Below, one piece after another: positions 1-64,000 of a DNA stretch of 64,000 nucleotides. A model generated the notes under the pieces. It was not told where the DNA came from, ran no database searches, and saw only the letters and a list, made by a program, of their open reading frames with translations. Position numbers and translations under genes: made by a program. Each line of letters opens with the position of its first letter. The stretch's first letter is position 1. The stretch comes from Vicinamibacteria bacterium (GTDB lineage: Bacteria > Acidobacteriota > Vicinamibacteria > Marinacidobacterales > Marinacidobacteraceae): NCBI GenBank assembly GCA_965215615.1, contig OZ244068.1:1852369-1916368 (forward strand), read 5' to 3'.

Positions 1-513
1 GAACGGCTCCACCTCGCTGACTTCGGATGTCCGGGAGCCGTATCCGAAAGCGGCGTAAGGCGTGAGAGCGACGAGCGGCCACTGCAGGATGGCCGCACCG
101 GCGAGCTCCCAGCTTTCCTGAACCAGCGCGTCCTCGAACAGGACGGCACCAGCCTCGGCATCCGTGATCGAGAACTCGAATTCGCTGGTGGTGCGAAACC
201 AGGATCCTTCGAGACCGAACCAGCGGTTCACGAAGACGGTGGCACGCCCGCCGTAGTGCTCCCCGAAGCCGACGTTCGATGACTCCGCCGAGACCGAGCC
301 GAAGATGTTGCGGGACACCCCGAGCTCCTCGCGCACCCGCTGGCTTCCGAGCAGAAAGGCGACTTCCGCGCGCGACCACGTGCCGCCACGCCCGAAGACC
401 GACCCCGACCCGCCGGCACCGGCCTGTGTCGCCGGTTCTTTCGTCTCGCCGGCGCCGGCCCCGGCGAACGAGAAGAGCAGGATGCCGGTCAGACCGAAGA
501 TCCGGTGGATCAC
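1..513 (-). CDS. Outer-membrane beta-barrel protein (partial, runs off the window edge)
   Basis: Hand translation from GTG at 513: MIHRIFGLTGILLFSFAGAGAG (signal-like), YGGRATVFVNRWFGLEGSW, LTPYAAFGYG; alternating beta-strand pattern typical of small OMP barrels. Missing from the ORF track because the stop lies outside the window. Confidence 0.6.
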   Translation of the reverse strand, partial: MIHRIFGLTGILLFSFAGAGAGETKEPATQAGAGGSGSVFGRGGTWSRAEVAFLLGSQRVREELGVSRNIFGSVSAESSNVGFGEHYGGRATVFVNRWFGLEGSWFRTTSEFEFSITDAEAGAVLFEDALVQESWELAGAAILQWPLVALTPYAAFGYGSRTSEVSEVEPF

Positions 514-567
514 CCCGCAGCTACTCCGCGGTCAGCCGTCGCGCCTTATCGAGCGCCGGCCGCCGGT

Positions 568-1590
568 TCACCGTGTTACCTCGATGTTTATCTCCGTCAC
601 CACGCCGGACCGAATCGTCACGAAGCGCGGCGCGATGGTCACCGCGAAGTCGCGATCCACGTCGTCCACATGGAACTGGTAGGCGAGCGCCGGGTGTTCA
701 TCCGGCATCGGGTTGACTCGCACGATGTAGCTCCCCGAGGGAAGCCGGGCGAGATCGAAATGGCCGTGCCGATCCGCCCAGACACCGATGAGCAGATCGC
801 GGGTCGGTTCATACGCCGAAACGTGGGCGTGGCCGACGCGCGTTCCGTTCCCGTCCACGATCACGCCCCGGATCCCGCCGTTTTCCGCTTCCGCCGTCGG
901 ATACAGCACCGAGGCTCCCTGGATATCGTCGTCGGTCAGGGTCCGCCCGGCGGTGGATCCCCTCCCGAAGGTGTAGGGCCACATGACGGCGCTGCCCACC
1001 AGCAATTCGTCTTCCTGCCGCCCGACTCCCGAATGCCCGAGACCGAGGAAGTGCCCGAACTCGTGCACCAGCATGGAGCGAACATCCCAGAGGTTGTCAC
1101 CGGGATCATTCGACCAGTTGAAGGCCGCATTCACCAGGATGTCGGACTCGACGATCTGGCCGGTTTCTTCCTCGACGAGCCAGGAAGTGACGGCGAGCGT
1201 CGTCCGGGAAATCCCGAGCTCGGCAAAGTGGGAGTCGGTGGTGAAACCCACGGTGTTCGTGGAATCGAAGAAGTCGAACGGACGAAGGTTGGTGATCCCC
1301 GCGTAGGCCGAAGTGGCGGCGACCCGGGGGTCGTTCGTCCAGACATCCATCGCGGCTCGGGCTTCTTCGACCAGCTCTTCCACCGTCAGCAGGTTGTCCG
1401 CCCGGTTGGACACCCAGAACCGGATGGGCCAGGACTCTTCCGCCCAGACGAAGTCGATATCCCGCCAGAAGTGGTACCCGGTGGCTTGGGGCGTTCCCGC
1501 GAGCGGAAGCGAGACCGCCAGCAGGGCAGCGAACAGGGAGGGGCGAAGGAAGCCCCCCGGCCGCGGCCAGATCCCCGAGATTCTCTTCAT
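568..1590 (-). CDS. Secreted matrixin-family (M10) zinc metalloprotease with C-terminal carboxypeptidase-regulatory-like beta-sandwich
   Basis: Metzincin motif HEFGHFLGLGH, Met-turn AVMWP, TDDDIQG, signal peptide; C-terminal GGIRGVIVD...LPSGSYIVRV. ATG at 1590 chosen. Confidence 0.85.
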   Translation of the reverse strand: MKRISGIWPRPGGFLRPSLFAALLAVSLPLAGTPQATGYHFWRDIDFVWAEESWPIRFWVSNRADNLLTVEELVEEARAAMDVWTNDPRVAATSAYAGITNLRPFDFFDSTNTVGFTTDSHFAELGISRTTLAVTSWLVEEETGQIVESDILVNAAFNWSNDPGDNLWDVRSMLVHEFGHFLGLGHSGVGRQEDELLVGSAVMWPYTFGRGSTAGRTLTDDDIQGASVLYPTAEAENGGIRGVIVDGNGTRVGHAHVSAYEPTRDLLIGVWADRHGHFDLARLPSGSYIVRVNPMPDEHPALAYQFHVDDVDRDFAVTIAPRFVTIRSGVVTEINIEVTR

Positions 1591-1603
1591 GGAGGGAAAC
1601 GAC

Positions 1604-2203
1604 TCAGGGGCTCGACCCGAGCGCCTCGTTGATGAGGGCTTCCACTTCGGCGAGGGTCGCGGGCTCCCGGACGGCGGGCGCGACGATCCCCGGGTTTCCA
1701 CCGGCGTTTTGGACCGTGAGACCCGCGAGGGTCCGGTGGAGCATCAGCTCGCCGGTTCCGGCGCGCCGGGCGAGGGAGAACTTCCCCGCCGACCACCCGA
1801 ACACTCCCGGCACTCTTCCCCTGGTCTCCTCGACGAACACCAGCACATCTTCCTGCAACGCGAATTGCGGCATGCCGGACACGATGAGCCGGTATCCCTT
1901 CGCCGAACCTCCGAGCAGGCGAAGCGTGAGCAGCGACTTCCCGCCCCCGCCCTTGAGATAACGGTCCACCTCGATCGTCACATACGTGTAAATCCGGTCG
2001 TGCCGGAGTCCCATCTCGCTCCGCTTCCCCACCACCCGGCCGACCAGGATCGCGTCCGACTCGACCGCCATCCGGTCGAGCGGCATGTACCGGATGGAAG
2101 CCGGCACTTCGGAAATGAATCCGAAACAGGCGAGCGCCAAGAGGACTCCGACAAGCGAGGCTCCGACCCGACGGAAGCGACATCCTCGCGGCACCCTCGG
2201 CAT
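1604..2203 (-). CDS. Secreted hypothetical protein, possible OB/NTR-like fold, matrixin-associated
   Basis: Signal peptide; SDAILVGRV...IYTYVTIEV..YLKG...LGG...PQF...VLVF pattern; similar to 25917..26435. Confidence 0.6.
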   Translation of the reverse strand: MPRVPRGCRFRRVGASLVGVLLALACFGFISEVPASIRYMPLDRMAVESDAILVGRVVGKRSEMGLRHDRIYTYVTIEVDRYLKGGGGKSLLTLRLLGGSAKGYRLIVSGMPQFALQEDVLVFVEETRGRVPGVFGWSAGKFSLARRAGTGELMLHRTLAGLTVQNAGGNPGIVAPAVREPATLAEVEALINEALGSSP

Positions 2204-2223
2204 CCGCCCATGATAGCGGCGGG

Positions 2224-3273
2224 GTGCGGCGGGCGGGGGCGTTCGGAGTAGCATCGCCCTCGTTGCAAGACATCGGAACCCCCGGGTCGGCAGACATCGG
2301 AACATCGGCAGACATCGGAACAGTCGTCCGGGTGAACCGGAAACAGGCTGTCGTCCGCACGGGCGACGGTCGGATCGTGACGTGCTTTCCGGGCGGCAGG
2401 CTCTTCGCCTCTTCCGGAGACGAAGGGCCGGATGCGGTCGCAACCGGTGACGAGGTCGAGCTCGAATATTCCGGCCGCGCGGCGCGCATTTGCCGGGTAG
2501 GGCCGCGAAGGAACGAACTCCGTCGCGCCGCCGGCCCCCCGCACCGTCGGGAGATGCGGGTGCTGGTGGTGAACACCGACGGACTGCTGGTGGTTTCCGC
2601 CTTCGAAGATCCGCCGTACCGCGTCGGTCTGCTGGATCGGGCGCTCGTGATCGCGTTCGATGCCGGAATGCCTCCGGCGCTCGTGTTCAACAAGCGGGAT
2701 CTGGCAGACCCGGACGGCCGGGAGCGCCTCAAGCGCGAACTCGAGCGCTACCGCACGCTCGACCTCCCGGTCTTCGAGACCTCGGCGATCGGCGGCGAAG
2801 GGCTGGAACGGCTCGCCGGACACCTCGCCGGGCGACGCACTGCGCTCGTTGGCCACTCGGGAGTGGGCAAGAGCGAACTGCTCGCCGGGCTCGGGATCGA
2901 AGGACGGCGGCGCGGGCGGGTGGACCGGTTCGGACGGGGCCGCCACACCACTACCAGCGCCGAAATCCTCGCCCTGCCGGGCGGCGGCGAAGTGGTGGAT
3001 ACCCCTGGCTTCCGGGCACTCGGCCTCGACGGACTGACCCCGGAGCGGGTGTTCGCCGCCCACCCCGATCTCGTCCCGCTGGCATCAGCGTGCCGGTTCC
3101 GGACCTGTTCCCATGTGAGCGAGCCCGGCTGCGCCATCCGGAAGGCGGTGGCGGACGGGACCATCCCCGAAGCCCGTCACGAGAGCCTCATCCGGCTGAG
3201 CGCGGAAGCTGCGGGGCAGATTCGTGAGCGGACGGCCGCATCGGCCAGCGCATCGGCCGACGCATGGGAATGA
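2224..3273 (+). CDS. rsgA: Ribosome small subunit-dependent GTPase A
   Basis: Circularly permuted GTPase motifs NKRD, GHSGVGKS, HTTT, DTPG; Zn finger CRFRTCSHVSEPGC. Start uncertain. Confidence 0.92.
   Translation: MRRAGAFGVASPSLQDIGTPGSADIGTSADIGTVVRVNRKQAVVRTGDGRIVTCFPGGRLFASSGDEGPDAVATGDEVELEYSGRAARICRVGPRRNELRRAAGPPHRREMRVLVVNTDGLLVVSAFEDPPYRVGLLDRALVIAFDAGMPPALVFNKRDLADPDGRERLKRELERYRTLDLPVFETSAIGGEGLERLAGHLAGRRTALVGHSGVGKSELLAGLGIEGRRRGRVDRFGRGRHTTTSAEILALPGGGEVVDTPGFRALGLDGLTPERVFAAHPDLVPLASACRFRTCSHVSEPGCAIRKAVADGTIPEARHESLIRLSAEAAGQIRERTAASASASADAWE
2268..2322 (+). repeat. 18-bp in-frame tandem duplication (TCGGCAGACATCGGAACA x2, plus a partial third copy) at the rsgA 5' end
   Basis: Copies at 2287-2304 and 2305-2322, partial at 2268-2279; encodes DIGT..SADIGTSADIGT. 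Confidence 0.8.
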
Positions 3274-4960
3274 GTCCGGCGATTTCCGAGAGCACCGCAT
3301 CGAGTCCCTCCCCGGTTTTGGCGGAAACCGGAAAAGCAGCCCCCTCTCCGGTGAAACGGGAAAGCGCCGCCTCCCGCTCAACCGTCGAGAGCCGGTCCAC
3401 CTTGTTGAGCAGCAGCAGCCTCGGAATTTCCTCGAAACCGAGCTGTTGAAGCAACCGCTCAACCGCCCGCCGGCGGCTCTCGATGCGGGGGTCGGCGGCA
3501 TCGAGAACGTGGAGCAGCACCGACGCCGAGGCGATCTCCTCGAGTGTCGCGCGGAACGCCTCCAGGAGATCTTCCGGGAGTTCGTCCATGAAACCCACGG
3601 TGTCGGCGAGCAGGACTTCGCGCTCCACCGGAACGCGCAAGCGACGCGAGGTCGGGTCCAGGGTCTCGAACATCCGGTTCCCGGCGGCGACCCGGCTGCG
3701 GGTGAGCCGATTCAGCAGGGTGGACTTGCCGGCGTTCGTATAGCCGACCAGCGAGACCACCGGGAGCCCTCCAGCTTCGCGCCGCTTGCGCCGGATTCCG
3801 CGCCGTCCGGCGATGGCGGCGAGATCCCGGACCAACCGGCCGATCCGCTCGCGAGTCCGCCGCCGATCCACCTCCAGCCGGGTTTCACCGGGTCCGCGGC
3901 CGCCGATGCCGCCCCCGAGCCGGGAGAGGGACGTGTCCCGCTGCACGAGCCTCGGTAACCGGTACCGAAGCTGCGCGAGCTCCACCTGGAGCTTCCCCTC
4001 GCGACTGCTCGCCCGGCGGGCGAAAACATCGAGGATGAGCTGGGTCCGGTCCAGCACCTTGAGATCGGTGGCCGCCGAGATGTTCCGCGCCTGGGAAGGG
4101 GTCAGGTCACGGGAAAAAAGGATCACGTCGGCGCGGGCCATGAGCGCGCGAATCACCAGATCCTGCAACTTGCCGCGCCCGAGGAGGGTTCCCGGGTCCA
4201 GCCTCCTGCGCCGCTGCAGGAGGCGGTCCGAGACCGTGAGCCCGGCATCGCGAGCCAGCTCGGCCAGCTCGGCGACCCGGTCTTCTTCGGCCTCGGGATC
4301 GTCCTCGGTGACCCCGACCAGGATGGCGCGCTCTTCCGGCCCCTTGCCCGGACGGGCTGCGCTCCGGGCGAACTGGCGTTCCAGATCGGCGATGAGGAAA
4401 CCGCAGTCGAGTTCGAGGCGGGAGGGATGAGCGGCTTCGAGCAGCTCCCACGGCGCACTCGCTGGCGGAGGCTTCAGATGAGCCGCCCGGATCTCTTCGG
4501 GCAAACCATCAGGGCGCACGGTCAGCACCGCCATCAGGTCGAGCCGCATGAGCAGCAGGTCGGTCAAATCCTCGAGTGTGAGAGGCGCGAGCTCGGCCGG
4601 CCGGAAGCTCATTCCGGCGAGTTCCACCGGCCCGTCGTCCGGCCGCCTCCCGCTGCCCGGACCGGCCAGCAGCTCGGTCCGGATCGCCCGGAGCCCCCGC
4701 AGCCGGTCTCCGGCGATTCGCTGCCTCTTGAGATCCGGAAACTCCACACCGTGGGCATCGCCGACTCCGACCCAGGTCACCGACCCGCGCCGGTTCACCA
4801 GAACGCCGATCTGCCGCCGGATCAGGCGGGAGACTTCGGCCAGTCGGCGGGCGAAATCCTGTGGAAGAAGCGCGGCAGGTGGCAGTCGCCGGTCCGCCAG
4901 CCGCATGAGCAGCCTGCGTTCGCGCGACTTGAGGCCGGATGTCCGGCCTTCCACGCTCAC
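3188..4960 (-). CDS. hflX: GTPase HflX, long form with N-terminal extension
   Basis: DRTQLILDVFARRA, EGKLQVELAQLRY, GGRGPGET, GYTNAGKST, FETLDPT, DTVGF, NKVD. Confidence 0.95.
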   Translation of the reverse strand: MSVEGRTSGLKSRERRLLMRLADRRLPPAALLPQDFARRLAEVSRLIRRQIGVLVNRRGSVTWVGVGDAHGVEFPDLKRQRIAGDRLRGLRAIRTELLAGPGSGRRPDDGPVELAGMSFRPAELAPLTLEDLTDLLLMRLDLMAVLTVRPDGLPEEIRAAHLKPPPASAPWELLEAAHPSRLELDCGFLIADLERQFARSAARPGKGPEERAILVGVTEDDPEAEEDRVAELAELARDAGLTVSDRLLQRRRRLDPGTLLGRGKLQDLVIRALMARADVILFSRDLTPSQARNISAATDLKVLDRTQLILDVFARRASSREGKLQVELAQLRYRLPRLVQRDTSLSRLGGGIGGRGPGETRLEVDRRRTRERIGRLVRDLAAIAGRRGIRRKRREAGGLPVVSLVGYTNAGKSTLLNRLTRSRVAAGNRMFETLDPTSRRLRVPVEREVLLADTVGFMDELPEDLLEAFRATLEEIASASVLLHVLDAADPRIESRRRAVERLLQQLGFEEIPRLLLLNKVDRLSTVEREAALSRFTGEGAAFPVSAKTGEGLDAVLSEIAGLIPMRRPMRWPMRPSAHESAPQLPRSAG

Positions 4961-4988
4961 TTCGTGCGGAAGGGAGCCCGTTCGTCCG

Positions 4989-6167
4989 TCAGCGCGGCCC
5001 GACTCCGTTCGCCCGGCGGTCGCGAATCAGGTCCAGGCGGGCCCGGGCCGAAACGTAGTTGGGATCGATGTCGATCGCCCGCTCGTACTGCTCGATGGCC
5101 CGGTCTTCGTCCCCGAGCTTCAGCATCGTCTCTCCGAGGAAGAAGCGGGCATCCGCCAGCCCGGAATCCCGGGAAAGGGCCTTCCGGAAGTAGTCGGCGG
5201 CGGCTTCGTATTCGCCCCGCTGGTAGAGGAGCACTCCGAGGTGGTGCCGGACGTAGGCGTTCTGGTCGTCCCGCCGCTCGGCGACCCGGAACTCGCGGAT
5301 CGCGCTGTCCACGTCACCTTCCGAGTAGTAGGCGCTCGCCAGGTTGGCCCGCGCCTCGGTGAAGTCCGGCTCGAGAGCGAGAGCGAGGTTGTACTGCTCG
5401 ACCGCTTCCTCGAAACGGCCCCGCCGCTTGTAGGCGACCCCGAGGTTGTTGCGCGCCCGGTTGAAATTCGGACGGACGGAGAGCGCGAGCTCGTACATCT
5501 CGATCTCGCGGGCCAGCGGATCGAAGCCCCCCTGGTCGGCGAGTGCTTCGGCAAAGTAGCCGTAGAGGAAGCCCTGGTTGTTGTAGAAATTCGAGATCGC
5601 CTCGAAGTCGTCGATGATCTCGGCACCGGCGTACTGGCGCTCCGGGTTGGCGGTGAAATCGACGAAGAGGATGTCCGGGCCGTCCTTGATGCCGCCGGTG
5701 ATATGGCCACTGTTGACGATCACTTCCGCCTCGCGGGAGACCCTCTCGATGGTCTTCACATCCACATAGACGGCTTCGACTCCCACGGCGCGCGACATGC
5801 CCACGAAGAGGTTGGTGTAGGCGAGGCAATTCCCCCGCCCCTGCTCGAAGACCTCGACGGCGGTCTTGTTGGAAAGCCAGTCGTAGGAGATGGTCCCGCC
5901 GGTGTGCTGGCGGATGGCGCGGATGATCGCCCGCATCTTTTCCTTGTCGCTGCGCAGGTTCTCGGTGACCCGGAACGCGAGCGCACGGATCTCGTCGTTG
6001 ATCTCGAACGGCACCTCGACCCGCGCCAGCATTTCCGGCGTGATCCGGTGGTTCAGGTCGGCGCGGATCTCGTCCGGCGTCCAGGAGCGCTTGGCGGCGG
6101 TCCCGCAACCTGCACCGGCACCGAGCAGGAGTATCCAGACGGAGAGAAAAGAGGGACGAAGACGCAT
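4989..6167 (-). CDS. Lipoprotein with transglutaminase-like domain and C-terminal TPR repeats
   Basis: Lipobox GAGC; GNCLAYT / GHITG / FVDF as putative Cys-His-Asp triad; TPRs such as ARNNLGVAY, ARANLASAY, ARFFLGE. Confidence 0.8.
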   Translation of the reverse strand: MRLRPSFLSVWILLLGAGAGCGTAAKRSWTPDEIRADLNHRITPEMLARVEVPFEINDEIRALAFRVTENLRSDKEKMRAIIRAIRQHTGGTISYDWLSNKTAVEVFEQGRGNCLAYTNLFVGMSRAVGVEAVYVDVKTIERVSREAEVIVNSGHITGGIKDGPDILFVDFTANPERQYAGAEIIDDFEAISNFYNNQGFLYGYFAEALADQGGFDPLAREIEMYELALSVRPNFNRARNNLGVAYKRRGRFEEAVEQYNLALALEPDFTEARANLASAYYSEGDVDSAIREFRVAERRDDQNAYVRHHLGVLLYQRGEYEAAADYFRKALSRDSGLADARFFLGETMLKLGDEDRAIEQYERAIDIDPNYVSARARLDLIRDRRANGVGPR

Positions 6168-6324
6168 GTGCCAGAAGACCTGAAAGCGAGTATAGCGCGG
6201 GTTTTTCAGTTGCGGGACGCGCCTTCCGGCCGTAAGATTTGGGGTTCTCTCACGGGCTTTTCCGAAGCGGTGTCGAACCGCCCGGAGCGCCCGTCAGCAG
6301 GGGATCCGAGGAGCCTCTCCCACC

Positions 6325-7899
6325 ATGCACAATCGCACGTTCCACTTCCGGGTTTCGTTGCCCGCCCTCCTCGCGGTCGCCGGTCTCGGCGCTTCCGCCT
6401 TCGCCCAGGATCGCCTGAGCCGGGGCGACCGCCGCTGGATGGAAGAGGTGGACCCGATCATGACCGAGCAGGAGCGCGAGCTCTTCCAGCAGATCGACAA
6501 GGATGACCGGGATCTCTTCCGGGAGCTCTTCTGGGCGCGACGCGATCCCACCCCCGCGAACCGCGACAACGAGGCCAAGGATGCCTACGACAACTGGCGC
6601 GACATGGCGAACGACCAGTTCGGCCAGCGTGGCCAGCGCGGCTATCGCACCGACATGGCGCTCGTGATGCTGCTTTTCGGCCCGCCCGACAACCGTGAGC
6701 AGACCGGCGGAGGCGGCGGACGGCCGGATACCGGTGGCGGCGGCGGAGGTGGTGGCAATCCCATCGCGGAGAGCGGGGGCGGCCCCGGTGCCGGAGCGGC
6801 CGGCGGTGGCGGTGGCGGCGGCTTCGGCGGCCCCGGAGGACGCGGATCGAAGATGACCTGGGTGCCCGACCCGGACCGGGGACTGCCGGAGGGACTGGAG
6901 CTCGAATTTCGCAGCACCAACCTGGGGATGCGGCTGGTTCGCACCGAAGAGGTGGATGCGGCCCTCGAACGCGCTCGGCAGCGCCAGATCGCGTGGCCGA
7001 GCATCAACTACGCCCGCGACGAGGAAGGGCGGCTGCGCGAGCTCGACGATCTCTTCGATCCCAACAGTCCGGCGAAGCAGATCCTGAACGATCTCCGGGA
7101 AGGCGGAGAGACGAGCAGCGTGATCACGCTCGACCCGGACCTGATGTTCTTCCGCTCGAACACCAACGATACCTACGTGGCGGCCATGGTCGAGATCGCG
7201 GACGGCGGCATCACCTGGGCCGGTGACCGCGCGAAGGTGCAGGCTTTCTACAGCATCGAGGACTCGCTCGGCACGGTGGTCGGCCAGGCCGAGGAAGAAG
7301 TGGAGCTGATGCGGGGAGAAGGAGGCGGAGCCCTTCTCGAGTTGCCCATGCAGATGCCCGCCGGGGCCTACCTCGTGCGGCTCGGCATCCTGGACATCGC
7401 GAGTCAGCAGCACGGGACGATGAACCTCGATGTCGTGAGCCCCGACTTCAACCAGACGACGCTCACCGTTTCCACCATGGCCCGCTTCGAGGATGGTGCC
7501 CGGGTCGAGGACTTCACGCCGGTGCCGGGACGGGCGCTGCTGGTGGGCGGGTTCCACTTCATTCCCAAGATTTCGGACATCTACGCGCCGGGCGGGAACT
7601 TCCGGGTGGTCTTCAACGCTTACGGCTACGGCCTCGACGGCGATGCCCCCAACCTCAACTGGCAGATCGAGTTCAAGAAGGATGGCACCCGCTACATCCG
7701 CTACAACCCGACCGCCATGCAGCTCGCGTCCGCCGAGCTCTCGATCGGCATCGTGGATATCCCGCTCGCCCGTCGCTACTCCGACGGACGGTCCGAGAAC
7801 TTCGAAGCCGGGATCTACACCGCGGAGATCACCGTGAACGACCTGGTGAGCAACCAGTCGCACACCGAGGTCATCGAGTTCCAGGTCTCTGGTTCCTAG
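6325..7899 (+). CDS. GWxTD domain-containing secreted protein
   Basis: Signal peptide; IMTEQERELF, FWARRDPTP, GYRTD (GWxTD variant), FGPPD; Gly-rich linker. Confidence 0.85.
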   Translation: MHNRTFHFRVSLPALLAVAGLGASAFAQDRLSRGDRRWMEEVDPIMTEQERELFQQIDKDDRDLFRELFWARRDPTPANRDNEAKDAYDNWRDMANDQFGQRGQRGYRTDMALVMLLFGPPDNREQTGGGGGRPDTGGGGGGGGNPIAESGGGPGAGAAGGGGGGGFGGPGGRGSKMTWVPDPDRGLPEGLELEFRSTNLGMRLVRTEEVDAALERARQRQIAWPSINYARDEEGRLRELDDLFDPNSPAKQILNDLREGGETSSVITLDPDLMFFRSNTNDTYVAAMVEIADGGITWAGDRAKVQAFYSIEDSLGTVVGQAEEEVELMRGEGGGALLELPMQMPAGAYLVRLGILDIASQQHGTMNLDVVSPDFNQTTLTVSTMARFEDGARVEDFTPVPGRALLVGGFHFIPKISDIYAPGGNFRVVFNAYGYGLDGDAPNLNWQIEFKKDGTRYIRYNPTAMQLASAELSIGIVDIPLARRYSDGRSENFEAGIYTAEITVNDLVSNQSHTEVIEFQVSGS

Positions 7900-9189
7900 T
7901 TGCCGGTGGCGAAACTCACGCCGTTCTGGCTCCGGAGCCTGCTGATGAGTCTGGTCTCCGCCGCGCTCGGTGCCCTGCTCGCCCATTTCTTCCTGATGCC
8001 CCACATCGTGGGGTGGACCACCGGGCTTCCGGCGCCGGGATTGATGGCCCGGCTCGGAGCGACGGAAGGCGTTGAGGCGGAAAGCGGTGCCCAGCGCTCC
8101 AACTACGAGACCCTGACGGTCTTCCATAACGCCCTCGGGCTGATCCGCGAGCACTACCTCACCGAGGTCGAACCCGACTGGGTCATGGATGGCGCGATCC
8201 GGGGCATCTTCCGCGCGCTCGACGACGACAGCGCGTACCTGACCGCCGGACAGACCGAGATCTTCCACGAGCGGGCCGGGTTGCTCGGGGATGTCGGGGT
8301 GACCCTCGACAAGCGCTACTACCTCCACGTGGACAGCGTCCTCCCCGGTTCGCCGGCCGAGGCCGCCGGCATCGAAGAGGGAGCGGCGGTCACCGAAATC
8401 GCCGGGATCACTACCCGCGAGATGCAGATCCCGGTGGGGAGGCTGTTGCTCGCCGGCGCTCCGGGATCGGAGGTTTCGCTGATGGTGCGGGATTCCGCCG
8501 ACGCGGAAGCGGAAGATATCCGCCTGATCCGGCGGGAGCTCGCGCCGCCACCGGTCGAGCACCGGGTTCTCGAACCGGGAATCGGGTGGATGCGCATCCG
8601 CTCGTTCCACGCGGGGACCACGGATCAGGTCGTGGCGGCGATCGCCGCGCTCGAAAACGAGGGGGTGGATGCCCTGGTTCTCGACCTCCGGGGCAGCCGG
8701 GGTGATGAGGACTACGCCCTCGACCTCCGCGCGGTGGGCGGCCTCTTCCTCGGTGACGCGCTGGTGGCGCAGCTCGGCGGCCGGCAGGATGCCGAAGAGG
8801 CACCGGCACTGCTCGCCGGGATTCCGAACGCCACCTCCTGGAACGGCGCGCTCACCGTCCTCGCGAACGGGACCACCGCCGGCCCCGGCGAGCTGCTCGC
8901 CGCCGCCATCGTCGCGGACGGCCGGGGCGCTTTCGTGGGAGGCCGCACCGCGGGCCGCACCGGTGCTCCGGAGCTGATCGAACTCCCGGAAGGCGACGCG
9001 CTCCTGCTCACCGTGCGGCAGTATCTCGATCCGGAAGGAGAAGAGCTCCTCGGCGTGGGAGCCGTTCCTTCGATCACCCCCGCGGACCTCGAGCGGGATG
9101 TGGACACCCTCGACGATGAAGATCCGGAACTGGATTTCGCGCTTTTCCAAATCCGACAGGAGCGAGCCGACCGGAAAGAAGCCGCCTGA
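7900..9189 (+). CDS. S41 (CtpA/Prc-like) PDZ peptidase homologue, catalytic residues degenerate
   Basis: N-terminal TM; PDZ (VLPGSPAEAAGI); LVLDLRG; TTAGPGE and RTAGR in place of SASASE and TFGK. TTG start tentative. Confidence 0.8.
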   Translation: MPVAKLTPFWLRSLLMSLVSAALGALLAHFFLMPHIVGWTTGLPAPGLMARLGATEGVEAESGAQRSNYETLTVFHNALGLIREHYLTEVEPDWVMDGAIRGIFRALDDDSAYLTAGQTEIFHERAGLLGDVGVTLDKRYYLHVDSVLPGSPAEAAGIEEGAAVTEIAGITTREMQIPVGRLLLAGAPGSEVSLMVRDSADAEAEDIRLIRRELAPPPVEHRVLEPGIGWMRIRSFHAGTTDQVVAAIAALENEGVDALVLDLRGSRGDEDYALDLRAVGGLFLGDALVAQLGGRQDAEEAPALLAGIPNATSWNGALTVLANGTTAGPGELLAAAIVADGRGAFVGGRTAGRTGAPELIELPEGDALLLTVRQYLDPEGEELLGVGAVPSITPADLERDVDTLDDEDPELDFALFQIRQERADRKEAA

Positions 9190-10261
9190 GGCGAAGTGGA
9201 TCCGGCACTTCGCGCGGCTCCCGCTCCGGAAGGTCGCGCTTGCCGGAGCCGGCCTGCTGGCGTTCGGCTACGGCGGCAACCAGCTTCTGGAGGTTCGCGA
9301 ACTCGCCCGGCGGAACGCGGCGATCGAGCGACCCCATACCCGACCCGGCGGCGGGATCTTTTTCCGGGTAGGGCCGGGCTCGACCGCCGGGGTGATCGCC
9401 AATCGGCTGGAAGCCTTGCGAATCATCGAAGACCGCCGCATCTTCCTGCACGCGGCACGAAGGCAACAGGCGGCTGGCAGGCTCCAGGCAGGGCTCTACC
9501 GCTTCGAGGGGGCGCTCAGCCCGGACGACATCGTGGCCCGTCTCGCCGCCGGCGAGGTGGCGCGCAACTGGGTGACCCTTCCCGAGGGACTCGACATCCG
9601 CGACACCAGCATCCGGCTGGCGGAAGCCGGAATGGGCGATGCCGCCGAACTGGAGAGCGCCTTCCGTGACCCGGCCCTGACCGGGGATGCCCTCGGCGAT
9701 CTCGACCCGGCAGCGCGCGACTTCGAGGGGTACCTCTTTCCGAGCACCTATGACATCCCGCCCGGCACTCGCCCCACCGAGATCGCCCGGCTTCTCTCCG
9801 GCCGGTTTCGGGCAGCGTGGGAAGGCAATCGGACGGAGCGGGCGACGGAACTCGGCGTAACCCTCCGGGAAATCGCCACTCTCGCCTCCATCATCGAAAA
9901 GGAGACCGGCGCTTCCGGAGAGCGGCCGCGGATCGCCGGCGTGTTCTGGAACCGGATCGAGCGGGGGATGCGGCTCCAGTCCGACCCGACCGTGCTGTTC
10001 GCGATGCGGGCCCAAGGAGACTTCGGCAACAACATCCGCCGGCGAGATCTCGATCTCCCCTCTCCCTACAACACCTACCACATAGCCGGGCTGCCCCCCG
10101 GCCCGATCTCCTCCTTCGGACTCGCGGCGCTTGATGCCGCTCTCCACCCCGAAGAGACCGACTACCTCTACTTCGTGTCCAAAAACGATGGCAGCCACCA
10201 GTTCTCCCGCACTCTCGGCGAACACAACCGCGCCGTCCGCCGCTTCCAGCTCCGCCGGTAA
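9098..10261 (+). CDS. mltG: Endolytic transglycosylase MltG
   Basis: TLPEG, EGYLFPSTY, ASIIEKET, LQSDPTV, SPYNTY, GLPPGPI, YLYFV. Start uncertain, probably downstream of 9098. Confidence 0.93.
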   Translation: MWTPSTMKIRNWISRFSKSDRSEPTGKKPPEAKWIRHFARLPLRKVALAGAGLLAFGYGGNQLLEVRELARRNAAIERPHTRPGGGIFFRVGPGSTAGVIANRLEALRIIEDRRIFLHAARRQQAAGRLQAGLYRFEGALSPDDIVARLAAGEVARNWVTLPEGLDIRDTSIRLAEAGMGDAAELESAFRDPALTGDALGDLDPAARDFEGYLFPSTYDIPPGTRPTEIARLLSGRFRAAWEGNRTERATELGVTLREIATLASIIEKETGASGERPRIAGVFWNRIERGMRLQSDPTVLFAMRAQGDFGNNIRRRDLDLPSPYNTYHIAGLPPGPISSFGLAALDAALHPEETDYLYFVSKNDGSHQFSRTLGEHNRAVRRFQLRR

Positions 10262-10377
10262 TCGGCCCCCCTCGGGCCGGTGCTACATTGGGCGGGCCGG
10301 GAGAACCGGAAAGTGACGACGCTCCACATCACCCTGCCGGACGACCGGGGACGAGCTCACAACCTGAAGCCCGAAGA

Positions 10378-10489
10378 AGTGTTTGGGACGGATCCCACTT
10401 CGAATTCCGCAAAAGGGAGAACCTCCTCCTTCCGGGATTCAGAGTCCGAGGGAAATAGTACTAATCCCGAGGGGTCCGTTCCAAACACT
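10378..10489 (+). repeat. 112-bp element bounded by 19-bp imperfect inverted repeats (MITE-like or RNA hairpin)
   Basis: AGTGTTTGGGACGGATCCC (10378-10396) and GGGGTCCGTTCCAAACACT (10471-10489); 17/19 match, both mismatches are G.U pairs on the + strand. Confidence 0.65.
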
Positions 10490-10536
10490 GGTGACGAGGT
10501 GAGTTCGGAGATCGAGGAGGCACTGCCGCCGGCGAG

Positions 10537-11172
10537 GTGGGCGCGATGACTCCCGAAACCATCGCCGCCCTGAAAGCCGCCTTCAGGGGCGCTCTCGAAG
10601 CGGCAACGCCGAGGGAGGCCGGGAGGGCAGCGACCCATACCGGTGAACAGGCAAAAGCCGGGGCACCGGCCGGCTGGCTGCCGGACGCCCTGAAAGAGCT
10701 GGAAAGCATCGATGAAGAGATCGCGGAGGACGAACTTCCTCCCGTGGACAACGCGGCGCGGCGTGCGCTGCGGGAACTCGGGCACCAACCGCTCACACCG
10801 AGCGTGTACCCGCCCCCGGATGGGGAGATTTGCCTGTCCTTCAGCGCACCCGACAAGGCCCCCGAAACCCAGGCGGTGCTCCACGTCCTCTTCGGCAATC
10901 GAGGCGAAACGGGCTGGCTTTGCGCCGCGCCGGGCCTCAACGCATACGGGCGCTACCCGAATCCGGACGCACTTCCCATGGACTTCCTCCGGAGCTGCCT
11001 GAAATCCCTGACTACCGGAACAAGTCCAGGGCGGATGCCCGTAGCAGCGCTACCGCTCGACGAAGAAGAGTTGAGCGAGGAGGCGCGGCGGGCTGTCAAG
11101 GAAGGGATGGCGGACCACGCAGCCGGCCGCACCCACTCACCTGATGATGTCCGTGAAGAGCTTGATTTCTGA
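10537..11172 (+). CDS. Hypothetical protein with antitoxin-like C-terminal tail
   Basis: Tail DEEELSEEARRAVKEGMADHAAGRTHSPDDVREELDF resembles type II antitoxin C-termini; the rest is unrecognised. Confidence 0.5.
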   Translation: MGAMTPETIAALKAAFRGALEAATPREAGRAATHTGEQAKAGAPAGWLPDALKELESIDEEIAEDELPPVDNAARRALRELGHQPLTPSVYPPPDGEICLSFSAPDKAPETQAVLHVLFGNRGETGWLCAAPGLNAYGRYPNPDALPMDFLRSCLKSLTTGTSPGRMPVAALPLDEEELSEEARRAVKEGMADHAAGRTHSPDDVREELDF

Positions 11173-11205
11173 AGGAGCGGCTTCGGCAGCTCCGCCCGGT
11201 CGCTG

Positions 11206-14199
11206 ATGGCGCGGAACGACGAGCACACGCTCAACACCGTTCTCGCGGCCTGCCTGCGCAAGCGAAGCCCCCTCTGGCGCGTTTCGGGCACTGTTGTTTC
11301 GGAAGGGCTCGGAGCGCTCAGGGGCACCGGACGTCCCGACATCCTGGTCGGAGGGGTGAACGGGCCGGCACCGATTGCAGTGGAAACCGAATATGAACCG
11401 GCGCGAACTGTGGAGCAGGATGCCCGGGCTCGACTCTCGAAGAACACGGCGGCTGGCGTAAAGATCGAACAGGCGGTTGCAATCCGGGCTCCGAAAGAAC
11501 TCCGGGATGTCCCGCAGGCCGATCTGGAAATGTGCGTCGAAAAGGCTTCCTTCTCCTGCGCGGTGTGGTCCGAGCCAAGGGAATCGGAAGAAAGCGAGCC
11601 CACTGCGGCACGCCATTGCCGATTCCCGGAAGGGGGTTGGCTGCTGCTCGGATTGGACGATCTCGCCACCCTCGTCGAGACACTTGGGGTCTCCGAACGG
11701 GCGGTCACCCGGAGCACCGACCTGCTCGAACAGGCAGTGCGCGAAACGTCCCTCTATCTCACGCAGTCTTTGACCCACAGCAGGCCCGACATACTCCCCT
11801 GGATCGCCTGCGAGCTGTCCCAGGAGCCCGGGGAACAGACGACGCGCATGGCTCTGGTGATTCTCGCGAGCGCTTGTGTCTTCCACGAGACGGTGGCCGG
11901 AAACCACGGAATTCGGTCCATCCATCAGCTTCGCGACCAGAATGGCACCCTTGTTCGGACGGATGTAATCGATGAGTGGACGACGATCCTGAAAATCAAC
12001 TACTACCCGATCTTCCACACGGCTCGGGAAATCCTGCGAACTCTGCCCCCGCGCGAAAGTGCGGAGGTTCTCGAGCGCTTCTCCAGGTTGGCGAATCTCC
12101 TCGTGCAACAGGGCGCGAATCGCTCTCACGACCTGACCGGCCGGATGTTCCAGCGGCTCATCCAGGACCGGAAATTCCTCGCCACCTTTTACACCCGCCC
12201 GGAGGCGGCGGCTCTGCTTTCCGAAATCGCGGTGGGGATGACCGATGTGGACTGGAGCGAACGCGAAGGAATGAAGAGCCTCCGCATCGCCGACCTCGCT
12301 TGCGGCACCGGTACGCTGATTTCCGCCGCGTACCAGGCCCTGATCCGCCGCTACCGTCGCGCTGGCTGGGATGACCGGCAAGCTCACCCCGAGATGATGG
12401 AGGAGAGCCTTATCGCAGCAGACATCATGCCGGCGGCAGCGCATCTGACCGGGGCGATGCTCTCGAGCGTTCATCCGGCGCTCAAGTACGAGCGCACCCA
12501 GGTCTATACGCTGCCCTACGGAAGGCATCCCAGGATCACGATGCCCGCGCTCGGAGCGCTCAGCCTCCTCGACCGAGGCGAGCTGCTCACCCTCTTCGGG
12601 ACCGGACTCGCCGCTGGCATGGAGCGCCTCGGCGGAAAAACCGGCGAGGATGTCAGCGAAGCCGAGGCGCAGAGCTCTTCCTTCGCACTCGCCAACCGCT
12701 CTCTCGATCTCGTGATCATGAACCCGCCGTTCACCCGGCCCACCAACCATGAGATCGCAGACGAGAACGTGCCGTCGTTCGCAGGATTCGGCACGACCGC
12801 CGCCGAACAGGCCGAGATGAGCGCCGAACTGAAACGTCTGCGTGGCAATCTCGTCCGAAACGCCGAGCCCGGCCACGCTCCGCCAGCGAGTGACGGAAAC
12901 GCCGGACTCGCATCCAACTTTCTCGACCTCGCCCACCTCAAGTTGAAGCCGGGCGGAACCCTGGCCATGGTGTTGCCGGCCTCCCTGGCGCTCGGTGGGG
13001 CCTGGGCGGCGAGTCGCAGGCTGCTGGCCCGGCATTACGAACGTCTCGTGGTGATCTCGCTGGCTGCGTCCCGGAGCAGTGGCAAGTCTTTTTCCGCCGA
13101 TACCGGCATGGCGGAAGTTCTGGTGGTGGGAAGCAAACGACCGGACACGGCCGGACCTTGCGAACCTGCTGACGCGGAAACGGCCTGGATCGCTCTCGGC
13201 GAGCGCCCCCGCAGTGCAGCGGAGGCCATGGAGGTCGCCCGGGAGACCCGACGGCAACTCAACAAATCTGCGGGGCACCCCGGCACTGCTTTCGATCTGC
13301 GGCTCGGCAACAGCATCATGGGCCAAGGGTTGGTCGCCACGCTCGCGGATGGGGGGTTGGTCGGAGTCGCGGATCCCGTGCTCGCGTCAGCAACGCTTCG
13401 CTTGGTCAACAAGGGAGAATTGTCCCTGCCGCGAACTGCAGGAGCGGTGTCCATTCCGCTCACCCGGCTCGGCAATCTTGGGAATCGCGGTCCACTCGAT
13501 CGGGACATCGGTGGACGAATCGGTTCCACGATCACCGCCCGAGGCCCATTCCAGATCGGCCCGATATCGGGAGTCCCCACCTTTCCGATCTTGTGGGGGC
13601 ACGAAGCGGCACGAGAGCGACGGCTGGTGGTAACACCGGATTCGATGGGGCAGACCCGTCCGGGCCGCGACAGGGATGCCGCCGCCGTCTGGAATACCGC
13701 CAGCCGGCTCCACTTCAACCGCGATTTTCGATTGAATTCGCAGAGCCTCGCCGCCTGCCTGACCCCCTCTCCCTCTATCGGTGGCAGAGCGTGGCCTTCC
13801 TTCAAGACGAGATCAGAATGGGAAAAAGCGCTGGCTGTGTGGGCGAATTCGAGCTTCGGCCTTCTGCTCTTCTGGTGGGTCGGCTCTGCTCAACAAACGG
13901 GACGCACCGTGCTGACCCTGAGCCGGCTCCCTGATCTACCCGTGCTGGATCTCCGCGAACTCTCTGCTCCCCAGATCGACGAACTCGGCGCATCGTTCGA
14001 TGCCATGCGGGACACCGACTTCCTCCCCGCGCATGAGGCCCATCGGGATCCGGCACGATGCGAACTCGACCGGCGGGTTCTCGCGGACGTGCTCGGATTC
14101 GACGATGAGGCGATGGACCAGGTGGCGCTGCTGCGCGAAAAATGGTGCGCCGAGCCGAGCGTTCACGGGGGCAAGCACAATACCGAACGCGTGAAGTAG
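11206..14199 (+). CDS. Type IIG-like restriction-modification enzyme (nuclease, N6-adenine methyltransferase and target recognition region in one chain)
   Basis: N-terminal RPDIL...AVETE nuclease-like motif; FYTRP; motif I ADLACGTGTL; motif IV NPPF; LKPGGTLAMVLP; 997 aa. Confidence 0.85.
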   Translation: MARNDEHTLNTVLAACLRKRSPLWRVSGTVVSEGLGALRGTGRPDILVGGVNGPAPIAVETEYEPARTVEQDARARLSKNTAAGVKIEQAVAIRAPKELRDVPQADLEMCVEKASFSCAVWSEPRESEESEPTAARHCRFPEGGWLLLGLDDLATLVETLGVSERAVTRSTDLLEQAVRETSLYLTQSLTHSRPDILPWIACELSQEPGEQTTRMALVILASACVFHETVAGNHGIRSIHQLRDQNGTLVRTDVIDEWTTILKINYYPIFHTAREILRTLPPRESAEVLERFSRLANLLVQQGANRSHDLTGRMFQRLIQDRKFLATFYTRPEAAALLSEIAVGMTDVDWSEREGMKSLRIADLACGTGTLISAAYQALIRRYRRAGWDDRQAHPEMMEESLIAADIMPAAAHLTGAMLSSVHPALKYERTQVYTLPYGRHPRITMPALGALSLLDRGELLTLFGTGLAAGMERLGGKTGEDVSEAEAQSSSFALANRSLDLVIMNPPFTRPTNHEIADENVPSFAGFGTTAAEQAEMSAELKRLRGNLVRNAEPGHAPPASDGNAGLASNFLDLAHLKLKPGGTLAMVLPASLALGGAWAASRRLLARHYERLVVISLAASRSSGKSFSADTGMAEVLVVGSKRPDTAGPCEPADAETAWIALGERPRSAAEAMEVARETRRQLNKSAGHPGTAFDLRLGNSIMGQGLVATLADGGLVGVADPVLASATLRLVNKGELSLPRTAGAVSIPLTRLGNLGNRGPLDRDIGGRIGSTITARGPFQIGPISGVPTFPILWGHEAARERRLVVTPDSMGQTRPGRDRDAAAVWNTASRLHFNRDFRLNSQSLAACLTPSPSIGGRAWPSFKTRSEWEKALAVWANSSFGLLLFWWVGSAQQTGRTVLTLSRLPDLPVLDLRELSAPQIDELGASFDAMRDTDFLPAHEAHRDPARCELDRRVLADVLGFDDEAMDQVALLREKWCAEPSVHGGKHNTERVK

Positions 14200-14263
14200 C
14201 GCCGCACCAGCCGCTCGGAGAACCGCACCCTATGCACCTCAGACTCGGCGACAGCTCATGTGC

Positions 14264-14560
14264 TTATGTCTCCATTCGCGCGAGGGCGACGGCCGCCCAG
14301 CCGGGAACCGTTTCGGCAGCCCACCAGGCTCCGTCTCGCAGGACCGCGACCTCGCGATGCGGCTGATCCGGGTCCGTGTTGTCGTAGAGGTGCGCCTCGT
14401 CCGCGAGCGCGAGGCTCCCGGATTCCAGGGAGCGGGCAATCGCATCGGGGTCGATGATGTCCATGTCATCGAACCATGTCGTCCGGGTAAGGCTCGATTT
14501 GCCGCACCCGTTCGGGCCGGCGACGACCCGAAGAGTCGGATACGTCAGTTCGCCTTCCAC
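14264..14560 (-). pseudogene. Zeta-toxin-like P-loop ATPase (COG4185-like), internally deleted
   Basis: Walker A AGPNGCGKSS and DPDAIARSL run directly into the C-terminal ALADEAHLYDN; the central FETT / RV..GGH segment of the family is absent; only 98 aa. Confidence 0.65.
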
Positions 14561-14754
14561 CCCGGTGGGGGAAGCACCCGGTCGCCGTCCTTGGTCCGCG
14601 CGATGTACGCGCCATCGGAGCGAAACCCGTAGAGCGTGCCGCCGGCCTCGACCTGTGCCGCGAGGTCCGCCTGGATCTGCTCGCGCCAGTCCTTCGGGCG
14701 TCCGGGTACGTCGGGGGGTGTCGCGGATGTTCTTATGTTGATGGGCCGGCTCAT
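14545..14754 (-). CDS. Small hypothetical protein, putative antitoxin partner of the zeta-like ATPase
   Basis: 69 aa, ATG start, overlaps the start of the downstream ATPase in a TA-like arrangement. Confidence 0.55.
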   Translation of the reverse strand: MSRPINIRTSATPPDVPGRPKDWREQIQADLAAQVEAGGTLYGFRSDGAYIARTKDGDRVLPPPGWKAN

Positions 14755-14803
14755 TTCGTGACCCTAGCCCGAGTTCCTGCTCGGTTCAACACCAGGCACG
14801 GGG

Positions 14804-15802
14804 TCAGATATCCACCACCGTGCCCAGATCCTCTTCTTCGGCGCGGGCGAGAGCGGCAGTCGCGACCGCGACATCCTGGACCCCGGTTCCCACCGTCTTG
14901 AAGAGCACCGGGCCGCCCTCGGGTTTTGGCGCGTTGCCGGCTGCTATCTCGCCGATCTCGGCGAGGACGTGCGACTCGGCGATGAGGCCGGCATCGCGGG
15001 GGCGGATGAGATCACCGGCTTCCTCCCAGCAGGATTCGCGGTGGTCCACCACCACTTTCGCCCGGGCGACTGTTTCGGGTGGGATGATCTGCATCTCCGG
15101 GGTGAAGGAGCCAACCGCATTGATGTGGGCGTTCGGCTTCACCGCGGAGTCCGAGAAGACCGGCGCGGTGGCGGTGGTGGCTTCGGCGATCACGTCCGCC
15201 GCGGCAACGGCTTCCTCGGCACTCTTCGCGGCCTCCACCGGAATCCCGAGCCGCTCGCTCATCTCGCGGGCGAACGCGGCGCTCGCCTCCGGCCGGATGT
15301 CGAACACGAGCGTGCGACGGATTCCCGGGCGAGCGGTGACCATCGCTTCGAGCTGGGTGCGCGACTGGATCCCGGCACCGAGAACGGCAGCGGTTTCGAC
15401 ATCCTCGGGGGCGAGGTCGGCGGTCGCGACCCCGGAAGCCGCCCCGGTGCGGATCGCGGTCAGCGTTCCCCCTTCGAGCGCGCCAAGCGGGACTCCGGTT
15501 TCGGCATCGAGCACGAGGACCAGCGCGTGGATGGTGGGAAGCGGCGCGGCGCGATCCGGGTTTTTCGGAAACACCGAGACGATCTTGGTGGCGAGCTGCC
15601 CGGAGCCTGACCCGGGATTCGGTAGATACGCCGGCATGTGAAGGCTGATCCCGCCGCTTGCCGGAATCGGGATCCGGGTGCGAACCGGCATCACGGCACG
15701 GCCGGCGGAAAGTTCGACGAAGGCCTGACGGACGATCGGGATGGCATCCGCCATCGGCATGGCCCGGCGAACATCGGAAGCGGAGAGCAGGCGCAGTTTC
15801 AT
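14804..15802 (-). CDS. Ornithine cyclodeaminase/mu-crystallin family imine reductase
   Basis: LHMPAY, KIVSVFPKN, LTAIRTGAASGVAT, GAGIQ, HINAVGS, FKTVGTGVQD. Confidence 0.9.
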   Translation of the reverse strand: MKLRLLSASDVRRAMPMADAIPIVRQAFVELSAGRAVMPVRTRIPIPASGGISLHMPAYLPNPGSGSGQLATKIVSVFPKNPDRAAPLPTIHALVLVLDAETGVPLGALEGGTLTAIRTGAASGVATADLAPEDVETAAVLGAGIQSRTQLEAMVTARPGIRRTLVFDIRPEASAAFAREMSERLGIPVEAAKSAEEAVAAADVIAEATTATAPVFSDSAVKPNAHINAVGSFTPEMQIIPPETVARAKVVVDHRESCWEEAGDLIRPRDAGLIAESHVLAEIGEIAAGNAPKPEGGPVLFKTVGTGVQDVAVATAALARAEEEDLGTVVDI

Positions 15803-15844
15803 GCCCCGTTTTCTATCAGACTGGCGTGCGATAATTTCCCCCTG

Positions 15845-16729
15845 ATGCGCGGCGTCTATTCGGTCCTGCCCACTCCTTTCGGCCCGGACGGGTCTTTCGA
15901 CGAGGCGAGTCTCGGCCGCGTCGTGAAACTCTTTCTCGACGACGGTGTCTCGGGATTCACGGCGCTCGGAGTGACGAGCGAGGTGTCGAGACTCTCGGAC
16001 CGGGAGCGGAGCCGGATCCTCGATGCCAGCATGAGTGCGGTGGCCGGAGCCGTCCCAGTGATCGTCGGAGCCACCGGAGACGGACTCGACACCTGCCGCG
16101 AACGCTGCCGCGAAGCCGAGCGGGCCGGGGCCGCCGGGGTCATGGTCTCGCCCCCCCGTGCCCCCCGCTGCAGCTCGGCCGGGGTCCTCCGCCATTTCCG
16201 CGAGATCGCTGAGGCGATCCGCATCCCGGTCGTGATCCAGGACTTCCCGCCGATCTCGGGCTTCCACATGGAGGCGGAGTTACTCGCACGCCTCTGCCGC
16301 GAGATCCCTTCGGCGCGGATCATCAAGCTGGAAGACGCGCCCACTCCCTACAAGGCGGCCCGCATCCGGGAGCTCACCGAGGGGCTCGAAATCGGCATTT
16401 TCGGCGGGCTCGGCGGGGCCTTCCTGCTCGAGGAGCTGATCTCCGGGGCCACCGGAGCGATGACCGGCTTCGCCTATCCGAAGCTGCTGGTCGAGATCGT
16501 GCGCAAATGGGATGCGGGCGACCGCGACGGCGCGGCCCGGACCTTCTACCACTACTCCCCGGTGATGCGCTTCGAGTTCCAGGAGGGGATCGGGATGCCC
16601 ATCCGCAAGGAAATGCTACGTCGCCGCGGGGCCATCGCCCATCCGGGTGCCCGGGCTCCCGCTCCGGCACTCGACCCGCCGACCCTCGAAGCCCTGGACC
16701 GCATCCTTGCCCACTTCGAACTGGGCTGA
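15845..16729 (+). CDS. Dihydrodipicolinate synthase-family lyase (not canonical DapA)
   Basis: GVYSVLPTPF, LGVTSE, IQDFP, Schiff-base lysine in IIKLED, FGGLGG. Confidence 0.88.
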   Translation: MRGVYSVLPTPFGPDGSFDEASLGRVVKLFLDDGVSGFTALGVTSEVSRLSDRERSRILDASMSAVAGAVPVIVGATGDGLDTCRERCREAERAGAAGVMVSPPRAPRCSSAGVLRHFREIAEAIRIPVVIQDFPPISGFHMEAELLARLCREIPSARIIKLEDAPTPYKAARIRELTEGLEIGIFGGLGGAFLLEELISGATGAMTGFAYPKLLVEIVRKWDAGDRDGAARTFYHYSPVMRFEFQEGIGMPIRKEMLRRRGAIAHPGARAPAPALDPPTLEALDRILAHFELG

Positions 16730-16738
16730 TCTCGACTG

Positions 16739-17641
16739 TTGGCACTGCTGAACCGGGTAGTCGTCACCCTGCTCCCGGTGCTGCCGAAGGCCGCGGTGCG
16801 CCCCTTCGCCCGGCCCTACATCGCGGGCGAATCGGTCCGGGATCTCGTGGCGGTGACCCGGGAACTGAACGAGGCCGGGATGCTGGTGGCGGTGAGCCAG
16901 CTCGGCGAGTTCATCACCCGGCGCGAAGAGGCCGAAGAGGCGGTCCGGATCTACCGGGAGACCCTCGACGAGATCCATCGGCACTCGCTGAAGGCCTATG
17001 TCCATGTGAAACCCACGCATCTCGGCCTCGGTCTCGACTACCGGTTCTGCCGGGACCAGGTGCGCGCGGTGCTCGCCCACGCGGTCGGACGGGGCGGGAC
17101 ACTCATCCGGATGGACATGGAAGACAGCCCCCAGATCCAGCCGACCCTCGACATCCACCGCGATCTCCGCCCGGAGTTCCCGAACTTCGGGGTGGTGCTC
17201 CAGTCGCGGATGCGGCGGAGCCTCGGGGATGCCCGGGATCTCGCGGCGATGGGGGCCAACGTGCGCCTTTGCAAGGGCGTGTATCTCGAGCCGCCGGCAC
17301 TCGCCTACCAGGAGCCGGATGTCATCCGCGAGAACTATCTGGCGATCCTCCGGGAGCTGCTCGCGGGCGGCTGCTACGTGGGGATCGCGACTCACGACGA
17401 GTGGCTCATCCTCCGGGCCGAGCGGATCCTCGACGAGCTCGGCACGCCGCGGGACCGGTATGAATTCCAGATGCTTCACGGGGTCCGGCCCCGGCTTCGG
17501 CAGACCGTCATGGAGGCCGGGCACCGGGTGCGGGTGGGCGTTCCGTTCGGCCCGGAATGGCTGCCCTATTCGCTGCGGCGGCTGCGAAAGAACCCGGATA
17601 TCGCCGGGCATGTGATGCGGGCGGTTTTCTCGCGCGACTGA
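16739..17641 (+). CDS. Proline dehydrogenase (monofunctional)
   Basis: YIAGE, VKPTHLG, RMDMED, VRLCKGVYLE, IATHD, EFQMLHG, YSLRRLRKNP; TTG start. Confidence 0.93.
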   Translation: MALLNRVVVTLLPVLPKAAVRPFARPYIAGESVRDLVAVTRELNEAGMLVAVSQLGEFITRREEAEEAVRIYRETLDEIHRHSLKAYVHVKPTHLGLGLDYRFCRDQVRAVLAHAVGRGGTLIRMDMEDSPQIQPTLDIHRDLRPEFPNFGVVLQSRMRRSLGDARDLAAMGANVRLCKGVYLEPPALAYQEPDVIRENYLAILRELLAGGCYVGIATHDEWLILRAERILDELGTPRDRYEFQMLHGVRPRLRQTVMEAGHRVRVGVPFGPEWLPYSLRRLRKNPDIAGHVMRAVFSRD

Positions 17642-17673
17642 CGTACCCGGCGGGCGGATAGACTCGCCGGCCC

Positions 17674-18648
17674 ATGGTGCTCATCCTCAAGGAGCGGGAT
17701 GTGGCCGAGGTCCTCTCGATGGGGGACGCGGTTCGACTTCTCGAAGAATCTTTCCGACTGCATGCCGAGGGGAAAACCTCGTTGGCACCGCGGCTCGTGA
17801 TGCCGCTCGCCGGAGACGCGGGCAATTTCCGCATCATGGCGGCGGTGATCCCGGACCGGAACAGCTTCGGGCTGAAGACGCTCACCGGCACTCCGGGCAA
17901 GCGCGCTCCCGAGGACACCTGGTTCGCCCTCCTCCACTTCGACTGGACCACCGGGGCACTCCGGGCGGTGCTGCCCGGCGGCTACATCACCGGAACCCGC
18001 ACCGGGGCGGCGAGCGGGGTCGCTACCCGGCATCTGGCCCGCGAGGATGCCTCGGTCCTCGGGCTGATCGGGGCCGGCTTCCAGGGGAAAAACCAGGTGG
18101 CCGCGGTGCGCGAAGTGCGGCAGATCCGCAAGGCACGGATCCACGACGTGGTTCCGGCGGCGGCCGAATCGCTTGCCGCAGCGCTCCGGGAAGAAGGAAT
18201 CGAAGCGGTGGCGGTCGAAACTGCAGAAGAAGCGATCCGGGGCGCGGATATCGCGTGCGCTGCCACCACCGCGAAGAGCCCGGTGATCGAAGCCGACTGG
18301 CTGTCTCCCGGGATGCATGTGAACTCGGTGGGTGCCAACGCCCCGGTAAAGCGGGAAGTCGCCGCCGAAGCGTTCGCCCGCTGCCGGGTGGTCCCGGACT
18401 TCCAGACCCAGGTTCTCGAAGAAGCGGGAGACCTGATCGCGGCGATCCGGGACGGCGCGTTCGCGGTTTCGGACATCCACGCCGAGCTCGGCGACATCGT
18501 GGCCGGCAAGGCCCCCGGCCGGGAGGGCGACGAGATCACTCTCTTCAAGTCGGTCGGGGTGGCGATCGAGGACGTGATCTGCGCGAGCCACGTCTATGAG
18601 CAGGCGCTCGCCCGCGGACTCGGCCAGCGAGTGAGCCTTCAGACATGA
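17674..18648 (+). CDS. Ornithine cyclodeaminase-family protein, candidate delta1-pyrroline-2-carboxylate reductase
   Basis: TGTRTGAASGVAT, GAGFQG, GMHVNSVGA, LFKSVGVAIED; co-transcribed with aconitase X. Confidence 0.88.
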   Translation: MVLILKERDVAEVLSMGDAVRLLEESFRLHAEGKTSLAPRLVMPLAGDAGNFRIMAAVIPDRNSFGLKTLTGTPGKRAPEDTWFALLHFDWTTGALRAVLPGGYITGTRTGAASGVATRHLAREDASVLGLIGAGFQGKNQVAAVREVRQIRKARIHDVVPAAAESLAAALREEGIEAVAVETAEEAIRGADIACAATTAKSPVIEADWLSPGMHVNSVGANAPVKREVAAEAFARCRVVPDFQTQVLEEAGDLIAAIRDGAFAVSDIHAELGDIVAGKAPGREGDEITLFKSVGVAIEDVICASHVYEQALARGLGQRVSLQT

Positions 18649-20114
18649 CGCGCACTCCGGCCCGCTTCAGCTCCTCGTGGGCGGTGCTGCTCGCCACCAT
18701 CGGCATGGCGGTGGGCACCGGGAACATCTGGCGCTTCCCGCGGATCGCCGCGCAGAACGGCGGCGGAGAGTTCCTGATCCCCTGGCTGATCTTCCTCGTC
18801 CTCTGGGCGATTCCCCTGCTGCTCGCCGAGTTCGCGATCGGCAAGCGCTCCCGAAGAAGCCCGGCCGCCGCCGTCGGCGCGACAATCGGCGGGGGGCGCA
18901 ACTGGATGGGGCTTTTCATCGGGTTCGTCACCGTCTTCATCACCTTCTACTACTCGGTGGTGGTCGGCTGGTGCCTGAAATATCTGGTGGCTTCCGCGAC
19001 CGGGCAGCTCCAGGGTGCCGACATGGAGGCTTTCTGGCAGAGCTTCCGGATGAGCGGAACGGAGCCGCTGATCTACCACGGAGTCTCGGTGGCGATCACC
19101 GCCTTCATCATCTACCGCGGCGTTTCGGCGGGCATCGAACGGGTAAACCGCTACCTGATCCCCACCCTGTTCATCCTGCTGGTGGGGGCGGCCATCCGCG
19201 CGGTCACCCTGCCGGGCGCGGCCGACGGCCTCCGCTTCCTGTTCCTTCCGGATCTCGCCAACCTGGCGGACTACCGGATCTGGCTCGCAGCCCTCACCCA
19301 GACCGCGTGGAGCACCGGCGCGGGCTGGGGCCTCGTCATCGTGCTGGGGAGCTACATCAAGAGCGATCAGGGCTTCGTCCGGACCGGCATCCTCTCGGCG
19401 GTCGCGAACAACCTGGCATCGCTGCTCGCCGGGGTCGCGGTGATCGGGTCGGTGTTCGCGCTCAGCGCTTCGGCCGAATCCATCGAGGCGGCGTTCGGAG
19501 CGGGGAACGAAGGGCTCACCTTCCTCTGGCTGCCGAGGCTCTTCCTCGAGATGCCGGGCGGCGCGGTGATGCTGCCGCTTTTCTTCCTCGCGCTTTCCTG
19601 CGCCGCCATCTCTTCGTTCGTCACCCAGCTCGAACTCGTGAACCGCATGGTCATGGATGTCGGGCTGCCACGGAAGCGCTCGGTTCCGGCGGTTGCGGTC
19701 CTTACCTTCGCCTGCGGCATCCCGTCGGCGATCTCCATGGGGTTCTTCAACAACCAGGACTGGACCTGGGGCGCAGGGCTCATGATCTCGGGCCTGTTCG
19801 TCGCGCTCACCGTCATCCGCGCCGGGGCCGCCCGGTTCCGGGAGGATTACCTGAACAGTTCCCACGAGGAGTGGCGCGTCGGCCGCTGGTTCGATGTCCT
19901 CATCACCTGGGTGGTGCCGCTCGAATTCATCGCGCTCATCACCTGGTGGGTGGTCGGCGCGGCCCGGGAGTCGGGCGGCGACTGGTGGCATCCGGTGGGG
20001 TTGACCGTCGGCACGGTCGCGCTTCAGTCGGGACTGCTCGCGCTCCTGTGCCTCGTGGCGGGTGGTGCGGTCTGGAGACGGGCCCGCGCTGCTGCTTCGG
20101 AAGCGGACGACTAG
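18645..20114 (+). CDS. Sodium-dependent transporter, NSS/SNF family
   Basis: GMAVGTGNIWRFP, NGGGEFLIP, YYSVVVGW, GIERVNR; many TM segments. Confidence 0.93.
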   Translation: MTRTPARFSSSWAVLLATIGMAVGTGNIWRFPRIAAQNGGGEFLIPWLIFLVLWAIPLLLAEFAIGKRSRRSPAAAVGATIGGGRNWMGLFIGFVTVFITFYYSVVVGWCLKYLVASATGQLQGADMEAFWQSFRMSGTEPLIYHGVSVAITAFIIYRGVSAGIERVNRYLIPTLFILLVGAAIRAVTLPGAADGLRFLFLPDLANLADYRIWLAALTQTAWSTGAGWGLVIVLGSYIKSDQGFVRTGILSAVANNLASLLAGVAVIGSVFALSASAESIEAAFGAGNEGLTFLWLPRLFLEMPGGAVMLPLFFLALSCAAISSFVTQLELVNRMVMDVGLPRKRSVPAVAVLTFACGIPSAISMGFFNNQDWTWGAGLMISGLFVALTVIRAGAARFREDYLNSSHEEWRVGRWFDVLITWVVPLEFIALITWWVVGAARESGGDWWHPVGLTVGTVALQSGLLALLCLVAGGAVWRRARAAASEADD

Positions 20115-20132
20115 AAGCCCGGACAGGGTTCG

Positions 20133-21410
20133 ATGGGGGTCAGGTTCGCCGAAACGGATCGGGCGGCCCTCGCCGGGGAGCGCGGCGAGGCGGCCCGGCT
20201 GGCCATGCGGATCCTCGTACGGATGGCTGAGGTGCGCGGTGCCCGGGAGATGCTCGATATCGAGAGCGCCCACATAGACAGCACGATCTACGTGGGAGAT
20301 GCCGGGCTCGAATTCGCCGAAAAGCTCGCCGGACTCGGGGCGCGGGTGGTGGTTCCCTCGACGCTCAACGTAAGTGGCCTCGACGAGCATCACTACCGGG
20401 AATGGGCCGTCCCCGCCGACTGGGCCGAAAAATCGGCGCGGCAGATGCGCGCCTACGCATCCATGGGCACGACTGCCACCTGGACCTGCGCGCCCTACCA
20501 GACGAGTCCCCTGCCCCGCTTCGGCCAGCAGATCGCCTGGGGGGAATCGAATGCCGTCTGCTTCGCCAATTCGGTGATCGGTGCCCGGACCGAGCGTTAT
20601 CCGGATCTCCTCGACATCTGCGCGGCGATCACCGGACGGGCACCGGCGGTCGGCCTGCATCTCGAAGAAAACCGGATCGCGACCCGCGTGCTGGAACTCG
20701 AGAACATCCCGGTTTCGCTCGCGGCAGCCGACGACTTCTATCCGGTGCTCGGACACCTGCTCGGAACCTTCGCGGAAGAGGAAGTGACGGCCATCTCCGG
20801 CCTGCCGGTGACACCTTCGGAAGACCGGTTGAAGGCGCTCGGAGCCGCCGCCGCATCCTCGGGAGCGGTCGCGCTCTTCCACATTCCGGGAGTGACTCCG
20901 GAGGCTCCGACCCTGAAGGATGCCCTCGGCGGGCGAGCTCCACGAGTCACGCACCGGGTGGGTGTCCCGGCGCTGCGACAGGCGCGGCGCGAACTGAGCA
21001 CCGGGGAAGACGGCTCTCTCGATCTCGTGGTCCTGGGGAGTCCGCACTTTTCGCTCGCCGAGTTCCGGACGCTCGCTTCCGCAATCCGCACCCGCGGCGG
21101 GGAGCGGGCCGCCGGTTGCGAGTTCCTGGTGACGACCAGCCGCATCGTCCGCGACCTGGCCGACCGCGCCGGGCTTCTCGAACCGCTCCTCGGCTTCGGG
21201 GGCAGGCTGACCGTGGACACCTGCATCCTGGCCACTCCGATGCTCGAAAAGGGTGTCCGGCGGATCATGACCAACTCGGCGAAGTACGCCTGGTACGCCC
21301 CAGGACTGCTCGGTGCCGGCGTGGCGTTCGGGAGCCTCGAGGAATGTGTGGAGTCGGCGAAACAGGGCCGGGTGATCCGCTCGTCCGGAGCGTGGAACGG
21401 GGCGGGTTGA
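20133..21410 (+). CDS. Aconitase X catalytic subunit (DUF521), candidate cis-3-hydroxy-L-proline dehydratase
   Basis: SAHID, TWTCAPY, AWGESNAVCFANSVIGART, LFHIPGVTPEA, GSPHFS, DTC, TNSAKYAWY. Confidence 0.92.
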   Translation: MGVRFAETDRAALAGERGEAARLAMRILVRMAEVRGAREMLDIESAHIDSTIYVGDAGLEFAEKLAGLGARVVVPSTLNVSGLDEHHYREWAVPADWAEKSARQMRAYASMGTTATWTCAPYQTSPLPRFGQQIAWGESNAVCFANSVIGARTERYPDLLDICAAITGRAPAVGLHLEENRIATRVLELENIPVSLAAADDFYPVLGHLLGTFAEEEVTAISGLPVTPSEDRLKALGAAAASSGAVALFHIPGVTPEAPTLKDALGGRAPRVTHRVGVPALRQARRELSTGEDGSLDLVVLGSPHFSLAEFRTLASAIRTRGGERAAGCEFLVTTSRIVRDLADRAGLLEPLLGFGGRLTVDTCILATPMLEKGVRRIMTNSAKYAWYAPGLLGAGVAFGSLEECVESAKQGRVIRSSGAWNGAG

Positions 21411-22650
21411 GGTGACGGGACAGCCGCTCGTGATCGCCGGCCGCGCCGTGATCGCCGGCTCTGCCGTGATCGCTGGCCGCGCCGTGATCGCCGGCTCTGC
21501 CGAGGGGCCACTCCTCCACGCGCAGGAGCCACTCAGCTTCTGGGGCGGGTACGATGCCGAAAAAGGCCGCATCACCGACACCCACCACCCGCTCGCCGGA
21601 AAGAACGCCGCCGGAACGATCCTCGCGATCCCGGCCACCCGCGGCTCCTCCACCACGACCGCGGTCCTGCTCGAAGCGATCCGGCACGGCACCGCTCCGG
21701 CGGCCTTCGTGACCCGCGAGGTGGATGCCTTCCTCGCCCTCGCCTGCATCGTGGGGGAAGAGCTCTATGGGAAGTCGCCGGCGGTCGTCGCCGTGGGGGC
21801 GGCCTTCGCTTCGCTCGCGGACAAGGAGATGGCGGAGGTTCACGACGGGGTTGTCCGCCTGCGCTGAGACGGACAAGGAGACAGACAGGGCACTTCCGAT
21901 CTGGCACTTCCGATCTGGCACTTCCGATCTGGCACTTCCGATCAGGCACTTCCGATCTGGCACTTCCGATCTGGCGGGCTCCCACGCCCCGGCGCGCCGC
22001 CGTTCGAGCCGGATGCGGCCGGTGACGCCGAAGATCACCACCGAATAGACCACTCCGGCACCGCTCAGGACGATTCGTCCGGAACCGGAAGCCCCGAAAG
22101 GCGTGAACGAGACCATGTCGGCAAAGCCGATCGCGCGACCCGGCAGGCTTTCTTCTCCCGGAAGATCGCCCGGCGTCCCGAGGCGCACTCCCGGGTAGCG
22201 ATCTCCGAAACGCCACGGCTCGAGAAGGACGCGCTCCACCCCTTCCTCGATCTCCCGGCGCGAAACGCCGTTGTTGTTTCCGTCGAGATAGACACCGATC
22301 CAGGGGCTTTCCGGATTTCCGGGGTCCGGCTGTCCGGGCGGATCGAAGACCACCGCCACGTTGGCCGCCCGCGCCGCGGCCTGGGCCCGCGCTTTCTGGA
22401 AGAGCGTCCGGAGCCCGAGCGCCGCGGCGTGGACCCGCTGCGCCCGGAGCCCGTTCAGCACCGGCGGCATGGCGACACCGGCGAGAACTCCCATCACGAG
22501 AAGCGCGATCAGCAACTCGGTGAGGGTGTATCCCGTGGAGACACCGACCGGATGCCGGCTACGCGGAAAACGCCGGGGAAACGAGCCCACGGTCGCCGTG
22601 CGAAGGGGTCTCTGGCCCGTCGAGAGGAGTTCCCGGACGATCCTCCGCAT
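21265..22650 (-). CDS. GspH/FimT-like pseudopilin; conserved part about 21973-22590, reading frame runs on through the VNTR
   Basis: Prepilin motif GYTLTELLIALLVMGVLAGVAMP; KARAQAAA; YLDGNNNG; SFTPFG; GVTGRIR. The extension beyond 21973 is antisense to the aconitase X genes. Confidence 0.8.
   Translation of the reverse strand: MRRIVRELLSTGQRPLRTATVGSFPRRFPRSRHPVGVSTGYTLTELLIALLVMGVLAGVAMPPVLNGLRAQRVHAAALGLRTLFQKARAQAAARAANVAVVFDPPGQPDPGNPESPWIGVYLDGNNNGVSRREIEEGVERVLLEPWRFGDRYPGVRLGTPGDLPGEESLPGRAIGFADMVSFTPFGASGSGRIVLSGAGVVYSVVIFGVTGRIRLERRRAGAWEPARSEVPDRKCLIGSARSEVPDRKCQIGSALSVSLSVSAQADNPVVNLRHLLVRERSEGRPHGDDRRRLPIELFPHDAGEGEEGIHLAGHEGRRSGAVPDRFEQDRGRGGGAAGGRDREDRSGGVLSGERVVGVGDAAFFGIVPAPEAEWLLRVEEWPLGRAGDHGAASDHGRAGDHGAAGDHERLSRHLNPPRSTLRTSGSPGPVSPTPHIPRGSRTPRRHRAVLGRTRRTSPSWS
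21412..21867 (+). CDS. Aconitase X swivel subunit (DUF126)
   Basis: PLSFWGGYD, HHPLAG, TRGSSTT, APAA. Confidence 0.9.
   Translation: MTGQPLVIAGRAVIAGSAVIAGRAVIAGSAEGPLLHAQEPLSFWGGYDAEKGRITDTHHPLAGKNAAGTILAIPATRGSSTTTAVLLEAIRHGTAPAAFVTREVDAFLALACIVGEELYGKSPAVVAVGAAFASLADKEMAEVHDGVVRLR
21430..21501 (+). repeat. 18-bp x4 in-frame tandem repeat (VIAGRA/VIAGSA) in the swivel-subunit gene
   Basis: GTGATCGC(C/T)GGC(CGC/TCT)GCC four times; looks like a 36-bp duplication. Confidence 0.85.
21889..21975 (+). repeat. 14-bp tandem repeat GGCACTTCCGATCT x6 (VNTR)
   Basis: Six contiguous units 21889-21972; unit 4 ends TCA rather than TCT; no spacers. Confidence 0.95.
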
Positions 22651-22927
22651 CGCCGCCGACGGTCACATGCGGCTTGATGCGTTCGAAGGTCCGCTCGCCG
22701 ATCCCCTGGATGTTGAGGAGCTCTTCGACCCGCGAAAACGGGCCGTTCTCGTCGCGCCACTCGATGATGCGGGCTGCGGTGGCCTTGCCGACCCGGGGAA
22801 GCTCTTCGAGTTCTTCCGCGGTGGCGGTGTTGATGTTGATCGGCTGTTCGGGCTGGAGGGCATGAGCACCCAGCGCGACCGCGGCCGAAAGGGCGCAAGC
22901 GCCCGCGAAAAAGAGAATCCGATGCAT
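22559..22927 (-). CDS. comEA: ComEA-family helix-hairpin-helix DNA-binding protein
   Basis: Signal peptide; ININTATAEELEELPRVGKATAARII, NGPFSRVEELLNIQGIGERT; AAGGAGG RBS upstream. Confidence 0.9.
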   Translation of the reverse strand: MHRILFFAGACALSAAVALGAHALQPEQPININTATAEELEELPRVGKATAARIIEWRDENGPFSRVEELLNIQGIGERTFERIKPHVTVGGDAEDRPGTPLDGPETPSHGDRGLVSPAFSA

Positions 22928-23008
22928 GAAGGCCTCCTTGGGGCTTTCCGGAAAGACATCCGCCGGACGATTCCGGCGAATCCGGAAGCCGCAAGAGGCG
23001 CGCCCGAA

Positions 23009-23161
23009 AGGAAGCGATGCGCCAAAAATCACACAAGTTATTGACTTTTATGACTTTAAACCAGATTTTTGTCGACCAGAAACCTCGCCGGAAAACGGGT
23101 GTGTCAACAGCGGTGGACAGGCCCCGTCAACCAGGGTTGCACACCGTCGCTTCTGGTTGAC
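23009..23161 (-). promoter_or_regulatory. Putative sigma-54-type promoter of comEA with IHF site and upstream enhancer-like repeats
   Basis: Minus strand TTGGCGCATCGCTTCCT (-24/-12-like, but TTCC for TTGC); AGTCAATAACTTG (one mismatch to IHF WATCAANNNNTTR) in an AT-rich tract; GTCRAC(C)AG repeats including the inverted pair 23126-34/23153-61. Confidence 0.45.
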
Positions 23162-23188
23162 ACCGCCGGATCGGACGACGGAAGCGGA

Positions 23189-24514
23189 CTATTCGGTGAG
23201 TGCGTCGGTGACGCGCGCCGGAGTTCTCCGTCGCCCGCCACCTGCTTCCCCGCGGAGCGCGAGGATCAAGGCATCACGCTTCGCTTCGAAATCGGCGCGG
23301 TTCGGCTCGGGAATCGGCGGCCCTTCGGGAAGGAGATTCGCCCGCGGATTGATGGGCCTTCCGTTCTTGTACAGGCGGTAGTCCACGTGAGGTCCGGTGG
23401 AGGTTCCGGTGGAACCCACGTATCCGATCACTTCCCGCTGCTCGACGCGGCGGCCGGGCCGGATGTGCTTCGGGATGCGCGACAAGTGCAGGTATTTGGT
23501 CTGGTAGCCGCCCGGGTGGCGGATCGTGACCATGTTGCCGTTCGGCCCGCGCATTCCGGCATCGGTCACGGTTCCGTTGCCGGTTGCGACGACCGGCGCG
23601 CCATGCGGCGCTGCGTAGTCCACGCCGTAGTGAGGCCGATAGACGCGGTGCACCGGATGGAGGCGGCGGCTGGTGAAGACTCCGGAAATGCGCGTGTAGC
23701 GCACCGGACTGACGAGGAACGCCCGGCGCAGCGCCCTGCCGTTCTCGTCGTAATACCCGGTGGATCCATCGGGGAACCGGTAGCGGAACGCGAAAATCTC
23801 CTCGCCCTGGTTCACGAAGCGCACCGCGTGGGTTTCGCCGTATCCGACGAACTCGCGATCCACGCTGAGCTTGTCCACGAGCACCGACCAACTGTCCCCC
23901 CGGCGGATGTCCCGTCGCAGGTCCAACTGGTATTCGAGGACGGTCCCGATCACCACGGCGAGCTCGGGTTCTTCTCCGGCTTCCAGCAGGCTCTCGTAAA
24001 GGCTCGTGCGAACCGCCCCGGCGACCAGTTCGCGCTCCGCTACCGGATCCATCCGGGTCTCGCTCACCTTCCACTCCCCGGCAGCCACCCGCTCGGCGCT
24101 CACCACCCGCCAGTCGCCAAGCTCGAGATCCACGCGCGCCGGGCTCCCGGTGAGGTCGCGGTGAAGCCAGAGCGTCTGGCCGGGCCGCAACCTCCGCAGA
24201 TCCACCACCGACTGAAGCGTCTCGGTGATTTCCACCGTCTCGGCTGGCGGAAACCCGTTTCGGCGAAGGACTGCACCGAGCCCGTCCCCCGGCATCAACC
24301 GGTCCGGCACGGAATCCATCCCGATCGCCGGAAGCGTCGAGGCGGCCGCCGGTGACGCAGGCGGCTCATGGCTCCGGATGTCGAGCGCCGGCACCGGCCA
24401 GGTGTTCAGGGCGAAAAGGAGCAGGACAACGTACCCGAGCGCCGCGAGCGAGAACGCGATCGCGGGGCTGGTGGCCCGTCCAGAGGCTCGCCATGAGCTG
24501 AAAAAGCCGGACAT
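23189..24514 (-). CDS. M23 family peptidoglycan DD-endopeptidase (MepM-like)
   Basis: N-terminal TM; LysM/OapA-like LRRLRPGQ; HYGVDYAAP, YLHLS, STGPHVDY. Confidence 0.92.
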   Translation of the reverse strand: MSGFFSSWRASGRATSPAIAFSLAALGYVVLLLFALNTWPVPALDIRSHEPPASPAAASTLPAIGMDSVPDRLMPGDGLGAVLRRNGFPPAETVEITETLQSVVDLRRLRPGQTLWLHRDLTGSPARVDLELGDWRVVSAERVAAGEWKVSETRMDPVAERELVAGAVRTSLYESLLEAGEEPELAVVIGTVLEYQLDLRRDIRRGDSWSVLVDKLSVDREFVGYGETHAVRFVNQGEEIFAFRYRFPDGSTGYYDENGRALRRAFLVSPVRYTRISGVFTSRRLHPVHRVYRPHYGVDYAAPHGAPVVATGNGTVTDAGMRGPNGNMVTIRHPGGYQTKYLHLSRIPKHIRPGRRVEQREVIGYVGSTGTSTGPHVDYRLYKNGRPINPRANLLPEGPPIPEPNRADFEAKRDALILALRGEAGGGRRRTPARVTDALTE

Positions 24515-24530
24515 GCTGTCATACAGGATA

Positions 24531-25466
24531 TCAGGTATGTTCAGACACAGGCATTTCGACCAGGCGGCGGATGCCTTCGTCCATGCCGATCCGCGCCTCG
24601 AATCCGAGGAGCTTTCGAGCGAGCCGGGTATCCGCCGAGGCGTGGCGCACATCACCCGGACGCAGCGGCCCGAAGACCGGTTCAGACCGGCAACCGGACA
24701 CCGCGGAAACCCTCCGCCAAATGTCGAGAACCGACGCGGCCTTCCCCGTCCCCACGTTATAGACCTTCCCTCCGCGACCGGTTTCGGCGCTCTTCAGGGC
24801 GAGCAGGATGGCTTCGACGACATCCTCGACGAACACGAAATCCCTGGTCTGGCCTCCGTCGCCGTGCACCTCGGGACGATCGCCGGCGTGCGCCACCGCG
24901 GCGAAGCGCGCGAGGACACCGGAATAGGAAGAATCGGCGGGCTGGCCGGGGCCATACACGTTGAAGAAACGGAGCGCGATCGCGGGAGGGCCCCCGGTGC
25001 GATGGTGGAGCAGGACGTGCCTTTCGCCCGCGAGCTTGGTGGCCGCATAGACCGACTGCGGGCGAAGCGGCGCGTCTTCCGGAATCGCGCCCTCGCCGAA
25101 GTCACCGTACAGGGAGCAGGAAGAGGCATAGACCAGAGCCGATACACCGGCCTGCCTGGCTTCTTCGACGATCCGGAGCGTGCCGGCGATATTCGAACGG
25201 GCGGCGAGTGCCGGCTCGAATTCGGCCCGCGGCACCGAAGCGAGCGCCGCCAGATGCGCGACGCCGGATACGCCGCGGAGCGCCTCGCGCGCCGTCTTTC
25301 GATCGGCCACGTCGCCCTCCACGATCCCGATTCCGGCGGCCCGGGGGAGCCGCTCCCGCCTTCCGGTGGAGAAATCGTCGAGAACCCGGACTTTCTCCCC
25401 TTCCCGGAGGAGACGGGCCACGAGCGCCGAGCCGATGAACCCGGCCCCGCCGGTGACCAGGATCAA
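24531..25466 (-). CDS. NAD-dependent sugar epimerase/dehydratase
   Basis: TGGAGFIGS, HLAA, YAATK, LRFFNVYGP, GDGGQTRDFVFV, GDVRH. Confidence 0.92.
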   Translation of the reverse strand: MILVTGGAGFIGSALVARLLREGEKVRVLDDFSTGRRERLPRAAGIGIVEGDVADRKTAREALRGVSGVAHLAALASVPRAEFEPALAARSNIAGTLRIVEEARQAGVSALVYASSCSLYGDFGEGAIPEDAPLRPQSVYAATKLAGERHVLLHHRTGGPPAIALRFFNVYGPGQPADSSYSGVLARFAAVAHAGDRPEVHGDGGQTRDFVFVEDVVEAILLALKSAETGRGGKVYNVGTGKAASVLDIWRRVSAVSGCRSEPVFGPLRPGDVRHASADTRLARKLLGFEARIGMDEGIRRLVEMPVSEHT

Positions 25467-25484
25467 GAAGCCGGAAGGGGGCTC

Positions 25485-25852
25485 GAGCCGTCCGTAAGCC
25501 GAATTCTGTTTTCCCGGACGGTTACCCGATCGGGAACGACGGTCATGTATCTAGCCCGGTGGTTGCCCACCGGATCGAGCGACCTACCCGGAAGCTCGGA
25601 CAGGCGGCCCTCGAACGCTTCCCTATTTGGTCTTGCTCCATGCGGGGTTTGCCGTGCCCCGGACATCACTGCCCGGGCGGTGCGCTCTTACCGCACCGTT
25701 TCACCCTTGCCGCTCCCCGAGGGGAGAGGCGGTCTGTTCTCTGTGGCACTTTCCTTCCAGTTACCCGGACTGGGCGTTACCCAGCGCATCGCCTTGCGGA
25801 GTTCGGACTTTCCTCCCGCCCGCGAACGGGCCGGCGACCGCCTGGACGACTC
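25485..25852 (-). ncRNA. rnpB: RNase P RNA (bacterial type A)
   Basis: Minus strand GAGGAAAGTCCGAACTC, AGTGCCACAGA, GGTGAAACGGTGCGGTAAGAGCGCACC, GAGCAAGACCAAATAG, ACAGAATTCGGCTTAC; 5' and 3' ends pair as P1. Confidence 0.97.
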
Positions 25853-25916
25853 AAGCCGGGGTGCATCCTAACTGCCCCCAACCAATAAAAAAACAGAACA
25901 CGGTAAGCTGCGGCTC

Positions 25917-26435
25917 ATGCGCCTCCTCCCTCTGTTCCTTCTCCTCGGAACCACCGGAATGGCTCTGGGACAGGACCACGGGCCTTACGACTGGCCCACC
26001 GCCGCCGAACTCGTGGAAGAGTCGCACTCCATCGTGGCCGGAGAAGTGACCGATACCCACGCCGACTGGTCGGCCGACCGGACAGAGATTTTTACCACCG
26101 TGACCCTCCGGGTGGAACAAAGCCTCGCCGGCCCCGAGCGGACGAGCGTCCGGTTCCGGGTCCCGGGAGGGACGGTCGGAGACATGCGGTTGATGGTGAC
26201 CCACTCCCCGCAATTCGCGGTCGGCGAGCGGGTGCTCGTCTTTCTGGCCGGTGCTCCCGGCCGGCTGCCGCAGGTGACCGCCGGCGAAGCTGGCAAGCGG
26301 TCTCTCGCGACCGGAGAGAACGGCGAGCGGCTCATCCTCCCGCCGGTCGCGCTCGAAGACGGAGTCGCACCGGCTCTTTCGACGCTCGAGGAATTCCGGG
26401 CATACCCGGCTCTTCTCGAAAACTCCCGGCGATGA
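25917..26435 (+). CDS. Secreted hypothetical protein, paralogue of 1604..2203
   Basis: Signal peptide; ESHSIVAGEV...IFTTVTLRV..SLAG...VPGGTVG...PQFAVGERVLVFL. Confidence 0.7.
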   Translation: MRLLPLFLLLGTTGMALGQDHGPYDWPTAAELVEESHSIVAGEVTDTHADWSADRTEIFTTVTLRVEQSLAGPERTSVRFRVPGGTVGDMRLMVTHSPQFAVGERVLVFLAGAPGRLPQVTAGEAGKRSLATGENGERLILPPVALEDGVAPALSTLEEFRAYPALLENSRR

Positions 26436-27277
26436 AGAGCCGGATCGCCTTCCAGGGAGTCCCCGGCTCCTATTCGGAACTCGCCTGCCGGGAGCTCTAC
26501 CCGGGCCACGAGCCACTCGCCTGCTCCACCCTCTTCGAGGCCTGCGGAGCGGTTACCGGGCGGAGCGCCGAGCTCGCCATGATCCCGGTGGAAAACTCGG
26601 TGGCCGGACCGGTGGCGGATGTCCACCGGCTGCTCCCCGATTCGGGCCTCTACGTGGTCGCCGAGACCTTCCAGCGGGTGCGCCACCAGTTGCTCGGCGT
26701 TCCGGGAGCGACCATCGAGGGGCTCTCGACCGTCCACAGCCACGAGCACGCGCTCGCCCAGTGCCGCAAGCTGGTCCGCCGCCTCGGCATATCCTCGGTG
26801 ATCGAGACCGATACGGCAGGCGCGGCGGCGCGGGTCGCCGAAAGCGGGGATCCGGGCCGGGCCGCGATCGCTTCGGCGCTGGCGGCGGAGATCCACGGCC
26901 TCACGATCCTCGAAGCGGATGTCGAGGATTCCCCGCGCAACACCACGAGATTCCTGGTGATGGCGCGAGAGGTCCGGGAAACCTCGCCCGGGGAAGCGAT
27001 CCTCACCACCCTCTTCTTCGAGGTGAAAAACATCCCCGCCGCGCTCTACAAGGCACTCGGCGGCTTCGCGACCAACGGGGTCAACCTGTTGCGGCTCGAA
27101 AGCACGATGCTCGACCGCTCGTTCGGCTCGACGCGCTTTTTCTGCGACATCGCGGGCCACCCGGACGACCCCGAGGTGGAGCGGGCGCTGGAAGAGCTCT
27201 GGTTCTTCTCGAGCTCGGTGACGATCATCGGCTCCTATCCCGCCGACCCGATCCGCAACCGGAACCTGCCGGGCTGA
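26432..27277 (+). CDS. pheA: Prephenate dehydratase
   Basis: AFQGVPGSYSE, PVENSVAG, SHEHALAQC, NTTRFL, ACT domain with ALYKALGGFATNGVNLLRLES. Confidence 0.95.
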   Translation: MKSRIAFQGVPGSYSELACRELYPGHEPLACSTLFEACGAVTGRSAELAMIPVENSVAGPVADVHRLLPDSGLYVVAETFQRVRHQLLGVPGATIEGLSTVHSHEHALAQCRKLVRRLGISSVIETDTAGAAARVAESGDPGRAAIASALAAEIHGLTILEADVEDSPRNTTRFLVMAREVRETSPGEAILTTLFFEVKNIPAALYKALGGFATNGVNLLRLESTMLDRSFGSTRFFCDIAGHPDDPEVERALEELWFFSSSVTIIGSYPADPIRNRNLPG

Positions 27278-27278
27278 A

Positions 27279-28640
27279 CTACCCGATCCGGCGATCCAAT
27301 TCGGCGACCGGAATCCCGAGGCTCTTCGCGGCGGCCTTGCGATCCCCGGCGTGAAGGGCGAGTCGCTGGCAGACGAAGGCCTTCCCGGCGCGTTCCATCC
27401 AGGTCTCGAACGTCTCTTCCGTGTCGGCCGAAGAAGCGGGCGGCGCGTCGAGGTGGTCCTCGATGTCCTTTTCGGTGACTTCCTCGCCGGCGGCGAGCAC
27501 CAGCAGGCGCTCCACCAGGTTCCGCAGTTCGCGGACGTTGCCCGGAAAGGGATGAAGAGCGAGCCGTTTCAGTGCCGCGGACGTGAAACGACGCGCCCCA
27601 CTACCTTCGGGAGCGAGCTGTTCCGTGAAATGAGCCACGAGGAGCGGAACATCCTCGATACGCTCCCGGAGCGCCGGCATCCGGATGGGCACGACTTCGA
27701 GGCGGTGCAGCAGGTCGTTGCGGAAGGCACCGCCCCGAAGATCCTGATTGGTGGCCGAGAGCACCCGGACATCCACTTCGACGGTCCGCGAACCGCCGAC
27801 CCGGCTGACGCTTCCTTCCTCCAGCGCCCGCAGCACCTTGGCCTGGGTCCGCGGGCTCATGTCGCCGACTTCGTCGAGAAACAGGGTTCCCCCGTTCGCC
27901 TGCTCGAACTTTCCGATCCGCTGCCGGTGCGCGCCGGTGTAGGCACCCCGCTCCGCCCCGAAAAGCTCGCTCTCGATCAGTTCCTCGGGCAGGGCGGCGC
28001 AGTTGACTTCCACGAAGGGAGCCGAAGCGCGTGGGCCGGCTTCGTGGATCAGGCGGGCGACCACCTCCTTCCCGGTCCCCGATTCGCCGGTGATCAGGAC
28101 GCGCGCCTCGGTGGGTGCCACCCGCGCGATCCGCTCGCGCACCGCTTCGAGCGCGTGGGAAGCGCCGACCAGCCGGAAACGCGCTTCTTCGCGGTTTCGG
28201 TGAACATCCAGCTCCCGCGCGAGCTCCCGGTTCTCCTCGGCCAGCCGCTTCCGCTCGAGGACGGCGGCTTTTTCGAGAGCCACCCGGAGCGAAGCCCCGA
28301 TATCGCTGATCCCGCCCTTTTCGAGGAAATGGGCGGCACCGGCATCGATGGCCCGCACCGCGGTCTCGATGTCTCCGTGCGCGGTGTGCATCACCACCGC
28401 GATCGCCGGATCCCGCTCGCGAATGCGGCGAAGCGTCTCCATCCCGTCCATGCCCGGCATCTTGATGTCGAGCACCACGAGATCGGGGATTTCCCGATCG
28501 AGGGCGGCAAGAGCTTCGTGGCCGGAGCCGGCTTCGGTCACCCGCCACCCTTCGTAGCGAAGCCGGCGGCGAAGCGACCGGCGGATCATCGCCTCGTCGT
28601 CCACGACGAGAACCGAAATGTCTTCGGTCGGTGGGCTCAA
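27279..28640 (-). CDS. Sigma-54-dependent response regulator (NtrC/NtrX family)
   Basis: Receiver domain (VVDDE, LDIKMPG); [35 protein letters not shown]; C-terminal HTH. Confidence 0.93.
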
Positions 28641-29062
28641 GGGCTTGCATCCCTCCTGAAGTCGGCGAGCGCGAGGAAACGCGAAACAAGCGGCTCCGGG
28701 AGCGACACCCGGGCGGCCTTTTCCATCAGCTTGGCTTCTCCTTCGGGGTTTCCCATCGCGCGCTTCAGCCGGGCGGCGGCGAGCTGGATGAAGCTGCGGA
28801 GCGTAGCCCGCTCCAGGCTGCCGCGGGGAGCCGCGTTCCAGAGCTCTTCCCAGACGGCGTGCGCCTCCCAGAAAAAGCGGTCGCGGAACAGATCCTCCCC
28901 GTAGCGAAAGAGCGGGTCCTCGGGAAGCAGGGCGAGAGTGACCCGGGGCGCAGGCAGGACTCCCGGGGGGAGCCGCTCGAGGAAGCGATGTCCGTCCGGG
29001 GCCCGCTCCGGATGCGGAGTTGCACCGGGGCGGTGGCGGTAGGCGGGGGCGGGATACTTCAG
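28637..29062 (-). CDS. DUF309 domain protein
   Basis: [34 protein letters not shown]. Start uncertain. Confidence 0.75.
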
Positions 29063-30051
29063 CGGTCGCGGGAGATCACGAAATCGGTGAGCGCGACGAG
29101 CGCATCCCGAAAACGCGAAGGAGCGAGGAGAGTGAGCGCTTCCCGGGCCGCCCGGGCGTATCCCTCGGCCACCTGGCGCGCTTCGAGCAGGCCGCCGCAA
29201 CGCTCCACGAGCTCCAGGATCTGCTCCCGGGTGGCTTCGGTGAGCACGCCGCTCGCGAGAACCTCCTCCACGAGCTCCACCGCCTCCGGCTCCTGTTCGA
29301 GGGCGTGGAGCACCGGGAGTGTCAAGTGGCCTTCCTTCAGATCCGAAAGCACCGGCTTGCCGACCTTTTCGGCGCTCGCCGTGAAGTCGAACAGGTCATC
29401 GGCCACCTGAAACGCCATCCCCAGATTCATTCCGTATGTGCCGAGCGCTTCCTCGATATCCGGCTCCGCGCCGGAGAGCCGGGCACCGATCCGGCCGCAC
29501 CCGTCGAAAAGACAGGCGGTCTTGAGTCGCAGGATGTTCAGGTGCTCGGCGCGGGTCAGCCCGATCGTTCCTCCCCGCATCGTCTCGAGGAGCATCCCCT
29601 CGATCATGCGCTCGGTAAGGTCACAGATCATCTCGACGATGCGGAGATCCCCGGCCGCCGCCGCGAGGGACATGGAGCGGATGTAGAGGTAGTCCCCGAT
29701 CAGCACCGTCACGTCGTTGCCGAGCATGTGGTTCAGCGACTCGCGGCCCCGGCGGGTGTCCGCCTGGTCCACGATGTCGTCGTGCACCAGGGTGGCGGTG
29801 TGGATGATTTCGACGATCGCTCCAAACCGGGCGGCGCGGGCCGCTCCCTCTCCGGTGGCGCGGGCGGCCAGCAGGACGATCATCGGCCGGATGCGCTTCC
29901 CGCCGCTCTGGTAGAGATACCGGCTCGCCAGCTCGACCAGCTTGAGCCGGCTGTCCACCTGGCTCGCGAGGATGCGATCCACCTCGGCGAGATCGGTCGC
30001 GAGCTCCTCCTCGATCCCGGCGAGTGGAGGGGCGACGGAAACCGGGGACAT
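29059..30051 (-). CDS. Polyprenyl diphosphate synthase (IspB/HepT-like)
   Basis: [45 protein letters not shown]. Confidence 0.93.
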
Positions 30052-30067
30052 CAAATCTCGGGAGGGA

Positions 30068-30907
30068 TTATCGCACCGCGGGAGTGGGGCGGCTTTCGGG
30101 AGAAAGTCCGAAGAAGCGGCTGAAATTCTCGTCGGTTGCGGTCTCGAGTTCCGCGAGCGAAACCCCGACGAGGGCGGAAAGCGTCCGCGCGGTCTCGAAA
30201 ACCCGCATCGGTTCGTTCCGGCGGCCCCGGAAGGGGATCGGTGTCAGGTAAGGGCAATCGGTCTCGACCAGCAGCCGGTCGAGCGGAACCGCACGGGCGG
30301 TGGATCGCAGATCTCCGGCGTTCCGGAAGGTGAGGATGCCGGAAAAGGAGATGAGGAAGCCTCGTTCGAGAGCCGCTTCGGCGAAAGGACGGCTCGCGGT
30401 AAAGCAATGCATGATCGCTCCGCACTCGTCGAGACTCTCCTCGTCGGCGATCCGCAGGAAGTCCTCCTCGGCATCGCGGTGATGCACCACGACCGGAAGT
30501 CGAAGTTCGCGGGCCACCCGGATCTGGCGGCGGAAGCCGTCACGCTGCGCCGCCCGCGGGCTCAGGTCGTAGTGGTAATCGAGGCCCACCTCGCCGATCG
30601 CAAGCAGCCGGGGCCTTCGGGCACGCCGGGCCAGCGCTTCTTCTCCGCCGCTCGCGTCGAAACGGCTGGCATCGTGCGGATGGCATCCCACCGTGGTCCA
30701 AAGCTCGGGGAGCTCCGGGTTCCCGTGGTCCTCCCCGTCCGGGTGGAAACGGTCCACGAGCGCAAAGGCGCGCTCCCAGCTTCCCGCCTCATCCACCATT
30801 CCGATGGAAACGATCCGGCTCACTCCCGCGTCACGGGCCCTCAGTAGAACCTCGTCACGGTCCGGGTCGAATTCGGCAGCGTCGAGGTGGGCGTGCGAAT
30901 CGGTCAC
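30068..30907 (-). CDS. tatD: TatD family hydrolase
   Basis: DSHAHL, GCHPH, IGEVGLDY, HHRDA, HCFT, ETDCPYL. Confidence 0.93.
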   Translation of the reverse strand: MTDSHAHLDAAEFDPDRDEVLLRARDAGVSRIVSIGMVDEAGSWERAFALVDRFHPDGEDHGNPELPELWTTVGCHPHDASRFDASGGEEALARRARRPRLLAIGEVGLDYHYDLSPRAAQRDGFRRQIRVARELRLPVVVHHRDAEEDFLRIADEESLDECGAIMHCFTASRPFAEAALERGFLISFSGILTFRNAGDLRSTARAVPLDRLLVETDCPYLTPIPFRGRRNEPMRVFETARTLSALVGVSLAELETATDENFSRFFGLSPESRPTPAVR

Positions 30908-32073
30908 TCGTCAGGCTCGTTCGGAAAGGCGGCCTGGGCGTGGCGATAGACCTCCTTGAGCGGCACGCCCGCGCTCGAAGCGAGTTCGCGGCACTCCTCG
31001 AACTCGGGGGCGCGATTCACGAGCCGGCCTTCGCGGTAGCCGAGCTTCATCGAGACTTCGCCCCAGGGTGTCGGGGCCCGGACCGTCCGCCGTTCGAGCG
31101 TCTCCCGCGAAACCGGGTGGTGACGCACGCCGAGCGTCGTGCTCTCCTCGAAGAACGCCCCGGAAACGGCAGCCTGACTTTCCGCGGGAGCGAGCGCGCT
31201 CACGAGCAATCCCGGCCGCCCTTTTTTCATCTGGATGGGGGTGAACCAGGCATCGCGGGCCCCGGCGGCGAGAAGCCGGTCCAGGAGGTGCGGAGCCATC
31301 TCGGGGACCAGATCGTCCAGATTGGCCTCGAGGACGACGAGAGGCGATGCGCCAGCGGGGAGCGCCCCCTCACCCATGACCATCCGCAGCGCGTTGGGGC
31401 GTTCGGAGCGGTCGGCATCCCCGAGTCCATATCCGATACGGCGGAGAGTCATCTCCGGCCAGCCCGTGAACTCATCCACGAGGCCCGCGAGCGCCGCGCC
31501 GGTCGGGGTCGTCCGTTCGAAGCCGGAATCATCGGCAAAGGAGGGGATCCCGGCGAGCAGCCGCGCGGTAGCGGGAGCGGGAATCTGGAGACGACCGTGC
31601 TCGGTCATCACCGACCCGCCGCCCACGTTCACCGGCATCCCCGCCACCCGGTCGGGCCGCAGGTGGTTCGCGCCGGCAACCGATCCCACGATGTCCACGA
31701 GCGTATCGAGCGAGCCCAGCTCATGCAGATGGACCTTTTCGGGATCCTTTCCATGCACCCAGCCCTCGGCCTCGAAAATGCGACGGAAGATTCCGGTCGC
31801 CGTCTCCTGGACCTCGTCCGGGAGATTGCTCGCGTCCAGCACCCGGAGAAAATCGGAGAGATGGCGGTAGCCCCGGTCGTCCGGCGCTTCCACCGTGACT
31901 TTTTTTCCGCGAATGCCTCCCCGGGAGGATTCGGTGCAGACCACCGAGGCCGGAACTCCGAGCGCCGCGACTGTCGCTTCGAGCGCTTCGAGCGGATAGC
32001 CGAGATCGAGCAAGGCACCGAGCATCATGTCACCAGCGAGGCCGGCCGAGCCATCGATCAGGAGGATGCGCAT
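30904..32073 (-). CDS. larC: Nickel-pincer cofactor biosynthesis protein LarC
   Basis: GLAGDMMLGALLD, HLHELGSLD, PAPAT, TPTGAA, EANLDD, MKKGRPG, TTLGVR, PEFEEC. Confidence 0.93.
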   Translation of the reverse strand: MRILLIDGSAGLAGDMMLGALLDLGYPLEALEATVAALGVPASVVCTESSRGGIRGKKVTVEAPDDRGYRHLSDFLRVLDASNLPDEVQETATGIFRRIFEAEGWVHGKDPEKVHLHELGSLDTLVDIVGSVAGANHLRPDRVAGMPVNVGGGSVMTEHGRLQIPAPATARLLAGIPSFADDSGFERTTPTGAALAGLVDEFTGWPEMTLRRIGYGLGDADRSERPNALRMVMGEGALPAGASPLVVLEANLDDLVPEMAPHLLDRLLAAGARDAWFTPIQMKKGRPGLLVSALAPAESQAAVSGAFFEESTTLGVRHHPVSRETLERRTVRAPTPWGEVSMKLGYREGRLVNRAPEFEECRELASSAGVPLKEVYRHAQAAFPNEPDE

Positions 32074-32164
32074 GAAGGTGTGGCGGCATTGTAGAGACGG
32101 ATGCCACCACAACCGGATAGGCTAGAGGGCTGCGGATGGATGATTCAGGCAACCGGAGGATCCG

Positions 32165-32644
32165 GTGACCGGCCCCACGGAGGATGCCGCCCGGGTGCGC
32201 GAGGAGGCCTTTTCCCGCCTCCGGGGGTTCACCCGCAGCGAGGGACTCAAGAATTCCCGCCGCCGGGATCTGGTCCTCGAACATTTCCTCAGGATGCCCG
32301 GACACGTTTCCGCGACCGATGTCCACGATGAAGTGCGGCGCGCCGATCCCACCATCGGCAGAACCACCGTCTATCGGGCGCTCAGGCTCTTCTGCATCGC
32401 GGGGATCGCCACTTCGATCGAGCTGCGGGACGGACTCACCCGCTTCGAGCCGGCACTCTTCCGGGGCCACCACGACCACCTCATCTGTGTCGGTTGCGGC
32501 CGCATCGACGAATTCCTCTCGCACGAAGTCGAAGAACAACAGGAGCAGATCGCGGCCGAGTACGGCTACCGCCTCCTCTCCCACCGGCACCAGCTCTACG
32601 GGATGTGCGCGGAATGCCACGAGGAAGAGCCGACCGAGGCCTGA
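32165..32644 (+). CDS. Fur family transcriptional regulator
   Basis: TTVYRAL, HHDHLICVGCG, LYGMCAEC. Confidence 0.92.
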   Translation: MTGPTEDAARVREEAFSRLRGFTRSEGLKNSRRRDLVLEHFLRMPGHVSATDVHDEVRRADPTIGRTTVYRALRLFCIAGIATSIELRDGLTRFEPALFRGHHDHLICVGCGRIDEFLSHEVEEQQEQIAAEYGYRLLSHRHQLYGMCAECHEEEPTEA

Positions 32645-32650
32645 ACCCTC

Positions 32651-33370
32651 TCAGAATTCGCCCGCCTCGTCGAAGCTGTACCAGTCGCCCGAGCCGATCA
32701 CGATGTGGTCGAGCACCGGGATTCCCACCAGTTCACCGACCCCGCGGAGGCGCTCGGTAAGCCTTCGATCCGCATCCGAAGGGGTCGGGTTTCCGGATGG
32801 GTGGTTGTGGAACAGGACCACCGAAGCGGCCTGATAGGCGACCGCGACCCGGAACAGGTCGCGCGGGTGTACCAAAGCGCCGGTGAGCGAGCCCCGTGCG
32901 ACGATCTCGGCCCGGATCAGACAACCGCGGGTATCGAGCAGCAGGATGCCGAATTCCTCGACATCCCCGTTGCCGTAGCGCGAAATGAGGAACTCGGCGA
33001 CCTCCTTCGGGGTCCCGAAGCACGGAACGCGCTCATCCGTCGTCCAGGCAGCCCGCCGTCCGAGTTCGAGCGCCGCCGCCAGCCGCACGAGTCGGCCGCG
33101 CGAAACCCCGGGAACCTGCCGGAGCTGTCCCAGCGGAGCCTGCCCCAGCCGGCCCACGCCGCCGCAATGCTTCAGGATGTTCCCGGCAGCACCGGGTTCG
33201 GCCGCCCCGAGAACGAGCCCCAGCAGCTCCTCGTTGCCGAGCGAGCGGGCTCCCTGTTCGAGCAGCCGGTCCGCCGGGGAATCGGTCGCGACCCGGCGGC
33301 GACGACGGGGCGGCCGGACAGGCCAGAAACGAGCCGTCCGGGCACGGGAACTCCGCACGAGGATCACCAC
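32651..33370 (-). CDS. radC: RadC (JAB domain) protein
   Basis: ELLGLVL, AALELGRR, VHPRDLF, HNHPSGNPTPSDAD, LDHIVIG. Start uncertain. Confidence 0.93.
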   Translation of the reverse strand: MVILVRSSRARTARFWPVRPPRRRRRVATDSPADRLLEQGARSLGNEELLGLVLGAAEPGAAGNILKHCGGVGRLGQAPLGQLRQVPGVSRGRLVRLAAALELGRRAAWTTDERVPCFGTPKEVAEFLISRYGNGDVEEFGILLLDTRGCLIRAEIVARGSLTGALVHPRDLFRVAVAYQAASVVLFHNHPSGNPTPSDADRRLTERLRGVGELVGIPVLDHIVIGSGDWYSFDEAGEF

Positions 33371-33426
33371 CCAACTGGCCGGCTACCGACCCGTTCCGAT
33401 CAAGGTACATCAGAGGCGGCGGCCGC

Positions 33427-34014
33427 TCACCGCTTCACGCCTTCGGGCTGTTCAAAGCCGTCGCGGAGGCTACCACGCAATCGGAGCCGATAGACCCGTG
33501 CGGTCGAACAGAGTCCCTCCATCCACGGCCGGTAAGGCGCGGTGTCCCCGGTGCGCCGGAACCCGCAACGCTCGAGAACCCGGGCGGAGGCATCGTTCCC
33601 CGGAACCACCAGACCAAATACCTCGCCATCCGGACAGACGCGCCCGAGGAACTCGAGCAGGGCGTGGACGGTCTCGGTGGCGTACCCGCGCCCCCATGCC
33701 GGGCGGGCGAACACGTAGCCGATCTCGACCCGGCCGGGAGCGCGGCGGTGGATCGCCGCCCCGCCCCGAACCCGCCCCGAAGCCCGCTCGACGATGGCGA
33801 GGTCGAGATCCTTCGCCTCTTCCGTCGCCGCGTTTTTTACCGCTCGCACGAGGAACCGCCGGGTCTCGCCAGGGTCGTTCGGCCCCCAGCGGAGGAAGCG
33901 CGTCACTTCCGGATCCCCGGCCCAGACCTGCACATCGACGAGATCGGAGAGACGGAAAGGGCGAAGGAACAGCCGTTCGGTCCCAAGCGCGACGGGCGCG
34001 ACGCGGGAAGTCAC
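33427..34014 (-). CDS. GNAT (RimJ/RimL) N-acetyltransferase
   Basis: TERLFLRPF, EIGYVF, WGRGYATE, NDASARVLERCGF; GTG start overlaps the selB stop. Confidence 0.88.
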   Translation of the reverse strand: MTSRVAPVALGTERLFLRPFRLSDLVDVQVWAGDPEVTRFLRWGPNDPGETRRFLVRAVKNAATEEAKDLDLAIVERASGRVRGGAAIHRRAPGRVEIGYVFARPAWGRGYATETVHALLEFLGRVCPDGEVFGLVVPGNDASARVLERCGFRRTGDTAPYRPWMEGLCSTARVYRLRLRGSLRDGFEQPEGVKR

Positions 34015-35912
34015 GTTTCGGAGGCGCGGATACGCCGGACGTTTCCGGAGCGGAGCGTGACCCGTTCGCGGTCCAGCCATTCGAGGAGCGGAATCGCGTG
34101 CTTCCGGCTCAGGTCGAAGCTCTCCTTGAACCAGCCCACGTCGATCTCGGGATTCGTCGCAGCCCGCTCGTGGAGCGCGCCGCGGAGTTCCTCGATGGCC
34201 GCGGCATCGAAGTGGAAATCCGGGCTCACATCCACCGCGCGGCCATCTTGCAGCAGCAGCCTGCGGAGGGCATCGAGAAGCTCCGGCGCGATGCCGAGCG
34301 AGCGCGCCGCGTCCGCGAGCGAAGGCGGCTTCAGCCCGGATTCGCGGAGGAGTTCGTGGAATCGGCCCTGCGCATCCCGCTCCGATTCGGTGAGCGCGAC
34401 CTCGCGGCCCGCGGTGTGAACCACCCCACCGGAAACCTCGATCCGCCCGCTCTGCCGCAAATCCAGCAGGATGCGATCCGCGAGAGCGGGCGGGACACCG
34501 AGCTGCTCCCGGAGCTGTTCGATCCCCATGCCGGCGCGGAGCCGGTTCTCCGCCTCGAACCGGCCAAGCCGCACGAGCAGGCGTTTTTCGAGCGCGCGCT
34601 TCGTCGCGATGGAGAGCAGGACCTCTCCCGGATCCGCTTCTCCGGCTTCGACCAGCCGCCCGGCCACCTGGTCCGCGATCTCCCGCACCACTCCAAGCCG
34701 CCGGGCGAACTCTCCCCGACTCAGGCCCCGAAGGCCGGCTTCGGCGAGAAAGTGATGCCCGGCTTCCTCCGTCGTCGCGTTCCGAAGCCTTTCGACCATG
34801 CGGCAATGCGCCTCGCTGCGCGGCGAACGCTTGGGCGGAAACGCATCGAGAACCCGCCCGCCCCCGATGGTCACCACCGGCGAGTAGCGCCGGATGATGA
34901 ACCGGTCGCCGCGGAGCGACACGACCGGATTCTCCAGCCGGAGCTGAACCGGTGCCGAATCGCCGGGAGCGAGCGAGCGGCGGCCTCCGAGGAGCCGGAC
35001 CCGGGCGAGAACCGCCGCGGTCCCGATGTGGAGATGCACCCGCGCCTCGTCCACGACCGGCGCTTCGGCCCACGCGACGACTTCGAGCGCCACGTCCAGC
35101 ATCGCCGTCGTCTCGAAGGCACCGGGTTCGACCACCACCGACCCGCGCTCGATCTCCATCCGGGAGGCACCGGCCAGATTCAGGGCGGTGCGCTGGCCGG
35201 CCGTCGCTTCCTCCACCCGCTCGCCGTGCGTTTCGATACCGCGCACCCGCGCCCGGCCCCCTCCCGGCAGCACCGTCACCTCGGCACCCGATGCGATCTT
35301 TCCGGAAAAGAGCGTCCCGGTCACCACCGAACCGAAGCCACGAGCCGAGAAAATCCGATCCACCGGCAGGCGGAACGGACCGTCCGGATCCCGCTCCGGG
35401 GCGCGACGGGCCGCCTCGACCAGCGCCTCCCGAAGCCGGGCGAGTCCCTCGCCGGTGACCGAGGAAACCGGAAGGATCGGGGCTTCGGCCAGCGGACTCC
35501 CGGCGAGCGCATCGGCCACCTCGAGTCCGGCCAGCTCCACGAGTTCCGGATCGGCCACCAGATCCACCCGGGTGAGCGCGACCACTGCCGCGCTCACTCC
35601 GAGCAGACGGCAAATGGAGATGTGCTCCACCGTCTGCGGCATGACCGATTCATCCGCGGCGACCACCAGCAGCATCACATCGAAACCGACTGCTCCGGCC
35701 AGCATGTTGCGGACGAATTTCTCGTGGCCGGGCACATCCACGAAGCCGATCCGCAAGTCGCCGAGATCGAGATGCGCGAACCCGAGGTCGATGGTGATTC
35801 CTCGCGCCCTTTCCTCCTGAAGACGGTCCGGGTCGGTTCCGGTGAGCGCCCGCACGAGCGAACTCTTGCCGTGGTCTATATGGCCGGCGGTGCCGACCAC
35901 CAGATGACGCAT
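34011..35912 (-). CDS. selB: Selenocysteine-specific elongation factor
   Basis: [35 protein letters not shown]-terminal winged helices [13 protein letters not shown]. Confidence 0.95.
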
Positions 35913-35973
35913 GGCCGCGATTCTAGGAGGCTTGCCGGGATGGCGATAATCCGTCCTCGAGGGACTTTACTCA

Positions 35974-36828
35974 ATGACCAGATGCCTTCTCATCCTGCTG
36001 TTCGCCGCAACCCCGGCATTCGCCCAACCAGGCCCGCAGCTCGGACCCGAACGGGGCTCGCTCGTCATCGTCGGGGGGGCGCTCCAGAGCCCGGAGATCC
36101 TCGGGCGGTTCATGGGGCTCGCGGGCGGCCCCGAGGCTCCTCTCGTGATCATTCCCACCGCCGGCGGGGAAGAGGAATACGACGGGTGGTACGCCGGTGC
36201 CCGCCGCTTCCGGGAGATGGGCATGACCGACGTGACAGTGATCCACACCAAGGACCGGAGCGAAGCCGACAGCGAGGAATTCGTGGCTCCCCTTCGTCGG
36301 GCTCGCGCAGTGTGGTTTCCGGGCGGCCGGCAATGGCGGCTCGTGGATTCCTACGGGGACACCCGAACCGAACAGGAACTTCACGCGGTGCTGGCGCGCG
36401 GGGGCGTGATCGGCGGTTCCTCCGCGGGCGCCACCATCCAGGGGGAGTATCTGGCCCGCGGTGACACCTCCGGAAACACGATCATGATGGGAGACCACGA
36501 GGAAGGCTTCTCCTTCCTGCGCGGCGTGGCGATCGACCAGCACCTGCTCGTCCGCAACCGCCACTTCGATCTCCTGGAGATCCTCGAGGCGCGACCCGAC
36601 CTGCTCGGAATCGGGCTCGACGAAGACACCGCGATCGTGGTGCGGGGCAACGGTTTCGAGGTGATCGGATCGGGATATGTAGCGATTTACGACAACACCC
36701 GGGTGCTTCCGAACGGGGGTGGCTTCTATTTCCTGATGCCGGGTGACCGGTACGACCTCGGCACCCGCGAGCCGGCGCGCCGCCAGTTCGGCGACGAAGC
36801 CTTTGCTACGACCGTGAAGAGACGCTGA
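35974..36828 (+). CDS. Secreted cyanophycinase-like peptidase (S51)
   Basis: Signal peptide; LVIVGG, IPTAG, GGRQWRL, GGSSAGA, IDQH, GLDEDT. Confidence 0.88.
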   Translation: MTRCLLILLFAATPAFAQPGPQLGPERGSLVIVGGALQSPEILGRFMGLAGGPEAPLVIIPTAGGEEEYDGWYAGARRFREMGMTDVTVIHTKDRSEADSEEFVAPLRRARAVWFPGGRQWRLVDSYGDTRTEQELHAVLARGGVIGGSSAGATIQGEYLARGDTSGNTIMMGDHEEGFSFLRGVAIDQHLLVRNRHFDLLEILEARPDLLGIGLDEDTAIVVRGNGFEVIGSGYVAIYDNTRVLPNGGGFYFLMPGDRYDLGTREPARRQFGDEAFATTVKRR

Positions 36829-37615
36829 CGCTTTCTTCGGGAAGCGCCGGCTGGATGGCGACAGCACCGTCTTCGAGGCGCATCGCGGTGAGCGATCCGC
36901 CCCATACGCAGCCCGAGTCGAGGCAGATCGCCCGGTCGGTGACGAGAAGGCCGAGCGCCGCCCAGTGCCCGAAGAGGATGGTAGAGTCGGACAGCGGAAG
37001 CAGATCGAACCACGGGCGGGCGCCGGAAGAGAGCTCCTCGGGCGGGCCGTCGAAGCCGAAAAGCGGTGCCCCGGCGGAGTCCACCGCGCGCAGCCGGGTC
37101 AGGAGCGAGGCAGCGGCGACTCCCCGGCTCGCCACGCCCTTGCCGCTCCGCAGCCGGTAGAGATCCTTCAGGAACCGGCGGCGATTTTCGCGAAGTTTCT
37201 TTCCAGCCCGAAGCGCTCGCTTCCCGGCTTTTTTCAGGCTCCAGCCGGAGGGAATCCCGGCGTGGACCATGGCGAAGCGCCCTTCGTGATGGAAAAACGG
37301 ACGAACGCTCAGCCAGTCGCAAAGAGCCGCACCATCCGGCGCTTCGAGGACCGGAAGAAGGGTGTCCCCGCGCTGGAGCTTCCGCACTCCCGCCTCGAGG
37401 GCGAGCAGGTGGAGGTCGTGGTTTCCGAGAACCACCGTGACCGAATCCTCATGATCCCGCACCCAGCGCAACATCCCGAGGGAATCGGGCCCCCGGTTCA
37501 CCAGGTCGCCGACGAACCAGAGCCGGTCGCGGGTCTTTCGGAATTCGATCTGCCGGAGCAGGCGGCGGAATGCGCCGAAGCAGCCCTGCACATCCCCGAG
37601 AACCCAGGTCGCCAT
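36806..37615 (-). CDS. apaH: Symmetrical bis(5'-nucleosyl)-tetraphosphatase
   Basis: GDVQGC, GDLVNRGPDSL, LGNHDLHLL, VHAGI, FGHWAALG, LDSGCVWG. Confidence 0.93.
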   Translation of the reverse strand: MATWVLGDVQGCFGAFRRLLRQIEFRKTRDRLWFVGDLVNRGPDSLGMLRWVRDHEDSVTVVLGNHDLHLLALEAGVRKLQRGDTLLPVLEAPDGAALCDWLSVRPFFHHEGRFAMVHAGIPSGWSLKKAGKRALRAGKKLRENRRRFLKDLYRLRSGKGVASRGVAAASLLTRLRAVDSAGAPLFGFDGPPEELSSGARPWFDLLPLSDSTILFGHWAALGLLVTDRAICLDSGCVWGGSLTAMRLEDGAVAIQPALPEESVSVSSRS

Positions 37616-37635
37616 CCGCGGGGGATACTACGCCG

Positions 37636-39144
37636 GTGAGCGAGCCCGAAATACCGGTACCGCTGTTCGCCGCCGTGGACCTCGGCTCCCGCAGCTTCCA
37701 CCTGACGGTGGCCCGGGTGCACGGAGAAAACATCGAGGTGGTGGACCGCCTCAAGGAGCCCGTCCGACTCGCCGCCGGCTTCCGGGACAAGACAGTGGAG
37801 CCTGCCGCCTGGCGACGGGCCGAGGCGGCGCTCGGCAGGATCGGCGAGCGCATCCGCGAAATCCCTCCGGGACAGGCACGCGCGGTGGGCACCAACGTGT
37901 TCCGCCAGGTCCGAAACCGGAAAGCCCTGCTCGACGAGGCAGCGGACGCGCTCGGTCACCGGGTGGAGATCATTTCCGGTGCCGAGGAGGCGCGCCTGAT
38001 CTACCAGGGGGTCAGTGCGCTGTTGCCACGCGGGAAGGGCCGCCGGTTGGTGGTGGACATCGGCGGCGGGAGCACGGAACTCGTCATCGGCCGCGAGGAC
38101 GAATCGCTGCGGGCAGCGAGCCTCTATATGGGGTGCGTGTCCTTTTCCCGGCGCTTTTTCCCCGGCGGAGCCATCAGCAAGGCCGCGTTCGTCGCTGCCG
38201 AGACCGAGGCACGCCACGAACTCGAAACCGTGCAGGAGGGATTCCTTCGGCTCGGCTGGGCGGATGCCTTCGGGTCGTCGGGGACCGTTCTCGCGGCCTC
38301 GGAAATGCTGCGAGGGAATGGCGGCGTTACCCGTCCGGAACTGAAGAAGCTGCGGGACCGGATGGTTCGGGCGGCGCACGTGGAGGCACTCGCGAGCGGA
38401 CGGGACGCCATTCCGGGGTTTCCCGCGGACCGTGCATGGGATTTTCCGGGCGGCATCGCCATCCTGCGGGCGACGATGAAGACGCTGGCCATCGAGAGGA
38501 TCGAACCGGCGGAAGGGGCCCTCCGGGAGGGGGTTCTCTTCGACCTGATCGGCCGGCGGCGGCAGCAGGACGTGCGGGATGCCACCATCCGCAACCTGAT
38601 GGACCAGTACCGGGTGGATCGCGAACAGGCCGAGCGCGTGAAGACCACGGCGATGGTCGGCCTGAAGCAGCTTCAAAAGTCGTGGGGACTCGAAGACGGC
38701 ATCCACGGGCGATTCCTGGGCTGGGCGGCCGATCTTCACGAAATCGGGCTTTCGGTCTCCTTCAGCGGCTACCACCGGCACGGTGCCTACATCGTCCGGA
38801 ATTCGGACATGCCCGGCTTTTCACGCGACGACCAGGAGCTGCTGGCGGCGCTCATCGAAACCCACCGGCAACACCTGCGCGAGGGCCGCTTCGACGAGAT
38901 GACCGCCGCCGATGCCACCACCGTGAGCCGTCTCGCGGCCATCCTCCGGATCGCGGTGCTCCTCTGCCGCCGGAGGAGCCGCGAACCCTTGCCCCTGATC
39001 GAAGCGACTACCGAGGGCGAAAAGCTGGATCTGCGATTCCCGTGCGGCTGGCTCGATCATTACCCGCTGACCCGGGCCGCCATCACCCGGGAAGCGGAGG
39101 AAATGGCTGTCATCGGGCTCTCCTTGCGGGTCCGCGAACCGTAG
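37636..39144 (+). CDS. ppx: Exopolyphosphatase (Ppx/GppA family)
   Basis: AAVDLGSRSFHL, ISGAEEARL, DIGGGSTE, ALREG, HD-like C-terminal domain LHEIGL, HRHGAYI. Confidence 0.92.
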   Translation: MSEPEIPVPLFAAVDLGSRSFHLTVARVHGENIEVVDRLKEPVRLAAGFRDKTVEPAAWRRAEAALGRIGERIREIPPGQARAVGTNVFRQVRNRKALLDEAADALGHRVEIISGAEEARLIYQGVSALLPRGKGRRLVVDIGGGSTELVIGREDESLRAASLYMGCVSFSRRFFPGGAISKAAFVAAETEARHELETVQEGFLRLGWADAFGSSGTVLAASEMLRGNGGVTRPELKKLRDRMVRAAHVEALASGRDAIPGFPADRAWDFPGGIAILRATMKTLAIERIEPAEGALREGVLFDLIGRRRQQDVRDATIRNLMDQYRVDREQAERVKTTAMVGLKQLQKSWGLEDGIHGRFLGWAADLHEIGLSVSFSGYHRHGAYIVRNSDMPGFSRDDQELLAALIETHRQHLREGRFDEMTAADATTVSRLAAILRIAVLLCRRRSREPLPLIEATTEGEKLDLRFPCGWLDHYPLTRAAITREAEEMAVIGLSLRVREP

Positions 39145-39164
39145 AGCGAGCTACACTCCATCAG

Positions 39165-40142
39165 GTGGCGATAACGGTGGAGCATGCGGCGATCAAGTGG
39201 GCAGAAGGAAGACGGGACGGGAAGGCGACCCCGTGCGAGCCGGAGCTTTCCGACCTGGAGTGGGTCGGGTGCCACACCCGCCGGATGACGCTCGCCGAGT
39301 ACGAGCGGCACGAGGGGCGCGTCGAGTTCTACGACTCCCGCACCCAACTGGCAGTGTTCGCGAACGAAGCCGCCCACAGGCCGCACGAAGGGCCCCGCGA
39401 GCGGCTGCCGATGCTGCTTGCCTGTATCGCGCAGTTTCGCGGCGCGCCGATCACCTGCCTCGGAGAACTGGAGATCCGGCGGCGTTTCGCGGGCGGGCAT
39501 TCCCGCCACATCCTTCCCGACCAGACCGTGTATCTCGATCCGGCGACGACGGACCGGATCGGCCCCCTCTTCCTGACCGCCGGTGACGATGAGCCGAAGC
39601 CGGACGTGGTCATGGAAGTGGACAGTACGACCGACGTGCGGAGGAACCGGCTCGCACTCTACGAGGCTTGGGAGTTCTCCGAGGTCTGGATCGAAGTTCC
39701 GTCGGCCTACGCGCCCGGCCGGCCGCGTGGACTCCGACCCGGACTCCGCATCCACCTGTTGACAAAGAGGGGGTACGTCCCGGCGGACGAGAGTCGTGCC
39801 TTCCCGACCTGGCGGGCGGAGGAAATCCACCAGGCGCTGAACGAAAGGGTCTCCTCGAAGGAGACGCTTGAGGTGCTGGAGCGGGTGGGCCGGGCGCTCG
39901 GCGCGCTGGAAGGGACGGGACCGGAGGACGACCCGATCCTCGGAAAACAGCGCGCCGAAGGCCGCGCCGAGATGGTTCGCGCCATGTTCCTGTCACGCGG
40001 GATCCCGGTACCCCCGGGTTTCCCCGCATCGCACGAACGCGACCTGATCGAGACCACCTCCGCCGAGGCCATTTTCCGTACCGCTTCCACTGCAAAAAGT
40101 GTCGCGGACTTCTGCTCACGTCTTCGTGAAGGAAATGCCTGA
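39165..40142 (+). CDS. Uma2 family PD-(D/E)XK nuclease, copy 1
   Basis: PDQTVY...PDVVMEVDSTT...LYEAWEFSEVWIE; RAEG motif then a helical tail. Start GTG 39165 or 39177. Confidence 0.8.
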   Translation: MAITVEHAAIKWAEGRRDGKATPCEPELSDLEWVGCHTRRMTLAEYERHEGRVEFYDSRTQLAVFANEAAHRPHEGPRERLPMLLACIAQFRGAPITCLGELEIRRRFAGGHSRHILPDQTVYLDPATTDRIGPLFLTAGDDEPKPDVVMEVDSTTDVRRNRLALYEAWEFSEVWIEVPSAYAPGRPRGLRPGLRIHLLTKRGYVPADESRAFPTWRAEEIHQALNERVSSKETLEVLERVGRALGALEGTGPEDDPILGKQRAEGRAEMVRAMFLSRGIPVPPGFPASHERDLIETTSAEAIFRTASTAKSVADFCSRLREGNA

Positions 40143-40908
40143 AACCACCACCGCAGTCCGTCCCGGGTTCCCGGAGCCGGCCCTCTCCGACCTGGAGTGG
40201 GTCGGGTGCCACACCCGCCGGATGACGCTCGCCGAGTACGAGCGGCACGAGGAGCGCGTCGAGTTCTACGACTCCCATACCCAACTGGCTGTGTTCGCGA
40301 ACGAAGCCGCCCACAGGCCGCACGAAGGGTCCCGCGAACGGCTGCCGATGCTGCTCGCCTGTATCGCGCAGTTTCGCGGCGCGCCGATCACCTGCCTCGG
40401 AGAACTGGAGATCCGGCGGCGTTTCGCGGGCGGGCATTCCCGCCACATCCTTCCCGACCAGACCGTGTATCTCGATCCGGCGACGACGGACCGGATCGGC
40501 CCCCTCTTCCTGACCGCCGGTGACGATGAGCCGAAGCCGGACGTGGTCATGGAAGTGGACAGTACGACCGACGTGCGGAGGAACCGGCTCGCACTCTACG
40601 AGGCTTGGGAGTTCCCCGAGGTCTGGATCGAAGTTCCGTCGGCCTACGCGCCCGGCCGGCCGCGTGGACTCCGACCCGGACTCCGCATCCACCTGTTGAC
40701 GAAGAGGGGGTACGTCCCGGCGGACGAGAGTCGTGCCTTCCCGACCTGGCGGGCGGAGGAAATCCACCAGGCGCTGAACGAAAGGGTCTCCTCGAAGGAG
40801 ACGCTTGAGGTGCTGGAGCGGGTGGGCCGGGCGCTCGGCGCGCTGGAAGGGACGGGACCGGAGGACGACCCGATCCTCGGAAAACAGCGCGCCGAAGGCC
40901 GCGCCGAG
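39249..40908 (+). repeat. 723-bp direct repeat (39249-39971 and 40186-40908), about 9 substitutions
   Basis: By-eye alignment at a constant offset of 937 bp. Confidence 0.95.
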
Positions 40909-41103
40909 GGCCGCATCGAGGAGCGTGCCCGTCTGGCAAGAGTCACTCTGAAATCTCGAAAAATCGAAGTCCCGGACGACTTCCCCACGGAATCGCAACG
41001 AGAACTGCTGGGGCGGTCCACCATCGAAGCGACGCTCTGCGCGGCGAACGCCGCCGGCAACTTCGCGGATTTCTGCACGCGTCTCCGGAACGAATCCTCC
41101 TGA
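40135..41103 (+). CDS. Uma2 family PD-(D/E)XK nuclease, copy 2
   Basis: Core nearly identical to copy 1; ATG overlaps the copy 1 stop (ATGCCTGA) with a GAAGGA RBS. Confidence 0.82.
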   Translation: MPETTTAVRPGFPEPALSDLEWVGCHTRRMTLAEYERHEERVEFYDSHTQLAVFANEAAHRPHEGSRERLPMLLACIAQFRGAPITCLGELEIRRRFAGGHSRHILPDQTVYLDPATTDRIGPLFLTAGDDEPKPDVVMEVDSTTDVRRNRLALYEAWEFPEVWIEVPSAYAPGRPRGLRPGLRIHLLTKRGYVPADESRAFPTWRAEEIHQALNERVSSKETLEVLERVGRALGALEGTGPEDDPILGKQRAEGRAEGRIEERARLARVTLKSRKIEVPDDFPTESQRELLGRSTIEATLCAANAAGNFADFCTRLRNESS

Positions 41104-41121
41104 CTGGCTCCGGCGACCCCG

Positions 41122-41595
41122 TCAGTCCACGATGAAGCTATAGATCTTGAACGCGCCGTCCTGCTCCAGCATCGCGCCGAAGAGCCGGACGGAACGCTCG
41201 GCCCCATCCGGAGAACGCACGACCAGCCGGGAGTCGCGGTGGACGAGGAACCCGCCGTAGTCGGTGGTTTCGCCCGTGAACTCCAGCCGGACGAGCTCCC
41301 AGTCCTGCCCGTGAAAGCGGCCGTAGGTCTCGCCGAAATGAACCTGCTGACGCATCTGCTGCATCCCCCAGAGGAAATCGGCGGAGGTGTTGCGCTCGGG
41401 GCGACTCGCCGGAAGCCGGGGATAGACGATGTCCCGGAATTCGGCCTCGCTCATCGCGAGCGCCAGAAGCCCCTCCCGGTCCCCGGCCCGAAGCCGGTCG
41501 AGCGCTTCTCGTGCGGCCGCTTCGGGGCTCGGGTAGATCCCGGCGAGCACAGGCGCACCGGACCCGCCGCCACACCCCGCGACAAGCAGAAGCAA
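41122..41595 (-). CDS. Hypothetical lipoprotein
   Basis: Lipobox LVAGC; last gene of the TonB receptor operon. Start uncertain. Confidence 0.65.
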   Translation of the reverse strand: MLLLVAGCGGGSGAPVLAGIYPSPEAAAREALDRLRAGDREGLLALAMSEAEFRDIVYPRLPASRPERNTSADFLWGMQQMRQQVHFGETYGRFHGQDWELVRLEFTGETTDYGGFLVHRDSRLVVRSPDGAERSVRLFGAMLEQDGAFKIYSFIVD

Positions 41596-41624
41596 CGCCG
41601 CGAGGACGGCGGGAGCGTACGTCC

Positions 41625-42995
41625 TCAGTTCGAGGCCAGGTTGATCCAGGCCGCGAACCAGTCGCCGCCTTCATCGCAGGCACCGATGTAGTTCACCGGC
41701 TCGAAGAAGCCGTCGTTCGGCGGCATGGCAGACCCGGTGAGAGCAGGCGATCCCGCCGTCGGACAGACACCGAATTCCTCGACCTCGTCCCCATGGTCCG
41801 GGTGGTAGTACGGATGCTCCAGCATCGGATCCACGTCGTCGTGAATCATGGCACCGGCCGTGTTCGCCGTCTCGATCAGCGTCGCGACCGCGGGGTCGGA
41901 TTCCCCCTTGCTGCCTCCGTCACCGAAGCTCCCCCCGGCGTTGTCGTGGAAGATCGAATTCGTCAGGACGAGGTTGCCACCCACGACCTGCTGATAGGTG
42001 GCGGACTGATCCAGCCGCAGCCCCTCTTCCTTGAAGCCGACCACGATGAAGTTGGCATAACGGCCGGCGGTGCCTTCCCGAAGCAGCATCCCGATGTCGC
42101 TCTCGTCGCCGAGCTCCGTCCCCGGATCGCCGATCAGGGTGACGTTGAAGAGCGTCGGTGCCGAACGCGGAGTCAGGTCGTTGTTTTCGCCGTTGTTGTC
42201 CGCCTCGATGCCGTTATCGGCATCATCGCCCCGCTGCTGGGCGATCCAGAACTGGCCGCGGCCGGTCCAGCCATCGGTCCAGTCGAAGCTGTCATCAGCG
42301 ATCCCGGTGCAGACGACACGCTTCGCGTCCACGGTTCCCCCGAAGAACTCCACGCCGTCATCCTTGTTGTAGTGGACCTGGATGGAATCCACGACCGTAC
42401 CGCTGCCAACGCCCTGGAAAGCGATCCCGTTCAGTTCGTTCTCGGGGCTGAACTCGGTTCCGGCGTACTCCACCCGGACGTACCGGAGAACACCGCTGTC
42501 GTCTGTCGGATCGTCGCCGCCGTAGGTTCCGGTGTCGCCTTCCCCTTCGCCGGTTCCCCCGGGCACGTTGAGCGGAGCACGACCGTTGATGATGAGGCCG
42601 CCCCAGTCGCCACGGGCGCGGGATCCCTCTTCCTGGTCGCTCGTGAAGACGATGGGAGCATCCGCCGTTCCCTCGGCGACCAGCCGGCCACCCTGGGCGA
42701 CGACCAGCGCTCCGTTCGTCGCGCTTTCGCCGTAGATCGTGGTTCCCGCTTCGATGGTCAGTGTGGCACCGTCAGTGACGAATACGGCTCCCGAGAGGAC
42801 GTATTCGGTACCCGCGGAGAGAGTCATGTCCCCGGCGATCTCACCGGACAGGATCTCCGGAGCGGCGGGCTGCTCGGGGGTCTCTGCGGGGGCAGGAGCC
42901 GGCGCGGGAGCCGGGGCCGGAGTGTCGGAGTCGTCATCGCAGGCGACACCGGCGAATGCCAGTAGCCCGGCCATGAACATGGCTGATTTGCGCAC
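41625..42995 (-). CDS. Acidic beta-helix-like lipoprotein associated with the TonB-dependent receptor
   Basis: Lipobox AGVAC; PA-rich linker; GDWGGLIING, DDSGVLRYVRVEYAG, NELNG, DDGVEFFGG, DDSFDWTDG. Confidence 0.8.
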   Translation of the reverse strand: MRKSAMFMAGLLAFAGVACDDDSDTPAPAPAPAPAPAETPEQPAAPEILSGEIAGDMTLSAGTEYVLSGAVFVTDGATLTIEAGTTIYGESATNGALVVAQGGRLVAEGTADAPIVFTSDQEEGSRARGDWGGLIINGRAPLNVPGGTGEGEGDTGTYGGDDPTDDSGVLRYVRVEYAGTEFSPENELNGIAFQGVGSGTVVDSIQVHYNKDDGVEFFGGTVDAKRVVCTGIADDSFDWTDGWTGRGQFWIAQQRGDDADNGIEADNNGENNDLTPRSAPTLFNVTLIGDPGTELGDESDIGMLLREGTAGRYANFIVVGFKEEGLRLDQSATYQQVVGGNLVLTNSIFHDNAGGSFGDGGSKGESDPAVATLIETANTAGAMIHDDVDPMLEHPYYHPDHGDEVEEFGVCPTAGSPALTGSAMPPNDGFFEPVNYIGACDEGGDWFAAWINLASN

Positions 42996-43007
42996 GAATT
43001 CCCTCTC

Positions 43008-45806
43008 TTATCGGATGTTCCAGGAAGCGCTGATGGAAAAAGAGCGGCCCAGACGGAAAATCCGCTGCACCTGGCCGCCCTGGGTAAAGCGATGCTCGGC
43101 ATCGAGCAGGTTGTCGAAAGAGGCTCGAAGACTCCAGGCCACGCCGAAGTTCTTCTGAAGGACGGCATCGAGAACGCCGCGGCCGTCTTCGTAAATGTCC
43201 GGAAGCCCGAGCGAACCCACATCCACGATCCGGTCGTCGAAATAGTTGTAGAGCACCCGGATGCTCCCATCGATTTCAGGAAGTCCGAGCGCGGCGGCGA
43301 GGTTCAGGGCGTGGGCCGACTGGCCGGCCAGCGGACGTTCGAGGCTCGTCTGGACCTGCCCCGCCACCTGCTCCAGCTCGATCTCCGAGTTGACATGGGT
43401 GTAGTTGGCGGACGCGGAAAGCCTTCCGAAACTGCGCCTTCCCTCGACCTCCACTCCGGCGTTCCGCGCACCGAGCGCGTTGGCGTAGGAAGTCCGGAGC
43501 TGCGCGGTGGGCTGGACCACCCGTTCGATCGGGTTGTCGAAGTCCTTGTAGAACACGCTGACCGCGAGAACTTCGCCGGAACCCGGGAACGTCTCGAACC
43601 GGAGGTCCACGTTCCGGATCAGCGCCCGCTCGAGATTCGGATTGCCGACCACGGCCCGCCCGCCGACCACGTCGGTGAACTCGAAGGGCGCGAGTTCCCG
43701 GAATTCGGGACGGTTCACGGTGTGGCTGTAGCCGACCCGGAGATTCGTGGCCGAATTCAGCGTATAGACGATATTGAAGCCGGGCAGGAGATCGGTGTTT
43801 TCGAGTTGGGCGGTGATGGTCCCGGCGGAGATGGAGAAAGGATCGAAGGTATCCACGACCTGCTCGGAACGCTCCACCCGGGCACCGCCGACGAAGCGGA
43901 TGCGGTCGGAAAGCGGCAAATCCACCATCCCGAAGAAGGCGGAGACCTGCTGCTCGGCGTTATAGGCATCGGTGGGCCGGGTCTCTTCCCGGAGCTCGAA
44001 AACCGGTCCGATGAGTTCGGGAGTGAACAACTGTTCGGGAGCGAGCGTCAGGTCCGTGGCTCCGGCGACCCGGGGGTTCATGCGGAAGCGACGCGAGGAA
44101 AAATCACGCTCCCGGAACGAGAAGGAAGGACCGAATTGGACGCTGGCCGGCAGCCCGCTCCACTGGGTGAAAAAAGAATTCCAGTCGAACCCGAATTCGC
44201 GCACGTCATCGGTGAGTTCGTTGAACATCCGGAAGCCGCTCTGGGATTCGTCAGCCAGCACGAAGTCGCTCACTGCCGGGTTGAACTCGTAGAGCGTTTC
44301 GCGAAGATCCGGCTCATCGCGGGTAGCCCGCGAAAGAGTGGCGTTCCATTCGAAGAGCCCGCTGCCGAGCGAAGCAAAACGGTGCTCCCCCGAGAGCCGC
44401 GAAGAGAGGATGGACTCCTCGATCCAGTGGAGCCGGGTATTCCGCAGGTTCTCGCCGAGGTCGGCGTTATAGCCCTCGAACACGCGGGCCTGGTTCTTCG
44501 AGCTGTGGGTGTAGAAGTTTTCGAGCGACATCCGGTGGTCGCCCGAGAACTTGTAGGCGAGGTTCCCGATGACTCCGGTGGACGCTTTCGATTCGGTTAC
44601 CTGAAAGTCGTAGTCGTTCTGGACATCCAGCTCGCCACCGGAGACCGAGTAATAGGTCTGCTCTTCGTCGGTGCTCTGGTGTCCCTGGGACCAGGTGGCA
44701 CTGAAGATCGCGCCGAGCCTGTCCCAACTGTTTCCAGCCACGAAGCTGTAGGACTGATCCTGTCCGATGCGGTCTTCCACCGGCGACCAGACATTCGAGA
44801 AGGATTCGCCCATCGCCTCGAGTTCGGACGGAGTGAAGCCCGCCTTGCTGAAACGGCCTCGCCGGACCACCTTGGCATCCGGGATGGCGGACGGGAGACT
44901 CCGGCTGCCGTCGTCGAAACCGAATGCGTCGCGGCTGCCGCCCTCGTAGGTCAGCCCGTCCTCGAAGGTGGTGCCCTGGGTGAACCCCTGCGACATCGAA
45001 AACCGCAGCACCGGAGCGGCGGGAAAGGCCAGCGGATCGATCTCGACGAGGCCGCCGGAGAAGTCGGCCGGCTTGTCGGGAAGATAGGACTTCACCACCG
45101 AGACACTTTCGATGAGTCCGGTGGGGAAGAGATCCAGCGGCACCACCCGCTTGTCGGGCTCGGTGGTCGGCAGGACCGCGCCGTTCAGAGTGGTGTTCGA
45201 GTACCGCTCGCCGAGCCCGCGGACGAAAACGTACTGGTTGTCCACCACCGTGAGGCCAGCCACCCGCTTCATGGCCGAGGCGGCGTTCGAGTCGGAGTTC
45301 TGCTTCATCTCCTCCGAGCCGAGGTTGTCGGTGATGGCCCCTGCCCGCTGGCGCTCGACGAGCTGCGCTTCGGCGGTGTGGAGTTCGATGTCGTCCACCG
45401 TGGCCGTGACCGAAACCGTTTCGGCGAAGCGCTCCATGGTGAGCGCCACATCCAGCCGCACCGTCTCACCCGGTGCCATGTCCACGGCGACCACTTCTTC
45501 CTGGTAACCGCTGAAGGTCACGCGGATTTCATGGATACCTTCGGGTACTTCCAGCGAAAAGGCCCCGTCGAGCTCGGTATAGACCGTGCGGTTCTCGGAA
45601 AGCAGGGTGACCGGAGCCGTCGGGAGCGTCATGGCGTTGAAGCTGTCGCGCACCACACCGGTCACCGTCCCGGTGGAGTGGGTGCCCCCGTTTCCGTTCT
45701 CCTGGCCGAAAGCCGGAAACCCGGAGAGGGCGAGACAAACAGCAGCGAACGTCCAAGGGCGCGGGTGGAGCGAGGCGAGCATGACGGCGCGAATTCTCGC
45801 GAGCAC
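43008..45806 (-). CDS. TonB-dependent receptor with N-terminal carboxypeptidase-regulatory-like domain
   Basis: Plug VRGLGERYSNTTLNG, VPLDLFP, KSYLPD; RPEFRELAPF, GNPNL; C-terminal aromatic strand. Confidence 0.92.
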   Translation of the reverse strand: MLARIRAVMLASLHPRPWTFAAVCLALSGFPAFGQENGNGGTHSTGTVTGVVRDSFNAMTLPTAPVTLLSENRTVYTELDGAFSLEVPEGIHEIRVTFSGYQEEVVAVDMAPGETVRLDVALTMERFAETVSVTATVDDIELHTAEAQLVERQRAGAITDNLGSEEMKQNSDSNAASAMKRVAGLTVVDNQYVFVRGLGERYSNTTLNGAVLPTTEPDKRVVPLDLFPTGLIESVSVVKSYLPDKPADFSGGLVEIDPLAFPAAPVLRFSMSQGFTQGTTFEDGLTYEGGSRDAFGFDDGSRSLPSAIPDAKVVRRGRFSKAGFTPSELEAMGESFSNVWSPVEDRIGQDQSYSFVAGNSWDRLGAIFSATWSQGHQSTDEEQTYYSVSGGELDVQNDYDFQVTESKASTGVIGNLAYKFSGDHRMSLENFYTHSSKNQARVFEGYNADLGENLRNTRLHWIEESILSSRLSGEHRFASLGSGLFEWNATLSRATRDEPDLRETLYEFNPAVSDFVLADESQSGFRMFNELTDDVREFGFDWNSFFTQWSGLPASVQFGPSFSFRERDFSSRRFRMNPRVAGATDLTLAPEQLFTPELIGPVFELREETRPTDAYNAEQQVSAFFGMVDLPLSDRIRFVGGARVERSEQVVDTFDPFSISAGTITAQLENTDLLPGFNIVYTLNSATNLRVGYSHTVNRPEFRELAPFEFTDVVGGRAVVGNPNLERALIRNVDLRFETFPGSGEVLAVSVFYKDFDNPIERVVQPTAQLRTSYANALGARNAGVEVEGRRSFGRLSASANYTHVNSEIELEQVAGQVQTSLERPLAGQSAHALNLAAALGLPEIDGSIRVLYNYFDDRIVDVGSLGLPDIYEDGRGVLDAVLQKNFGVAWSLRASFDNLLDAEHRFTQGGQVQRIFRLGRSFSISASWNIR

Positions 45807-45817
45807 CCCGCTCTCTT

Positions 45818-45859
45818 GTGTGACCGGTCGGTGAAAGAAGAGCGCGTTTTCCGTGAACG
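45818..45859 (-). promoter_or_regulatory. PHO-box-like direct repeats with 11-bp periodicity
   Basis: Minus strand GTTCAC, TTTCAC, GGTCAC; GTGA cores at + positions 45853, 45831, 45820, i.e. spacings of 22 and 11 bp. Confidence 0.55.
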
Positions 45860-45894
45860 GTTCGGCGAGCGCTTAGCATTCGTGCCCTCCCGCC

Positions 45895-46608
45895 ATGCCC
45901 AAGCACATCCTGGTCGTCGAGGACGATCCGGCCATCGTGGAGCTGCTCGAGTTCAACCTGGAGCGCGAGTCCTACCGGGTCACTTCGGCCAGCACCGGGG
46001 CCGACGGGCTGGATGCCATCCGCGAGCAACACCCGGATCTGGTGATCCTGGACCTGATGCTGCCCGAGAAGAGCGGCTTCGAAGTGTGTCGGGAAATCCG
46101 CAACGACCCGTCGCTCGCGGCGCTTCCGATCATCATCGTGAGTGCCCGCGGAGAAGAGCCGGACCGGATCGCCGGCCTCGAACTCGGTGCCGACGACTAC
46201 ATCACCAAACCCTTCAGCCCGCGGGAGCTGGTCGCCCGGGTGGGTGCGGTCCTGCGCCGCGCCGCCCGCGTCCGGTCCGGGGAGCGGACGAGTCGCGGCC
46301 CGATGCCGGTTCGGGTCGGAGATCTGCTCATCGATCCGGTGTCCTATCGGGTGGAGAGGAACGGCGAGGCGGTCCCCATGACCAATCTGGAATTCCGGCT
46401 GCTCCACCATCTGGCTTCACGGCCCGGGCAGATGTGTCCGCGGGACCGGATCCTCGACGAAGTCTGGGGCGAAGACACCTACGTGACCCAGCGCAGCGTG
46501 GATGCCTACATCCGGCGACTGCGCCAGAAACTCGACCAGCCGGGACAGCCATCCATGCTCACCACGGTGCGCGGTGCCGGCTACCGCTTCGAGGTCGGTG
46601 GCGACTAG
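45895..46608 (+). CDS. phoB: PhoB-like OmpR-family response regulator
   Basis: VVEDD, LDLMLP, GLELGADDYITKPFSPRELVARV, EFRLL, RSVDAYIRRLRQKL, TVRGAGYRF. Confidence 0.8.
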   Translation: MPKHILVVEDDPAIVELLEFNLERESYRVTSASTGADGLDAIREQHPDLVILDLMLPEKSGFEVCREIRNDPSLAALPIIIVSARGEEPDRIAGLELGADDYITKPFSPRELVARVGAVLRRAARVRSGERTSRGPMPVRVGDLLIDPVSYRVERNGEAVPMTNLEFRLLHHLASRPGQMCPRDRILDEVWGEDTYVTQRSVDAYIRRLRQKLDQPGQPSMLTTVRGAGYRFEVGGD

Positions 46609-48436
46609 CAGGAAGCAGCGGCGGCCCGGACTCCGCGCCTCTCGCCTCGCGATCCGTCTTACTCTCGCGAGCCTCGCGGTCATCGTGGTGCCGCTTCTCG
46701 CGGTGCTGCTGGTCATGGCTTCCACGGTGCGCGAGACCACGGTTGCCCGGACCTTTGCCGATCTCGATTCGGTGGCCGATCTCGCGCTCGCCCATCCCCC
46801 GGCGGATCGCTCCGACGAAGGGCTCGGCAGATGGGCGCTCCGCCATGCGGCGATCCTCGGCGACGAGCGTCCTCTCCCCGGAGAGCGAGATCGCCGGGTC
46901 ACTCTCGTCACCCGCGAAGGGGTCGTCCTGGCCGATTCCCACAGCGACCCGGGCACCATGGACAACCACGCGGACCGGCCGGAAATCGCCGAGGCGTTCC
47001 GCAGCGGCTACGGGCGGTCCGAACGCTTCAGCGAAACCCGGAGCGAGGATCTGACCTATGTGGCCGTCCGCCCCGCATGGAGCCCGGATCGCGTGGTCCG
47101 CTTCGCGTCGCCGGTGCTCCTCATCGAGGAGACGACGCTCTCGATCCTGACCCCGGTCGCACTCATCGCGATGCTGGTCGCGGCGCTCGCCACCGCCACT
47201 TCGTTCTGGTTCGCCGGACGCTTCTCCGGGCGCATCGCCCAGATCTACCGGTTTTCCGAACGAGTGGCGGCGGGCGACTTTCGCCCGGCGGAGGTATCCC
47301 CCCGGATGGACGAGCTGGACGGGCTGGTCGCCTCGCTGAACCGCACCGCCGGCCGTCTCAAGGAGAGCTTCGAGTCGCTGACCGCGGAGCGCAATCAGGG
47401 AGCCGCGATCCTTTCCAGCATGGACGAGGGAGTGGCGGTCATGGATCCCGACCTCCGCATCCTCTACCTCAACTCGGCGTTCCGGACGCTGCTGGAGCTT
47501 CCCGGTGATTCCTGGAAGGAGTTCGAAGGCCGCAAGGTGAAGCGGACTCTCCCGGCACCGCGGATGGTCCGGATGGCGAAACGGGCACTCAAGGGGGAGC
47601 GCAGCGAAGTCGAGTTCTCGCTCGCCGGCCGCGAAATCCTGGTCCGGGCCGCGCCGGTGCGCGCGAGCCTTCCGGGAACGGAGTCCGCCGAGGAAACCAC
47701 GCCGCTCGGAGCGGTGCTGGTCCTGACCGACGTGACCGAGCTGCACCAACTGGAGCGGGTGCGCCGCGACTTCGTGGCCAATCTCTCCCACGAACTCAAG
47801 ACCCCGCTCACCTCCATCCAGGGGTTCGCCGAGACGCTGATGGCCGGAGGAATAGACAGCGACGAGCAGCGGGGGCGGTTCCTGTCCCGCATCCATGAAC
47901 ACGCGGTGCGACTCTCGCGGATCACCGACGACCTGCTGCGGCTGGCGAGGATGGAGAGCGGCCGCCACGAGCCCGAAATGCGCCCGGTCAGGACCCGCGA
48001 ACTGGCGCAGAGCGTCCTCGATTCGGCCCGGGTGAAGTCAGGCAACCGGACACTCACCTACCGCGAAGATCCGGAAGTCGAGACGCTCCACACCGACCCG
48101 GATCTGCTCACCGAAGTTCTCCACAATCTGGTGGACAACGCCGTCCAGTATTCGGACGACGAGGGGCGGATCGAAGTCGAAGCCGGGCTGGCCGAGAAGG
48201 ATCTGATCTGTCTTTCGGTCCAGGATGACGGGGTGGGCATTCCCGCAAAGCACCGGGAGCGGATCTTCGAGCGGTTCTACCGGGTGGATCAGGCGCGATC
48301 CCGGGAGGTGGGAGGCACCGGGCTCGGGCTCGCCATCGCGAAGCACGCGGTGGAACTGCTGGGGGGACGCATGGAGGTGAGCAGCAAGCCGGAGCGGGGC
48401 TCGCGCTTTTCGGTCTTCCTGCCACGCGGAGACTGA
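46598..48436 (+). CDS. phoR: PhoR-like sensor histidine kinase (HAMP-PAS-HisKA-HATPase)
   Basis: MDNHADRPEI, RRDFVANLSHELKTPLTSI, NLVDNAVQY, IFERFYRVD, GGTGLGLAI. Confidence 0.82.
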   Translation: MATSRKQRRPGLRASRLAIRLTLASLAVIVVPLLAVLLVMASTVRETTVARTFADLDSVADLALAHPPADRSDEGLGRWALRHAAILGDERPLPGERDRRVTLVTREGVVLADSHSDPGTMDNHADRPEIAEAFRSGYGRSERFSETRSEDLTYVAVRPAWSPDRVVRFASPVLLIEETTLSILTPVALIAMLVAALATATSFWFAGRFSGRIAQIYRFSERVAAGDFRPAEVSPRMDELDGLVASLNRTAGRLKESFESLTAERNQGAAILSSMDEGVAVMDPDLRILYLNSAFRTLLELPGDSWKEFEGRKVKRTLPAPRMVRMAKRALKGERSEVEFSLAGREILVRAAPVRASLPGTESAEETTPLGAVLVLTDVTELHQLERVRRDFVANLSHELKTPLTSIQGFAETLMAGGIDSDEQRGRFLSRIHEHAVRLSRITDDLLRLARMESGRHEPEMRPVRTRELAQSVLDSARVKSGNRTLTYREDPEVETLHTDPDLLTEVLHNLVDNAVQYSDDEGRIEVEAGLAEKDLICLSVQDDGVGIPAKHRERIFERFYRVDQARSREVGGTGLGLAIAKHAVELLGGRMEVSSKPERGSRFSVFLPRGD

Positions 48437-48438
48437 AT

Positions 48439-50292
48439 TCAATCGGCGAGGGCGAATTCGAGCGCCCCGGTAAAGCGCTCGACGCGGACGAGCTGCGCCC
48501 GGAGGCGGTCCCCGATCCGGAAGCAACGCCCGGTCCGCCGGCCCCGGAGCGCAAGGCTCCTTCGGTCGAAACGAAAGGAGTCCCCGGCCAGCGCATCCAT
48601 GGGAATCCGCCCCTCAGCCGGAAAATCCTCGACCTCGAGAAGGAGCCCGAAGCGGCCGACTTCGGCCACCCGCGCCGGGAACACGTCCCCGAGACGGCCG
48701 GCGAGCAGGGTCGCGATCCCGAGATCCACCACCATCCGCTCCGCCGATTCGGCGGCCCGCTCGGTGCGGGAGGTGTGAAGCGCCTGCCGGTCGAGGTCGG
48801 TGGCGGATCCTTCGCCCCGGAGCGCCCGGTGGACGACCAGATCCGGATACCGCCGGATCGGCGAAGTGAAGTGGGCGTAATCGGGGAGCGCGAGCGCGAA
48901 GTGGCCGAGCGGGCGGGGCTCGTAGGTCGCCCGCTCGAGACTCCGCAACAGTCGGCGGCGGAGGAAGGGGGCTTCCCGGCGCTCGCGAATCCGGTCGAGA
49001 AGCCCGGCGAAGTCCCGTGGATGCGGGGCCCTGCCGGGAGGCCCGAGGCGCTCGCCGAAAACGGTGAGCAGATCGAGAAACCGCCCCAGTCGATCCGGGG
49101 CCGGGGCCGGGTGGACCCGGAAGAGCGCGGGAGTGCCCGTCTCGCGGAGCCGCCGGGCCACCGCTTCGTTCGCGGCGAGCATGCATTCCTCGACGAGCCG
49201 GTGCGCTTCGTTTCCGTGGGCGATCCGGGCATCCGCTGGCGCGCCCGTCTCGTCGAGAACCAGCTCGCGCTCCGGCAGGTCGAGGTCGAGCGCGCCCCGC
49301 TTCCGACGGGCGGCAGAAAGCGCTTCGGCGACCCGGCCGAGCGCGCGGACCGTTTCCGGAACTTCCCCGGAGCCCGATCCGGCGAGCATCCCCATCCCCT
49401 CTTCGTAAGAAAGACGCGCCTGGCTGCGGATCACTCCGGCGGCGAACCGGGCTTCGCGGATCTCCCCCGTGGCGCTGACCCGCAGCAGCACCGAACGGAC
49501 CAGACGGTCTTCGCCCGGACGGAGCGAGCAGATTCCCGAGGAAAGCCGCTCGGGGAGCATGGGCAGGACCCGACCCGGAAAATAGACGGAAGTTCCGCGG
49601 CGGGCGGCTTCGAGGTCCATGGCTCCGCCCGGCGGGACATGCGCCGCCACATCGGCGATGTGGACCCCGATTTCGTAGTCCCCGCCGGGAAGCCGGGCCA
49701 CGCTCAGCGCGTCGTCGTGGTCGCGTGCATCGGCCGGGTCCATGGTGAGGACGACCCGGCCGCGAAAGTCCTCGCGCCCCTCGATGTCGCCCGGCGCGAG
49801 CGTTCCGGGAACGCGCTCCGCCTCTTCGAGCGCGGCACGGGGAAACTCGCTCCCCAGGCCGAACCGGTGGATCGCCGCTTCGATCCCGGCACCGAGATCG
49901 CCTCGGTTCCCGAACACCCGCTCCACCGAAGCGACCTTCCCGTTCCCGATCCGTACCGCGATCAGTTCATCCACCCGGAGGCGTTTTTCGAGCCGCACTT
50001 CGCGGGTCCATGCCCCCTCACGAACCACCACCCGGTCACCCACACCAGCCACGACCCCGATGAGCGGATCGACGCTTCGGCGGATCACCCGGACCACCTC
50101 CGCCTCCAGCCGCCCCCGCCGCGAGCGGAAGAGCGGCTCCGCCTCCACGAGATCGCCGGGGAACGCCGTCTCCATCCGGCCGCGGGTGATGTGGATTTCC
50201 TCGCCGCCCGGAGGATCGGGTGTGACCCAGCCGCCGCCGTCGGCGTTCCCGGTCAACACCCCGCGAACGAGCTGTCGCTGCCGATGGGCCAC
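48439..50292 (-). CDS. rnr: Ribonuclease R
   Basis: TMDPADARDHDDA, VHIADVA, RGTSVYFP, EECMLAANE, HFTSPIRRYPDL, C-terminal S1 domain. Confidence 0.92.
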   Translation of the reverse strand: MAHRQRQLVRGVLTGNADGGGWVTPDPPGGEEIHITRGRMETAFPGDLVEAEPLFRSRRGRLEAEVVRVIRRSVDPLIGVVAGVGDRVVVREGAWTREVRLEKRLRVDELIAVRIGNGKVASVERVFGNRGDLGAGIEAAIHRFGLGSEFPRAALEEAERVPGTLAPGDIEGREDFRGRVVLTMDPADARDHDDALSVARLPGGDYEIGVHIADVAAHVPPGGAMDLEAARRGTSVYFPGRVLPMLPERLSSGICSLRPGEDRLVRSVLLRVSATGEIREARFAAGVIRSQARLSYEEGMGMLAGSGSGEVPETVRALGRVAEALSAARRKRGALDLDLPERELVLDETGAPADARIAHGNEAHRLVEECMLAANEAVARRLRETGTPALFRVHPAPAPDRLGRFLDLLTVFGERLGPPGRAPHPRDFAGLLDRIRERREAPFLRRRLLRSLERATYEPRPLGHFALALPDYAHFTSPIRRYPDLVVHRALRGEGSATDLDRQALHTSRTERAAESAERMVVDLGIATLLAGRLGDVFPARVAEVGRFGLLLEVEDFPAEGRIPMDALAGDSFRFDRRSLALRGRRTGRCFRIGDRLRAQLVRVERFTGALEFALAD

Positions 50293-50321
50293 GTGCGCTG
50301 TTACACTCCCCGGCTTCGCGC

Positions 50322-50408
50322 GCCGAAGTGGCGGAACGGCAGACGCGCTGCGTTCAGGGCGCAGTACTCCTTGCGAGTGTCAGGGTTCAAATCCCTGCTT
50401 CGGCACCA
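50322..50408 (+). tRNA. tRNA-Leu(CAG)
   Basis: Acceptor GCCGAAG/CTTCGGC-A-CCA; anticodon arm CTGCG-TTCAGGG-CGCAG; long variable arm; GGTTCAAATCC. Confidence 0.97.
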
Positions 50409-50503
50409 GCGCGCACGGTTGGTCGAGTCCCGGTAGCTCGATATGACAGGTTCCGGCATCCCTCCGTGAAACGATATCTCGCGGGGTGGGAAAGGAACGA
50501 CCG

Positions 50504-53167
50504 ATGGATTTCGACCTGAAGACGGACGAAGGGCTGCGGAGTGCCTTCGAGGCGAAGGCCTGCAAGATCGAACCGGAACGCCTGGACCGGGTGACCCGCT
50601 TCCTCGAAGAAGTGGCCGCCACGCCCTCGGAAGAACGGGCCACCGTCGAGTTCCAGCGGAAGATCTGGCGCGAGAAATCGGCGGTCGATATGCAGGATCG
50701 CTTGGGAGAGCGGATCGAGGATCCGGAATTCGCCAAGTGGTTCGTGGAACGGCTGCCACCCGATCTCCCGGCGGATCCCACGGAGCGGAACCAGGCTCTC
50801 GCTCGGGTCCATCGGGAAATCGTCAACCGGATACACGAGCTTTCCCTGAAGACGAACGAAAAGGCAGATCGAGAGTGGATGCAGGTCCGTCGCACTCTCG
50901 TGCACCTTTACCCCGCACATACGGCCGGAACCTGCCACGGCTGGCGGATATGGCAACTCACGAAAGCGATGGGCGGCCCTTCGTTCGACGACGAATCGAG
51001 CAGCCCACATCGACGCACGCTGCAGCATTTCTGGATTCGAAATCGGTTGGACGAGGTGCTCGACGAGCCGAAGGGTATGAGAGACCACGCGCTGCGGGTG
51101 CTGGTCTCGGGAAAACTCGCCACGATGGTGAACAAGAAGGAGAGAAGCGTCTGGCTCTTCCGCGCGGGTGACCAAGGGCAGGAAGAAGAAGCGTGGCTCG
51201 CGCACGGGCTCGCCTTCATCCGCTGGCGCGAAGTGGGGGATCTTTCTGCTGCGACCGACGACAACGCCATACGGGAAGCGTGCCAGGCAGCGTATCCGGG
51301 CGAGAAATCAAAGAGTATCGGCTTTGCGCTCGGCAACCTCAGGCCGTTCGCAACGGGAACGAAGCCGGGTGACTTGGCAATACTGCCACGCAAGCGCCGG
51401 GACTTTGTCTCCATCGGGATCATCACCGGTATCTACTCGTACCGTGAAGTGAACGGTGAGTTTCGGCACACGCTTCCAGTGGAGTGGAAGAAACGAGAAA
51501 TCCCAAGAGGAGTGCTCGACCCGGAAACCAGGAAGAAGCTGGGGGCCTATCAGACTGTGCTCCACCTCGGAGGCTCCGAACTGGCGAAACGCCTTGAAGA
51601 CTGGTTGAACGAACCGGGACTGGAGCCCCTGCCGGCGACTCGCCGCCAGAGAAGTATCCCGCTGCGCTTCGACGAAGTGCTTCACCTCGTGGAGCGCGTT
51701 GGAGATCGACGCCCCTTCGAGGAAGTGCTCGAAGAACTCCGGGCGGAGAACCCGAATTGGAAGAAAAACTCCGCTCACAACCATTTCCATCGAGTGGCCG
51801 CCCCGTTGGGAGTGCTGCGGAGAGCCGGCAGCAACCTCGAAGTCACCGAGCTCGGCAAAGAGCTCCTCGCATCGGGCGACCCCGACGCGCTGCGTGACCG
51901 ACTTCTGACCACGGTCTTCGGACCCGACCACGTGCTTGTCGAGTTGAGCCATGAGCCGCTCGCCTCTGGCGTCCTCGTGAAGCATCTCCAGCGCGTCAAC
52001 CCCGGTTTCCGCACGACGGCCGGCCCGGACGCCCTCCTTGCCTGCCTTCGATCCCTGGATTTGATCGCGAGCGAGGGTGGAAAGAATCAGCTCACCGAGC
52101 GGGGGCGGCGCTGGAGGAGCGCCATCCATTGGCCACCCGAGCCGCTTCCCGGTCCACTCCCGCCGCCTGCCGGCCGGGTCGAGCCACCACCCGTCGCCGA
52201 AGTCGTCAAGAAAGTCACCACCGCAGCGGCCGAGCGGACGCTCGACTTCGACCGGAAACTCATCGAGAACCTCCATTACGGACTCTGGTCCCATGAGCGT
52301 CGCCACTTCGCGATCCTTGCCGGGCTCTCGGGGAGCGGGAAAACCCAGCTCGCCTGGAAGTACGCCCGGGCGGTGACGGGGGCGGAAGGCGTGACCGACG
52401 ACCGCTTCGCGGCAGTTTCGGTCGCCCCGGGCTGGCACGACCCGACTCAGCTGCTCGGCTATGTGAACCCGGTCAACGGGATCTACGTGGGGACCTGGTT
52501 CCAGAAATCCCTGATGAGCGCCGCGGAGAACCCGACCGAGGTCCACGCCTGCGTGCTGGACGAGATGAACCTCTCGCACCCGGAGCAATACCTCGCCCCG
52601 CTGCTCAGCGCGATGGAGCAAGAGGGCGGCATGATCGAGTTCCACGACGGCGACGAAGAGGATCTCGGAGTTCCAGGTCGCATCCTCTACCCCGCGAATC
52701 TGGTGCTGATCGGCACGGTGAACATGGACGAGACCACCATGGGACTTTCCGACAAGGTGCTCGACCGCGCTTTCACCCTCGAGTTCTGGGACATCAACGT
52801 GGACGCGTGGCCGGGTTGGGCGGACTGCCGACTGAAGGAAGCGGACCGGGTCCAACGCGTGCTCACCGAACTCATGGCGGCGCTCCGTCCGGCGCGGCTC
52901 CACTTCGGCTGGCGAGTGATCGCCGAGTGCGTCGCCTTCCTGACCCGCCACGAGGAGGGCAAAGGTGACGCGACGGAAGCTCTCGACACGGTTCTCTACG
53001 CCAAGCTGCTCCCCAAGCTCCGCGGCGACGACTCCGAGCGGTACCGGAAGGCACTGGATACGTGCCGGAAAGTACTCGAGAAGGAAAACCTGAAGCAGTC
53101 CAAAGCCAAGGTGCAGGAACTCATCGAGGACATGCAGGCCATCGGGCACTTCAAGTTCTGGCGGTGA
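50504..53167 (+). CDS. McrB-family AAA+ GTPase with extended multi-domain N-terminus
   Basis: GLSGSGKT, VAPGWHD, LDEMNL, GTVNMDETT (NxxD), SDKVLDRA, KLLPKLRG. Confidence 0.9.
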   Translation: MDFDLKTDEGLRSAFEAKACKIEPERLDRVTRFLEEVAATPSEERATVEFQRKIWREKSAVDMQDRLGERIEDPEFAKWFVERLPPDLPADPTERNQALARVHREIVNRIHELSLKTNEKADREWMQVRRTLVHLYPAHTAGTCHGWRIWQLTKAMGGPSFDDESSSPHRRTLQHFWIRNRLDEVLDEPKGMRDHALRVLVSGKLATMVNKKERSVWLFRAGDQGQEEEAWLAHGLAFIRWREVGDLSAATDDNAIREACQAAYPGEKSKSIGFALGNLRPFATGTKPGDLAILPRKRRDFVSIGIITGIYSYREVNGEFRHTLPVEWKKREIPRGVLDPETRKKLGAYQTVLHLGGSELAKRLEDWLNEPGLEPLPATRRQRSIPLRFDEVLHLVERVGDRRPFEEVLEELRAENPNWKKNSAHNHFHRVAAPLGVLRRAGSNLEVTELGKELLASGDPDALRDRLLTTVFGPDHVLVELSHEPLASGVLVKHLQRVNPGFRTTAGPDALLACLRSLDLIASEGGKNQLTERGRRWRSAIHWPPEPLPGPLPPPAGRVEPPPVAEVVKKVTTAAAERTLDFDRKLIENLHYGLWSHERRHFAILAGLSGSGKTQLAWKYARAVTGAEGVTDDRFAAVSVAPGWHDPTQLLGYVNPVNGIYVGTWFQKSLMSAAENPTEVHACVLDEMNLSHPEQYLAPLLSAMEQEGGMIEFHDGDEEDLGVPGRILYPANLVLIGTVNMDETTMGLSDKVLDRAFTLEFWDINVDAWPGWADCRLKEADRVQRVLTELMAALRPARLHFGWRVIAECVAFLTRHEEGKGDATEALDTVLYAKLLPKLRGDDSERYRKALDTCRKVLEKENLKQSKAKVQELIEDMQAIGHFKFWR

Positions 53168-54684
53168 GCGCGCCCGAACTGCTGGTCCGGCGCGGAGAGG
53201 AATGGATCCCGCTCACGACCGCCCAACCGAACGATGGCTTTCGGGAGCATGAGTCAGCCACCTTCCGTGCGCTGGGCACTCCCGAAGCGCGGGTACTCGT
53301 GGACGACGAACCGCTCCCGACCAACGAATCCGGGGATTGGCTCTGGAGTCCGGGGTTCTTCGCCGGGCCGGTTCGCGCCGAGCTGCTCGACCCATCCGGG
53401 CAAGCTCTTGGCAGATGGACGCTCCAGGTCTCTCCCGATCCGAAGAAAGCACCCGGAGACATCTTCAAGCGGATGGTCGGAGACATCCTCGCCCACCACC
53501 CGGCGCTGCTCGTCGGCGCGGAATCCTCCCGCATCCGATTCGGCGCGCTCGACAGCGGCGACGACCCTTTCGTGGCCCTCGAACGACTCCGGCAACGCGA
53601 AGAAGGGCTGCTTCGCACCATCGCAGTAATCCGGAGGGAGCCGAGAAGCGTGCTCAGATCGCGGCGCGAATTCGTTCCGCTCCACCGGGTGCGCCGCGCC
53701 GACCCGCGAACGCTCGCCATGGCCGTCCGGGAACCCGCCGTCATCGGAGCCATCCGAAGCAGAGAGACAACCGTGCAACCGTTCCTGAGCGTCCCGACCA
53801 CCGAGAGGAGTCTGGATTCTCCGGCGAACCGGGCGGCACTCCTGATGATCCGCGCTCTCCGAAGGAGGGCTTCGGAAACCCTCCGTCAACTGGAGGAGAA
53901 GGTGGAAGCCGAAGATCAGGCCTCGGCGCGAACCACGCTCGCCGGCAAACTGCCGCGCTGGGCGAAAATCCTCGAGCGAATGGCGCGAGCTTTCTCTCGC
54001 GCCGAGCGCATCTCGCCGTTCCGGGATGCCAAGCGGCCGGAAATCACCGCCGCCGGACTCAATGCCGTCGCCGCACACCCGCTCTACCAGCATTTCTGGC
54101 GGCTCGGCTGGGAAGCGCTGCGGCGCGGAGTGTCCCGCTCCGAAGAGGACGAGCTCCCGCTGAGCCCGACCTGGGAGATCTACGAGCGCTGGTGCTACGT
54201 CGAACTCTCCCGCCACCTCGCGCAGCAGCTACCCGGGTGGAAGAAGCGGGAAGGAGGAAACGGAGACCACCGGGAAACCCGGTTCTCGGGGCCGGATGGC
54301 GCGAAAGTCACTCTATTCCTCCAGAAGACCGCGAACCGGAGAACGACCGGCCTCAAGTCCGTCTCGGTCAAGTGCCGACCGGACCTGGTTCTCCGCTGGG
54401 AAACCCCGGCCGGAGCCGGTTTCGTCGTCCTCGATGCCAAGTACCGGACTGCGCAGGACGGAATCCTCGGCGGGATGCGCGAGTCAGCACACCTCTACCA
54501 GGACGCGTTGCGCTGGGACGGGATGCGACCCCACGCGACGCTGCTTCTGGTCCCGGATGCTGCCGAAGCGGAATGGCTCGCTGACGAACGGTTCGTTTCC
54601 GAAAACCGGGTCGGCGTTGCGGCGCTCCGGCCGGGAACCAATCTTCCCGAGTGGATAACCGGCCCATTCCTGCGGATGGGGTAA
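53164..54684 (+). CDS. McrC-like DUF2357 / PD-(D/E)XK nuclease
   Basis: DSPANR, WEIYERWCY, RPDLVL, VLDAKYR, HLYQDAL; GTG start overlaps the McrB stop. Confidence 0.88.
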   Translation: MSAPELLVRRGEEWIPLTTAQPNDGFREHESATFRALGTPEARVLVDDEPLPTNESGDWLWSPGFFAGPVRAELLDPSGQALGRWTLQVSPDPKKAPGDIFKRMVGDILAHHPALLVGAESSRIRFGALDSGDDPFVALERLRQREEGLLRTIAVIRREPRSVLRSRREFVPLHRVRRADPRTLAMAVREPAVIGAIRSRETTVQPFLSVPTTERSLDSPANRAALLMIRALRRRASETLRQLEEKVEAEDQASARTTLAGKLPRWAKILERMARAFSRAERISPFRDAKRPEITAAGLNAVAAHPLYQHFWRLGWEALRRGVSRSEEDELPLSPTWEIYERWCYVELSRHLAQQLPGWKKREGGNGDHRETRFSGPDGAKVTLFLQKTANRRTTGLKSVSVKCRPDLVLRWETPAGAGFVVLDAKYRTAQDGILGGMRESAHLYQDALRWDGMRPHATLLLVPDAAEAEWLADERFVSENRVGVAALRPGTNLPEWITGPFLRMG

Positions 54685-54727
54685 ATCGGTTTTCTCACTC
54701 ATGGAACTCCCTACGTCGAGTCGGGAC

Positions 54728-55660
54728 TCACGGACTGATTCTCGACCCGAAGACCACCAGCTCACCGAGGCCGGGGATTTCGCGCAACGAGGCGACCCCG
54801 CGGTTGTGCAACTGACGCACTCGTTCCCGTGAAAGCGAAAGCTCCCTTCCGAGCGCGGCAAAGCTCGCGGGCTCCCGCCCGTCGAGGCCGTAGTAGCGGG
54901 TCATCACCAGCCGAAGGCGACCCGGCATCGCCTCGAGTCCGGCGCGGAGCAACGCGCACTGCTCCAGGAGCGCCGCGGATTCAAAGGGGTTTTTGGCGCT
55001 TGCATCCTCAAGGATCGCGGCGAGCGCCGCAACCGGACCATCGAGTGAGATCACATCGGGTGTTGATCGGAGGGTCGCCTTGAGACGCTCGAGCGGAACC
55101 CCGAGCCTTCGGGCGCACTCCTCTTCTGTCTGGCGTTCGCGTCGTCCGGCACGAGAACCGCGTTCTCCCGCCTCCTGCTCCAGTTCGGCCAGCACCCGCT
55201 CGGCCTGACGCCGCAGCAGGAGGACATCGAGAGGAATGCGGATCGTCCGGCTCCTGATGGAGAGCGCGCGACAAACCGCCTGCCGGATCCAGCCCGCCGC
55301 GTAGTTCTCGAAGCGGATTCCCCGCGCCGGCTCGAATCGGCGGGCCGCAGCCAGAAGACCCAGGTTCCCTTCCTGGATCAGATCCTCGACCGGATAGCCG
55401 TAGCGGATGTAGCGCTTCGCGATCCGGACCACGAGTCCCAGATGGGCTTCGACCAGGGCATCCTGGGCTGGGTCGCCTTCAACCGTCTCTCCGCCTCCTG
55501 ACGGATCGCGACGTTCCGCTTCGCTGGCGATCTCGACGCTTCGCATGCGAACCGAACGCAGATAGACCGCGAGCATGTCCAGTTCCTCGCCGGACAGCGA
55601 ATCACCCGCGTCTTCCGACCAGGCATTTTCGAGACGATCCGCGTCCCCACCTTTCGGCAT
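54728..55660 (-). CDS. Additional sigma-70 family factor (RpoD/RpoS-like regions 1.2-4, no region 1.1)
   Basis: YLRSV, AHLGLVVRIAKRY, DLIQEGNLGLL, RFEPARG, WIRQA, RTIRIP, LSRERVRQL. Confidence 0.9.
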   Translation of the reverse strand: MPKGGDADRLENAWSEDAGDSLSGEELDMLAVYLRSVRMRSVEIASEAERRDPSGGGETVEGDPAQDALVEAHLGLVVRIAKRYIRYGYPVEDLIQEGNLGLLAAARRFEPARGIRFENYAAGWIRQAVCRALSIRSRTIRIPLDVLLLRRQAERVLAELEQEAGERGSRAGRRERQTEEECARRLGVPLERLKATLRSTPDVISLDGPVAALAAILEDASAKNPFESAALLEQCALLRAGLEAMPGRLRLVMTRYYGLDGREPASFAALGRELSLSRERVRQLHNRGVASLREIPGLGELVVFGSRISP

Positions 55661-55846
55661 GATCACTGAACCTCGATGGCCCCATCCAAACCACCTGCTC
55701 CTATCTTCAGCCACCAGGATGCCACCCCGCAACCGTGATACCCACATTCTTGGCGGGATAGCCCTTGACGCGAACGAATTCCCTGCTTAACCAGAGTGTG
55801 AGGGAGCGACTGCTGTCAGCATCTCTCCACCAAGGAGGCCCCCGAA

Positions 55847-56146
55847 ATGCTCCGATCCATTTCCCGCTTTTTCATAGCCTTGCTCTTGCCGGCGGCTTTT
55901 GCCGGTTGCGAAGCGCCAAGCGCCGCGCCTGCCATCACCCCGTCTTCTCCGGCGACATTCACCCGGGAACAGGCATCGCGTGAACTCCGGGAACACTTGG
56001 CCTCCCGTGTGGCCGCCTTCGATGCCTCGCTTCGTGATCGGGGTGTTTCCGAGGAGCAACGAGCCGTGATCGTCGCCGAACTCGAACGCATCACGCTTGC
56101 TCACGCCGAGCGAGTGGACGCTCTGGGTCAGCGCTTCCCGTTCTGA
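55847..56146 (+). CDS. Small helical lipoprotein
   Basis: AAGGAGG RBS; lipobox FAGC; amphipathic helices. Confidence 0.7.
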   Translation: MLRSISRFFIALLLPAAFAGCEAPSAAPAITPSSPATFTREQASRELREHLASRVAAFDASLRDRGVSEEQRAVIVAELERITLAHAERVDALGQRFPF

Positions 56147-56195
56147 CACCCCCGCCGAAGAACTCCGACTCCGACCAACCCCTGGAGACGGCCCC

Positions 56196-56480
56196 ATGAG
56201 AATCCCGATCTTCCCCTTCCTGCTCGCCCACATCGCCGTCTTTCTGCTTCTCGCATCTGGTAAACCAGCCGCTCAAGACGCACGGGACTGCGTCAACGAT
56301 TGCTCTTCACGCCTCACGAGGTGCATTCGTGCGTCCGAGGGAGATCTTGAAGCATGCGCCAACCGATGTGGCATTTTCGGAGCCCGAGGGTGCCTTGAGA
56401 GGTGCTACAACGCGCATCAAGATGACATCAACACCTGCCTCAACCGGTTTTCGGATTGCACCGGAGGGTGCTGGATTTGA
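56196..56480 (+). CDS. Secreted 10-cysteine peptide (predicted disulfide-laddered helical hairpin)
   Basis: GGAG RBS, ATG 56196, signal peptide ending PAA-Q; Cys spacing 3-6-10-3-7-3-10-6-3. Confidence 0.75.
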   Translation: MRIPIFPFLLAHIAVFLLLASGKPAAQDARDCVNDCSSRLTRCIRASEGDLEACANRCGIFGARGCLERCYNAHQDDINTCLNRFSDCTGGCWI

Positions 56481-56893
56481 CTCCAGGCTGGTCCGTGAGC
56501 CCGTCCACCCTGCGACTCGGAACCGGGCTCGCTCTCGGCACCGGCATCGGGATCGCGCTCTGGGGCGCTCTCGTCGAGCAATCGGGCGGGCGCGCGGTGG
56601 CAGAAACAGCGTTCGGGGTGGCGCTCGCCATGTTCGTCGCCTTTCCGGTCTGGGTCGCGGTGGGCCGCTGGATTCGCCCCTGGGCCACCTCCGGGTTCTT
56701 CCGCCAACTTGCTTTCGGAACCGTTCTCGGGATCGCGTTCATCGCGCTGCTCAGCCTGGCCACCTCGGTTCTGACCGGACGAATCGGTCCGGAATCGGGA
56801 ATCCTGGCTGGCCTGCTCTTCCCGTTCCTTCTCGGTGTCTGGAACGCTGCGCTTTTGGGGATTGGTATGGGGATCGGCTCGGCCAAATCCTGA
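56477..56893 (+). CDS. Small four-TM membrane protein
   Basis: TTG start overlaps the upstream TGA; GGAGG RBS; four hydrophobic Gly-rich segments. Confidence 0.7.
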   Translation: MTPGWSVSPSTLRLGTGLALGTGIGIALWGALVEQSGGRAVAETAFGVALAMFVAFPVWVAVGRWIRPWATSGFFRQLAFGTVLGIAFIALLSLATSVLTGRIGPESGILAGLLFPFLLGVWNAALLGIGMGIGSAKS

Positions 56894-56970
56894 CGCACCG
56901 AAGCTCGAGTATCCGCGGATCGGGGTTCCGACGCTGATAAGCTCCCCGCGGTCGGGGTCGAGGCACCGCT

Positions 56971-57052
<82 letters not shown>

Positions 57053-57093
57053 GCCGGACCCTTCCCTCTCTACTTCCCGTACAAGGCGATCCG

Positions 57094-58440
57094 ATGACCC
57101 GCAAGAAGGCACCGGAGCTTCCCGAAATCCCCGGTCTCGAAGTGGAGCTGGTCGAGGAAGGCCAAAGCCACCGCGACTTCCGGGTGACCATCCCCGCCGA
57201 GGCGCGTGAGAAGGCGGTCCGCAGCCGGCTCGGGAAAATCCGCCGCGAAGTCACGATCCGCGGATTCCGCAAGGGCAAGGCTCCGTGGTCGGTGATCGAG
57301 AGCCGCTACGCCGACGAGGCGCGCGAGGACGCAGCCACCGATCTCCTCCGGAGTGCGGGAGTCGCGTGCGTCGAGCGATTCGAGCTTCGCCCGGTGGCCC
57401 CGGTCACCGCCCGGGTCGAAAAAGGCGAACCCGGCGAGCCGCTGGTCGGCCGGGTGGAGGTGAGCGTCCACCCCAAGCTCGATCCCATCCGCTTCGACGG
57501 AATCAAGGTGGAAGCGGTGCACTCCCCGGTCACCGAGTCGGACATCGGCCGGGTTCTCGAAAACATCCGGCGGGAGGTCGCGCCACTCGGGCCGGTCGGG
57601 CCGCGCGGACTCGCCGACGGGGACGTGGCGGAAGGCGAACTGGAAGAGACCGAGCTGGACGAGGACGGCAACCCGCGCCACCGCACTCCGCCCCGGAAGA
57701 CCTCGAAGGTCCGGCTCGGGATCGGCGAGAACCACTACCACCCGGCGATGCAGGAGGCTCTTCAGGGGGCCCAGGCCGGCGAGACGGTGTCCGCCACCGT
57801 CCGCTTCGATGCCGGAATCCCTGACCAGGAGCGCGCCGGCCGGACCTTTTCGGCCCGCTACACGGTGACCGAGGCGCTCTCTCCGGTTCTGCCCCCGCTC
57901 GACGATGCTTTCGCGCAGAAGATCGGCAAGGACTCACTCCTCGCGCTGCGGGGAGACATCCGCGACGGGCTGCGCGAGGAGCATCAGCGCCGGGATGAAC
58001 GCGAACTCGATTCCCGCATCCTCGCCGGGCTCCGGGAGAAGAATCCGGTGGTGCCGCCTCCCGGAGTGGTCCGGCAAGGGCTCGAAAACGAGCTGCGGCG
58101 CTTCGCCGGCCAGCTCGTCGAGGCAGGAAGGGATCTCGCTCAAAGCCGGGAAGCTCTCGGCGAGATGCGGGAGCGCCTCGAACCGCGCGTCGAAAGGGAC
58201 CTCGCCTACGGAATCCTGCTGGACCTCCTCGCCGAACAGCAGGAGATCGAAGCTCCCGCCGAAGAACTCGAAGCCGCCATCACCGCCGCCGCCCGCGAAC
58301 GGGACGAAGCCCCGGCCGTGGTCCGGGCGCAGCTCGAAAAGGATGGCGGGCTGCTCCACATGAAGCTCCTCCTCCGGCGGGCCGCTGCCCGCCGCTTCCT
58401 GCGCGAACGCGCCGAGATCACCGAAACCGGAGAAGCCTGA
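57094..58440 (+). CDS. tig: Trigger factor
   Basis: GFRKGKAP ribosome-binding motif, LPPLDDAFA; upstream of clpPX. Confidence 0.92.
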
Positions 58441-58442
58441 CC

Positions 58443-59036
58443 ATGCCGAACAACCTTCTCATCCCCTACGTCATCGAACAGACCGGACGCGGAGAGCGTT
58501 CCTACGACATCTACTCCCGGCTGCTCAAGGACAACATCATCTTCATCGGCGACCAGATCGACGATGCCCTCGCCAACCTGGTGGTGGCCCAGCTCCTGTT
58601 TCTCGAGGCCGAGGATCCGGAAAAGGAGGTCTCGATCTACCTCAACTGCCCGGGCGGATCGGTCACCGCCGGCCTCGCCATCTACGACACCCTGCGCTTC
58701 ATCCGGCCCGATGTCACGACCTACTGCCTCGGCCAGGCTTCGAGCATGGGAGCGGTCCTGCTGGCGGCCGGTGCTCCGGGCAAGCGCCACGCCCTTCCGA
58801 ACGCGACGATCATGATCCACCAGCCGCTCGGTGGCGCTCAGGGGACCGCTGCCGACATCGAAATCCGGGCGAAGGAAATCGTCCGGGTCCGGGCGCGGCT
58901 GACCGAAATCCTCGCGCGCCACACCGGGCGTTCTCCGGAAGAAATCGCCCGCGACATCGATCGCGATAATTTCATGACCGCAGAAGAGGCGAAAGAGTAC
59001 GGAATCGTGGACAACGTCATCAGCCGTCGCGCCTGA
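58443..59036 (+). CDS. clpP: ATP-dependent Clp protease proteolytic subunit
   Basis: [29 protein letters not shown]. Confidence 0.97.
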
Positions 59037-59111
59037 AGCACCGGGCCGGTGGCCTAGAATCGTGGCGGCGAGTGGCCCGGGCGGCCGTCGCGCCATCAAA
59101 GGAGTTCGTGT

Positions 59112-60377
59112 TTGCCAGTTCAGGGAAAGGGTGGGAGAAGCTCGAGTAACCGCCTCGTCTGCTCGTTCTGCCGCAAGTCACAGGCCGAAGTCGGCAGACT
59201 GATCGCCGGCCCGGATCGCATCTGCATCTGCAGCGAGTGCGTTGCGATCTGCAACGACATCATCGCGGAAAAAGCGAAGCCGGAAGAGCAGAAGCGCCGC
59301 CGGCCGGCTCCGACTCCCAAAGACATCAAGGCGCGTCTCGACGAGTACGTGGTCGGCCAGGACGAAGCCAAACGCAAGCTGGCAGTGGCGGTCCACAACC
59401 ACCGGAAGCGGGTCCGACGGGCTGCCTCGAGGAAAGCCGGCCAGGACGAGGTCGAGCTCGGCAAGAGCAACGTCCTGCTGATGGGTGCCACCGGCACCGG
59501 CAAGACCCTGCTGGCCCAGACCCTCGCCCGCATCCTCGATGTCCCGTTCACCATCGTGGACGCGACCACCCTCACCGAAGCGGGCTACGTCGGCGAGGAC
59601 GTGGAAAACGTCATCCTCAAGCTCCTGCAGGCCGCCGACGGCGACATCGCCCGCGCCCAGCAAGGCATCATCTACGTGGACGAGATCGACAAGATCTGCC
59701 GCAAGAGCGAGAACCCTTCGATCACCCGGGATGTCTCGGGAGAGGGGGTCCAGCAGGCGCTCCTGAAGATCGTGGAGGGGACGGTCGCGAGCGTTCCTCC
59801 GCAGGGAGGCCGCAAGCACCCCCACCAGGAATTCCACCAGGTGGACACGAGCAACATCCTCTTCATCTGCGGCGGCGCGTTCGTCGGACTCGAACAGATC
59901 ATCGAGCGACGGGTCGGCAAGAAAGCCCTCGGCTTCGGTGCCGAAGTCCCCGAAAGCTCCGAAGAGCGGCGTCAGGCCACGCTCCGCCACCAGCAGCCAG
60001 AAGATCTGATCCGCTACGGCCTCATCCCCGAGTTCGTGGGGCGGCTCCCGGTGGTCGCAAGCCTCGACGAGCTGTCCCGGAAAGAACTCGTCCAGGTGAT
60101 GACCGAGCCCAGGAACGCCATCGTCCGGCAATACCAGGCGCTTCTCGGAGAGGAGGGTGTCGAATGCACCTTCACCGACGAAGCCCTCTCCACCATCGCC
60201 CGGCTGGCGCGCGAGCGGAAGATCGGAGCCCGCGGCCTCCGGATGATCGTCGAGGAGCTGATGCTCGACCTGATGTACGACCTGCCGTCGAACAAGCAGG
60301 TGCGCGAGGTCGTGATCACTCCGGATTTCGCAACCGGCTCCGCCACCCCGGTGCTCGTGCTCAAGAAAGCCGGGTAA
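59112..60377 (+). CDS. clpX: ATP-dependent Clp protease ATP-binding subunit
   Basis: CSFC...CSEC Zn domain, [37 protein letters not shown]. Confidence 0.97.
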
Positions 60378-60426
60378 CGAAAACGCAACCCGCGGGGCGC
60401 GGTGGCCCCGCCCCCGTCCGTGAACC

Positions 60427-61047
60427 ATGACCAACCGGAAGCAGACTGCCTCCCTGCTCACGAGCGCCGCCGGCCCGGAGGGATTCCCCCGCCCCACGCT
60501 CCCGGAAGTGGCCTTCGTGGGTCGCTCGAACGTCGGGAAGTCCACGCTCCTCAACCACCTGGTGGGCCGGCCGGGGCTCGCACGGGTTTCCCGAACCCCC
60601 GGACGGACCCGCCTCGTCCACTTCTTCGAAGTCGAAGGCTCGCATCGGCTCGTGGATTTGCCGGGATACGGGTTCGCGGCGGTTCCCGAGTCGGTGCGCG
60701 CGGGCTGGGAGCGGCTCGTCCTCTCCTATCTGATCGGCCGCAACGATCTGGTGCTGAGCCTGCTGCTCGTGGACCTGCGCCGCGATCCGGTGGCCCTCGA
60801 CCAGGAGGCGCTCGCCCTGCTGGTCCGAAGCGGCCACCCGGTGGCGGTCGTGGCGACCAAGGCCGACAAGCTCGGAATCGGCGAGGCGAAGAACAGGCTC
60901 CGGAAGCTCCGGACCGCTTACGGCAGCGAGGGGGAGCGGCCGGTCATCGCCTGGTCCGCGATGGCCCCGGCCCGCCACCCGGTCTCGGGCAACGGGCTCC
61001 ATGAAATCCGGCGGCTGATCGGGATGAAGGTGGCAGAGTGGTCCTGA
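60427..61047 (+). CDS. engB: GTP-binding protein EngB/YihA
   Basis: GRSNVGKS, SRTPGRT, DLPGYG, TKADK. Confidence 0.93.
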   Translation: MTNRKQTASLLTSAAGPEGFPRPTLPEVAFVGRSNVGKSTLLNHLVGRPGLARVSRTPGRTRLVHFFEVEGSHRLVDLPGYGFAAVPESVRAGWERLVLSYLIGRNDLVLSLLLVDLRRDPVALDQEALALLVRSGHPVAVVATKADKLGIGEAKNRLRKLRTAYGSEGERPVIAWSAMAPARHPVSGNGLHEIRRLIGMKVAEWS

Positions 61048-62417
61048 GAAGCGGCCCCGGGAGGCCCCGCTGGCGGCGGCGCAAGGTCTTCCGCTCCGGG
61101 CCACGGGTACTCGAGAGATCCGCCCCCCCGGCACCGGAAGATCTGAACACCGCCGAACTCGCGACCCGGACGCTGGCCGAGCTTTCGGAACTCGGCGAGC
61201 AGCTCGACATCGAAGCCCCGGATGCCTACCCCCGCGCCGAACTCATCCACCGCATCCTGAGCGCCCACTCCTCGCGGGGTGGAAAGGCCTTCGCGCGCGG
61301 GGCGTTCTACCGGCTCGTCGAGGGGTTCGGATTCCTGCGCCCGCCCATCCGCTCCTACCTTCCGGGGCCGAACGACGTGTACGTCTCGGCGGCCCAGATC
61401 CGGCGGTTCGGGCTCCGGGACGGCGACATGCTCTCCGGCGAGATCCGGCAGCCGCGGCCCGGCGAACGCTATTTCGGGCTCGCCGACCTTCTCGAAGTGA
61501 ACGGCGCTCCGGCGACACCTCACCCGGAGCGGGTGGATTTCGAGAGCCTGGTAGCTCTCCACCCCGACCGGATGATCCGGCTGGAGAACGACTCCGACGA
61601 CCTGGCCGCCCGGATCGTGGATCTGGTGGCCCCGATCGGGGTGGGGCAGCGCGGGCTGATCGTCGCGCCCCCGCGGGCCGGCAAGACGATGATGCTCCAG
61701 GCGATCGCGGGCGCCATCCGGCGGAATCATCCGGAGTTTCTGGTCTTCGTGCTGCTCGTGGACGAGCGCCCGGAGGAAGTCACCGACATGCTCCGCCATG
61801 TGAAGACAGATGGGGGGACAGAAGTGCTGAGCTCCACCTTCGACGAGCGGGGCAGCCGGCACATCCAGGTCGCCGAGTCGCTGCTCGCCCGCGCCCGGCG
61901 TCAGGTGGAGCTCGGCAAGGACGTGGTCATCCTGCTGGACTCGCTGACCCGGCTGGCCCGCGCCTACAACCACAGCGCCGCCGCCTCCGAGGGCCGCCTG
62001 CTCTCCGGAGGGATGGACGCAAACGCCATCCAGCATCCCAAGCGCTTCTTCGGGGCGGCGCGGAACATCGAGAACGGGGGCAGCCTCACCATCCTCGCCA
62101 CCGCGCTCGTGGACACCGGAAGCCGGCTCGACGATCTGGTCTATGAAGAGTTCAAGGGCACCGGGAACCTCGAGATCCACCTGAGCCAGGAACTCCTCGA
62201 AAAGCGGCTCTTCCCGGCGATCGATCTCCACCAGAGCGGAACCCGTCGCGAAGAGCTGCTGCTGACTCCGGAGGAGCACAGCCGGATGACGGTGCTGCGC
62301 CGGGTTCTCGCGGAGATGGAGCCGGTGGACGCGATGACGCTGATGATCGAGCGGATGCGCGCCACCCGGTCGAACGCGCACTTTCTCGAGTCCATGCTGG
62401 ACGAGAGTCCGGAGTGA
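61038..62417 (+). CDS. rho: Transcription termination factor Rho
   Basis: [61 protein letters not shown]. Confidence 0.96.
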
Positions 62418-62438
62418 AATTGCTAAAATCCTCTTCTC

Positions 62439-62669
62439 ATGCGCACAGGCATCCACCCCGAATACAACGACATCCAGGTCAGTTGCGCCTGCGGCGAGAG
62501 CTTTTCGACGCGCTCGACCCGGAAAAGCGATCTGCGCCTCGAAATCTGCTCGAAGTGTCATCCCTTCTTCACCGGAAAGCAGCGGATCGTGGACTCGACC
62601 GGACGGGTGGAGCGGTTCCGTCAGAAGTACGGGCAGGTTCGTTCGCGCCGCGCATCCCGGCAGCAGTAA
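62439..62669 (+). CDS. rpmE: 50S ribosomal protein L31 (Zn-binding form)
   Basis: [27 protein letters not shown]. Confidence 0.97.
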
Positions 62670-62708
62670 CCGCCGCCTGAGGCCGCTCCGCCGGGGCGGG
62701 TGTCCACC

Positions 62709-63806
62709 ATGAGCGAAAAAGCACCGGCCGGCTCCTTCGAGTCCTCGCTGCGAGCCGCGAAAGAGCGGTTCGAAGAGCTCACCGAGGCACTTCAGGATCC
62801 GGCGACCCACTCCGATCCGAACCGGCTGCGCGAGGTTTCCTCGGCCCACGCCGCCCTCGAGCCGCTGCTCGAAGCGGATGCCCGCCGAATCGCCCTCGAG
62901 GAGCGCGACCGAAGCGCCCGCGCCATGCGCGAGGATCCGGACCTCGGGCTTCGGGAGCTGGCCGAAGAGGAACTGGCCGAAGTCGCCGCCGGGTTGCGAC
63001 AGACCGAAGAGGACATCCGCAGAATGCTCCTTCCGCGGGATCCGAACGACCAGCGGAACGTGCTGCTCGAAGTGCGGGCCGGAACCGGGGGAGAAGAGGC
63101 GGCGCTCTTCGCGCGGGACATCTTCCGGATGTACGAGCAGTACAGCCGGAACCTCGGTTACCGGGTGGATGTGGTCTCGCGCCAGGACTCCCAGGTCGGC
63201 GGGGTCAAGGAAATCGTGGCGGTGGTCGAGGGGCGCGGTGCCTTCAGCCAGCTCAAGTACGAGAGCGGTGTCCACCGGGTGCAGCGGGTTCCCGCCACCG
63301 AGGCCTCCGGGCGCATCCACACCTCGGCGGTGACGGTCGCCGTCCTGCCGGAGGCGGAGGACGTGGAAGTCCGCATCGAACCGAAGGATCTGCGCATCGA
63401 CACGTTCTGTTCTTCGGGGCCGGGCGGCCAGAGCGTGAACACCACCTATTCGGCGGTGCGGATCACCCATCTCCCCACCGGCCTCGTGGTGAGCTGCCAG
63501 GACGAGAAATCCCAGATCAAGAACAAGGCCAAGGCGCTCCGGGTGCTCAAGGCGCGCCTTCTCGATCAGGCGCAGCAGGAACAGCAGGCGCGGGTGGCCG
63601 AAGTCCGGCGCGGCCAGGTGGGCCGGGGCGACCGCAGCGAGAAAATCCGCACCTACAACTTCAAGGAAAACCGGGTTACCGACCACCGGATCCCGCTGAC
63701 CCTGCACGCTCTCCCGGCGGTGCTCGGCGGCGGACTCGATGCCCTGGTGACCCCGCTCCGAAGCCACGAACAGGCCGAACAACTGCGCGCCCAGGCCGCC
63801 GGTTGA
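62709..63806 (+). CDS. prfA: Peptide chain release factor 1
   Basis: GTGGEEA, ESGVHRVQRVPAT (PAT anticodon mimic), GGQ, RTYN. Confidence 0.97.
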   Translation: MSEKAPAGSFESSLRAAKERFEELTEALQDPATHSDPNRLREVSSAHAALEPLLEADARRIALEERDRSARAMREDPDLGLRELAEEELAEVAAGLRQTEEDIRRMLLPRDPNDQRNVLLEVRAGTGGEEAALFARDIFRMYEQYSRNLGYRVDVVSRQDSQVGGVKEIVAVVEGRGAFSQLKYESGVHRVQRVPATEASGRIHTSAVTVAVLPEAEDVEVRIEPKDLRIDTFCSSGPGGQSVNTTYSAVRITHLPTGLVVSCQDEKSQIKNKAKALRVLKARLLDQAQQEQQARVAEVRRGQVGRGDRSEKIRTYNFKENRVTDHRIPLTLHALPAVLGGGLDALVTPLRSHEQAEQLRAQAAG

Positions 63807-64000
63807 CCGTCTGGGAGGCTCTCCGCGCCGCGGGAATCCCGTCGGACGAAGCGGAGCTCCTGCTGCGAACGGTCACCGGGTGGACCGCGGCGGAGGCCGT
63901 CGCCCGGCGCGGCGAACCGCTGCCGGCTCCGGCATTGCGGGCGTTCTCCCGTCTTTGTCAGACGCGCGCCAGCGGCGTTCCCGTCCAGCACCTCGGCGGG
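63803..64000 (+). CDS. prmC: Release factor glutamine methyltransferase (N-terminal part)
   Basis: Hand translation from TTG: DEAELLL...TRASGVPVQHLGG matches the PrmC N-terminus; follows prfA. Confidence 0.8.
   Translation, partial: MTVWEALRAAGIPSDEAELLLRTVTGWTAAEAVARRGEPLPAPALRAFSRLCQTRASGVPVQHLGG

Follow-up and report, generated by a model that had tools for sequence, protein, structure and literature searches.

A family of exported ten-cysteine helical hairpins encoded in putatively mobile cassettes with a lipoprotein, a predicted four-helix membrane protein and an alternative sigma factor in Vicinamibacteria

Two-disulfide helical hairpins are already known from plants and mitochondria. 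The plant alpha-hairpinins consist of two antiparallel helices and a loop, with the motif XnC1X3C2XnC3X3C4Xn and nested C1-C4 and C2-C3 pairs, in the account given of them in PMC7191063. The mitochondrial CHCH (CX9C) proteins and small Tims (CX3C), which are oxidized by CHCHD4/Mia40, are also helical hairpins with nested disulfides in an oxidizing, non-cytoplasmic compartment, and the variants of the twin-CXnC motif that one account names include CX3C-X14-CX3C and CX9C-X10-CX10C (PMC12114033). In the Csp copper-storage proteins, as one source describes them, many Cys lie along one face of long helices and point into four-helix bundles (PMC5171941). No bacterial exported hairpin with five in-register rungs was found in the family libraries, solved structures and literature searched. 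Here we describe a bacterial peptide from a family with no previous description, whose members are exported hairpins of two helices in which ten cysteines are invariant and mirror-spaced. The hairpin usually follows a lipoprotein or is itself lipidated, and is usually faced by a divergent gene for an RpoS/RpoD-like sigma factor.

The locus lies in a stretch of 64,000 nucleotides from a Vicinamibacteria genome, referred to as the window. A first-pass annotation had picked out genes for a hairpin peptide, a four-TM protein, a lipoprotein and a sigma factor, all of which are present where it had placed them. The features relevant to the argument are as follows.

50322-50408, plus strand: tRNA-Leu(cag), left border of a variable islet (ARAGORN)
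54728-55747, minus strand: divergent alternative sigma-70 family gene, RpoS/RpoD-like (Pfam Sigma70_r2 and r4)
55765-55791, plus strand: promoter-like element TTGACG-N15-CTTAAC, 5' of the lipoprotein-hairpin-TM operon
55847-56146, plus strand: small lipoprotein of 99 aa with a lipobox-like AFAGC (translation)
56196-56480, plus strand: exported 94-aa hairpin peptide with a signal-like N-terminus and 10 Cys (translation)
56477-56893 (frame open from 56456), plus strand: four-TM protein of 138 aa, counted from TTG (hydropathy, AlphaFold2)
56970-57055, plus strand: tRNA-Leu(tag), right border of the islet (ARAGORN)

The hairpin and four-TM genes are translationally coupled. The TGA stop codon of the former (56478-56480) overlaps the TTG of the latter (56477-56479), as had been reported, and a GGAGG (56463-56467) is located 9 nt 5' of this TTG.

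Translation of 56196-56480 gives the cysteine spacing C3C6C10C3C-7-C3C10C6C3C, and the mirror symmetry originally described, 3-6-10-3-(7)-3-10-6-3, is thus borne out. The hydrophobic segment at the N-terminus resembles a Sec signal, without a twin arginine, and its putative cleavage site, Q27, would leave a mature part of approximately 68 residues. With a turn of 100 degrees per residue, each half has all its Cys between 0 and 80 degrees, on one face of the helix, as the first reading had it. A six-frame regex search of the 3.0-Mb genome recovered the full cysteine pattern once, while each half-pattern had one additional match, in one GC-repeat frame; Cys makes up ~1.1% of residues in long open frames, compared with 10/68 in the mature hairpin. 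As the pattern is unique in the genome, enriched in Cys and conserved at all ten positions in its eight closest relatives, it is unlikely to be random.

AlphaFold2 predicts a two-helix hairpin at high confidence (pLDDT > 90), in agreement with the fold initially proposed; the helices span residues 26-57 and 63-90, and the 10-residue blocks over residues 31-90 have a pLDDT of 91-96. Foldseek found no match to the model in the PDB at E <= 0.001, and the wide VIA-align comparison returned generic two-helix hairpins only, with a best Z of 9.4 that lies in the range common for helical models. Searched against PDB sequences, the hairpin profile gave a single, non-significant hit (E 1.2), to the vicilin Jug r 2 peptide 7lvg_A. 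From the modelled geometry and the mirror spacing we infer that the cysteines may pair as five nested disulfides, C1-C10 through C5-C6. The genome codes for a VKOR domain and a thioredoxin-like domain in one 452-aa open frame and contains two further DsbA-like hits, which, together with the Sec-like signal, indicates that oxidative folding would be available to the hairpin.

The model displays the helix-loop-helix fold of the alpha-hairpinins, and the likeness to these peptides, to the extent that the cited account describes them, includes two antiparallel helices, a loop and CX3C motifs on the facing helices; two such CX3C/CX3C pairs, one inner and one outer, are contained in the ladder. The alpha-hairpinins, however, have four Cys and two rungs, whereas the hairpin in the window has ten Cys, a predicted five rungs and additional CX6C and CX10C steps. 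They are plant peptides, while the family described here is bacterial, carries a signal peptide or a lipobox, is about 68 residues long and is mostly acidic, and its genes sit in an operon with a lipoprotein and a four-TM protein, with a sigma gene alongside. With ten Cys in a 3-6-10-3-7-3-10-6-3 arrangement the peptide falls outside the four-Cys motif and was not assigned to the alpha-hairpinins. Similarly, the hairpin form, the nested disulfides (predicted here) and the oxidizing compartment recall the mitochondrial proteins, but these have two disulfides each rather than five, differ in spacing, are eukaryotic and are imported rather than exported by Sec. Membership of the CHCH/twin CX9C group was rejected, as the hairpin contains CX3C, CX6C and CX10C steps but no CX9C, and searches of Pfam and of the PDB with the profile detected no homology to mitochondrial twin-CXnC hairpins.

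The proposal that the peptide belongs to no named family withstood searches of Pfam, NCBIfam and the PDB, none of which produced a family match. Against Pfam-A, at E up to 1, the window peptide gave only a sub-threshold hit to CUE, and three relatives gave either nothing or one unrelated sub-threshold hit. In the ESM Atlas the hairpin scored no higher than 0.79 and the TM protein no higher than 0.82, and no named family came up. A word-index search with the single peptide returned zero matches at E <= 0.01. Genome contigs were scanned with a profile of the four closest hairpin sequences. The peptide does have true relatives, for which the first-pass annotation had suggested a search; in the closest of these (8/8) all ten Cys are invariant. 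Among hairpin relatives the loop comprises 5 to 10 residues (5, 7 or 10), while the Cys spacings within the helices are constant. In an alignment of 24 rows, every row retains four of the ten Cys and at least 90% of rows retain each of a further five, whereas C58 is displaced in three rows and absent from one truncated row. E48 and L67 are invariant non-Cys residues. Most mature peptides are net acidic (21/24), and His and Met are nearly absent in most members. An eleventh Cys, within an N-terminal CxxC or CC, is present in 19 of the 24 members and missing in the subfamily of the window peptide. This additional residue cannot be absorbed by five disulfides.

The family has a narrow distribution, being found in 9 of 28 genomes of one Vicinamibacteria family but in none of the 373 others searched from that class. 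No confirmed locus emerged when JGI metagenome contigs were scanned with a 16-row alignment and with P0028, and a search with the 24-row profile for longer fused forms found none, a null result of little weight. One candidate, locus L007 of genome G005 (E 0.0058), was rejected as a relative after inspection. An 8-Cys peptide of genome G013 has its cysteines in register with the hairpin profile (hhalign E 0.059, probability 0.9%), and its kinship to the family extends no further than spacing and context. An unrelated 249-aa protein has 30 Cys, organized as exactly three ladder-type modules, which points to the ladder being an autonomous unit with an even number of cysteines.

It could be argued that the one-sided cysteine face serves a different purpose, namely that the Cys remain reduced, line the core of a bundle formed by one or two hairpins and bind a soft metal such as Cu(I), the cassette being a metal-resistance module. 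In addition to the location of every Cys on one helix face, the odd Cys count of most members, the acidity of the peptides and the mobile, accessory nature of the cassette, a trait of many metal-resistance modules, are consistent with this explanation, as is the Csp principle, in the source cited, of Cys directed into four-helix bundles. Pfam, however, returned neither Csp nor any other family of metal-binding proteins at E up to 1, and the model consists of two helices after the signal segment, where the Csp monomer is a four-helix bundle; on these grounds membership of the Csp proteins was rejected. The cysteines of the window hairpin are, moreover, mirror-paired, as expected of cross-links, and its export appears to be of the Sec type, into a compartment that has oxidizing machinery. 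Also at odds with metal binding are the near absence of His and Met from most members, the lack of conserved Cys in relatives of the TM protein, and the lack of a metal-responsive regulator, reductase or pump in the cassette. We consider thiolate metal storage to be very unlikely.

The small lipoprotein upstream of the hairpin, noted at the outset, was confirmed at 55847-56146 (99 aa) and is kept linked in relatives. It comprises the lipobox AFAGC, a Pro/Ala-rich linker and a helical C-terminal domain. One public run has an in-frame 9-nt insertion in the linker; the public runs listed for the locus include no RNA data. Relatives of the small lipoprotein occupy the equivalent position in genomes G008, G011 and G001, and a separate lipoprotein is encoded upstream of the hairpin in four loci. 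In four genomes the hairpin is itself the C-terminal domain of a lipoprotein. The latter arrangement was not taken to be a gene fusion involving the same lipoprotein, as hhalign aligned the small lipoprotein with the long lipoprotein-hairpin forms at a probability of 27% and over the lipobox only; the N-terminal part of the long forms had no detectable kinship to the small lipoprotein by this method.

Complex prediction supports a hairpin docked onto the small lipoprotein. With hairpin residues 27-94 and lipoprotein residues 22-99 the score was 0.62, compared with 0.00 for the best control, where the score expresses the confidence of the model itself and only 4 rows made up the lipoprotein alignment. 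A mark of 0.62 was attained by 58 of 80 solved complexes and by 2 of 110 mismatched pairs. Three runs on the hairpin-lipoprotein pair had at least 82% of contacts in common, with a partner pLDDT of at least 75, and the invariant E48 and L67 lie within the predicted interface.

The third component, the four-TM protein, has four hydrophobic segments by hydropathy and four helices in the AlphaFold2 model (mean pLDDT 78.9); it had no match in Pfam or NCBIfam, and none in the PDB by Foldseek at E <= 0.001. The homologues include 19 from metagenomes; linkage was counted over the 11 hairpin loci in genomes. The four-TM gene is directly downstream of, or overlaps, the hairpin gene in nine of these, the loci G011b and G009 being without it, and a divergent sigma gene adjoins seven and is absent at four. 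Whether the partner genes stay together had been raised by the first-pass annotation; the TM, lipoprotein and sigma genes do remain linked in relatives, and the exceptions indicate that neither the TM nor the sigma partner is obligatory. Of the outcomes examined here that the first-pass annotation had named as refuting its reading, such as a match to a known family or unlinked homologues, none came about.

The genomic setting suggests that the cassette is accessory and horizontally mobile, so far within one Vicinamibacteria family. Together with a McrBC-like pair it occupies a 6.6-kb variable islet between the two tRNA-Leu genes, and in three congeners the same tRNA-Leu pair is 142, 1327 and 1693 bp apart, with conserved flanks. 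The genes flanking the cassette vary among genomes. In G001, which contains tandem diverged hairpin-TM pairs, the cassette forms an island of 50-60% GC beside a transposase-like ORF, with flanks of 70-73% GC. Several metagenomic hairpin paralogues are on contigs of equal size, which suggests further tandem pairs.

These features can also be read, as in the first-pass annotation, in terms of a secreted, bacteriocin-like toxin with an immunity partner. The operons of pore-forming colicins encode a toxin, an immunity protein and a lysis lipoprotein; colicin operons contain four-TM immunity proteins and small lysis lipoproteins. The cassette resembles them in that a single mobile operon brings together three kinds of product, namely a small lipoprotein, an exported protein and a small polytopic protein of the inner membrane, and by analogy the released hairpin would harm competitors, the four-TM protein would confer immunity, the lipoprotein would aid release and the sigma factor would switch production on. 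Such a role would fit the small polytopic membrane protein whose gene, in 9 of 11 loci, is coupled to that of a small, exported, Cys-rich peptide, the patchy occurrence in the family (9 of 28 genomes), the diverged tandem pairs, transposase-like ORF and low-GC island of G001, the possible tandem pairs of the metagenomic paralogues, the McrBC-like defence neighbour in the islet, and a rigid hairpin scaffold with a variable loop. It should be emphasized, however, that four genomes encode the hairpin as a covalent part of a lipoprotein, that in the window it is predicted to dock on the lipoprotein, that the mature peptide has a net acidic charge in 21 of 24 members, and that the cassette lacks an exporter, a double-glycine leader and any system for release through the outer membrane. 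In contrast to colicin operons, it encodes no colicin-like domain, its lipoprotein is larger and a predicted hairpin binder, and the hairpin is itself lipidated in some genomes. As neither the hairpin nor the TM protein matched a bacteriocin or immunity family in Pfam, NCBIfam or PADLOC, and as the cassette genes include no dedicated exporter, the peptide was not classed as a bacteriocin, and a released toxin appears unlikely.

The extra divergent sigma-70 gene that had been flagged is confirmed at 54728-55747, with Sigma70_r2 (2.7e-19) and r4 (9.3e-10) above the Pfam cut-offs and r3 (2.7e-4) below. Its longest ORF is 339 aa, the likelier start being the ATG that ends at 55660 (M30). The best NCBIfam matches were RpoS/RpoD models spanning residues 54-324, all below equivalog cut-offs. 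The genome contains 10 Sigma70_r2 hits, of which this is one, and the protein is an alternative rather than the principal sigma. In the tree it falls within a fast-evolving accessory clade (support 99/96), and in a subclade with support of 98/98 all six genes face a Cys-rich cassette; the module-linked sigma genes are not monophyletic, with three label changes. Two assignments were tried and rejected. The MzaA sigma of the MZA defence system was discounted because the protein scored 131.6 bits against the MzaA model NF041931, for which the cut-off is 800, the PADLOC match to MzaA being to sigma region 2 alone (residues 94-175). An ECF sigma/anti-sigma pair, in which a two-domain sigma factor of regions 2 and 4 is co-transcribed with an anti-sigma protein, is inconsistent with full-length RpoS/RpoD matches and a weak region-3 hit, and with genes that are divergent rather than co-transcribed.

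The suggestion that a dedicated sigma factor controls the operon gains support from a rare promoter-like element found together with the sigma gene. The element TTGNNN-N15/16-CTWAAN (variant CT[AT]AA[CT/G]) is positioned 71-161 nt 5' of the first operon gene in the five loci measured. It is found at 7/7 sigma-linked and 0/4 sigma-less hairpin loci, a contrast that overstates independence, as the loci compared are related. Across both strands of the 3.0-Mb genome the pattern matches only twice, once at 55765-55791, and two more cassettes, whose sigma genes belong to the same clade, carry it as well. The element at 55765-55791 is the putative target of the divergent sigma factor. A copy is present on the sigma side too in four of the seven loci examined, with none in G000, G008 and G011.

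The latter observation suggests autoregulation and, with the retention of a divergent sigma gene in 7 of 11 loci, is consistent with an envelope redox or stress sensor, in which a complex of the lipoprotein and the four-TM protein would read the redox state of the ladder, or of the extra CxxC/CC, and hold or release the sigma factor in a manner akin to membrane anti-sigma systems. The N-terminal CxxC or CC of 19 of 24 members, which lies beside the outermost rung, recalls the CPC ahead of the hairpin in CHCHD4/Mia40, as far as the source drawn on portrays that protein. The cytoplasmic segments of the four-TM protein, however, are predicted to be short only, and no anti-sigma domain was detected in the three envelope proteins with Pfam or NCBIfam. 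The subfamily in the window lacks the eleventh Cys, and hairpin-TM pairs without a nearby sigma gene exist, one copy having been horizontally acquired. Thus, a sensor in this sense seems distinctly unlikely.

We tentatively favour, at a little below an even chance, a mobile, membrane-tethered disulfide-ladder module of the envelope that is driven by its own sigma factor. In this scheme the hairpin would be exported by Sec and oxidized by VKOR/DsbA-type machinery to form a five-rung nested ladder, C1-C10 through C5-C6. Through its non-Cys face it would bind the two helices at the C-terminus of the lipoprotein, generating a membrane-tethered four-helix bundle beside the four-TM protein, and the divergent sigma would transcribe the operon from the rare TTGNNN-N15/16-CTAAAY element. 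Sec export, the ladder, docking and a dedicated sigma would together imply that the cassette installs an envelope complex bound to its producer, and not a freely released peptide. Such a complex may function in exclusion or protection at the envelope, or in signalling back to the sigma factor.

More speculatively, and with considerable doubt, the locus may exemplify an undescribed class of mobile cassettes that carry their own RpoS-like sigma and its cognate promoter, and whose payload is a five-disulfide 'cystine-ladder' hairpin that forms a four-helix bundle with a lipoprotein. In the periplasm the hairpin would then parallel the mitochondrial twin-CXnC hairpins, with its redox state or its variable loop acting as the working end, either in the exclusion of invaders or competitors or in sigma signalling. 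If the ladder forms, the hairpin, at 68 residues, would be an unusually rigid scaffold whose loop can vary freely, which would be of interest to protein engineering, and it would bear on the question of how ten Cys escape mispairing during oxidative folding in bacteria. In addition, the cassette is a compact, testable example of a mobile element equipped with its own sigma factor and promoter, and, as the specificity of the sigma may be read from a very rare motif, its regulon should be directly testable.

The ten-cysteine hairpin, a small exported peptide, and its three partner genes, which together form the cassette, lie in an islet between two tRNA-Leu genes that are 6561 bp apart in the window. 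The features are as follows.

50322-50408, tRNA-Leu(cag)
50486-54684, McrBC-like gene pair, in the tRNA-bounded islet with the cassette
54728-55747, opposite strand, sigma-70 family gene facing the lipoprotein gene, with Pfam regions 2 and 4 above cut-offs
55765-55791, forward strand, promoter-like element
55847-56146, upstream of the hairpin, lipoprotein of 99 residues with the lipobox-like motif AFAGC
56196-56480, forward strand, hairpin ORF of 94 residues with a hydrophobic, signal-like N-terminus and ten cysteines
from an in-frame TTG at 56477-56479, directly 3' of the hairpin, ORF with four hydrophobic segments (the 4-TM gene)
56970-57055, tRNA-Leu(tag)

Translation of the hairpin ORF gives the cysteine spacing C3C6C10C3C-7-C3C10C6C3C, the two halves of which are mirror images, and, if each residue turns the helix by 100 degrees, the five cysteines of each half fall within 0-80 degrees and hence on one helix face, as the first-pass annotation had described. 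A scan of the 3.0-Mb genome in all six frames matched the complete pattern once; cysteine accounts for ~1.1% of the residues of long open frames there, as against 10 of the 68 residues of the mature hairpin. The helical hairpin proposed earlier was also predicted by AlphaFold2 from a 24-row alignment, with helices at residues 26-57 and 63-90 and pLDDT values of 91-96 over ten-residue blocks. Four cysteines are invariant in the 24 rows and five more are present in at least 90% of them, while the eight closest sequences retain all ten cysteines, E48, L67 and the C-terminal Ile. The loop is 5, 7 or 10 residues long among the small peptides and 6 residues long in long lipoprotein forms from three genomes; the cysteine spacings within the helices are constant while loop length varies, as expected if the two helices of a hairpin need to stay in register.

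Neither the hairpin nor the TM protein nor the lipoprotein had a significant match in Pfam, NCBIfam or PADLOC, and the proteins of eleven relatives likewise had none, in agreement with the earlier statement that no named family could be recognized. A phmmer search of 1.84 billion representatives gave seven matches at E <=0.001, among which P0005, P0007 and P0008 are, on inspection, relatives; P0006, P0009 and P0010 were rejected as repeat proteins matched through composition. P0011, an exported protein of 249 residues, has exactly 30 cysteines arranged in three tandem modules (spacing 3-6-10-3-(8 or 11)-3-10-6-3) with Pro-rich linkers between them. The ten-cysteine unit thus behaves as an autonomous module, one not confined to the small-peptide family. 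Searching 5.8 billion clusters with a profile identified 19 proteins at E <=0.01, all metagenome-derived and none named. The hairpin is therefore a member of a real, conserved family that has no name.

The hairpin is probably disulfide-laddered, the pairing being a prediction that draws on the mirror geometry, which sets every cysteine opposite a partner, the even number of cysteines per module, the Sec-like signal, which lacks a twin arginine, and the presence of oxidative folding genes in the genome. Indeed one open frame of 452 residues outside the window (genome positions 1578448-1579605, minus strand) combines a VKOR domain with a thioredoxin-like (DsbA-type) domain, and there are two further DsbA-like matches, with no DsbB found in the genome. 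Counting against a pure ladder is an eleventh cysteine, in a CxxC or CC at the N-terminal end, in 19 of the 24 family members, although it is absent from the window's subgroup. It could be argued that the cysteines act instead as a thiolate metal binder, a reading ranked fourth and considered improbable. The only likeness between Csp copper-storage proteins (PMC5171941) and the hairpin is the placing of cysteines on one helix face, and assignment to Csp was rejected, with no match in sequence and a different number of helices. Nearest in design are plant alpha-hairpinins, in which two CX3C motifs give two nested disulfides (PMC7191063), and mitochondrial twin-CXnC hairpins (PMC12114033). The hairpin family, however, fails the defining motifs of both, and Pfam and PDB-sequence searches detected no significant homology to either. 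Full-text searches of a limited collection yielded no paper on a bacterial hairpin of the ten-cysteine ladder kind.

When 401 genomes of the class Vicinamibacteria were searched with the profile, seven had the hairpin, all belonging to one family (six of 27 genomes plus the window's), and none of the 373 genomes of other families had it. An unpublished genome, G033, was among the genomes counted, and no conclusion depends on it. When weaker, context-found members are added, a ten-cysteine hairpin is present in nine of the 28 genomes of that family: the window's (G000), G001, G008, G009, G011, G004, G015, G024 and G012, the last with a truncated remnant. Among the congeners of the window's genome, G002 and G003 gave no hairpin match; the version in G001 is a different one that was acquired. 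In the eleven hairpin loci compared (G000, G008, G011a, G011b, G001a, G001b, G015, G024, G004, G012 and G009), a multi-TM gene lies behind or overlaps the hairpin gene in nine, the exceptions being G011b and G009, an orthologous divergent sigma gene adjoins it in seven and a separate small lipoprotein gene lies 5' in four. The partners that the first-pass annotation had placed around the hairpin, including its small lipoprotein, thus recur in homologues. The translational coupling read earlier is likewise present, as the hairpin stop codon TGA (56478-56480) overlaps the in-frame TTG of the 4-TM gene, 9 nt upstream of which lies GGAGG; the overlap takes the form TTGA in the window, a one-base TGATG in G008 and 13 nt in G011. 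The 4-TM protein was modelled as four helices (mean pLDDT 78.9). A longer lipoprotein has the hairpin as its C-terminal domain in G015, G024, G004 and G009, and the remainder of this longer protein has no detectable kinship to the small lipoprotein. Genes outside the module vary between genomes. The G012 locus (L031, 2107-2421), which adjoins an orthologous sigma gene and the promoter element, encodes only the second hairpin half; the first three ladder cysteines were not found in the other frames, and this is probably a decayed copy. In G024 the lipoprotein-hairpin and sigma gene occur three times at 99-100% identity (contig C17, ~19160, 3182530 and 4493967), one copy internal and two near the ends of the 4.50-Mb contig, one of which may reflect overlapping assembly ends of a circular chromosome.

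The islet also holds the McrBC-like pair, the first gene of which encodes an 893-residue AAA_5 protein with PADLOC matches to PDC-M26A and PDC-S02, and the second a 540-residue protein that combines DUF2357 with a PD-(D/E)XK nuclease domain; as listed, the ORFs overlap by ~100 nt. In three congeners the tRNA-Leu pair keeps the same flanking genes and is separated by 142, 1327 and 1693 bp, with other content between. In G001 (locus L013, 7500-10200) two diverged hairpin-TM pairs flank a transposase-like ORF of 275 residues, in an island of 50-60% GC compared with 70-73% in its flanks. One of these pairs has its own lipoprotein, and both hairpins begin CC, with loops of 5 and 10 residues. The window's locus is present at >=99% identity in contigs of at least three public studies. 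Contigs of one run carry an in-frame 9-nt insertion behind 55921, within the lipoprotein's Pro/Ala-rich linker, with no substitution in the hairpin gene, and two conservative TM-gene changes (56594 G>A and 56624 C>A) are common to two runs.

Complex prediction of the hairpin (residues 27-94) with the lipoprotein (residues 22-99) gave a median score of 0.62 over three runs (range 0.59-0.75), whereas the highest score among three controls was 0.00. Among solved complexes 58 of 80 attain that mark, as do 2 of 110 mismatched pairs, rough counts here because custom alignments were used and that of the lipoprotein had four rows. The runs shared at least 82% of contacts, with partner pLDDT of at least 75, and the predicted interface joins the hairpin face beside the cysteine stripe, including E48 and L67, to lipoprotein residues 37-99. 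In this model the two proteins would together make a lipid-anchored four-helix bundle. Such tethering bears on a second-ranked and unlikely reading, in which the hairpin is a released bacteriocin with an immunity partner. Mature peptides are net acidic in 21 of the 24 family members, which, with the tethering, argues against a classical cationic membrane-active peptide; a receptor-directed toxin is compatible with both.

The divergent gene encodes an extra sigma factor, as had been claimed, since the genome has ten Sigma70_r2 matches; over its full length it most resembles RpoS and RpoD models, with every score under the equivalog cut-off. The element TTGNNN-N15/16-CT[AT]AA[CT] precedes the first operon gene in all five sigma-linked loci first checked, 71-161 nt ahead of the ATG, and with two further loci in 7/7 sigma-linked versus 0/4 sigma-less hairpin loci, counts that, coming from loci related to one another, are not independent trials. 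It is very rare: the two strands of the complete genome together hold two matches, the window copy counted, and the hexamer CT[AT]AA[CT] occurs only 61 times; a looser pattern occurs 39 times in 700,858 nt of fetched loci, a total that includes repeated copies of module loci. The element is also on the sigma side in four of seven loci (G015, G024, L030 and L034); no copy was found on that side in G000, G008 or G011. On both strands of the window's genome (3.0 Mb, 66.8% GC) TTAA occurs 194 times and TAAA 735 times, far under the composition expectation, estimated at ~4,500 each; restriction-linked avoidance is a possibility for TTAA, which is palindromic. A sensor of redox state or stress, feeding back on the sigma factor, was ranked third and seems quite unlikely.

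In a tree of 16 sigma cores, which left out two source loci (motif filter) and one truncated gene, a slow-evolving paralogue of the congeners splits with 99/96 support from a fast clade in which all six module-linked sigma genes sit together with six others. A single clade of module-linked genes was rejected, as the tree needs three label changes. Two of the six others face related cassettes that share the promoter element. A lipoprotein gene in G013 overlaps that of a 98-residue exported peptide with the spacing C2C6C10C-12-C10C6C3C, the ladder minus its inner rung, with no significant similarity to the hairpin family by hhalign. In G004 (L034 3166-4733, contig C55) a different Cys-rich lipoprotein ending CGYYPHCI is followed by a 143-residue 4-TM protein, and the sigma gene, of the same subclade, has the element on both sides, which suggests that a wider set of envelope cassettes pairs a sigma gene with Cys-rich proteins. 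Thus all six sigma genes of one 98/98 subclade, again from related loci, face a Cys-rich envelope cassette.

Taken together, these findings support a mobile, accessory envelope cassette built around a structured hairpin that is probably disulfide-laddered. The reading ranked first, to which we incline tentatively, is an envelope module that stays bound to its producer: a lipid anchor, either the hairpin's own or its partner's, would hold the hairpin at the membrane, placing it next to a small four-helix membrane protein, and the cassette-borne sigma factor would transcribe the operon.
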